From assembly GCA_000320545.1 (NCBI GenBank), contig ADNK01002694.1, positions 1 through 57,061 of the forward strand: a stretch of DNA of 57,061 nucleotides, in the 5' to 3' direction. The notes beneath the pieces are model-generated. The model saw nothing but the letters and a program-made list of their open reading frames with translations. It searched no databases and was not told the DNA's origin. The DNA comes from Bigelowiella natans CCMP2755. Taxonomy: Eukaryota; Protista; Cercozoa. Position 1 is the stretch's first letter. Each line of letters starts with the position of its first letter. Below are positions 1-57,061 of this stretch, one piece after another. The position numbers were made by a program, and so were the translations under genes.

Positions 1-1178
1 AGATGTGCAGAGCTGGTGAGGAGGAGGACCGCAAAAATGACCAGAGATCCCTGTATAATCATCGCTGGGATCTGGCTTCGAAGCCCGAATGCGGTGAAGA
101 AGGCCAGCAGCGCGAAAGGATACGCCGTCTGGTCCTGTGATAAATTGGTGAGGTGGTGAGGGTTCAGTGTAGATATCGAGTCGGCCACTATTTGGGTGGG
201 GGGGGGATGTGGCAAAATTTCTCTTTTCTCATTGACTGCTCGCGCTCTTCATGCGTACGAATGACACATGTCGTCTTCATGGGCATGGGTTAGTCATTCC
301 ACGCATTTCTTCTTCTTCTTCTTCTTCTTTTTCGTTGTTCCAACCTTATCTTCATCTCTAAGAAACCCCTGAGCCGAGACGACAGACGTCGCGACCGCTA
401 AGCAACCGCAGATCCTATGAAAATAGGAGAATAAACACATCTATCTATCACACATGAGCGAGGAGTACGGCTGCGCATGCACCAGTTTTCTTCCGTATCC
501 CCTCTCCTCCTCCTCCTCCTCCTCCTCCTCCTCCTCCTCCTCTTTGTTGGAGTTATTACCCGATGAGAATCTCTGGAACACCGAACGGGGGAAGCTCCTG
601 AATAAGGGGTGAACCATTGAAAATCAAGGATGAGCAGCTGCTATTCTCACATCGGACATCGTGTCGGCCACCTTGCATTTCCCTCTCACTTCGTCAACGA
701 ATGGCCGGCGATAAGTGTCTTTTTCGTCCTTTTCAGTTGAAAGGGCTTGGACGTCGTGATTCCTCCTCTCTGGCAAGGAGGCACTTGGAGGGGCCTGGGG
801 TGTCGCTGTGTCGGAGATTTTCTCCAGTGCTTTCTCATCTGTCGTCCTATGCTTACTTTCACGGGCTGCTATGTCCAACAGACCCCTACGCGGTTTCGGG
901 ATAACCTGATCGGTTTGTGCGAATATGTGATGAACATGGATAAAAAAAGCTCTAAGAAGAAAAATCATCGACAGCCAAACTGGAAGAAGGGACAGGTGCC
1001 CATCCCCCCCCCCCCCACACACAAACATACACAGACCGACAGAAACAAATACCACATTCGGGTCCCCCGCATCCATCTGGAGGCGCGGGTGCTCGGATGG
1101 TGCAAACGGATCAGCAGGTCTACTCGAATCTGTTTCCTTTTTGATTTCTTTCCCCGTTGTCGTTAAAAATGACGACAA
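1..1178 (-). CDS. 5' part of a multi-exon gene for an uncharacterised membrane protein (runs off the left edge)
   Basis: Minus-strand segments bounded by GT/AG: ~1053-1178 (SSFLTTTGKE...GDPNV), ~652-910, ~560-598 (ELPPFGVPEILI), ~368-415 (ICGCLAVATSVVSAQ) and 1-135 (DQTAYPFALLAFFTAFGLRSQIPAMIIQGSLVIFAVLLLTSS, hydrophobic). Start codon not resolved (candidate ATG 1310). Confidence 0.45.
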
Positions 1179-1261
1179 CTCGGATACAACACAACAAAAC
1201 GGATGGGATTTATCGTTAACGACAACAAAAGAAACATTGAATCCCTAGAATCCTTACCGGT

Positions 1262-2500
1262 AATCCAGAGAAATGGCCTCATGATTCTTCTGGTGCGGGT
1301 TGATGCTCATGATCCAATTGTCAACAATTGATTGTCAATTGGCATGATCCTTTCAACGTTGTTTGGCTGAGGTCACAGATGAGTTGGCGTGACCTCTGGT
1401 CCTTTCAACCGCTTCTGTGGAACCGTTTCATTCATTCATTCAACTTCTCCAATCTTCTTTCTTTCATTCTTTCCGGCCCCTGCAACACCTTTGCTGGGCA
1501 AATCGTCGCACGGCAGCAAATCAGACACCAACACCCTCGCCAAAGAATCGAAACTGAGCTGTGAATTTGGTCAGCCAAAAAGTTGTGAGATCCCAACATC
1601 ATTTCTTGTTCTTTGCAGGCCAACAAGCAGGCAAAGTTGAAAAGCACTTCTGTGTGCAACAAGAAATGCTGGAATGCGTGATGGATTGTCAATTTTGGCA
1701 AATCATCAGGTGCTTTGAACAATTCAAAATTGGTGAAACAGACGAAGTGGGGGCTTCGTCAGAGAACAGGAGAAGTGCGAGACTTGTTCTTTCCTTCCGT
1801 GCATGAGACATGCCAGCATGCTGGCATGGCGATCTAGCGATGCTAGCGATGGTCACTGGGTCACATTGAGATGATGCATCGACCGTTCTGGCGTTCTAGC
1901 GTTGTTGACTGCTAGATGCTAGACCACACATTGCATGTGTGTCATGTTGCTGTGTCCATTCTAGCATTGTACCAGTTGGCGTTCAACAAAGCTCAGATGA
2001 AAACTGTGAAAAGAAGTCGATGATGTGGTGTGCCTGCTAGCTAGCTAGCCATTCAACAACGTTGACAGTCTGGCATCATGTGTCTAGAGTGTTGCACGCG
2101 CTTGTGGGAAGTCATTTGTGCGTGCCTGCCAGCCCAGCAGGCTAGCTAGCTAGCTAGGTAGGCAGCACTAGAGCAGGCTGGACAGTGGAGCATGCAGCCT
2201 AGTAGACCGATCTAGCGATCTGACTGATCTCATCGAGCTACATCTTGTCTAGCTTGTGCATGCAGAGAACTCTGAACTAGTAGATCTAGAGATGATGGAA
2301 GAAGATCTCGCTATAAGCCCACGCTAGCACGCGCAACATGACGGCAAAGCTGGGATGACGACGATGGTGGTGCGAGGCCAAGTAGCAAACTAGCAAAGGC
2401 AGCGACTCTGACCGATGAATTTTCATGATTGAGAGTCATCCACACAGTATTTCTAGATTTGAGCGCAGGCAGCTAGCGTGACACATGCAATGATGGTTCG
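1262..2500. other. TpA-depleted, CTAG-scar-rich intergenic island
   Basis: No TA dinucleotide from 1263 to 1834; nine perfect NNNN-CTAG-NNNN motifs in 1830-2460 plus (CTAG)3 at 2037-2048 and (CTAG)4 at 2142-2157. Confidence 0.9.
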
Positions 2501-2774
2501 CATTTGCACCTTTGTGTTATCCTTGGGAGTTGCTATTGAATAATAATACATCGTAATCACAGTCGTATCTCGTGTGACCGTTTGCCCCGCAATGGTCCTT
2601 CCCCATGGCGGAGGCTAGATTCTCTGCATACCCAGTTTCTTCTTTCCTACAGCAGGTGATTTCTATTGTTTCGAGAAACTAATGCCGTCAATGCAGTCAA
2701 GTCCGCACTAGGAGCAGTATAATATGCACTGATTAATATTGAGGTAATTAAGTCCTCGGCGAACAAACACACAA

Positions 2775-3955
2775 TCACCGGTGCAATTCGACCGTGACAC
2801 CTCCGGAATAACTTTCCAGCTACTCGCTACTATAAGCATACAAATCTTGTCTGCTCTGTCTTACAGAGGACTATGCTTCCCCCCTCCTCCGTACGCAGTA
2901 TCCTCATGTTCATATCTAAATAGGTGGTTCGAACTGGGGGAGACGGGAGGGAGTCCTTCCCTTTCCGCATGTCGATGGCTTTTTGTTGCACTGTTTGTAT
3001 GTACACATGAGCGACGGCAGCGTACATAGCGTTGACAGCGTCCTCTTGCTCTCCGACGACCTTAGTATAGTGAGGAAGGGTTTAGAAGAGGAGAGTGGGA
3101 GAGAGGAGATGTGGATGAATTCACCTTGTTGACGAGCATGTATTCCTCGTAGTCGTCCAGACTTGAATCCTCAATGTATGAACGTGGGATGTTGGCATTT
3201 TTCTGCCGCATCACGAGGGCCCCCCGCGTGAGTGTCCATCCTACGAAACCACCAAATTGCACAAACACACGCAGTATGAAAGAACTACCACCGAAAACAC
3301 AACAAAGTGGTCGCCAGATTGCATGGTGTAGGTGTGAAAAGCTTGTTATTTTCCCTGAATATCACCTTCATATCCTAGCCTCGTAAGATGTGGGATGGAC
3401 GTGTAGATCACCTTTGACAATGTATGTAGTGAGCAGGAAATAAAAGGCTACGCGCCACCACAACTTCAAGGGTCGGCGGCAAACAAAACAAGGCACTGGA
3501 CAACATCATCGAAGCATGTTGCAACGAGCAGGAGCGATAGCGAAGCGAGCAGAGCATCACCTCCCAAGTTCCTTGTAGGAGCTCAGATTTTGACGGCTCT
3601 GCAATGGGGTTTGTTGCCTCGAGCTCTCTGACAAGCACTTCCAGCGTCTCGTCGGTTACTAGAGTCTCGCCCCTCATTCTCATCACGAGGGACTCCAGAA
3701 GCCGCGACTTTTCCGGTGGAGCGTGTGTGACCACCTCCTGAACCTGAGGGGGGGGGGAGGGGATCGATCAAATGAGATTGAAGCACCACAAACTATCGTT
3801 TTTTGCTTATATCTATCTCTTCACTGCCATTGAGGAAAAGCTACATCTCCGCATGTTTTTCAAGGTAAAAACACTGCATGCCAATGGGCTGTTGGTTTCG
3901 CAAGTATGTTGTTACGCCTTCTTTCCCACGCAACGACTAATAAAACCATACCACC

Positions 3956-3986
<31 letters not shown>

Positions 3987-4708
3987 TATTGCTCGTTACC
4001 GCTGAGGGGCGTTGATTTTGCTGCTGTTGCTGGTTCGCAGCGGAAGTGGCAGCAGCAAGCATTGGATCTGTTTCACCGGTAGGCAGCGATTCCGCAGGGG
4101 CGGGGGTGGCGGCGGATGCGACGGGGGCTGTTTTTGTGAGCTCCATTATCTTTGCCGTATTAGGGTCAACTGGAGGTTCCTCCTCCTGCTGTTGCTGCTG
4201 CTGCTGCTGCACAGGAGGGGGGGGAGGGGTCAACTGCTGAACAGCTGCTGCTGCCGCTGCTGCCACTGCTTGTGCCGCACCACCACGCATCAGAGCATCC
4301 ATTGCTGTTTTCTCTGCTGAATTCTGATTCAGTGGTGGGGGCGTCGCGCTCTCCGTCGTTGCCGCTGTCGGGTGTACTGGAGCGGGAGGTGGGGGAGGGG
4401 GGTAGGGCGAAGACGATACGGGTAATGGAGTCGTGGGGGCCTCAGCAGCGGAGCCAGCAGGTTTGTTTGCGCTGGCAGAAGCGTCGGTGATCGCTCCATC
4501 TGTGACAGTAGCAGTGGAGATGGAGGCCGATGGGGATGGCGATTTTGACTTCTCCGCCTCCGCTTTCGCCTTATTTGTCGCCGGCGATGTGGGGATTTCC
4601 GGAGGTTGGAAGCGATTATCATTTTTCGTAGTAGCTTCCGTTTCGAGCTTCTTGCGGAACTCGTTGAAGCTTTTACGTCGGAAACGATCCTTTTGTTTTC
4701 GCATCCTT

Positions 4709-4798
<90 letters not shown>

Positions 4799-7587
4799 TT
4801 TATAAATATGATGATTAACAATTTTTGAAACGCAATTCCTGGTGTCACATTTCACTGCGACGCGCAGTGCATATACATATTTCCAACACCTTTCAGCGTC
4901 AGCCTCGAGATCGCGTTCGAAGACAAAGAGGTAGTCATCGCTTCCGCTGAATATAGATTTTGACAAACGTTTGGAAGGGGTTATTTGAAATAAAAGGCGA
5001 TGATATCTGAAGCCATTGTTTAAACACGAGTCCATGCGCAGTAAGTTGTTTTCGGTTATTGTTTTAGGGGTGAGAAACCGACCGAACAACGAGCATTTTT
5101 TCGTCAAGGTAGACTGGTTTAATGATCTGAAATGCCCTGCGCATCTGCGATCCGAAGTCACTTTCCTCTCCCTCGAAGAAACCGTCTAGTTGCAGGGTAT
5201 AATAAGGGAGCAACACATATGCACATACGAACAGAGAAAAATTGAGAAAAGAGGAGAGAACAGATAAAACATTATCAAACCATTCTCTTACTCAAAATAG
5301 TAGAGGATTTCGACCGATGGAGAACAAATATCCCACGTCGTCCCCTGCCCCCCCTCATACAGCACTAGGAGCATACTCACCAAATTCTACGATTTTCCCC
5401 ATCCCTCTTAACCAAAACCTCCGACCCCCCCCCCCCCATCCCTCTTCTCGTTTACCAGGGGATGTTTCCAATTCCCGATTCAAACTTGGCTGCTTAGGCG
5501 TAAAACTGAGCGTCTTCGCCACATCGTAGCTGTTATCGTTATTATTCATGATGCCCCGCCTCGCGCCATTTACGCCGTTGCGAACTCGCCTTCGGGTGCC
5601 TGGTACAGGGCTGATATAGTCTCTCCTGTCGTTTTTCTTCCTTAAATTGGAAGTTCTAGCGATAGCGTCCATTCCATTAGTGTTGATTGCAGTGGTGCTG
5701 CTTTCGCGACGATCTATCGGCACCCAGCCTGCAAAGCCATTCAAGCTTGCCTTGTCGCTATTGCCGCTTTCAGTCTGTCCTTGCTGCCACCTTGTCTTTT
5801 CCTCCTCCTCGGAGAAAATCACTGTTCATTGGCGTCGCAGTCAGCGATGGTTTTGGCTCAAATGAGAAAAGGCCCTTCTAACAAGATGCTTCGTATACCG
5901 TGACTATCATGTGCGAAGATGCAAGTATTTTGAACATCGCATTTCTTACCATCACAAAAATTTAATCTGTACGTATTCACTTCCTCGCAATGATACCTTT
6001 GAATCGGTTCTCCATTTCTCTCAAAGATGCCTTCTGCGTGATAACAGCACGGACAGGGCCAGCCGAAAGGCCAAGAGAGAACGAAATTTCCCTGAAATAA
6101 ATTAATAAATAAATGTGTTTATCCCCTCCCTCTGTTCTACTTTTATGGTATGCGCGCGCGCGTGTCGTTATTTCTCAACGTGATGCACGATTGAAGTAAA
6201 TTAATTGAGGCTTACCCCTTTTCCGTATCGATGATATGCAAATACTCAGCCTAATCATTTATGCATATTAGTTGCCAATACCATTTTCGTTGGAAAAAGT
6301 GAATGAAATAGTAAAAAGTTCGTTAGGGAAAGTACTACATCGTTAAGGTATTGTAATGTCGGGTTGTTGGTGAATTCCAGTTTCCACGTGCCGGACATTT
6401 CTCTGACCCGTACGCAATAAATTAGTATTTTGACCGAAAGGATTATTCTGGAAAATGCTATCGAGTCAGGAGAGGTACTGTGATGATGCGCAATATAGAC
6501 ACACTGTACTACTCACCCTTCCTTCAAGTCAGTATCCCCCATCGCTTCTATTAACCCAGAGACTTCTTTCTCCAACGCCTGAAAGTTTGGCATCATCGAT
6601 ATCAGTAGACATTTCGTAAGAGGTGATTATCCAGCGCTTCGGGGGGGGAGGCAAAGTAGAAATGAGAAAGGGCGTGCTTCTATCTTTTTTAATGTAGTCT
6701 TTCTACCACAGAAGCTGCGAGTTTGGTTTTCAGCTGCGACTTCAGTGACCACCCCTCCTTCTTATCCTTTGGGTCTTGTTGATCACCCTTGATGTTCTTG
6801 TTCATATCCTCGTCCCCTTGAAAGAAAAACACATGACAGCAATGAACTCGCGAATTCAGGTAAACCAGTTATGTTCTCAATCTTAATTACATATTTGAGC
6901 TTCTGTCGCGTGAACTTGCACAGTCTTGGTCAATTTAGCCGATGGTTTCACTTCGCTAGCAGTAATCTCAGGCTCCTCCGGAGATCTATCTTTGATGGAA
7001 TGGCGCTCGCTTGATGAAGGCTTGAAAAAAGGCGACCTTTGATGGAATATCATTTAGCAATCGATTTATCAAAAGGAGTTAGTCGTGCGGCTCACATCCT
7101 TTTGCAAAAAAATTTTCTACTCTCGACTAATTTGATCGATAATTTTTTTGGCGCAATGGTCGACCATGAATTTCTATCGTTAGGATGAGTGAAATATCAT
7201 GCTCTACCATCCATGCGTTGACAAAGCGCCTACGACGGCACGGCCCTAACGATAATGTAAGAGTAATAATCCCAAATATGTCATACGAGCGAGCGGATTT
7301 ATCAGATGCCAACAAAATTCATCACAGATAGCATCAATTAGGAAAATAATAACGATCACCGTTCTGAGCCTAGGCAGCCCCTTCCTCCCTCCTTTCAACG
7401 TGAAAGACGTGGATCCTGATGGGGTCGAAGTATGTTGAAGAGCTAACTTCGGATATCCCTGGGCGGAAATAAATGCATCATCGAAGGAATATCGCTTAGC
7501 AGCGCCTTCCTCTGGAACAAATCGGATCAGCACCATCAAGCTGACGACACAGAGCCCAAAAGCGTAGAATACAATCTTTGGTCGCAT
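2775..7587 (-). CDS. Multi-exon PAP/fibrillin-family protein, apparently two fibrillin domains separated by a Pro/Ala/Gln-rich linker, with a bipartite plastid-type leader
   Basis: Leader MRPKIVFYAFGLCVVSLMVLIRF (ATG 7587). Fibrillin-like motifs: EMSGTWKLEFTN (~6370-6405), DDYLFVFER (~4915-4940), LVRELEATNPIAEPSKSELLQGTWE (3560-3635), TTYLDMNMRILRTEEGGSIVL (2865-2930). Last exon LESYSGGVTVELHR* ends at 2775. Not all internal exons resolved; two adjacent genes cannot be excluded. Confidence 0.68.
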
Positions 7588-9299
7588 TTTCGATTCTTTT
7601 TGAGATCGCCGGCCAAAATTTAGATGTGTCCTATTCCTATTTTACCACACAGGGGGGGAATGGCTAAGTTCATCCTACTTTATTCCTCTAGCGTTTTGTT
7701 TTGTCATTGCTTCTAAAAAAGGAAGGCCACTTCTAGGAAGCGTACATGTACACTTCACAATCAAGAAATTCTATCCAACACATCCAACCGAACAAGCTTG
7801 GAACAAATTAATGTGGCGGGAAGATTTCCAGGAATAATATCGCTACCTATTCCCAGCCAGTGAGGGGTAGGGGATGGCCATTGGGCACACAGGACAATAT
7901 GTTAAGGAGCAGTAAGTTACAAGATGTATCATCTTATATCATCAACCGTCTCTACCCTCAGTGACCTGATCACATAGGAATTTTTACAATTTTTCTTTCT
8001 CGGAAGCAAATTTATGCAATAACTGCATGTTGTCGTTCTAATAATTCTTCGGGATCATCGAGCTTGATTTCACTATCAAGGGTTGAACGAAGGCACGAAA
8101 GTGCTTCCCTCGAAAAATTTGACAGCCGAAATATAGATTCTTTTCAGTCCGGACTTCAGCAAAATTATGAGATGAATTTGTACAACCATGTAGAAAATGA
8201 ATTGCGACATATCTGAGATGAATCAATTCATTACAAAATTAGAAAAAACATTCAAACCTTCCTAATAATAATCTGACAAAAGAAGTTGCTTACAAACTGA
8301 GAACAGTTTTCTCATCCCATTTAGAAGCAAAATCTAAACTCTTTTTTACGAGCGAGACTTGTGTATGTTGCTTCCGTTTACAATATTTTAGGTCATTACT
8401 TTAAGCGAAAAATATTAAATCTATCTTCTTCATTCTTAAAATTTCTGTACATTTCCTGGTGATTTTCCAGAAGACTATCCACAACCGTAACGACGAGCGC
8501 TCCAAAACGGACGACGGGTGCCACGAGCACGTCGCTGGTAGTCGCTGGTAGGGTTTGCTCCTAAAATCGATGTACTTACGACAAAGATTTGACTTGTCTC
8601 GACATTGGAATGAAGGAGTTTGGAATCCTGTAAAAAATAATGCCAAAAACTTTTAAAAGTAGCTCTACGACTTGAGAAGTTCAAGTTTTAGGGTAAAATG
8701 GAATCGGCCCGGTCCCTCGTCTGCCTCCTCTTCGTGTGTACGCTGGCTTCGATTTCGCCCGTGGCTCGACCTGGTCTAGAGCCATTTTTCTCCGATAATT
8801 TCCCTTTTATGCATGAGTTGAGGCTATGGCCGCGAACCATTTTGGATTTTCCTTAAAAGGGGGGGGAGAAATCCCCGGTTCCTCGGAATCCCCCCGCGTT
8901 GCATTCTCGATTCAAACATGTTTTCAAAGGAAGTGACAACTGGGACGCCAAATACTCTCATTCTTAGGGTTATGGTGATGTTTGGATGTGCTGCAGATGA
9001 TTTCTTTTTGGAGTTGACAAGCTATGTGGTTGTAGGTGGAAGGCACAATGGGGCTTCGAACCATCCATCCATGAGAAAAATACCGAGTGGAGCTCATGGC
9101 CCTCAAATACATCATGTTGCCATTATTATTATCTATTCCGATGTGACTTCTGTATGACTTAACCATAATATTGCATCCAGGCAAAAAAGCTGGCAATGCT
9201 TCGGGGTGGGGCGACAACAAAAGCAGGACCAACGCATGGTTGCTACTCTCAACCAGTATTAGAATGAAAATAATAACTATTCCCCCCATATCAGAACTA

Positions 9300-10470
9300 A
9301 TGTCTATTCTGCGTGCTGCGACTCCCGCAACTTGTTTCCTCGCACTGTCGTGGGCATCGTTGATCAATCCCAAATTTCTGTTGGAGCTTACGGATGGTGT
9401 GGTACCGAAGCTTCTAATGTTCGAGGCTGCAAACTCTCGTAAGAGCGTGGGAAAGGGCGTGGTTGCCGCAGCAGGATTGACGCTTGCCTCTGCTCTACCG
9501 GAATCGCGATCCAAAGTATTTGAACTCGGTAACTTGCTCTGTGTGAATGTGTGCTCGCGGCAGGGGGGTTCATAATTAGCAATGTGTTAAAAAATATGTG
9601 AGAAATGTGTAGCATATGTAAAGACACATATGCCGGCACGGGCCAAAAAAACGAGGATGAGATGCGTAGATGCGTAGATGCATATTTCGTCGATTCCAAA
9701 CGCTACTCCTTTCCGCATGCAATATCCGCTGCTACAGCAGTAAAATTCTGTACAAATCACACACACCTAGGCGAGATTTTCTCGGATATTTCTCGGGAAG
9801 ACTCTGCTGAGATCATCGAGCCGCTGCTCCTGAAAGCCGCGAGGATTCTAGGACGGGAGTCCATCGGCCTCGCTGAATTCATGCAGATAAAAGAAAATCT
9901 GGCGAAAGAACCGGACGGAATGAAGCTAGTTTCTTCGTCGCCATCATCGCTGCTGTTACGTCGTGCGCGGGGTGCGTTTAGCATCGTGAACGCCATGTGG
10001 ATGCTATCTATCATCGGCATAGCAACATCGCTGGGGCCGTCCGTGTACTGGATGCTGATACCGTTGCGCAAGATGCTGCTTGCAGCGCTGCGGGGCTTTC
10101 AGGAGGCTCTAGAGTATTTGATAAACAAGGTGATGTAGGTATAAGGGCGGGATGGGCGTCGAGCTCCTGCGAAACAAATACTCGCAGAAGCAGTATTTTC
10201 ACTAGCAATAGGGATACCAACCATATTTCTTGGGGGGGGGGGGGGGGTCTACTATCACAGGCAACATAAATCGTTTCTCGACTGTTCGTGAAATATGTCT
10301 TAAATTCAAGCACAAAGATGAGAGAGAGAGGGTGCGGGGGGGGCGGAGCGAAAGCCAACCATGAACAAGGGGGGACATCATATCTCCCATACTCCATTAC
10401 ATTATTTGCAGCAACATCTATATAAATGCCGTATTATTCCTCTCTTTGCCTCATCAGTTTTACAGATTCT

Positions 10471-10514
<44 letters not shown>

Positions 10515-11516
10515 CCTCCTCCTCCCTCCCTTTCCTGCCGTTTTCTTCCGTGCTGACGGCACCATTCTTGTGCCTTTGTACGTACCCCACAGGTGCTCGT
10601 TCCCATGCACAAATTTGGCGTGTTCGAGGTCCTCTCCTGGGCTGCCGCGTCGTTCTTTTTGGTCGAGGCAAACCGTTTCAGGGAAAAGGAGAATCAGTCC
10701 CCTGTCGCGGGGTTTATCGCCTTGACGGGGCTCGCCGTGGCGCTGCCATCCCTTGCGTATTCAACGAGCCTGCACTTGAAGGCGGGAAAAGGGTTGTTGA
10801 AAACTGGGACGGACAGGATGTTGCAGCTGCTGCGCAAGCTCTGGTTCTTAGGGACTACGATTCCTCTAGCGATGTCGACGCAAAACAGCCTGCTCGGAAC
10901 GGGGGCGGTGCTTGCAGCGTTCAACATGATCGGCTTCAATGCATGGGCGGGGGACTGTTGCTACGCGCTCGGATTCGAAAGCAAAAGCGGGCTGGTGAGA
11001 TCCAACATAGCCGCTCATCTCGTCCTCGGGGCCATGATCGCCGCCAAGTGGCTTGGATCAGAGAGGGTGGTGGCAATGCTCGAGCCTTTCCGGGGGGGGG
11101 TGAGCATCTTTGGGACTCTCACTTTGTTCATTTCCCAGCTCATCACGTCTTCCACGGAGTACGTTGAGTGGGAGGGGGAGAAGGCAGCCTCAAGAAGCAA
11201 TGGCGGTGGGAGCAACGTGGCGGTCCGCTACGTCGCACGTCAAATAGCAATGCTCGCTAGTCTGGCCGCAGGGGTGTTCTTTTCTTCCAGGCTTGATCTT
11301 GAGGCTCTTGGAAACACTACCCGCACATTTGGAGTGATATATTTATGGACGAAATTCTCCGAGTTCTGCCGCGCCACTAGCATTCCAGTTGCAATAAACA
11401 TGCTGCTAACGAGCGTAGGGCTGTGGAAGGCATCGCACTGGTTCCATCGGAAGGCAGCGCAGGATCCAGGATTCGTGAAGAAATGGTTCGCGGATGGGTT
11501 TACAAAAAGTGCATAG
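9300..11516 (+). CDS. Three-exon polytopic membrane protein of unknown family
   Basis: Exons 9300-9528 (MSILRAATPATCFLALSWASL..., donor G|GTAAC), 9771-10129 (donor AAG|GTGAT) and 10593-11516 join in frame (VFELG-EIFSD; YLINK-VLVPM). Many hydrophobic helices. Confidence 0.75.
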
Positions 11517-11529
11517 CATCAAAGCAGTC

Positions 11530-12470
11530 AGCAGTCAACGAACGATGTGTAGACTCATTGATGTCCAATTCTGCGCGCGCTGCGCGTCATCGTGTGCAAT
11601 CTAAAAATGCAAGGACTCCGTGCGTGCAGGCTTGTGAAATGTCAGCTGCAGTTGTCAACGAGCCACCTAGCTAGCTAGTGACAAAGCTAGAAAGATTTTG
11701 CGCAGCAGTGAACTGCCAAGGTGCATGAAAAACTCTGCATGTGTTGCACGTTCAAAGGAAGCTGGGTTCTGTCAATGTGGATCGCATGATGAAAATTCCA
11801 ACAATGAAATCCTTCTCGTTTGTTGTGAAACAAACGACGTGTCATGGCAACCGCACAAAATTGCATCGTTGGAAATTGGACAATGGACAATGAACAAAGC
11901 ATTGATGCAAATCAACATGCGCAAGAACCACATGGGAGACTAGCGAACACATGACAGACACAGCAACATGATGTTGCACGTCCATCATGCACATGCTGGC
12001 ATGCAGCAGCGCCTCAAGCGTGGGAGAGAAATGCATTTTGAGCACACAGGTTGAAGGGGGTGAACAATGAAACAATGAACAATGATGAAAAACTACGTTT
12101 CCAAAGTGTAGCAAGACACTTGCAATGCACGAAATGCAGTGCCTCGAACTAGGTTCAGTGAGGACTGACTAGCAAATTGGCAGGGATCGTGCAAGTTGGC
12201 ACGAACTGAGCATTGAGAAACAACACAACTAGCAGCAATGTGGCGACGAGGCAAAGCATCCACTCTGAGCAAGAACTTCCTGATAGCTGTGTCCACACGA
12301 AGGTCAACGATCGGATCATCCGAGGGGGCACACACCAAGCAAAACTTCGGTTTTTGCACATTGTTTTGGCAGAGTCAGGAGCATCAAAGAATGAAGAGCA
12401 AGCAGGAGAAGCGGGGCCCAGAGCTGCTCTAAAAAAGGTGTGCATTCTCGATTTGTGCGTTTCATACTTA
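11530..12470. other. TpA-depleted intergenic island
   Basis: Residual TA is almost only in CTA/TAG context; none between 11691 and 11939. (CTAG)3 at 11667-11678; AAAG-CTAG-AAAG at 11683-11694. Confidence 0.85.
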
Positions 12471-12788
12471 AACTTGCGCAGGGGCCATGCTAATCTTCTC
12501 TGCATCAATTGCTCTGCATCGTTCCAATTTTTGCGGATGACCCTCTCCGAGGAGAGGGTCTGTCTCCTGCCGGCAGACTTCTGCCGACCGATTTATTAAA
12601 TTCCGACACTACCGTGAATATCGGCAGAAAAATCGGTCGTTTTCTTGTTACATGTACGAGCCGCTTCGAAGCGACATCGCATATTCCATCAAGAATTTGC
12701 GTTGATAAGCGTGGATTCAGTCCTCCTCCACCCCCTCCTCACCGCATCACTACCACTGCCCCAAAAGCCCACTGCTCCTTTGACCGTG

Positions 12789-13868
12789 ATGGGGGTGTTC
12801 ATTTTCATCGTCTCAATGGCCATGTCAACTCTTGGGACAGCGCCATACCCTCGATGCCCTGATGGGATTACCTGCTCGCCTCTGTCTCCGAGCGATCTCC
12901 CAGGAATGGTCTTTGATTGCGCAAGTGTGAGCAGCACGACCGGATCCGTGCTTGGGAATGTATACTTGATGCACGGGGACGACGGCATGTACGCTAAAGG
13001 GATGTGGGCCGAGACGATGCTGCAGCTCGCATCGAGCGGCTACTCAAGCCTGGCGTGCGACCAGCGAGGGTATTCTCCGAACGCGTCGCCCGACGACTAT
13101 GCAGCGTACAACTACGACGTGCTGGCTTCGGATATTCTGTCCATCACGAATGCTGCAGGATTCAATGCGTCATTTGGAGGCAAGTTTCACATCGTTGCTC
13201 ACGATCAGGGCGCTCGAATCGTCTGGCACGCCATTGCCAAAGGCCCAGGGCGGGACAAGTTCCTCTCGTTCTCGTCGCTTTCGATTCCACACGCTGATGT
13301 GTTCTCTGACAACGTCTATGGAGCTGCGGCTGATGTCGCGGACCAGACGGCGGAGCAGTACTTGCGTCAGCTCACCCTGCCGAACTCCACCACGGTCAAC
13401 CGCAACACCATATTTTCCGCATTCTGCGGAGAATTTGGGTTCACCACCCCAGAGTCGTGCCAAAAGACATTTTGGTGGTACAACGGAGCTGTCGATGCCG
13501 GGGCCATGGCCATGGCACCGTTGATGCCCTTTGGGAGCAGCATTGCATCGAAGGTTAACATTCCATTCGAAATGGTGAAAAACCTGACGCAGTACCCGCT
13601 GGATGGCGTCCCCCAGACCGTCAAGGTTGGAGAGGTGGCCGAGTTCCCCGTTTTTTTCGCGTGCGGTAGCGCGGATACCTGTGACCTCTGCACCAACAAA
13701 GTTGTCCAGCAGACGGCCGCGCTCATAAAGTCCAACTTCACCTCTGCAATCAACTCCTGTGGGCACAAGCTGATCAACCCTTCCAAGTGCCCAGATGCCT
13801 CCGAGCGGTACAAGGTCATCGACGGAATAATTGCAAACATTGTGAGCGGAACTACGTCGAAGGTGTAG
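12789..13868 (+). CDS. Intronless secreted alpha/beta hydrolase of the epoxide hydrolase/dehalogenase-like (Asp nucleophile) class
   Basis: Signal-like MGVFIFIVSMAMSTLG, oxyanion LMHG, DQRGYSP, nucleophile elbow FHIVAHDQGA, LSIPH, C-terminal catalytic His in SCGH. Confidence 0.88.
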   Translation: MGVFIFIVSMAMSTLGTAPYPRCPDGITCSPLSPSDLPGMVFDCASVSSTTGSVLGNVYLMHGDDGMYAKGMWAETMLQLASSGYSSLACDQRGYSPNASPDDYAAYNYDVLASDILSITNAAGFNASFGGKFHIVAHDQGARIVWHAIAKGPGRDKFLSFSSLSIPHADVFSDNVYGAAADVADQTAEQYLRQLTLPNSTTVNRNTIFSAFCGEFGFTTPESCQKTFWWYNGAVDAGAMAMAPLMPFGSSIASKVNIPFEMVKNLTQYPLDGVPQTVKVGEVAEFPVFFACGSADTCDLCTNKVVQQTAALIKSNFTSAINSCGHKLINPSKCPDASERYKVIDGIIANIVSGTTSKV

Positions 13869-13869
13869 G

Positions 13870-15010
13870 TGGTGGAGCAGGAATTTGAGGTAGCACACGA
13901 CACATGATACACTGGACACAGCCCTCATTTGCGGCACTACTAGAGTAGGGCACAGCATGCGATGCCGTGCAGTATTTTCTGTAGCGCGCTCGTATGAATA
14001 AAACATTATGATGAAGTAATGACAAGCTAGCAAGACACATTAGCATGCATCGCGCATGCTGCAGGCATGAAATAGGAAGAAGGAAGTTGTGTACTACATG
14101 TTGCTCAATGCACATACAGCTCTAGTAGCATAGTAGCTAGAGCCAGCAGTACAATTGCTCAATTATCATTGCGTCATTGCAAACGTAACACTTCATTCAT
14201 AATCGTCCAATCAGTGAAAAGGCTGCAACGCAACACCATGACTGTGCAACGTATAGCTAGATAGGGCGAGCACAATGCATTGCTTTGTGCATGTGACATA
14301 GTGACAACCAAATGCGTGTGCATGCGATCATGCGATGTGCTGCGTGCTGCGCATCGGCTCCATCATGTGATTGTCTTGCCTGATCGCCGCTGCTAGCTAG
14401 CTATCTAGCTATGGCGGGCCGGCATTCTATGACTAGATGACTTGGCCGCCATATGTACGATCACATTCCTTCTGATCGGAGAAATGCACACATCGATCAT
14501 GCCGTCTGAATGTCTGCCAGCATTGTAGCAAAAGTCAATCTGTTGTGTGCTCCATGACTACACTGCTAGTACATGCTGTTCGCATTGCATGTAGAGCGAC
14601 AGTGTTTGACGTGCAGCTCACTCGCATCGTCGATACGATCTAGCTTGTCGCGTAGGCTCGCGAACTCTGAACTGTTCTAGTGTTCATCCTCGCTAGCTCG
14701 CATATTGGCGTGTGCTCTCTAACCGTGCACAACAAGCTGTGCTCAAAGTTGGCACGCACTCTCTAGACTCTGCATGCAGCATTCTAGCATGCTAGCATGG
14801 ACCTACTCAGAGACTTTGTTCCATAGTTATTGCAGCTGCAACTTGCACGTCTAGACGCGCTCAAATAGTAAAATTGCTTGCTGCGATGAACTATCCTTCT
14901 CCATGCGCACAATGATCACAACATGAGGCAGCGGGACACTTTGCCTCTACGCTGCATGCCCCTATGCTATACACAACGCACTGATTTCACTGATCTGTTC
15001 TAGTGCTAGC
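13870..15010. other. CTAG-scar-rich convergent intergenic region
   Basis: Seven perfect NNNN-CTAG-NNNN motifs (starting 14023, 14253, 14401, 14429, 14673, 14689, 14788); excess TGCA/CATG. Confidence 0.85.
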
Positions 15011-15069
15011 TAATAGCGGCGAATTGTGCTACATTTGATTTATTACAGGATATCATCATGATTGCTGGT

Positions 15070-20348
<5,279 letters not shown>

Positions 20349-20821
20349 CTTCTCCTTTCTTGTCTGCAGGCCAATGTGCCGATGAGATTTGGGAAAATAG
20401 CATGGTTTACGTAGATGCGACAATTATAGATCCTTGTCGCGAAGTATGTGAACCTGCCCTCAACCGAAACAAAGGCACCAGGGGAGTTTGAAGTGCCGAC
20501 TACATATATGTGCTGTCGTAAGCATAGAAACAAAATGGCTTTGGAGATTATTTGCTTTGTAAAGCCAGTAGACTAAAAAAATACGAGGATACATCTGAGG
20601 GGAAAACTATGAAAGTATGCAAGATCTTGAGATGAGAGTCTCATCAAGCTATAAAATCTGGAACCACCTATTCCTTAATGAAACCAAAGTAATATCTTGA
20701 TGTCGCATCGATATAATGGGGTATAGAAAATTAGAGGATGTTTGAAATAATGTCTAACAAAATCTGAAGATCTCCGTAATAATTCGCCGATCGAACGTGC
20801 TCCCCCCTTTTCACAGAGAAC
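20349..20821. promoter_or_regulatory. Probable bidirectional promoter between the ESD-ADH5 fusion and DCAF13
   Basis: Head-to-head ATGs at 20348 (-) and 20822 (+), about 470 bp apart; AT-rich with normal TA content. Positional inference only. Confidence 0.5.
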
Positions 20822-22382
20822 ATGGTGAAAATCCGCACCATTTCCAGATCTGAAGAGGATTTTACGAGGGCAAGAAAGAGGTGGGATACGTAGAGGATGC
20901 GTTAGTTATCTACCAGTTTCAATGACGATAAACAAACAAGCGTGATTAAAACCTACACGTCCATGAAGGACAATCATTGCCAATCGGAGAAAATCCAGCT
21001 GTTTCTTTTTCTTCCGCCTACCTCCCTGGCAACTTTTCTAAGCTCTTTTCTTTATATGTTTTCCACATTGCCCAGAGATGTAGACAAAGTTTTCCGGAAC
21101 CCTAACCCAGAACTTCATCCCTTCGAGAAGCAGCGAGAGTACAAAAGGGCGCTCAATGCGGTGAGAATAATAAGGATGTGTCAACAAATGGGGAGGGAGA
21201 GATAGTGTGAAACGGGAGTTTGTTCCCTTTTGGCTATGAACCCCTCTCCACCTTTAAGTCACTGACAAGTTTTATCTCCCCGTCGGTGACGACTCGCAGG
21301 TGAAATTAGACAAGGTGTTTGCGAAGCCATTCTTGTTCGCCCTCGACGGTCACATGGACAGCGTCTGGAGCATGGAAACATTGCGCACTAGTCTTCGAAT
21401 GCTCATTTCAGGAGCCTGTGATGGAGAGGTGGGTGATGGCGGGCGGTGTGAAAAGAAGAAGTTGGTTTCCGAAGATGGTGTTGGTACAATCGGTTAGGTT
21501 TTTACTGACTTCCGCCCCTCCCCCAAATTTCATATTTAGCTCCGAGTCTGGAACCTGGCCGAGAGGGAGTGCCTTTGGTCTGCCAAAGCGCACAATGGGT
21601 GAGGAGTAGATGATCGTATTGTTATATCTGTCTGGGATAGTGATGAAAGATGAGCATTCCTCGGGTGCAGAGAGAGCATTGAACTAATTCTCTTCTTGCT
21701 GTTGTTGAAGGTTTGTACGAGGTATAGCAGCTGATGCGAACGGGGAGCGCATGGTGACGTGTGGAGATGACTCCACAGTCAAATTATGGCAGGTAGTGCC
21801 GTGAGCGGATTCGATAGACAACCAAAGATATGTGCTTTAAGCAAGGGCCAAAACCATCATACGTGCTCTTGGCCAAATCCATTTCAGACTTACATAGGAA
21901 GCCTATCATACTAGCACACATACATCATACGTCGCAGCGAATTACTTAAAGTACAACAACGCCACTGCTGCTGCTCCTGCTTGTTCTCCTCGCAACAACA
22001 GATCTCTCCATCCTCGAAGAGGGAAGTTGGAACAAGTCACGTAAAACCATTAGCAACCTTCTTATCGAAGAATGCCTTCGTTGCCGTGTCGCACCACTTC
22101 AAGAGCGTAATATCATAAATTGTAACGCTAATTCTTAGCTCCTCCTTTAAGTTTTGGTGGGGGGCCTTGTGGTCAAGAACGACCTTCGCTGATGATCTGT
22201 TTTGTTGTTTTTTCAACGCGATGGTATTGCTGTTTCTCTCCTCTTGCTTCTTCTTCTTCTTCTTCTTCTTCTTCTGCTCATGTGTTATTCCTCCTCGAAG
22301 ACGATGTTCGCGACAGCGGGGACAAAAGTGGATATATGGGATGAAAAGAGGTGATGAAGATGGGCGAGTCGATCGAGCTTGC

Positions 22383-22459
<77 letters not shown>

Positions 22460-23449
22460 TCTCCAGGTCAGAGCCTCTGCACACATATGACTGGGGAGCG
22501 GACACCATAAACACCGTCAAGTTCAACCCAGTGGAACACGACGTATTAGCAAGTAAGTCAAGTTGCGTTTGACGGCCACAGATAGTGTTACAACGACCGA
22601 ACGAAGGGAGCAGCGCAATTATGCCTTAACGACAATTTCGAGGATTTGTTTCACTCACTCTCTCTCTCTCTATCTATCTATCTATCTCTATCTCTCTCTT
22701 TATTGACGGAGATCATCTTATTTTTGGAGGAGAGGGGTATGAGGATGGATCTGCTTGTCAAATAGGATGCCATCACGTGACTTTTGGGCCCCCCCCCCCC
22801 CCCCCCCCCCCCTTGCAATGGTTGCAATGTGTATGCAAAAAAGGTTCTGCCAACGACAGAAACATAGTTCTGTACGATGTCAGAGCGCGTGCTCCCCTCC
22901 GCAAAGTAATTAGTAGTTGCATTAAACACAGAAATATGTGTATATTAGCGTTGATCGACTCAAGGAAAACGCAGCCTCTCATGGTGTTCCTTCCTTCCCA
23001 TCACGATTGATTGATTGATTGATGGCCTCCTCCTCTAATATAGATGGTGCTGCACATGGCCACGAATGCCATCGCTTGGAATCCGATGGAGGCTTATAAC
23101 TTCACGACCGCAAACGAAGATTCAAATTGCTACACATTCGGTCTTGCTCCCACCCTCCCCCCCTCCCCTGTGCTTTCCCCAATACTAGCCGCAGCTCTAC
23201 GTTCGGATAAAGCAAATGATACTTCGCATTTTCTTCATTCCCGATGTCTCTCCTCCTCCTACTGCTAATGCTGTACTAGTGCCGGAGCTTCTTTCCATAG
23301 ATGTTATAATGCGGTGTATAACTTGCACTTCCTTGATTCTCCCCCCCCCCCCCCCCCCCCCCTCCCTATTCCTACTCCATGCAGAATTGAGGAAATTAAA
23401 CCGGGCCTTGAACATACACAAGGATTATGTAAAGGTGATGGCCAGGGAG

Positions 23450-23489
<40 letters not shown>

Positions 23490-23642
23490 GGGGGGGGGGG
23501 GGGGGGGGGAAGAAATCTTCATGCCTTGTATCGTGTGGTAGATGTTGAAGTGAAATATGCAAATCCATGTTTCTTTCCTTCTTTGCTTGCTTAGGCTGTA
23601 ATGGCGTTAGATTATGCGCCCACCGGCAAAGAATTCGTCACT

Positions 23643-23683
<41 letters not shown>

Positions 23684-23827
23684 GCTATTGATGATGAAGA
23701 ATATAATGGCTGCTTGTTGTGATCCTCCTCCTGCTGCTGCTGCTGCTGATGTCTTTTTTTAAGATTACGCAATTAGCAATTAAACGAAGAGAGGGAGGAC
23801 AATTTCTAATTTAGCATACATTATATG

Positions 23828-23861
<34 letters not shown>

Positions 23862-24187
23862 GTGTGCGTAACCAGATCCTACGACAAAACAATCCGGATA
23901 TTTCCAAGAAGCACTGGCCATAGTCGCGAGGTAGAGCAGCACATCATAATTCGTGATACAGCGGGGAAGGGGAGGGGGCGGGGGGGGGGGGATGTTAAAA
24001 ATTCGGATTGTGATAGTATATCTCCAAAATGTGCTCGGAAGATGACTGGAAACAACCTGTCGTGTCATGTCGCGTACCAATCCACGGAACAGTAGCGAAT
24101 TAGAAGTCAAATAATCATCTTCATCATCATCATCATCATCACCTCCAACAATAATGGGGGGCTGTTACGCACGAGGGGATATAATAT

Positions 24188-24250
<63 letters not shown>

Positions 24251-24941
24251 ATTTAAATATTTTTTATTTGTTTATTCTCGCTGCAAACCGATGGCAACGA
24301 CGGCTGAGTGTGCTGTCTTTCAATGGTGCCATGGCCAACAAATAGGTGTACCACACGAAACGCATGCAACGGATATTCAGCGTAAAGTTCAGTGCTGACA
24401 ACAAATACGTCCTCTCTGGGAGTGACGACACGGTATTCCTGTGTATTTCCCCGCTGTGTATTATTACTATCATTATTACTATCATTATTGTCCTCAGCAT
24501 TATTATTGTTCTCATCATTTATTTCTCCAGAATATTCGTTTGTGGAAGGCGAGAGCCTCCGAGCAGCTGAAAGTCATGCTTCCTCAGGTTAGTTGCTGCG
24601 CACAGAAAGCAGCAGGGATATACCTATATTCCAACAATTCAAGAAAATCCCTCCATTATTCCGTCATCTTCTTCTTCTTCTTCTTCTTCTTCTTCTTCTC
24701 TGGTTCTCCTCCCCCTCCTCCTCCTCCTCCTCCTCTTGACGCTGCCTCTCTTCCAACTTTTTCTATTCACAGGAGCGTCAAAAGCTTCAGTACCTCAACA
24801 GCTTGAAGAAGAGGTAGTAGGAGAAATAGCAGTCCAAATTAAAACGACGTGTGAGTGAGTGAGTGAGTGAGCTCGGTCTGAAATCCTCACCGCAGCTGCT
24901 CAAGAAGCGATACCATTGCTATCCCCCACCATATACATATA

Positions 24942-24992
<51 letters not shown>

Positions 24993-25444
24993 AAAACACA
25001 CATGCGACATCTCCCTTACCTTCTTTCCTCCCCCCCCCACTTAGGTATCAACATCAGCCAGAGGTGCGGAGGATACAGAGGCATCGACACGTTCCAAAGC
25101 AGATTCTCAAGGCACGCCAGTTGAAGCACACCATCCAAAAGGTACTACGCGGTGTGATACTCGACTGTAGATGTGAAGTGAATTCAAAATGTACCAAATT
25201 TTGGCTTTGAGAGTTGCGTGAGTGTGCGTGTGCGTGTGCGTAACGGAGAATGATATCACAAAGCAAAAACCATCCCCCTCCCTCGCCATCATAGCATTGC
25301 AATAGTCTTATGGCATTATTCGTACAGTCGCGAACGAGGAAGGAGCTGAATAGAATAAAGCACTCGAAGCCAGGATCAATAAAGAAAAAGTCCGCGAGGG
25401 AGGCAAGAGTAGTTACAAAAGGCCACTCTCGTACAAACTATTAG
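20822..25444 (+). CDS. DCAF13: DCAF13/Sof1 WD40 U3 snoRNP/SSU processome protein, multi-exon
   Basis: MVKIRTISRSEEDFTR, RNPNPELHPFEKQREYKRALNA-VKLDKVFAKPFL, WGADTINTVKFNPVE, NAIAWNPMEAYNFTTANED, DYAPTGKEFVTG-SYDKTIRIF, YHTKRMQRIF, LSGSDDTNIRLWKARASE, Sof1 tail RRIQRHRHVPK...HSKPG. Stop TAG at 25442-25444. Confidence 0.96.
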
Positions 25445-26138
25445 ATTCATGTCGCATGCAGCCGTATGGCCAGCTACAGCTGCCAGCACACGTGTTGTTA
25501 CGCTGCTACAGCAGTTGACGAAAGCTACTACTGTTAATTTGTCATCATTGGACTGTCATCATGCATGCAAGCCAACCATATGGCTATTGCTGGCAACGAA
25601 TAATGAACAATGGGCCTCGTATGCACATGGAACTGGCCAAGTGCAAGCAATTGTGCGTGGGGTGTAGCAGCATGCGCACGTGTATGGCGCCGGCACCACG
25701 TCCAGACGTGCAGCTTTCGACCTGTATACCTGTGCGCGAGCTTCGTGTTTTCACAAACAATCACACTGATCGGCAGTCTATGGCGATCAGCGATGTACGA
25801 AAGATCAATGCGGACCCACCGACCCATTAATTCACATTAGCAATTTTAAAGCTAGAAAGTAATCGTTGTGTGCATCATGCGCTGCTAGGTTGCCTGCAGC
25901 AGTAGTCTGCTGGTAGCATCGCAATGATGGCAAGACCGTACCACTACTGTGCCTGCACACACCGGCATGCTAGCACGCGCTCTAGCGCGTGTCTGCTAGG
26001 CATTCAAGGGCTAGACGCATGATCCGTGTATTCTGATCGTTGTCATCACTTTCTGTGTCATCACAACGTAGTTACACTACAATAACACAGTGTTGCAGTC
26101 CATGCTACACGTAACATATATTTTCAGATTTTCAGCTG

Positions 26139-27836
26139 CTATTTCGTCACTTTGATTTCTTTCAATTCCACAGAACCTTTTTCCTCTCCCAAAGAGTTGC
26201 TGCTTTGAGCTGCCTGCTGTGCAGCTAGACCTTTTTGAAGACCTTTTTGCAGATCATGGAACTGGGTTGTTGCCTTCTTTACAAACGAACCTGCAAGACC
26301 ACTTAGCCTCTCTTCTGTCTTGAGTGCATTTTTGTATTCCTTTTCAGTCCTTAATTCATTATCCAAAGCTTCGAGCTCTTGTATTAATTGGTTGCGCTTG
26401 TCCAACTTCTTTCGGAGTTCTTTCTTCCTTGCTGCCTTTTCCCTCTTTTCTTTATTATTCTCCTCCTCTTTCCCAAGATACGCCTTGCGGAAGAGAATGC
26501 TGTCCAGGAAAAACTCGGCCACTTTCACACCTGACTTCGAATCAAATTCCTTTGCCTTTGAATAGATGTATGTCCTGATGCAGCACGAGTCAATTGCAAG
26601 CATGAATGATGAGTACAGCGCTAAGAGCAGACGTGGGATGAAGAGCGTGAAATAAATTGGAATGAGAGCCAGCGTAAGTTGGAAAAGCTTGTTCCCCGAG
26701 CAAGGATCTGCATTCTTCTTGACGAAGCTGAAAGCTTGGAACGTGAGACTAAAGTCAATAATGTTTGAAACAATAAGAAAGACACTCCTCGTGTTCTTGA
26801 TCGGACAGACCCCGTATTTATCGTAATCTTGAAGCATCTCCATCAGAACTGCCCCTCTTTCTTGCAGCTTTGAAAGGCCTCCGATTCCACTGGCGCTATT
26901 ATCGGGCTGGAGTGATTTCTTTTCATCTTCATTTTCCTCATCGTCTTCGGGTTCTTTTTTTTGTAGGAAAACAATGCGGCCAAAGTTATGCAGTGTCATG
27001 AGAAGGGTAACACCATCAACGCTCATCTTCACATAGTAAAGGTGATTGATATTGCTGAGACCACCCGAAGTTTCAATGTTGCAATCTCCCGTGTCGTACG
27101 CCGCCATGACTATAGCGTAGGCAAGGAAAATGGGCAAATAGAGAAACAGGACGAAACAATCATAGGCTTTGATGAAAGCTAGATTGATCGGCACAAGAAG
27201 CGCAGGAATGAGTTCCTCTTTCTTGAATTGCTCCTCCTGGCCCTGCAAGCTAAGGTTGTAGATCTCGCCTATGCCAGTTTCAACCTCAGACACCAAAGCA
27301 TTTTGGATTCTTTTCTTCAGCATGCCTGTGCGTTCTTGCACAATTTGACGGAAAGCCTGCAACTGGACATATCTGTGCGACGCCTTATTTAGTAGGTTGA
27401 GCCCTCTATCTGCTATCGCTGCAGCGCCGTTATCAGATGCTTTCCCGATAAAGTTTTTTGCATCGCCCAGGAAATGTTTCGCTCGGTCCGTGTTTTTTTG
27501 TACAACGGCTTTAATGCGATCAGTAATCTCTTTTGCCTCTGGGCTGTTTAGTTTCTCGGCAACGATATTTTTGGCATGCTGCGCTTGTTGCTTCACTTTT
27601 TCGAAGGCAGCAGTTGCTCTCGGATCGTCGACTAGCTCCCCTGCATGCGCCCAGGCTTCTTTCGCTGTCTGGATAGCCTTTTTTGTATTTGAGTTTTTGG
27701 CAAGCGCTGACATCCCTTCTTGAGCAGCCTGGACTACTTGTTGTGTGTTCGGATTTTTGGCCAGGGCAGCCACCCCTTCTTGAGCAACCTGCCCCACCTT
27801 TTTGAAAACTTTTGACTCTCCGCCTTGCGCACTCAT
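26139..27836 (-). CDS. Intronless 565-aa protein: Ala/Lys/Gln-rich helical N-terminus, ~4 TM segments, C-terminal coiled coil
   Basis: Long clean ORF; N-terminal 20-aa duplication (QVAQEGVAALAKNPNT / QAAQEGMSALAKNSNT); central hydrophobic segments. Family not recognised. Confidence 0.85.
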   Translation of the reverse strand: MSAQGGESKVFKKVGQVAQEGVAALAKNPNTQQVVQAAQEGMSALAKNSNTKKAIQTAKEAWAHAGELVDDPRATAAFEKVKQQAQHAKNIVAEKLNSPEAKEITDRIKAVVQKNTDRAKHFLGDAKNFIGKASDNGAAAIADRGLNLLNKASHRYVQLQAFRQIVQERTGMLKKRIQNALVSEVETGIGEIYNLSLQGQEEQFKKEELIPALLVPINLAFIKAYDCFVLFLYLPIFLAYAIVMAAYDTGDCNIETSGGLSNINHLYYVKMSVDGVTLLMTLHNFGRIVFLQKKEPEDDEENEDEKKSLQPDNSASGIGGLSKLQERGAVLMEMLQDYDKYGVCPIKNTRSVFLIVSNIIDFSLTFQAFSFVKKNADPCSGNKLFQLTLALIPIYFTLFIPRLLLALYSSFMLAIDSCCIRTYIYSKAKEFDSKSGVKVAEFFLDSILFRKAYLGKEEENNKEKREKAARKKELRKKLDKRNQLIQELEALDNELRTEKEYKNALKTEERLSGLAGSFVKKATTQFHDLQKGLQKGLAAQQAAQSSNSLGEEKGSVELKEIKVTK

Positions 27837-29099
27837 TGTTCAAAATTCCTATGCGCTGCGATGATGCCAACGGCTGGTTCGTGTTCTCAGGAACTAGCGA
27901 AGGGGATGAGGGGAATGATTCGTGCAGGCTGAATAAATGAATTTGGCTTTGGCTCGCAGTCAGCTCCATTTTCAGTTGGAACTGGGAATTCTGTTGTCGT
28001 AGCCTTCAAATCCCCATAGTTTTTGGGTTCGGAATCAAAATTTGGCCCAAAGTGCCATCCCTCCTCGCCTTCTACTTGCCGAACACCAGGTTTCCTACGT
28101 TACAATGCTGTTATTAGGGCGATGGATTGCTCCCAGAACTGCTGTTTGGGTTCGAAAATGTGTGTGCGACAAGCAAAAGAAGCCATATTCATGATGAAAA
28201 CGACATGCTTTTCCACCCTACTTTTTCTGTGCTTGAATTGGCGACCTAGTTGAGTGGGGAGGACACGAATGGACAGTTAGCACGTTCCATGATCCTCTTA
28301 ACCGCTCCAATGGAAGCAGTCCTTTCTTTCTTTCTTTTTCTTTTTTCTCTTGATGATGCGGAACTTTCGTTCCACCCCCCATTCTAGCATTTGAGCACTT
28401 CTGAGTAGCTAGTTGGATCCCCTCAACTGCATCACAAGCACCACATTGGGCGAAACACTACTTCGGACTTGTCTTCATTCATTGATGATGCAAGTTTCCT
28501 TCCGCGTCAGTCGCACAGTTCTTCTTGTTCTTGTTCTTCTTCTTCTTTTCATCAAAATTGCTTCTTCTTGCTGAGGCTGGCGGCGAAGCACACGCTTCGT
28601 CGTCGTTGCCGTCGTCTCATCATTGCTTTCATCTGCTTCATCGCCATCTTTTGCGATGCCGCTATGCTGCTCAAATTGTTGACTTGCAGTCGCACGTGTG
28701 CATCAGTTGTGTCACACACTAGCCAAATATTATAAATGACAATGACAAGCTAGCAAGCAGCATCGCATGGCATGCACATCACTGCAGTATGTGCATGCAC
28801 ACACATGGCTACCGCATTCACACTGTCGTCATGCAGCATGGATGGTCTGCCTCGACGGCTGTTGATGCATCAACACTCGTCGCGTCGCACACGAACAAAA
28901 GTGATCATGGCTAGGGTCGGCCAGTGCTGTTGGTGTGTTCCTACTGTGGCAGTACACATGCAAATCATCGTCGCATGCACGTCGTAACTACATCTAGCAC
29001 GGGCAAACTGGCACATGAGAACACATGATGTGAGACGTCTCACATGCGACTAAAGCTGATGTACATTCGAACAAACATTATCCCTTAATGATATCTCAC

Positions 29100-29825
29100 A
29101 TTGGAATCACTCGGCAATGGTTATAAACGTAACGGCATTTGAACAAGATTGGAGGTCGTGCGACGACGAGTAGGGCGGAATAGAGATGGCAAAACAATAT
29201 CCACTGCAACACGTTCGCAAACATGTGCCAAAAAAAACGAAACAGCGAAACATAGACACTCGCACTTTGCACATTGACACTCTATACACATCCACTCAAG
29301 ACTGAGTGAAGAAGATGGTGACAGTCGTTGCTAGGTTGCCATGACAAAAATGATTCCTGCTTCTCTAAGAGAGCTTCGCTCTTGCGTTGAACACCATCGC
29401 CCGGGCCTCTTCTAAAGTCGCTGAGCGCATACCAGCCTTCTCCGCTTCTTTGATTCTTCTGTGTAGTGCATCGATTTTCTAATCTGAACACGGCTTTTTT
29501 GGGGAAAGAAAGAACGTTGGGGCATGGGAGATTCTTACTTGCCAAGGAGATCGTAATCCTTGAGATCCATGGCGTCCCGCAGGGCTGTTTCAACTTCCTT
29601 CTGGCTCTCAGCCGCCCTGTGACCGTGCACGAGAGCGTTAATGATTGTATAAGGGTGAATATGTGTATGTGTATGTACGCATACACATATTTGTGTGTTT
29701 GTGTATTTAATCTCTTTTAGCTATTGTGTTTAGAGTCTCGTCGGCATACCGGTGTTCCTCCTTTGGCAACACGATCAGATTCTCGAAGAAACCTAGGGTT
29801 CCAACACAAATACAAACACAAACAC

Positions 29826-29861
<36 letters not shown>

Positions 29862-29957
29862 GAAGCAATCATTAACGAAGAATATAGTTTCGGCCGAGCA
29901 GAAACGCTACATATAGTAACTTGTCAAGAAGAAAATGGTATGCACGGGAAGAGTGCA

Positions 29958-29999
<42 letters not shown>

Positions 30000-30492
30000 T
30001 TGTGTGTGAATATATACATCAGATGGTGCTCGTACCCATATGAATTGTTGCCCAAAACAATGTGGCAACTAGAGCTGTAACTAGGCAAATGCTCCCCAAG
30101 TCTCGGAGAACGTAGAGAAGGTCCCAGACGTAATATTTGCGGTCGCAAAGATTCTGCTCAGCACAATCCACTTGCCTGTTTCATTTTCAGCACAAAATTT
30201 ACATACGAAAGAAGTGCTGTCTTCCCGCCCCACACCCGTTACTACGCAAATTGGATATGATTATGGAGAAGAGGAAACTCACGTATTTTCGCACTCATTA
30301 GAATTACAATACGATGGAGAAAACGATATCTAACTGTTCCGCATTAGTGAAAATGATTAGTGTTTTCGTCGCCATTCTAAAATTCTATTGCGACGATGTA
30401 TCTCCTCTCCCACCGACCCTGCAAAGTAGACTTCGGAAGCAGAATCTATCGTCACCAAGACGGTCAGCATGAATATCTCCTATGATTTGGTT

Positions 30493-30546
<54 letters not shown>

Positions 30547-31680
30547 AGAGAGGAGTGACGAATCAATATATAAACACGCACACACTGTGTTTGAGAAAAC
30601 TGACGACAGATTAGCTTACGATAATTCGCATCGTCCAGTGTAGCTCGATGATGTACACGTTAGCTCCAGCCTGTCAAAATGATATGTGTGTACGTTCATC
30701 TGATGGGGATGCTAATGATCGTAGAAAGAAAGAAAAAAGGATAAGTAATGTTGGGTGGATCTTACAATAAATGCCCAGCATATCCTGAAAAGGGCCCAGT
30801 AACTATATGAAAGATGCAATAGGCGAGAGAATAAGTGAGAATGTTTTAAAAAAAACATTTCCATAAATCTAGGACTATTTCAATAATTCCAGTAAACCTC
30901 TTCGTAAGAGCCTCGCTCGAAAGGTAACTTCCATTGTTGCCTTCCGCTACTCGAGATCCCAGGAAGAGTCCCAGAATCTACGTTTCATGAATACCTCAGT
31001 GATATCCCCTCGAAAGGGGCGCATAAATCACATATATTTTCAAATGCGGTAAAGGTCTGGTTTTGTGTGTCTCTGTGTGTGTTTCATCAGCAGAAAAAGT
31101 CGCTATTTCAGTGGGAAGAAACCGCTATGGTAGCGCCGACGAGTTGCGCCTTCTTCACAACACTCCTTGTCGAAGACACCTGTCACATATGGTTAGATAT
31201 TGAAGTCAAACTAAAAATGCGTAGCAAACGGTGAAGTAGTGTACCCTTTTCTTCTTTGGATCTATAACATTTGGCGTCGACGAGTGTATTGTGAGAACTG
31301 TAGCAGCGCAAGAAAGTAAGGAAAATTAGTCACAACAATAACCCTTCTGGGACAAGGCTGCATAAATTCAGGAAGTACAAACGCAGGAGCGATTCATTTC
31401 ATGGCTTTTGGCAACATGAAAGCTGTTACGTGCTAGGCCGAATCCAGTGATGCAGGCTCCCAAGAGGAGCGCTGTGTTCGGAAATCCTAGAATATGAGGC
31501 TAGGAGCGGAGGGGATGGGGGGGAAATTGGAGGGGCGAGGGGGGAATTGCGGAGGGAGAGGCGTTAGCGCAGTACTTCAAAACAACAACCTATCATCATC
31601 AACTTATACCATGCTTTAGAAACTTTGGTCTCGCCCCGCACCCCTGGAGCTTATGGGCAAACGAGAAGGTATCTAACGAT
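29100..31680 (-). CDS. Probable multi-exon gene of unknown function
   Basis: Splice-bounded minus-strand segments: GFPNTALLLGACITGFGLAR (~31380-31486), YWALFRICWAFI (~30766-30803), AGANVYIIELHWTMRII (~30619-30670), EIFMLTVLVTIDSASE (~30417-30479) and a longer one at ~29290-29616. A full in-frame model was not established. Confidence 0.35.
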
Positions 31681-32212
31681 GATATATATGAAGTTTAAGA
31701 AATGGTTTGTGGGCAGAGAAGGAGCATCTAGTAGGCCATTCATTCCCCCCACCTGGTTGCTGTGTCTGGGAGTGTTGTCTATTTCGGGAGCTGATGACCT
31801 ATTCTGTAGAATACATCTCTACGAAGTATACCCGATATTAAAAAAAAAATAATCACCTCTTCTCCTCAGAATGCCAGATTTATGTTGGTCCATCGGAATT
31901 GACAAAGAACACTATTTCGTAAATTAACAGGAATTTCCCAAATATTTTGGTCTAAAGACTTATGGCTGGCCATGGCGTTGAGATGTCGCCTTGGATGTTA
32001 TATTAAACACTGTAACCGACTCGGTCCTGTTTTTCCTCAATGACAACCTAATATACATGTCGCAGGGTACAAATACAAACGACTTTCCGAGACTCATAAA
32101 TACAAATTATTGCAAAATTACAATTGCGAATATAGTCTACGACAATATCATTTTGTTGTCGCGAATTTAAATAATATTCCTCTTCATTCTTTCAAGAACC
32201 GAGGCACTAACC

Positions 32213-33415
32213 ATGGCTTCCTGTGCCGATGCCATGGAGGTTGAAATCCCTCCGTATGCCGATCTTGGGGACTTTGTGAAGGATTTGGAAAAGGTGCGTA
32301 GCGGAAGTCAGAGAGTATGGTAGAGAGAGAAGGGGGGGAGGGGGAATGGGGAAGGTGGATTAATTCGAGGATCCAACCTTAGGACACTCGCAAGGCGCTG
32401 GAAGGGGGGGACGAGGAGCTCACAAAGAGGGTGATAGAGCAATGGAATCAAATAGCGGAGAGCGAATATGATGTCAAGGTCCGTCTTTTATTTTTCTATT
32501 CTTCTTGCTAATCTTGTGTGCGTGAGTTATCTAATATTTTCAGTTAGCAAATGAACAGATTGACGAGATGGAGGATTGCAAAAAAGACGTAAATCGGCAT
32601 TACATTAAGAACGCTGCTCCAAATCTTGTCAAGTTCCTCCTCGAAAATATGATGAAGCAGGTATCTGCGTTTTCCGAGTTTGAGTAATGCTGATCCATTG
32701 TATGTTACCTAAATTTCATTGAGTGAACCGCTAAATATCTCAGAATGAGGTGCCTAAAGCTAACGATGAAGCAGCGTCGTTGAGCGTCGCTGAGGCGGCA
32801 GAGATTTGTTTGCATGAAGTAGGGATATGTTTGGAGGAGGATGTTATTCCACATGTGTGGCCATTCATCCGAAGCAACATTCGCAGTACCAACTGGAGGC
32901 GCTCTTGTGCTGCCGTAGTTGCCCTAGGTAGTAGTCCCGATATTCCAAGAAGAATAAAAGACTTTCACCACCTGAGAAGCAATAGTGCATATTTCGGTCC
33001 ACCTTCAACGCAAAGACTAGTAGAATTATGATTGGCTTGAGATTGTTTGGATGATAGAAGACTGGTGATGTTCCGTTTCGTTAGCCTCCCTCCTTCCCAT
33101 TCTCAATGATTATTAATATGAATCCTCCCGGGGATAGGAGCTACTCTGGAATTCACGAAATCGAACACCTTGTGCGAGGACTTGGGGGAGCTTTTCCAGT
33201 CAGTTGTCGGCCTTATTGAGAGTAACCACGCTACTATCGTAAAGGAATCTTCTTTATTTTGCCTTGGAAAGTTTTGCCAGAGGCGTCTAGATGTTGTCAA
33301 GACGGGCAAGAACTTCCCCAAGCTTATGACCTCCATTCAAAGAAGTTTTAGTGAGGATGCAAAGTCAAAGGCCCAAGGGATTTCGGTCCGTTTGTCGTGG
33401 TGTAGTACGTCTCAG

Positions 33416-33452
<37 letters not shown>

Positions 33453-33581
33453 GGGTGTTCAAGCGTATGGCACTACAGTTCCATTCGTTTATGATACGTC
33501 ACTAATTCAGGCTTTGCATAACATATTAAAAAAACACATGCAATAATATAACATATATCCACATATCTACATCTATGTGCA

Positions 33582-33617
<36 letters not shown>

Positions 33618-33681
33618 ATGTGTTATGTTCCTCAAAGTTATTCTATGGGAAAACACATAGTCGTTTTGACTGGTGAACCAC

Positions 33682-33737
<56 letters not shown>

Positions 33738-36378
33738 TGTGTGTGTAGTTGTCGGCGGGGAGTATATGCACAAGCACTATATAAAATTCTCGAAGGAGAG
33801 TTATACACGCTCTCTGACGTTGCTATCAATCCTTACAGGCGATTCAGAACCTTGTAGAGAGCACTCTTGAATTTTCTATTCTTTTGCCTCATCTTCCCTG
33901 GCTCATCGACGGGCTGATCAAGGCCGTTTCCACGTGATAACCACATACTCATTTTCGCCATATTTATCATCTTATTGAGCATCCCTCCCAAGTCGCAGAA
34001 AGTATATCTATTTGCATACTGACTTGTGTGTGCAATACTGGACGCTCCTGCAAAGTCACACATAGCTCCCCCCCCCCCCCCACCTCCCCCTCTCTTTTCC
34101 CTGTTGATCACGGCTTCTCAGATCCAACAAAGAAGTAAGCGGCGGAGCTTCTGAGGCCCTTGGCGCGCTGCTCGGTAAAGTCCCGCCTTCAAGGCATCTT
34201 CTCCTCGAAACGACCGTTCGAGAGCTCAGAAAGCGACTGCAGGCCGCGGTGGAACGTGGATGTGAGCGAGGGCTTTCGAAGGAGCAAGAGAGGGATATCA
34301 ATTGTAGTCAAGAAAATCTGACCGCGGCGCTCGCTGGAGCTCTCGTCCGGCTAGGAGCTCAGGTGCCAGAGGTCTGGGATTGCTTCATCGTTTTGAAGGA
34401 CGTCATAAAGCGTGGAATGCCCGGTGCACATAGCGATGCCATCATCGCCATCGGCAGTATAGTAACAGGTGAGAAGAAGATGAGAGAATCCAGTCGCACG
34501 CTGTTCGCTCTATGCGGCAGATTAGAGAGTAGCATTATTTTACTACTAGTTTTATGAATTTACTTCTTTCGGGTACTGAAAACGCCGAATATGTTTGGTA
34601 ACGCGAGTGAGGACCTTGCGGAACACATTTTATCAATGTTTTCCCCAAGAGTCGAACCCAATCATTTCCACACACTCGTGAATATATGATGACGAAATGC
34701 AGTGCTTGGTAGGAAGAGGGAGATGAGATTGAAGGGAAAGAGACTCCGAGACGGCCAAAATTAAGAATGGGCCTTTGGGATGGGGGAAATGTGCGACAAT
34801 TGGGCGACACTCTAATTTGATTTTTAAGTTTTTCGCCTATGGCAACAACACAACACAACAACAACAACAACAACAACAGATAAATTCAACGGCATCGACC
34901 TCAACAAGGACCCAAAACATCGGAAACACATGGCCGAGCTGCACTCAGTGCTAATGAATTGCCTCCAGGCCGTAGATGAATCCGTATTCAGCATGTGCTT
35001 GACTTTGATATCGGACATCGCGCAGAGCTTCCCCTCCCTGATGGCCGAAAGGCTTGATGAATACATGAATCTGCTGGATCTTGCCTACTGGACAAAGGCT
35101 GCTGCAGAGGGCTCCTCGCAGGTGCAGGTGATGACCTGCATCGGTGATGTTGCCTTGGAGGGCCGAATGGAAAAGCACGTGGGAAAGATAATAAAGATCA
35201 TGGACAATGCGCTTCTGTTGGCCTCAAAGAGCCAGGTAAAAGTACAGCTTATTCTCTTCTGAGGAGCTGCATCATACAACCTTAAACATTAGAAGGCTGA
35301 GGAATGTGGAGGGAAATAATAGACTAATTGAGCGCTCTGTTTCAATGTCTTCTCAACCCCGCTTTCGTCTCCCTCCCTTGTTCCAAAGACGGTGTGTTCT
35401 CCTCAGTCTCCTCAAAATGGCGAAGGAAAAAACGATGATGAGTCCGAAATCACCCTGAGCCTAATTGAGGCAATTTGTGACATGTGGACGGGACTTTTCC
35501 AGGGGTTGCGGGGAGAAGATAAGGGTATGCAGATGGTACAGAAGTAATCATCACTTTACGCTCATTTCTTTTGGCCGTTCGTAGCTCTAACGTCGTTTTT
35601 CCGCATGAAATTGTCATGATTACGACAAGCTCAACAGCATTCACATCGATAACGTTTTAGACCATCGAGAGTTGGAGAAATTGATAAATTGCAACAGCAA
35701 ACACTACTACATAATTCATCCGTGTGTGTTGTGATTGGCGATCAGAGTTACCATTGATGAAATACGTGGGGAAGCTAGCAGCTTTGATGAATGTAATGGC
35801 GGCCATGTTAGACCATGACAGTTGCGAAAGGGCGACCGTAATGACTTGCGGCATTATTGGGTATTTTTTCAAAGTATAATACCAAAAGATCATTATATTT
35901 TCTAATAATAGAGCTTAACTTAATAGACGTACATTTTTGCATTATCGTCAGAAATATTGCGTGACACGTCAGTATCTTGTATTTTTATTCTAAAATAACC
36001 GTCATGCTCTCGTTCTCTTCCCTCCTAGCACTGAGTCACCATTTTAACTACGGTTCCTAACAACTTGTTTTTCAATTTTCTCGCATCAATTATTGTGTAA
36101 TAAGTGATATGGCTCCGTACGGGGTGAAATGCATGGAAGTGAAGAAACTGATTCTCGAAAATCCGAATGTGAAGAAGATTGTAGCTGCGGGTCTCAAGCA
36201 AAAAATTCACAATTCGGATTGCGACGCTAAGTCGGTAACATATGCCAAAACTGCTGTGGAGAATCTTCAGCGCAAAGTAGAAGGATCAGTTGCAGATGAA
36301 CAAACACAAACTGGCCCTAAGACGGCATCGACGTTGACGCACCCAGTGCCAAACTCGCCTTCTATGCCGCCGATCTAG
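32213..36378 (+). CDS. Divergent importin-beta-1-like HEAT-repeat protein, multi-exon
   Basis: VIEQWNQIAESE, YIKNAAPNLVKFLLENMMKQ, AAEICLHEVGICLEEDVIPHVWPFIRSNIRSTNWRRSCAAVVALG-ATLE, VKESSLFCLGK, HSDAIIAIGSI, VMTCIGDVAL. These follow the order of importin-beta-1 segments from about HEAT 7 onward. Upstream exons unresolved. Confidence 0.8.
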
Positions 36379-37149
36379 AAATCGAGTAGTTGTGGAAGTG
36401 TCAAATTTCAAAGAAAAATCGATGCCTTGCGGACTCACAGGGCGCGATGCAGGCAATTACTAGATGATTTGATCACTTTTCCCCCATGCATTGCATCGTC
36501 ACTGTGTCACTGTGCTCTGTGCTCTGTGCTCTGTCTAGCTGTGCTCATGTCACATGCGTCGCGCACGCAAGGGATCGAGCTGTGTAGCAAACAGTCGGGC
36601 TTTGACACAAAAGACAACCGGGTCAGCAAACAATGGGCGTTCATGCGATACACGCCATGTCTGCAGCTTCGTGTTCCATGCACGCGTCATTGCTAGATTG
36701 CTTGCAATGTCCATGCTAGCATGGCTAGATGGTGCTTGGCGCGCTGTTCATTGTCCGATCGACAGCAATGATGTGCGATGCAACCAGGATCGACTACTAG
36801 ACTAGAGGAGGGCACGCACATGCACATCGCTAGATCGTCTAGATCGTGCATGCCGATCACGGACACACGGAAGCCACACAATCCACAGCACCAGAGCATG
36901 CATGCTCACATGCGCGGGCTCAAGTCTAGAAGTCGTGTAGCACGGCTTGCAAGACGGCAAGATTGCATCATCGGAAGTGCCAACTGGTCCACTCTGGCAC
37001 TGCTGCTTCGATCCCCAAAATTGAAGGAGACCATCAGCAAATCGAAGGATTTGTTTCACATCCACCGGCTGTGGCACTTGCTAGCGTGGACTCACCATTG
37101 TCACTTGCACATCACACACTCTTCATTCACCAGCCACCTTCCCATTTCT

Positions 37150-37459
37150 CTCCGCCTCTTCCGCCTCTTTCTAGCAGAGCGCGTCTTTCGTTGAACCTCG
37201 GTGTCATTGCGAAAAAGTCCCACGACATCGCTGTGACCCCTAGACCCTCTTTTGAAGCCCAGCTAGCCAGTCCAACGCGGTTTTGCAGTCGTTGTTCTTG
37301 GCCTCGATGTTTGCCTTCGTGCCAACCAGGCACTGGACAATCTCCAAATGACCCCCTTGAGCGCCCAATGACAACGGTGCACGACCGAAATTGTCCTCAA
37401 CCTCAGACCTGTCTAGCTGTGCAAACCTCGATGTTTGCCTGTCCCCTCTCCATCAAACG
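37150..37459 (-). pseudogene. Ankyrin-repeat pseudogene fragment disrupted by small insertions
   Basis: Minus strand reads RLMERGQANIEV / EDNFGRAPLSLGAQGGHLEIVQCLVGTKANIEAKNNDCKTALDW / ASKEG / HSDVVGLF, i.e. canonical ankyrin repeats; slashes mark frameshifting insertions. Confidence 0.85.
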
Positions 37460-37521
37460 GAGAAACCGGGAGTACTCGAGAGTACCCGGTGGAGAGTACC
37501 CGCTTGCACCGGGCACTCACA
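37460..37521 (+). repeat. Left TIR of the MULE
   Basis: Matches the reverse complement of 41904-41954 apart from a 14-bp internal insertion duplicating GAGAGTACCCG, a small terminal indel, TATA->TGCA and TATA->CACA. Confidence 0.85.
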
Positions 37522-37951
37522 AAACGACCTCAAAATCCGAGTTTGATAGCGAAGTACTGGAACTTCGTGTCAATTTGTCCGTAACGTTGATGAAAATGGA
37601 ATGTGCACATCAACAACGCAAACGTGATCCTCCCAAGTGCGGAATGCGTAGCATCACATGCCAGCATTAGCACAAGCACATTTGCATCCATTTCCACTCA
37701 TTGCCATCACGTGCTGTGCTGCTGACATCTGCGTCAGCATGGTGTGTTTGTGTGTGACTGGGTGTGGCGCGCATGCCGCTCTCGCACGCACCAGCGCACA
37801 CACAGGTCTAGCAGATCGAAGTGCGTCTAGACGTGCTACGTGTGTGCATTCATCTGTGTCAGCGGTGTGGCCGCGCCACCCACGATTGAGGAGCTGTCGC
37901 AGCATGCGCACGCCCACTCGTGCTGCACGCTGCGCTGCGCACATGCGCATG

Positions 37952-38134
37952 GAAGTTCTCAGAACTTCGGGAATCTTCGAGAAGCTTCGAGAATCTTCCA
38001 GAAGCTTCGAGAACATTCCGGAAGATTCGAGAATCTTCCAGAATCTTCGAGAGCATTCCGGAAGCTTCGAGAATCTTCCAGAAACACTCGAGAGAATTCG
38101 AGAGAATTCTGGAAGATTCGAGAATCTTCGCGAA
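37952..38134. repeat. 10-bp-period GAAnnTTCnn minisatellite (heat-shock-element-like array)
   Basis: Eleven in-phase units at 37971-38080 (GAATCTTCGA, GAAGCTTCGA, GAATCTTCCA, GAACATTCCG...) plus degenerate flanking units. Confidence 0.9.
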
Positions 38135-38508
38135 TGCGCCGGAACCCAATGCGCACATGCATGCTGCGCAAGTCACAACTCATCATCAGAATTCAAACGC
38201 ACACAGGACCGCGTGTTGACACTTGCTACATCAACAGCACAGTCCCGCGCACAAAAGCTAAGCAGCTACCGCAAGCCCGCTAAAAATCTGTTACAGTCCG
38301 TGCAAATGCAACGTGTCCTTTTGTCAGACTTGCTGTCTGTTCAAATTTCATCTGTCCTGTGACTGTGCGTGCGCATGTGTGCATCGCATCATCGTGCGTT
38401 GGTGTGTGACCCAAGCGCTGCTAGCGCTGTGGCCGCTGCTAGCGCTGCTTTGCATGGCTAGATGGCCAGATAGCTACGTTTAGATGACCATTGAAAAAAT
38501 TGACATGT

Positions 38509-38885
38509 TCATTTGAGCATTACTCCTGTTGCATGCGCATCACTGATGCTTGTTAATGTTGAACCCGCAGAACCAATGAACATTGAGGAATTAAACCACT
38601 GAATAAAAGTCCTCTCATTGGCAAAAAAAGTTTTAGGTTCAATTCTAACTTGAGAAGCAATCATGGGATGATTACATCCATGATGTTCGCAATCAATCTA
38701 AGGATTTAGAGCATGAAATTGTGTACCGAGAGTTTCAAAAATTCTGATATTACTGTTAATAATTTCCTGAGAGACGTCAGGATTTGCGTTTAAAATATTC
38801 TCATCATTTGTTTGTCCTTCCTGTTCTTTAATTAATGCTTGATATTTTTTATACTCAGAACCTATGACACCATCATTGCATCCAT
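38509..38885 (-). pseudogene. AT-rich fragment of a VTC (vacuolar transporter chaperone, DUF202 domain) gene inside the MULE
   Basis: Minus strand 38649-38593 reads VRIEPKTFFANERTFIQWF, followed by NSSMFIGSAGSTLTSI. This matches the VTC1/2/3/4 EPKxFFANERTF motif. In-frame TAG upstream and premature TGA at 38509-38511. Confidence 0.82.
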
Positions 38886-38929
38886 CTCATGATTGTGTCT
38901 GCAATGCAGCTAGCTAGCAGGCAATGCAA

Positions 38930-41739
38930 TCAATCCGTCAACAAAACATCAAGACTGGCTGCTTCAGCGGCATTTTCAAAGTGTTTCGGACATTTCCGTG
39001 AACGCTTGGTGTGACCCGAAATCCCACATGCACTGTACTGCCTGTTCCTTTTCTTCACATTCATGCACATGCTGCTCTTGTAGCGACCTGGTTTGCGGCC
39101 AGATCGTTGCACCGTCCGTGGAACGGACACGTTCTGAGCTGGCTGCGATAGAGAGGCAAGCACCGTGTCTCCATCATCTTCCCTTTTTTTCTCTTTCCTC
39201 TCCGCTGCCAAGGATAGCAAAGTATTCGAAGTCAACCTCAAGGCCGACAACTGCACACCGGAGGAATCCATCCCAGACAAAGTGTCACGAACTCCATCCG
39301 CCAACGCATCAACGACGGTGTACAGGGTCATCGTTTTCGCCGCATACGCGCATATGTTGTCAAACTTGGCTCTCAGGTTGAGATATCTCTTTCTGGGGTC
39401 GATGCCGTCTGCAACACCACCATCCAAATCCCCAACCAAAAGCTCCCTGTCATGGTCCTCCTCATGGTCCTCATTCTCATCGACGTCGATGTCGACATCG
39501 CTGTCATCTTTAGAATCGATATTGGATTCGACATTGGATTCGACATTGGATTCGACATCTGACGTCAATTCTGAATAATTCCTCTCAACAGGCAGGGCAA
39601 ATGTTCGCTTCCACCTGTCAGCGAGCATCTTGTCGGAATAATTCAATTGGTTTTCATGGTCCAACACTTTCAGAATGTGCCTGCAGACGATACGATATGC
39701 AGTGTCTTCGTGACAAGAGCACTGCCACCCGGGATCATATCCATCCAAGGCCACGTTGCAGACGGTTACTGTTCTCTCGACCGGTTTTTCCCCATCACCA
39801 AGGTCTGTGCGATGACGCACCACGTAGCCATCAAACTTCTTTTCGACGTTGTATTCGACCTGGTAATTGCCTATCACACCAAACTGGGTCTTCAAACGTT
39901 CGACGGCCCAGTTCGAGTTTAGCCTGGCAGCTTCCTTCAAAAACACATTCTTACCAAGCCTCAGTTTCTTTTGGAGGATGTTCGTGGCGTTTTCATCTGC
40001 CTCCCTTTGTTCCTTGGCTCGCATGGAGCGATTGTGTCTTATGGTTGCAAAAAAATATTGCACAAGCGACAGCGTGCCATCATCTGTGAACAGATTGTAA
40101 GAGTCTATGGAGTTGTTCATCGACTCTGCTGCTGAGCTGTCATAGAATCCTAGGTTTATGTTCTTGTCGCGTTGATACTTGACGAACTCGGCGTCCCGTT
40201 GTTCCACGTATTCTTTGACCATGTTGACCTCGGCAGGAAAGTTCTCTTTGAAAGCATCCCACTTGCGCTTAAACTGAGCTTCAGATGAGGCATACAATAT
40301 TTTTTTTATCTCTCTGACGGCAGCGGTGCGGTAACGGCGGCCAGCGAGACGTTTACTGATATTTTGCCTCTTGTGCCTCAAACAGCGCTGGACCTTGGCA
40401 TCCTCAATTATTTCTGCCACCTTGTCTCCACTCACTCTGTCGTCCATTACGAAGGTGGGTTTCGGCAACATCCACGACCTTCTCTCGATGCCCATGATCG
40501 ATTGGATTTGCTTCAATATTTCTTGCATTGATTCTGTGGTGTCACCCACTGCCAAGGAATAAGCGATCGGCAACACCATCTTCTCTTCACTTATCACAGA
40601 TGGTATGAAGATGGAGAGATCATAGGCGACCCTCCCAGCCGCCCCGCCAAACATGACAACGTCAGCGAGCTTCCAAGCTCTTCGTATGTTGTCGCTGAAC
40701 ATCCATGTCACTCGCATCATCGTTCCGTCATCGTTCGTTGAAAATCTGAAAGAGACAGACGACACTGTCAGTATCACAAGTCAAATGATCATCATCTTTG
40801 TGTCCATTACCTGTACTTCACAACTCCTCGTTTCTGGTATCTGTGCAGCGCTTCTATCAACGCTTTCCCACCATCGCTATTGTATGCTATGTGAGCTAGT
40901 TCGCGCAGCAGTTCTTGCTCACGGGCCCGTGTCAGGCAAAGAGATTAAATCTTTGGGATCTGCGCTCTTTATCCGTTTATCCACCACAGCTTTTTTCACC
41001 CTTATGATCAAGTTGCGAATCTTCTCAGCTGATGTTCCCACCACCTTGTCATACCCGTTTCGAATGATCCAAGCACGGATTTGCCGGTATTTGAGATTAA
41101 ATTGAAGAAGGTCTGCCAACTTTTGCAACATAGGGGCCGATATTTTTTGGCCTCTCCTCTGGTCTATAATCCTTTTTCTTGCCTCGCTGCCCGCGTTGCA
41201 CCGCACCGTGTGCTGGAGAAAGCTTGAGTTCACCTTCTGCACACCCTCCTCAATTTCTGGGGAACACACCATCACACCACACATGATCAACAACATCACC
41301 AAAAACGTAGCTCTGACACTAAGCTAATCGGATGCAGACATGGAAATCTGGTACGGGAATCGAACCCGTGCCTCCGTTTGCTACACACACACACACACAC
41401 ACACACACCTTTAATTCTGATTTTGAACTTACATCCGCACTTTAGCGATGTTCGATTTCTTTTCTGATTTGTTTTTCTTTTCCTGTTGTCCTTTTTTTTC
41501 TTTCCGAAACTGACGCACGTGAAAACGCTAAGTTGATCCTTTGGAGATCCATTTTGATATACTCTAAAGCCAGTTTCAGCTGCAAGGTCAGTAACCTTCT
41601 CTATCAACTCTTTTCTCGAGCAATATATTTTATTTCCGGCCTTGAATTCGTGCCATTTGTCCCCGTGCTCCCGCGTCCAATCATCATCCATAACATGAGC
41701 CATAACATCCTCTTCTGAGTCCTCCTGATCACTTGCCAT
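38930..41739 (-). CDS. MULE transposase (FAR1-like DNA-binding domain, DDE domain, SWIM finger), several exons, probably catalytically dead
   Basis: FTC...RTSLKCGCKFKIRIK; DVVMFGGA (first Asp position is Gly), FVMDD, RCLRH, SSAAESMN; SWIM CSC...IVCRH; degenerate knuckle YSACGISGHTKRSRKC. Confidence 0.9.
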
Positions 41740-41903
41740 GGTCACAAAGGCGAAATTGATAAGGAATTGAAAGCTCCGTTCCGTGCACTAAAATGTGATT
41801 TGGTGGAGGTCTAGAGGAGAGGTGAGAGGCGGGGGAGAGCGAGATGGGCAAGGGGATGGATGAGGGGCTCGAATGGATACATGTGCATGTATTTGAATCC
41901 GCT

Positions 41904-41954
41904 TATAAGTGCCCGGTATAAGCGGGTACTCTCGAGTACTCCCGGTTTTCATCT
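41904..41954 (-). repeat. Right TIR of the MULE
   Basis: TATAAGTGCCCGGTATAAGCGGGTACTCTCGAGTACTCCCGGTTT is the inverse of the left TIR. Confidence 0.85.
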
Positions 41955-42413
41955 CCGGGGAAACATTAGGCGGTGCATAAAGGCGTGGACGCATAACATT
42001 TCTCCATCAGACGCTTCAATGACAGCAAGATCATTTCGGTTCACACCACCGAAGATGACGACATCGTGACTCTGCCGATTCTTTCTGCGGTGTGCCAAAC
42101 TGCGACTGTGCAGAGATGCTGGACATTGTAGCGGGGACAATGCTGGTGATGATCGTGAGGAGGGCGAGGAGAAGCTGCAACTTCATTCATTTTGTCATGA
42201 GCAGGATTTCCTGATTTCTCAAGTCGCAGCGCGAAAATCCAGGGCCGTTTACCACAGTACTCTTTCTCCCGAGGAATTTTAAATAATTTGTCGGCAAGTT
42301 TTGAATTTTCCCCCAAGAGGATTTGAAAGAACAGAGAGGGGGGGACACGGCGGTTGAGGTCAACGAGCTCACACCTTTGCTCATAGTGCATCAGAGCACG
42401 CTATTGGCAGCAA

Positions 42414-43477
42414 ATGGGGGCCGTTCTAATCGGAAGGATCAAACCGCTCGAAGCGTTATGTCTCCTCGCCGTAGCCCTGGCAAGCATCCAAGGTACATGC
42501 GCCCCAAATGATGAGCACAAAAAGAGATAGAATGTAAAATCAGTACTGCATTCTACAGGTGTATCGTCGAGAAGTGGAGCTGTTAAAGCGAACCGTAGTA
42601 TGACGGGTGAAGTATCAGGTGAGGAATCAGCAACGATAAAGCTAACGAAGAGCAAAATTGATAGAGGCGTATCTTCAAGCATGCATGATGATATTTCTGT
42701 ACCCAAAACAGAGAATTCCGACTCCAGATCTTTTGCTATAGAGGCCACCGAACAGAAAAACGTTACCTGGGGTCTCAGGAAGTCGGACGGGTATTATCGT
42801 GCGAGTGTGTCCAGAGATTTTATAAGTTTTTCTCTGAAAAAGTGTTCGAGTATTGTAAAACATTTGTTCATGGATTGATCATATTGAAATATCTCAAAAA
42901 TCGAAGTGAGGGGACCCTTAAATAATTAAGCATATTGATTTCATATATCCTAACACTGTAACGACAATGATATATAACTAACAGGTCGGTCACCGAGGTA
43001 AATGGATCCTTCTTAGAGATGTCCTCTGGAGTGGGGGAAGAATTAAAGTAAATCTTTTGCATATATTTTAATTAATTCTTCATGCTTGAGAGCATGACTA
43101 GAAAGACACAACGATGCACCATCATGGTCATATGATGATTGCTAGTTGGAATGACTCGCTTCAGCTCTCCGCTAAGTAACTCAATCCCAAATATTGCTTT
43201 CGGATCGTAATTGATCATAATCGATCATAATCGATATGAACGGGGACATGTCACCATAGAATGTGTGATGTGTGGCCACTTCACAAAATTTCCATAGAGA
43301 AATTAGCAATCGAAGCGTCTTGAGTACCATCGCTACCACACACCACAAACCGATTTTTTTTCCTCTCTTGACCTCGCTCAGGGAATGCAAGACTTGTGTT
43401 TTCGTCTTGGAAAGGATTAAGAAGGTATAATTCTATAAATATACATACAAGATAGTATAATTCTAATGTGTATACTA

Positions 43478-43553
<76 letters not shown>

Positions 43554-43807
43554 TAACAACAAACTGTATTTATGCTGCTCTAGTTATAAGGGGATGATAA
43601 CGATAGCGATGCTGCTGCGCTGCTGATGGTCGTTTTATGGATTTGTCTCACTCACATTTTGCTTGTACCATGAAAGGGCACCAATATGATTCTCCCTGCG
43701 ATATGCTCCGAGATCTATGAAAAGTACCCTAAAGACTACGGAACGGTCAACCATACAACACTCATACACAACTGTTTGTATGGTAAAGAGCAAACTAAAT
43801 TGCATAT

Positions 43808-43888
<81 letters not shown>

Positions 43889-44212
43889 CTTATATTTGTA
43901 CATATATCTCTGTGTGTGTGCGTATGCTCCAAAACACATTGGTTCTGATGACTACTACTTCACAGTGTCATCAAGTCCTGAACGCACTGACAGTCAATGG
44001 AGGAAACATACGGTAAATGCACCGCAATGTAACCTAAATGGCCGTGGCTGTCTCTATATGAATGCATCGAATCTAAAAACGTGCATGACTTTCATCTCTG
44101 ACCCGCTTCCCCATGATTAGGTACTGGTTGTTCGAAGGCTGTTATAAATACGAGATATATCAAGCAAAGGAATGGGTTAGTGTCAATTCCCGAATAAAAA
44201 TAGCTCATATAC

Positions 44213-44273
<61 letters not shown>

Positions 44274-44670
44274 CCCGCCCCCCTCCCTTTCTCTCTCTCT
44301 CCCTCTCTCTGTGTGTATCGCATACGTGCGGAGAAGCTCCTCACAATAGATGACAATAGATTCCTATCAATGTCCAAGATATCTTTAAGTCAGCGTGCAC
44401 ACTCCCCACTATGCAGCAGTCTCCTCATCCTCGTCCTCACCATCACTCTTAATCTACCACCAGATAAAGCCGTGCCCGTCTCATGTGATGTGTTCGGCCC
44501 TCAAAATGCTGGACGATAAGGAGTTCTGTAAGCCGGTATGGAACGCAACAATCAGCAACAAAACACCTGCCTGCTTCACAATTTCGAAGAAGAAAAGAAC
44601 AACGGGGGAAGTTCCTCGTGAGATTTGTCCGTGCAGCAGGACAAAATTTGATAATGAGTTTTTAGGCTGC
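42414..44670 (+). CDS. Secreted cysteine-rich, saposin-like protein, multi-exon
   Basis: Signal peptide MGAVLIGRIKPLEALCLLAVALASIQG. Spliced core ECKTCVFVLERIKK-GTNMILPAICSEIYEKYPKDYGT-CHQVLNALTVNGGNIR-YWLFEGCYKYEIYQAKEW-IKPCPSHVMCSAL has helical CxxC...C...C...C spacing reminiscent of saposin B. 3' end not resolved. Confidence 0.65.
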
Positions 44671-44899
44671 AGACGTGTAAGGAAATTTTCCTTCTTGTTC
44701 TTGGCCGAAACCCCAACCTTGATTCTATGTTGAGAGAAGGGACTGTTGATATTATTGATATCATGGAATACTACGGGAATTTTAATGAAATGTTTCACAC
44801 ATTCGCCTTACCCAGTTCGTTACTTGGTGCCTCCATTTTTGAAAAATATTTCTTTTTTGCAGATGAAGATGGAAGATCCATTCAAGTAAACCTAGGGCG

Positions 44900-45800
44900 A
44901 TGTAGAACGGTGGTAGAACACGGAGGGCATGCTGCGTGCACACGCACGTCCATGCAAAGTTGCGTTCACATGCCCTGATTCATCCACAAATGCACACATG
45001 TGCATGTGCTGCGATATCTTCCTGAATGCGTGTGTGTATATGTGCATGATTGCCAGCTTCTGTCTAGATGCATCGCAGGCAAGCAGCAAGCGCTGCGATG
45101 CAGTCATTTTCGTCGCCGCAGTTCGCATGCACGTCTAGACGCATGGGGTGTCGCAGCGCGCGTCTAGGTGTGTTGAACAATGCAAGCATTGCGTGAAGAC
45201 GAGAAGGAAATTAGAGAGGAAATGCAGGTGATGAATCCATGGTGCACAGCGAATCGCTGCACGCATCCGAAAGTTTGCATCTGGACAATGATAGACATGC
45301 AATACAATACACATATATATAATATATATAGTGTATTGCTGTGTCTATTATGACACAAGTGCATTGTGTCATGTCAGCACACTTGCTGTGTTTTGCGTGC
45401 ACACACGCATTGCCACTCCTGGACTCATTGACAAACGTGATCGAAACGGGAAGATGTGATGCTCAAAAAATGTTTTGGAGAACGGTGACACTATGCCTGC
45501 ACACTTGCATTGTTGGGAATTCCTCTCCGCTCTGCTGTTGCACTTCAACATGCCCGACAAACTAGCTGGGCCTTCTTGTGTCCCTCGGATTGTGGATCTG
45601 ATGAATGGGTTTGAACCAGCATGACAATGTGTAGAAGAACTAGGAGAATTCTCGAGAATATGCTTGTCGTCTTCACTGATCGACCTGGGTTTGTTCCACC
45701 GTGATGATTTGCTTGAATTCGGGCTAAATAATCCACATGTCTTATGTCGTCCTTGTTGATCGGCCTGTTTTTTGTCCAGTTTCGACAGCTGAAATGCCCC
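44900..45800. other. TpA-depleted intergenic island with a central TA-rich patch
   Basis: TGCA/CATG/CACA-rich, TA-poor blocks on both sides of TA-rich 45301-45350. Confidence 0.75.
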
Positions 45801-45896
45801 CTTCGGCTGCCTCAAAACTCAACGCCTCGTTTTTTTGTTAGCTCGGGTGGCTTCGGCTGAGGGTCCAAACTCAAACAGGGGAGGAGCGCAAGGACA

Positions 45897-47663
45897 ATGA
45901 CGTACAATCTCGAATGGGTGGTGAGCGATACTTTGAAGGCCACCATCGCCCTCGGGCAGCTTGGATTCTCGATCACACAGTTATACACTGGGGCTTCACA
46001 CAAAACTCTCGATGTTGTCCGGTACGGAAACATCGTGGCTTCTGTTTTCCTTCTTGCCACTATGCTGGTAATGCATCGTAGCTACGGTCCTTTTCAGAAC
46101 GCTATTCCTGGTCTGAATATTTGAATATGTGTGATGTCGCAGCTCGCTCACGAGCCAGTATTTATCAACTGGCAAGCTTACCTTATCTCGAATACTCTTT
46201 TCATGACGACGTGCCTGAACCTATTTTTGGTATGTCACTTTCTCAGCCTACAAAAATGATAGAGGAGAAAAAAATAATCTCGTGATTATCTTCAGCCCTT
46301 GCTGTTGTGCTGTTGTCGATGCAACAATGTTGTATTTACACACACGTGGACTCTATTTTGATATACATACAGAGTTTTATTGAATATTATGGTGGTAAAT
46401 AATATCAGCTCGAATTTCGTCCTAAATTTCATATATATTCCCATCTAATATATCTTTGTATATCTTGATTGTCTTATTTTCATATAGTTCCTTACGGTTA
46501 TCATCACCGACTCATTGTATACTGCTTCCAGGTGAAGTCTACATATTACAACTTCCCCAATTTTAAAATTTGAAGTTCAAGCATACTTAATTCAATTGAT
46601 TCGTACTTAAGCTTGCGTGATCTCATAGATTCAAAGAACATCGACTTCCTCACTTTTCCAAAGCTATACTAGCCGGTAATAGTTGAAAATATGTAACATT
46701 GTGCTTTCGAGCAGCATGCGTGTTGGACGTTGCGATGTATTTGATTGATCTGTGCTGTCCTTTTTTCTGTAGTGATCGTGGGAGCTGATCTTCTCATGGC
46801 TACTTCCACAATCGGTAACTTTCAGTTATGAATATTAAATCATAACATAGCCACTGCCATATTCTCCTCATCGTTCTTGGTCTCTCTTAGTCGCGCTAGC
46901 AAATGATAGCCTCGCCTTCAGTGCGCTACGCATACTTTCCATCTCGATTGGGAGTCTCTTCGCCGGCGTTCTTTACTTGTATTCTCTGTTGAAGCTGAAG
47001 GCACTTCTAGAGGGGTCGCGAGCGGCCTTGAACCTCGATGCTACCACTAGCCATCGTCGGGGAGGGAAGAATACGAACACAAATGACGACGAAGATGATG
47101 GCCATGCCCACACGATGAAATTAGGCAACAACTATGAATATGCAAGGAGCGAGTCCCCTGTCTATTCTACCGATACTACCCAAGGAGGTTTCGCTTCTGC
47201 AGGGGTCTTGAACGTCATGAATCACCAGACGAATGCCAACTTCTCGAGCTGCAATGTCGCAAACGGGGGTGGCGGTGAGACGAAGGAGCCTGAGACAAAA
47301 TGTCGAATCAGTCCCTCGGTCTGTCAGCCGCAGAGCCATAATCACAAACATCATCAACAGGCGCAGAAAGAGGTCGCCGAACTGCATTTACCAACTGTTG
47401 GTCAACAGCTAGACCGAGAAAGCCGCTTTCTTGCTCGACTAAGAAGCATCATTAGGATAGGGGTTCTGGTGATCTTTATTGCCTTTGCCCTTCCTTTATG
47501 GCATTCAGTGACGCAATTCATGAGTTCAATGGAATTGTCTTATTCAGAGAGACTTCAGGAGGAAAACGACAACTACAGCGTACTGGAGGATGCAACGTTA
47601 TACTTTTTCTTGGTCTGCCTTGGGTATTTGCAATTCTATCTTTGGTCTGGCTCGAAGAAATGA
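45897..47663 (+). CDS. Seven-transmembrane (GPCR-like topology) protein, ~6 exons
   Basis: In-frame exons ~45897-46067, 46143-46229, 46489-46532, 46629-46675, 46773-46814 and 46891-47663 give five hydrophobic helices, a long polar loop, then two more helices (IGVLVIFIAFALPLW; LYFFLVCLGYLQFYLW). Confidence 0.72.
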
Positions 47664-48936
47664 ATGAACATAAACACTCTAGCAAGGCTATTGCATAATA
47701 AATCCTTGCTCATTTACAAATATTTTGCTGACGTTATTACTTGTTATGCAGCGCAGGCTAGCAGGCACATCTACACATCTAGCACTTGCTAGCTCATAGC
47801 GTACGCATGCATGCACGTGCAGCAACGTGATGCGTGGACAAACAATGACGAGCATCGCCTTGCAATGCACTAGTGCACGCCAGATCTTGATGTTCGAAGA
47901 TTATAATTCTTCAACGCAATGTACGTACATGCTTCTAACGCAGATCTACATCTACTTTAGTAGTTTATGCAACGAATGTCATCTTTTCTTGTTATGATTG
48001 TCATGCAACCTGATATATCATCGTGCAGCGCATGCTCTGGTTAGACAGGCGCATTTTATTCACATCTAGACATCATACGAGCTCGGTTGTTTATGTGTCT
48101 TTGGTAAAATATTGAACTCGGCGTATTAGCGAAGAATTGTTAATTTACTAACGCTATTGATGGCCAATTCTGGTGGAATGTGTGTAAAAGCAAGCTCCAC
48201 CGATGACAGTCATCTCCGCCTGTTAAGACTCAACATCAGCTAAAACGCATAATCGTTGGGATTCAGCACGAGCGTGTATTAAATTATGAGAAGACCTTCA
48301 TAGTACAGGAATGACTCAACTCTACCGCTCTGCTGTGATGATTATTTCGAGGTTTGATGCCGAGAAGTTCGGGTAAACTTTAGTGTGGCCGCTGATCGTA
48401 GGTGCAACACATTACAATCCGTTCGCAAACGCGAGAAAAGGAACGAGCGGCACAATGCACTCTCCTTGGCTAGCTTGTTCATCCATTGCCTCCCTGTGTA
48501 GCCGGAGCTTCGAGTGCTCTCATAAATATGTAGTCTTATTTTCAAACCATGTATATCGTACATAAACCTCAGATATTCTCCATGACAATGCCAATATCAC
48601 TTGGGGTCTTCCAAATATGAGCGATCTACGATGGTAGTTTCTTCGAAAGAAAACGGCCCAAAACCACCAATAGAGAATTTGGGTGCAGGTGGACCGCGAC
48701 AAGAAGAAAGTCGGGGTTTTCTGGTTTTTTCCATGTCGCACACCGATTTTCTGAGGGCATCGGGCTGGTGCAGTCGTTTCGAGAAAAGTCGCGAAAATAA
48801 GTTCTGAAAAAATAAAATTATTTTCTTTAAAAGTGCGGCTATTGATTAGATTCAAATTTGAAATCAGCCTCACTGAATCAACCCATCCCACCAGCCCGCC
48901 CCCCTCACCCATTCTCACTTCCTCTATCCAAATACA

Positions 48937-53405
<4,469 letters not shown>

Positions 53406-54667
53406 GGTGACTGATGAGGAGCTCGACCCTAAGACTCCACTTCCAACCGCCTTCTGATGAGTGGAAACAAGTTTCCAGCTGGCACGTGTACGCACGATGA
53501 CGTTGGCGGGGAATAAGTCCCTGAAATAGACACGGAAGAAGCCCAGAATACACTGCACGTCATGTCATCTCCATTTTTTTGTAAAATGCGTAGTACGGCC
53601 GGCCTTTTCTATAAGTGAATGATGCATTTTTTAAAGAAATTAGTAAAGCGGAAATCGATGCACCGATTATTGTCGTGCCTGCCATGTGATGTTATTATTA
53701 GCTGGCTGAATGCACTCGCCGACTTTCGAACGCCAACAATGACATGACTAAGTCTCCAGATAGCAGACCCCACGTACACAGCAGCTAACTAGCCCGCATG
53801 CATCTGTTGATGTAGGCAGAGCATGCATTCTACGTGCAGCTAGAGCATAGCGTCGCATATGCTATGTGCATTTAATAACATGTTTAACAAATAACTGTAG
53901 AAACGATGTACACATCTTGTCTATTGCAATATGTAGCATTGTTCGCATGTGGTCGTCGATCACTATTGTGTTGTGGATCACATTGATTATAGCGTATACG
54001 TACACGCACGTAGCGCGTTGTGCGCAGATTTTGGTGCCTATGGTGTTTGTCTATGTGTACATTCACAAGCTAGCAAGTTAGATACCAAGCCATCGATCCA
54101 CGCCATACGTCCGTACATATGTGCGCATCATCTACTGCGTGACGTAGGATATTGCAACCGTATACGCGCGTAATAAAGCTACACCACATGTCATGTAGTT
54201 GTAGATGTGAACGACATGCACGCGCTCATTTTGTTAGCACCTGGCTTTGCGCTTGTGCTCCGCAATGTGTAAATGACATGCTAGCAGCATAGCACAGTAG
54301 TTTGCGTATAGATGCACAGGCTGCGACGCACGAATTTGTTAATTATTGTTATTAGATGCGCACAGCCCGTGTACATAACCTTTGTCAACAAAGATACGTA
54401 CGTAGCAGTCAGCATGTAGCACAAGGCTCGTGCTTATTATTTAAGCTGTGGCTATAATGCTATATGGCTAGAGACTATAAGTCTCTATTGTATATGATAG
54501 ACGAGCGTCATGAGATCGTCTGCTGATGTCAAAAATACGTGTGCACATTTCTTACATGCTATATGTACGCACATAGCGCTCTGTCTCTTACACTACATTA
54601 CTGCAGCACCACGTATTATGCTGCATGTGCATATTAAACATGGTAAATTATAATGACTTGTCATCGT

Positions 54668-55611
54668 TCAATTTTGCTTCTTGTTCCCTTTCATTTTCTG
54701 CTCCTCCTCTCCGACACCAGCCGAGGCGTAATCTAAGCTCCTAGCAAACCTTTCAACAGCCCTCTCAGCGCAAAACACTCTCGTCGTTGGTCCGAGCGCG
54801 CTAACGCTCTCTCTATATCGGCGGTACTCCTCCCCAAAGGACGCGAGCATAGTCACCTCCTCGTGTGGAATACGGAGAATGACGTAAGCGGCCAAGAAGA
54901 AGAATAACAACGCCCATGCTATGTTTAAGGTTCCCATCAGTATTCCAACTGCAGCCCAGAGGGTGACGATGTACATCGGATGCCGTGCGTGTGCGAAGAT
55001 CCCTGAAGTGACCAGCTTGTGCTCGTCCTTGCGCTCAGCAACAGGCGACCATGCGGATCCCATGTCTATGTGCACGCGAACGAATCCTAGAGCAGCGAAC
55101 AGCTGCGAGATAGAAAAAGCACACATGCAGAAAACTGTCAGTTCACTGTGACCTACCACAGCTTAGCTGGGACTTATTTCCATCGAATCTATAACTTGTA
55201 GTCGCCGTGCAAAACGACCTAGACATTGTTTACGGCGCATTTAATAATACCGACCGTAATCATCGCTCCCGCATACTGCACTGGGGCGCACTGAAACGGG
55301 TGCAACCATCGGATCGAGGAGGTGCGAAGGACTATACACGGCCAAAAGACAGCATTTGCAATCACCGCGACTACGAGCAATTTGACCCTATTTCGCCTGC
55401 CAGTCGCCTGATGACTCTTATGAACCTTGTGCGTTCCAGCGATTCTCTGATAGACTAAGTGGACACCAGTAGCTGCGCAGATAACTACCATATATATCAG
55501 TGACGCGGTTTGAGCGAACGATTCCGCCGGTGTGCAATCGTAGCTGCCGAGGAGAGCACACGAGGACCAATCCTGCAGCAGCTGGAAGCTGGTTGCGATC
55601 GAGACGCTCAT
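54668..55611 (-). CDS. Isoprenylcysteine carboxyl methyltransferase / PEMT-family membrane methyltransferase, 2 exons
   Basis: Exons 55611-55234 and 55102-54668. Motifs MGSAWSP, HKLVTSGIFAHARHPMY and RIPHEEVTMLASFGEEYRRYRESV. Confidence 0.9.
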
Positions 55612-56060
55612 CTCAATCCAATGGTGCTCTGTTTTTTTGCTGCTGAAAAGCTCGGCAGCTACATGAAGAAAATCAAGAAAATGGACTGGATTTACCCAAT
55701 ATATTGCGTATATTTGCAACAAATTTCGGATGAAGCAGGCAGCTTCTTACTCTGTCTAATTTTCTAGGATGTTTTATCGATACTATGTTGAAAATGATGT
55801 CGGTCGTCATCGGCATCGAAAATTCGTCCATCATAAAACGAAAAAGTAACCAGCTTTCAGATGTTTCAAGCATAAAAAAAGATAAGGAAAAAGCCCAAGG
55901 AATGATGTGGGGACGAACCGGTTTTGTAAATTATTTCAAACGAAAACACAGGTGGATTTTTTTCGATTACAGGTAAAATTCTAGTCGCACGATGAAAATC
56001 ATCGCGGTTCTCCTACATGTGATATTCCCCGAAATCTTACTAATTTTCACATCTTCTGAT

Positions 56061-56880
56061 CTACCCGTCGTTCATCCCGACCCCGACCTCGCCGTTTGCA
56101 CCGCTGCCGTCAACCGTCGTGGTGGAGGTGGAGATGGGGAGGCGGCCAGTGCCACGGCGGAGGATCGATTCCTCGTTTTCTGCAACGGGCAGTAAAGGTT
56201 CTAGAGCACCTTGTTTGTACCGAGAAGTCGGCATATGAGCAGGAAAATACACGGCCTCTTCTTCATTGGCACGTGTATAGCGGTCAATATGTAGTATGCT
56301 CGTAATGACGCTATTTGAAAAACGCTACCTTCCTCATTACTATGCCAGCCATTCGATTGAAGTGTATGTGATCCTGCCCCCCCCCCCCCCCTTCCCGCGC
56401 CATTAGGTGAATGGGAAGGCATCAGGCGGCAGAATTTTACCACGTTCGGCATGTTGAGCATGGTGGTTATCGTCCTCGTTATTGCTTGTGAGACGCCGAA
56501 AATAAAGTCTCGCACTTCTCTAAGCGGTCACTACAATGTCCACAATGGTGTCGCACCGCTGCTCGAAGACAGAACGTGGATGCGAAAAAGTCAAAGAGAG
56601 AGGCGCGAACAATTATTGGCGGCCCGGCATCTAAGCCATCATTGCGACGATATCGTGACGGCACACGCAATAGTTACCGTTGTACACATTTTATTGCACA
56701 CGCCAGTGGTGATGAATGAGGAGCTTATTGGGTTTTACTCCGTTTGGATATCACGATACTATTTCCTGTTTTCCACGATGAAGTATATCGTCGCGCAAAT
56801 AAAGCAAGACGAGAATAAATTATTCCACAGAATCAACGCGAAAAACAAAGAGCTTTCCTCGGATACTTTCGGGTTATAAC
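56061..56880 (-). CDS. Possible 3' exons of a gene entering from the right edge
   Basis: Splice-like boundaries and an open terminal segment (PLLPVAENEESILRR...GMNDG*); no motif recognised. Confidence 0.25.
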
Positions 56881-56931
56881 AGACGAATAACATCTTATTA
56901 GTCATCGTAGCGCACGTCTACAAAACACACA

Positions 56932-56983
<52 letters not shown>

Positions 56984-57061
56984 AAAGTATAATTTAAATG
57001 GCACTATCTTTTCTCGAAATTCTGACCTAACATTGAACGTGCTATTAGAGTCCATAACTAC

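Follow-up and report, generated by a model that had tools for sequence, protein, structure and literature searches.

Stereotyped CTAG insertions postdate the loss of TpA in an ankyrin gene relic of Bigelowiella natans

Introduction

On a contig of Bigelowiella natans CCMP2755 (assembly GCA_000320545.1, ADNK01002694.1, forward strand, 57,061 bp, the whole of which was analysed here and is called the window), a broken ankyrin-repeat reading frame carries three short words in which CTAG stands between two identical copies of four bases. Were these words brought in from outside, or were they copied from bases that had already been there, and how do they relate in time to the loss of TpA dinucleotides from the same DNA? 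The original prediction, made from the letters alone, saw in the locus an ankyrin pseudogene that records two processes directly, an insertion of CTAG-bearing 8-mers (hereafter scars) and a TA-to-TG mutation. The locus lends itself to such questions: an ankyrin repeat with hundreds of intact relatives can be used as a base-by-base ruler for the polarity of insertions. Here, we describe the relic and its setting, its comparison with the paralogues, the abundance and the placement of the scars, the order of the two processes, and the mechanisms which may have produced the scars.

Results and Discussion

The relic is what remains of the 3' end of a dead ankyrin gene

The relic occupies positions 37101..37441 of the minus strand (about 99 codons) and corresponds to the C-terminal part of an ankyrin-repeat gene, with approximately 2.3 ankyrin repeats followed by a basic tail and a stop codon at 37101-37103. 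Its reading frame is broken by three insertions. When the unbroken piece at 37267-37398 (minus strand) was compared with Pfam, both Ank (PF00023; 23.8 bits, cut-off 21.1) and Ank_4 (PF13637; 26.3 bits, cut-off 22.7) were found above their cut-offs. The canonical distance from the TxL motif to the GH motif, and that from repeat to repeat, appear in the relic only with 8 + 8 and 25 nucleotides deleted, when it can be aligned gap-free with the 27 and 14 paralogue units described below, and the deletion of these 25 + 8 + 8 nucleotides by script leaves a single open frame of 99 codons up to the stop codon. Since neither TAA nor TAG is possible in DNA devoid of TpA, the openness of this repaired frame is weak evidence when taken alone.

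We searched the window with the paralogue proteins by tblastn. Matches were obtained at the relic locus only, and all of them end at 37261-37273, either at the upstream edge of the first scar or a few bases away from it. The relic is placed between the 3' end of an importin-beta-1-like gene, on the one side, and a transposon of the MULE type, on the other. The last exons of the former (34930..36378, plus strand) were recognized by their open reading frames and by the Pfam domain TPR_IMB1 (E = 4.7e-8), and the stop codon lies near 36378, ahead of an island of scars. The near (left) terminal inverted repeat (TIR) of the MULE is truncated, lacking its outer 55 bp or so, and adjoins the relic at about 37455. 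No ankyrin homology was found by tblastn in the window beyond the MULE. Taking this absence together with the importin and MULE setting, we conclude that a dead ankyrin gene, formerly convergent with the importin-beta-like gene, has left its 3' end stranded here. The upstream remainder of the gene was probably removed by a rearrangement linked to the MULE.

The relic shows what is expected of a pseudogene, namely frame-shifting inserts, of which it has three, and a missing upstream part of the gene. A close intact parent gene was not found in the genome, where the best matches reach about 70% identity at the protein level and at most 90% at the DNA level over 60-100 nt. It is extremely improbable that the resemblance to ankyrin is due to chance, that the locus is a live gene which uses frameshifting, or that the scars are errors of assembly or sequencing. 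Such explanations are countered by the Pfam match above the cut-off on an unbroken piece, by the DNA identity of 80-90% shown by the paralogues, and by the truncated transposon end that has taken the place of the missing upstream part. They are countered likewise by the thousands of scar copies, which form a graded series of decay, and by one scar common to two MULE copies that are 97% identical.

Intact paralogues show that the scars are insertions

The assembly (91.4 Mb in 3,736 contigs) harbours a very large ankyrin family, with 83 matches at the DNA level and more than 500 protein (repeat) candidates. We aligned the relic with 27 repeat units (using MAFFT) and with 14 repeat units derived from intronless paralogues. 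For an intact paralogue on contig C2038, the best named relatives are the JGI 'Bigna1' gene models. The family differs in its intron content: many paralogues (loci L002-L008, on contigs C239, C777, C1536 and C554) have one intron per 99-nt repeat, always placed after the G of the final Asp-Gly, and introns between repeats are absent from the relic as well as from loci L036, L037 and L040 (on C2038, C970 and C1827).

The three 12-mers reported in the original prediction are present at the positions given there, and its reading of the minus strand was correct. Written on the plus strand, scar 1 is CCAG-CTAG-CCAG (37259..37270), which separates the codons for W and A in the third repeat; scar 2 is ACCC-CTAG-ACCC (37236..37247), which separates those for G and H in the GH motif; scar 3 is CTGT-CTAG-CTGT (37409..37420). 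In the alignment with the 27 units, the stretch from TxL-W to GH is longer in the relic by exactly 16 bases (8 + 8). In that with the 14 units, the relic has 25 surplus bases (17 + 8) at 37399-37423 (minus strand), consisting of a 17-nt insert and of scar 3 nested in it. Direct repeats of GAGGTT (37424-37429 and 37399-37404) flank the 17-nt insert, so the claim that the third scar lies inside a further GAGGTT-flanked insert proved right. Scar 3 is younger than the 17-nt insert which encloses it.

None of the paralogue units in either alignment (27 and 14 units) has the 8-mers. The C2038 unit spans both joins without interruption, and 19 of its 21 bases are the same as in the relic minus the two 8-mers. 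As this unit reads across both joins, the ancestral sites contained no CTAG and no TA. In addition, the scar-bearing 81-mer has no second locus in the 91-Mb assembly. Because the paralogue units are devoid of the 8-mers, the tblastn matches end at the scar and the 81-mer is unique, CTAG must have been brought in. The 8-mers are thus true insertions of new CTAG and not copies of pre-existing sequence, as had been claimed from the letters alone, and each scar is an 8-bp insertion composed of CTAG and a 4-bp duplication of the target. No paralogue already bearing the 8-mers, the first of the observations that the original prediction had named as speaking against itself, was found in the assembly. 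The CTAG words are therefore to be regarded as 8-bp insertions bringing new CTAG, rather than as duplications or as a sequence signal.

This comparison also bears on the idea that the 12-mers arose by slippage, or by tandem duplication of existing CTAG-bearing 8-mers, without any new CTAG. Runs of (CTAG)n do occur, and the MULE copy on contig C3196 contains (ATAGCTAG)x5 at the place where the copy in the window has 2.5 decayed units; both observations are in line with slippage. However, tandem duplication predicts 16-mers with two CTAGs and not 12-mers, and at the ankyrin sites the paralogues have neither CTAG nor TA, with the C2038 unit being uninterrupted. At the ankyrin locus, slippage is excluded by the comparison with C2038, and as a general account of the 12-mers we consider it highly unlikely.

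Scars are stereotyped and occur in large numbers

We counted all NNNN-CTAG-NNNN words with identical flanks in the window and found 40 of them, of which 36 are non-trivial, against 0.72 expected. Among other palindromic tetramers that are not of microsatellite origin, there is a weak excess at most (the highest is CATG, with 4 against 1.3 expected), and when 4-bp repeats in the window are considered with any spacer of 1-8 nt, CTAG is the sole spacer enriched. The duplication amounts to 4 bp in 40 cases and to 5 bp in 7 cases (0.18 expected; 15% of scars), and there is no excess of duplications of 3 bp (2 vs 2.9 expected) or of 6 bp (0). No other recurrent spacer of up to 15 nt was found in combination with 4-, 5- or 6-bp duplications. 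A target duplication of fixed length kept on both sides, as is expected of an excision footprint, is thus seen in these two classes (4 bp, n = 40; 5 bp, n = 7), and the residue between the target copies is constantly CTAG. The symmetrised target preference calculated from 154 scars is S|M-N-N-K|S.

The scars are not limited to the window. A search of the genome with CAAG-CNNG-CAAG returned 2,501 matches, compared with 192 for the control, and among the first 100 of the 2,501 matches 78 have CTAG. By extrapolation from this one target word, the genome contains roughly 2-3 x 10^4 scars. In 226 kb, we found 213 perfect scars and, in excess of the background, about 60 whose duplication has a single mismatch. 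Scars with one mismatch are thus few in comparison with perfect ones, which indicates that the average scar has diverged by only a few per cent. Our search of the literature on CTAG scars, footprints and 4-bp duplications, with or without Bigelowiella, returned nothing relevant.

Scars are found downstream of gene ends

Scars lie downstream of the ends of genes as different as the importin-beta-like gene, the C2038 paralogue (L036) and even the MULE transposase. The importin-beta-like gene is followed on its 3' side by an island (36531..37420) with ten perfect scars of the 4-bp-duplication kind and one with a 5-bp duplication, at 36834, and the relic of the dead gene has three scars in 200 bp. 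Two further islands in the window, 1830-2460 (9-12 perfect scars) and 14023-14799 (7 perfect scars), each measure about 0.6-0.8 kb, and 24 of the 33 TpA in the former are inside CTAG. In the ankyrin loci overall, 14 scars were found in 67 kb. The introns of the sampled intron-rich paralogues are almost free of them, and at the intronless paralogues they are placed in the flanks.

On the contig derived from a nucleocytoplasmic large DNA virus (NCLDV), no CTAG scars were found in the 8.5 kb sampled, where rho(TA) is 0.47-0.50. We observed separately that the assembly contains a single NCLDV major-capsid-protein gene (G000:C3187:124672-125196, locus L075; Pfam Capsid_NCLDV, E = 3e-44), around which rho(TA) is 0.50 and the number of CTAG scars in 3.5 kb is zero.

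The MULE next to the relic (37455..42004, minus strand; 4.5 kb) was recognized by the Pfam domains Transposase_mut and SWIM, by its inverted repeats of about 113 bp (the right one at 41892-42004) and by near-identical copies on contigs C1497 and C1794. It contains a 615-aa transposase open reading frame at 38930-40777. Members of the family, on C1497, C1794, C1498 and C3196, are 95-98% identical to one another and are accompanied by target duplications of about 9 bp. Judging from these identities and from the intact transposase reading frame, the family may still be mobile. Between the left end of the MULE and its transposase gene lies a tandem array of 10/20/40-bp units with many internal inverted repeats (37960-38135).

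Within the MULE, a small cluster of scars is present at 38416..38476, with the transposase stop codon about 450-510 bp upstream of it, and is common to the copy on C1497. It comprises two scars with 5-bp duplications and ATGG-CTAG-ATGG, and outside this single 60-bp patch the body of the MULE is free of scars. Copies differ at 38454-38476, where both the window and C1497 read ATGG-CTAG-ATGG-CCAG-ATAG and the copy on C3196 (L023, at about 4673-4716) has (ATAGCTAG)x5. This array indicates that the 8-bp unit of a scar, once present, can expand by slippage, and that its TpAs then decay to TG/CA. The neighbouring MULE itself was considered as the agent which makes the scars and was rejected, as it has GAGAAATG... 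ends and a target duplication of about 9 bp.

TpA was erased from the relic before the scars were made

When the scars are left out, the remaining 222 nt of the relic contain not a single TpA, against 12.8 predicted from the paralogue units (Poisson P ~3e-6). TA is present in at least a third of the paralogues at seven alignment columns, and at four of these the relic has TG or CA. The remaining TpA number three and are all inside the scars; with scars included, rho(TA) of the relic is 0.24 and rho(CA+TG) is 1.36. In the island at 36450-37195, 12 of 17 TpA fall within CTAG, and the corresponding values are 0.41 and 1.63. Both the relic and the island thus have the composition of the TpA hypermutation published for B. 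natans. The two features go together more generally. In 500-bp segments with scars the median rho(CA+TG) is 1.56, compared with 1.15 in those without (P = 7e-8), and in the same segments rho(TA), calculated with CTAG masked, is 0.34 vs 0.69. This co-occurrence of scars with TpA poverty and CA+TG richness was seen again in independent loci (P = 4e-15). Since the viral contig is hypermutated, yet scar-free in the 8.5 kb sampled, hypermutation alone does not make scars.

To determine the direction of the change, we compared three MULE copies (window 38941-42004, L021 on C1497 and L020 on C1794), polarising the differences between the two closer ones with the third as outgroup. T>C or A>G changes made up 20 of the 44 polarised changes, and 10 of these occurred at TpA (12.5% of T sites), while the reverse change, CpA to TpA, was found three times. 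Of the 25 private changes of the C1497 copy, 10 are from TA to CA/TG, and the 19 of the window copy include none of this kind (Fisher P ~0.002); this confinement to one copy shows that the process is patchy. The cores of scars decay in the same sense: CTGG/CCAG was found 47-54 times, vs 10 times for TTAG/CTAA. An asymmetry of TG versus CA between strands, which is predicted for R-loops, was not found in the islands, except at 36800-37195.

The TA to TG/CA (A:T to G:C) direction claimed in the original prediction is thus upheld by the TpA-free relic, by the polarised MULE substitutions and by the decay of scar cores. The codons on which it had relied, those of GRAPL and VQCLV, do deviate in the TA-to-TG sense; as evidence they are thin, and one of them has a natural precedent, since at locus L042 (contig C1200) an intact paralogue reads VRCLV, with Cys at the position in question.

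Both the process and its direction have already been published (Mettrop et al. 2026, bioRxiv 10.64898/2026.01.13.699255). In that mutation-accumulation work on B. natans, 230 of 231 new mutations in two virus-derived regions were A>G or T>C. By the authors' account nearly all of these occurred at TpA, and they were present in some lines only; an adenine deaminase was proposed. To this the present locus adds hypermutated tracts of less than 1 kb behind ordinary genes, a hypermutated relic of a host-type gene, and the tight co-localisation of the erasure with scars.

The order of the two processes can also be read. Mutations in TAG or CTA contexts constitute about 20 of about 206 in the NCLDV region (hand tally of the table of Mettrop et al.), and scars elsewhere do decay at their TpA. 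Because these contexts do mutate and all the TpA remaining in the relic nevertheless sit in scars, the scars of the relic are younger than its TpA erasure. Two processes are therefore ordered in time at one site, with the erasure first and the scars later.

Origin of the scars

We consider it somewhat better than an even chance that the CTAG 8-mers are footprints left by the excision of a cut-and-paste element which duplicates 4/5 bp of its target. The history of the relic has two steps. Hypermutation from TpA to TpG/CpA, thought to proceed through deamination of adenine, stripped the relic of every TpA, and three stereotyped hits, each leaving CTAG and a target duplication of 4 bp (in other scars sometimes 5 bp), followed. 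The donor would be an element which makes a staggered target cut of 4/5 bp and has symmetric ends of the type CT...AG or CTAG...CTAG. Every excision would leave both target copies and a self-complementary CTAG between them, either because the transposase cuts slightly inside the element or because the CTAG ends are cohesive. The scars pile up in islands of less than 1 kb behind the 3' ends of genes, and such an element would strongly prefer DNA just beyond the ends of genes. A transposase acting on identical inverted ends would indeed be expected to produce what is seen here, with a constant stagger, a target preference that is symmetric and a palindrome as the residue.

We looked for the donor in the window and in about 180 kb of other loci, allowing TIR matches of at least 10-12 of 14 bases. 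In these approximately 240 kb of island-rich sequence, no TIR pair starting with CT or CTAG and accompanied by a 4/5-bp duplication was found. Nor was a conserved 8-mer found beside the CTAGs that do not belong to scars in the same 240 kb, where only (CTAG)n runs and intron repeats were encountered. The Pfam domain of piggyBac-type transposases (PF13843) has no match in the genome; this is weak evidence, because the control genomes were likewise devoid of a match. It would be unusual for an element to leave tens of thousands of footprints and yet not be visible itself, and the scars are more uniform than is usual for footprints produced by end-joining repair, which speaks against the footprint reading.

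Scar formation might also be visible in mutation accumulation. In the tables of the study cited above (bioRxiv 10.64898/2026.01.13.699255), none of the 21 de novo indels found in 3,132 generations is a CTAG scar, and CTAG insertions are nowhere mentioned in its text and tables. A steady-state estimate, in which ~2.5 x 10^4 scars of 12 sites each are multiplied by 3.5 x 10^-10 per site and generation, gives about 0.3 events. As, by our own inference, only some 0.3 scars are expected in 3,132 generations, the absence of new ones is uninformative. The same tables contain another regularity: 7 of the 13 de novo insertions end in ACA (for example +GACA, +CAACA and +TACGCGCAACA), and one multinucleotide change is TGGC>AACA. 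The ACA-ending insertions may be a second stereotyped insertion signature in B. natans. Inosine repair at a doubly deaminated TpA was also considered as a source of the scars and was set aside, since its 4-nt overhangs would be centred on TA and the ankyrin targets have no TA.

The host might have made the scars without any mobile element, and this could have happened in two ways, neither of which we find likely. According to one, a nuclease, for example a type II topoisomerase, would cut the DNA at transcription-termination zones with a stagger of 4 nt, and the breaks would be repaired by fill-in together with a constant CTAG filler. Fill-in of breaks made by type IIA topoisomerases gives rise to 2-4-bp duplications in yeast and in human cancers, and the 4-bp duplication seen here is equal to the stagger of these enzymes. 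The position of the scars behind gene ends and between convergent genes fits this explanation, as do the preference for C just before the cut and for G just after the duplication and the lack of a donor element in the 240 kb searched. However, the chemistry of topoisomerases supplies no constant CTAG, 15% of scars have a 5-bp duplication, and plain 4-bp tandem duplications are enriched only 1.8-fold in the islands, partly owing to CTAGCTAG. Repair of this kind is therefore an improbable source of the scars.

The other way, to which we give slightly less credence still, is deliberate editing, in which a domesticated transposase/integrase-like enzyme, or a nuclease-ligase, would write a palindromic cassette into DNA marked by the cell for hypermutation at TpA as well. 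The cassette would shift the frame by +2 and place TAG on both strands, and it would serve as a second arm of genome defence or as a boundary mark. In its favour, scars and TpA erasure share the same short stretches, the products are extremely uniform, a dead-gene relic was struck three times in 200 bp, and, here too, the 240 kb searched contained no donor. On the other hand, the sampled part of the hypermutated NCLDV-derived contig has no scars and the MULE body is scarred in one patch only, which indicates that being foreign or hypermutated does not by itself make DNA a target. We know of no candidate enzyme, and of no comparable editing system anywhere. If host editing were nevertheless true, Bigelowiella would possess two tools of DNA editing, base editing and micro-insertion, acting past the ends of genes and on dead genes.

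We thus prefer excision of a cut-and-paste element as the source of the scars. They would be the trace either of an exceptionally active 'hit-and-run' transposon strongly targeted to 3' ends or of a new kind of insertional mutagenesis. With either origin, the scars provide a cheap built-in clock and mutation recorder for B. natans.

Comparison with known systems

The footprints of Tc1/mariner elements consist of a TA duplication kept on both sides of a few bases derived from the element ends (TA-CATG-TA type). The scars described here resemble those of Tc1/mariner and Sleeping Beauty in that the target copies stay, with a few bases between them that would here too derive from the element ends, and in that symmetric ends would lead to a palindromic or nearly palindromic residue. 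However, the target of Tc1/mariner is TA, whereas here it comprises 4 bp (5 bp in 15% of scars) of nearly any sequence and the residue is always CTAG. A further difference is that tens of thousands of footprints are gathered here in islands of less than 1 kb behind genes, and that the donor was not found. With respect to the length of the duplication, the closer likeness is to Ginger2/TDD and other integrase-type DNA transposons, which make duplications of 4 or 5 bp (Kojima and Bao 2023, PMC10045372). The ends of Ginger2/TDD are, however, TG...CA-like, which predicts a TGCA residue, and TGCA spacers are not enriched here. The topoisomerase-II-dependent duplications of 2-4 bp known from yeast top2 mutants and from the human signature ID17 share with the scars a 4-bp copy arising from a break with a 4-nt stagger. 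Nothing is added between the copies in those events, whereas here CTAG is constantly present and plain duplications are barely enriched.

As to the erasure of TpA, our observations agree with the hypermutation described by Mettrop et al. in its target and direction, in the depletion of TpA and enrichment of CpA + TpG, and in its patchiness, with some copies being affected and others not. The scale is different: those authors reported two viral regions together with 124 clusters that measure 3 kb or more, while here we deal with a 340-bp relic and with islands of less than 1 kb. The tracts described here lie behind ordinary genes, and tracts of such sizes would be missed by the 3-window rule applied by Mettrop et al. 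The process is also reminiscent of RIP, as in both cases dinucleotide-specific transitions degrade repeated or foreign DNA and leave a compositional scar. RIP, however, converts CpA to TpA (C to T), which is the opposite of the change from TpA to CpA/TpG observed in B. natans, and the ankyrin relic, unlike the targets of RIP, is not a close repeat of any sequence in the genome.
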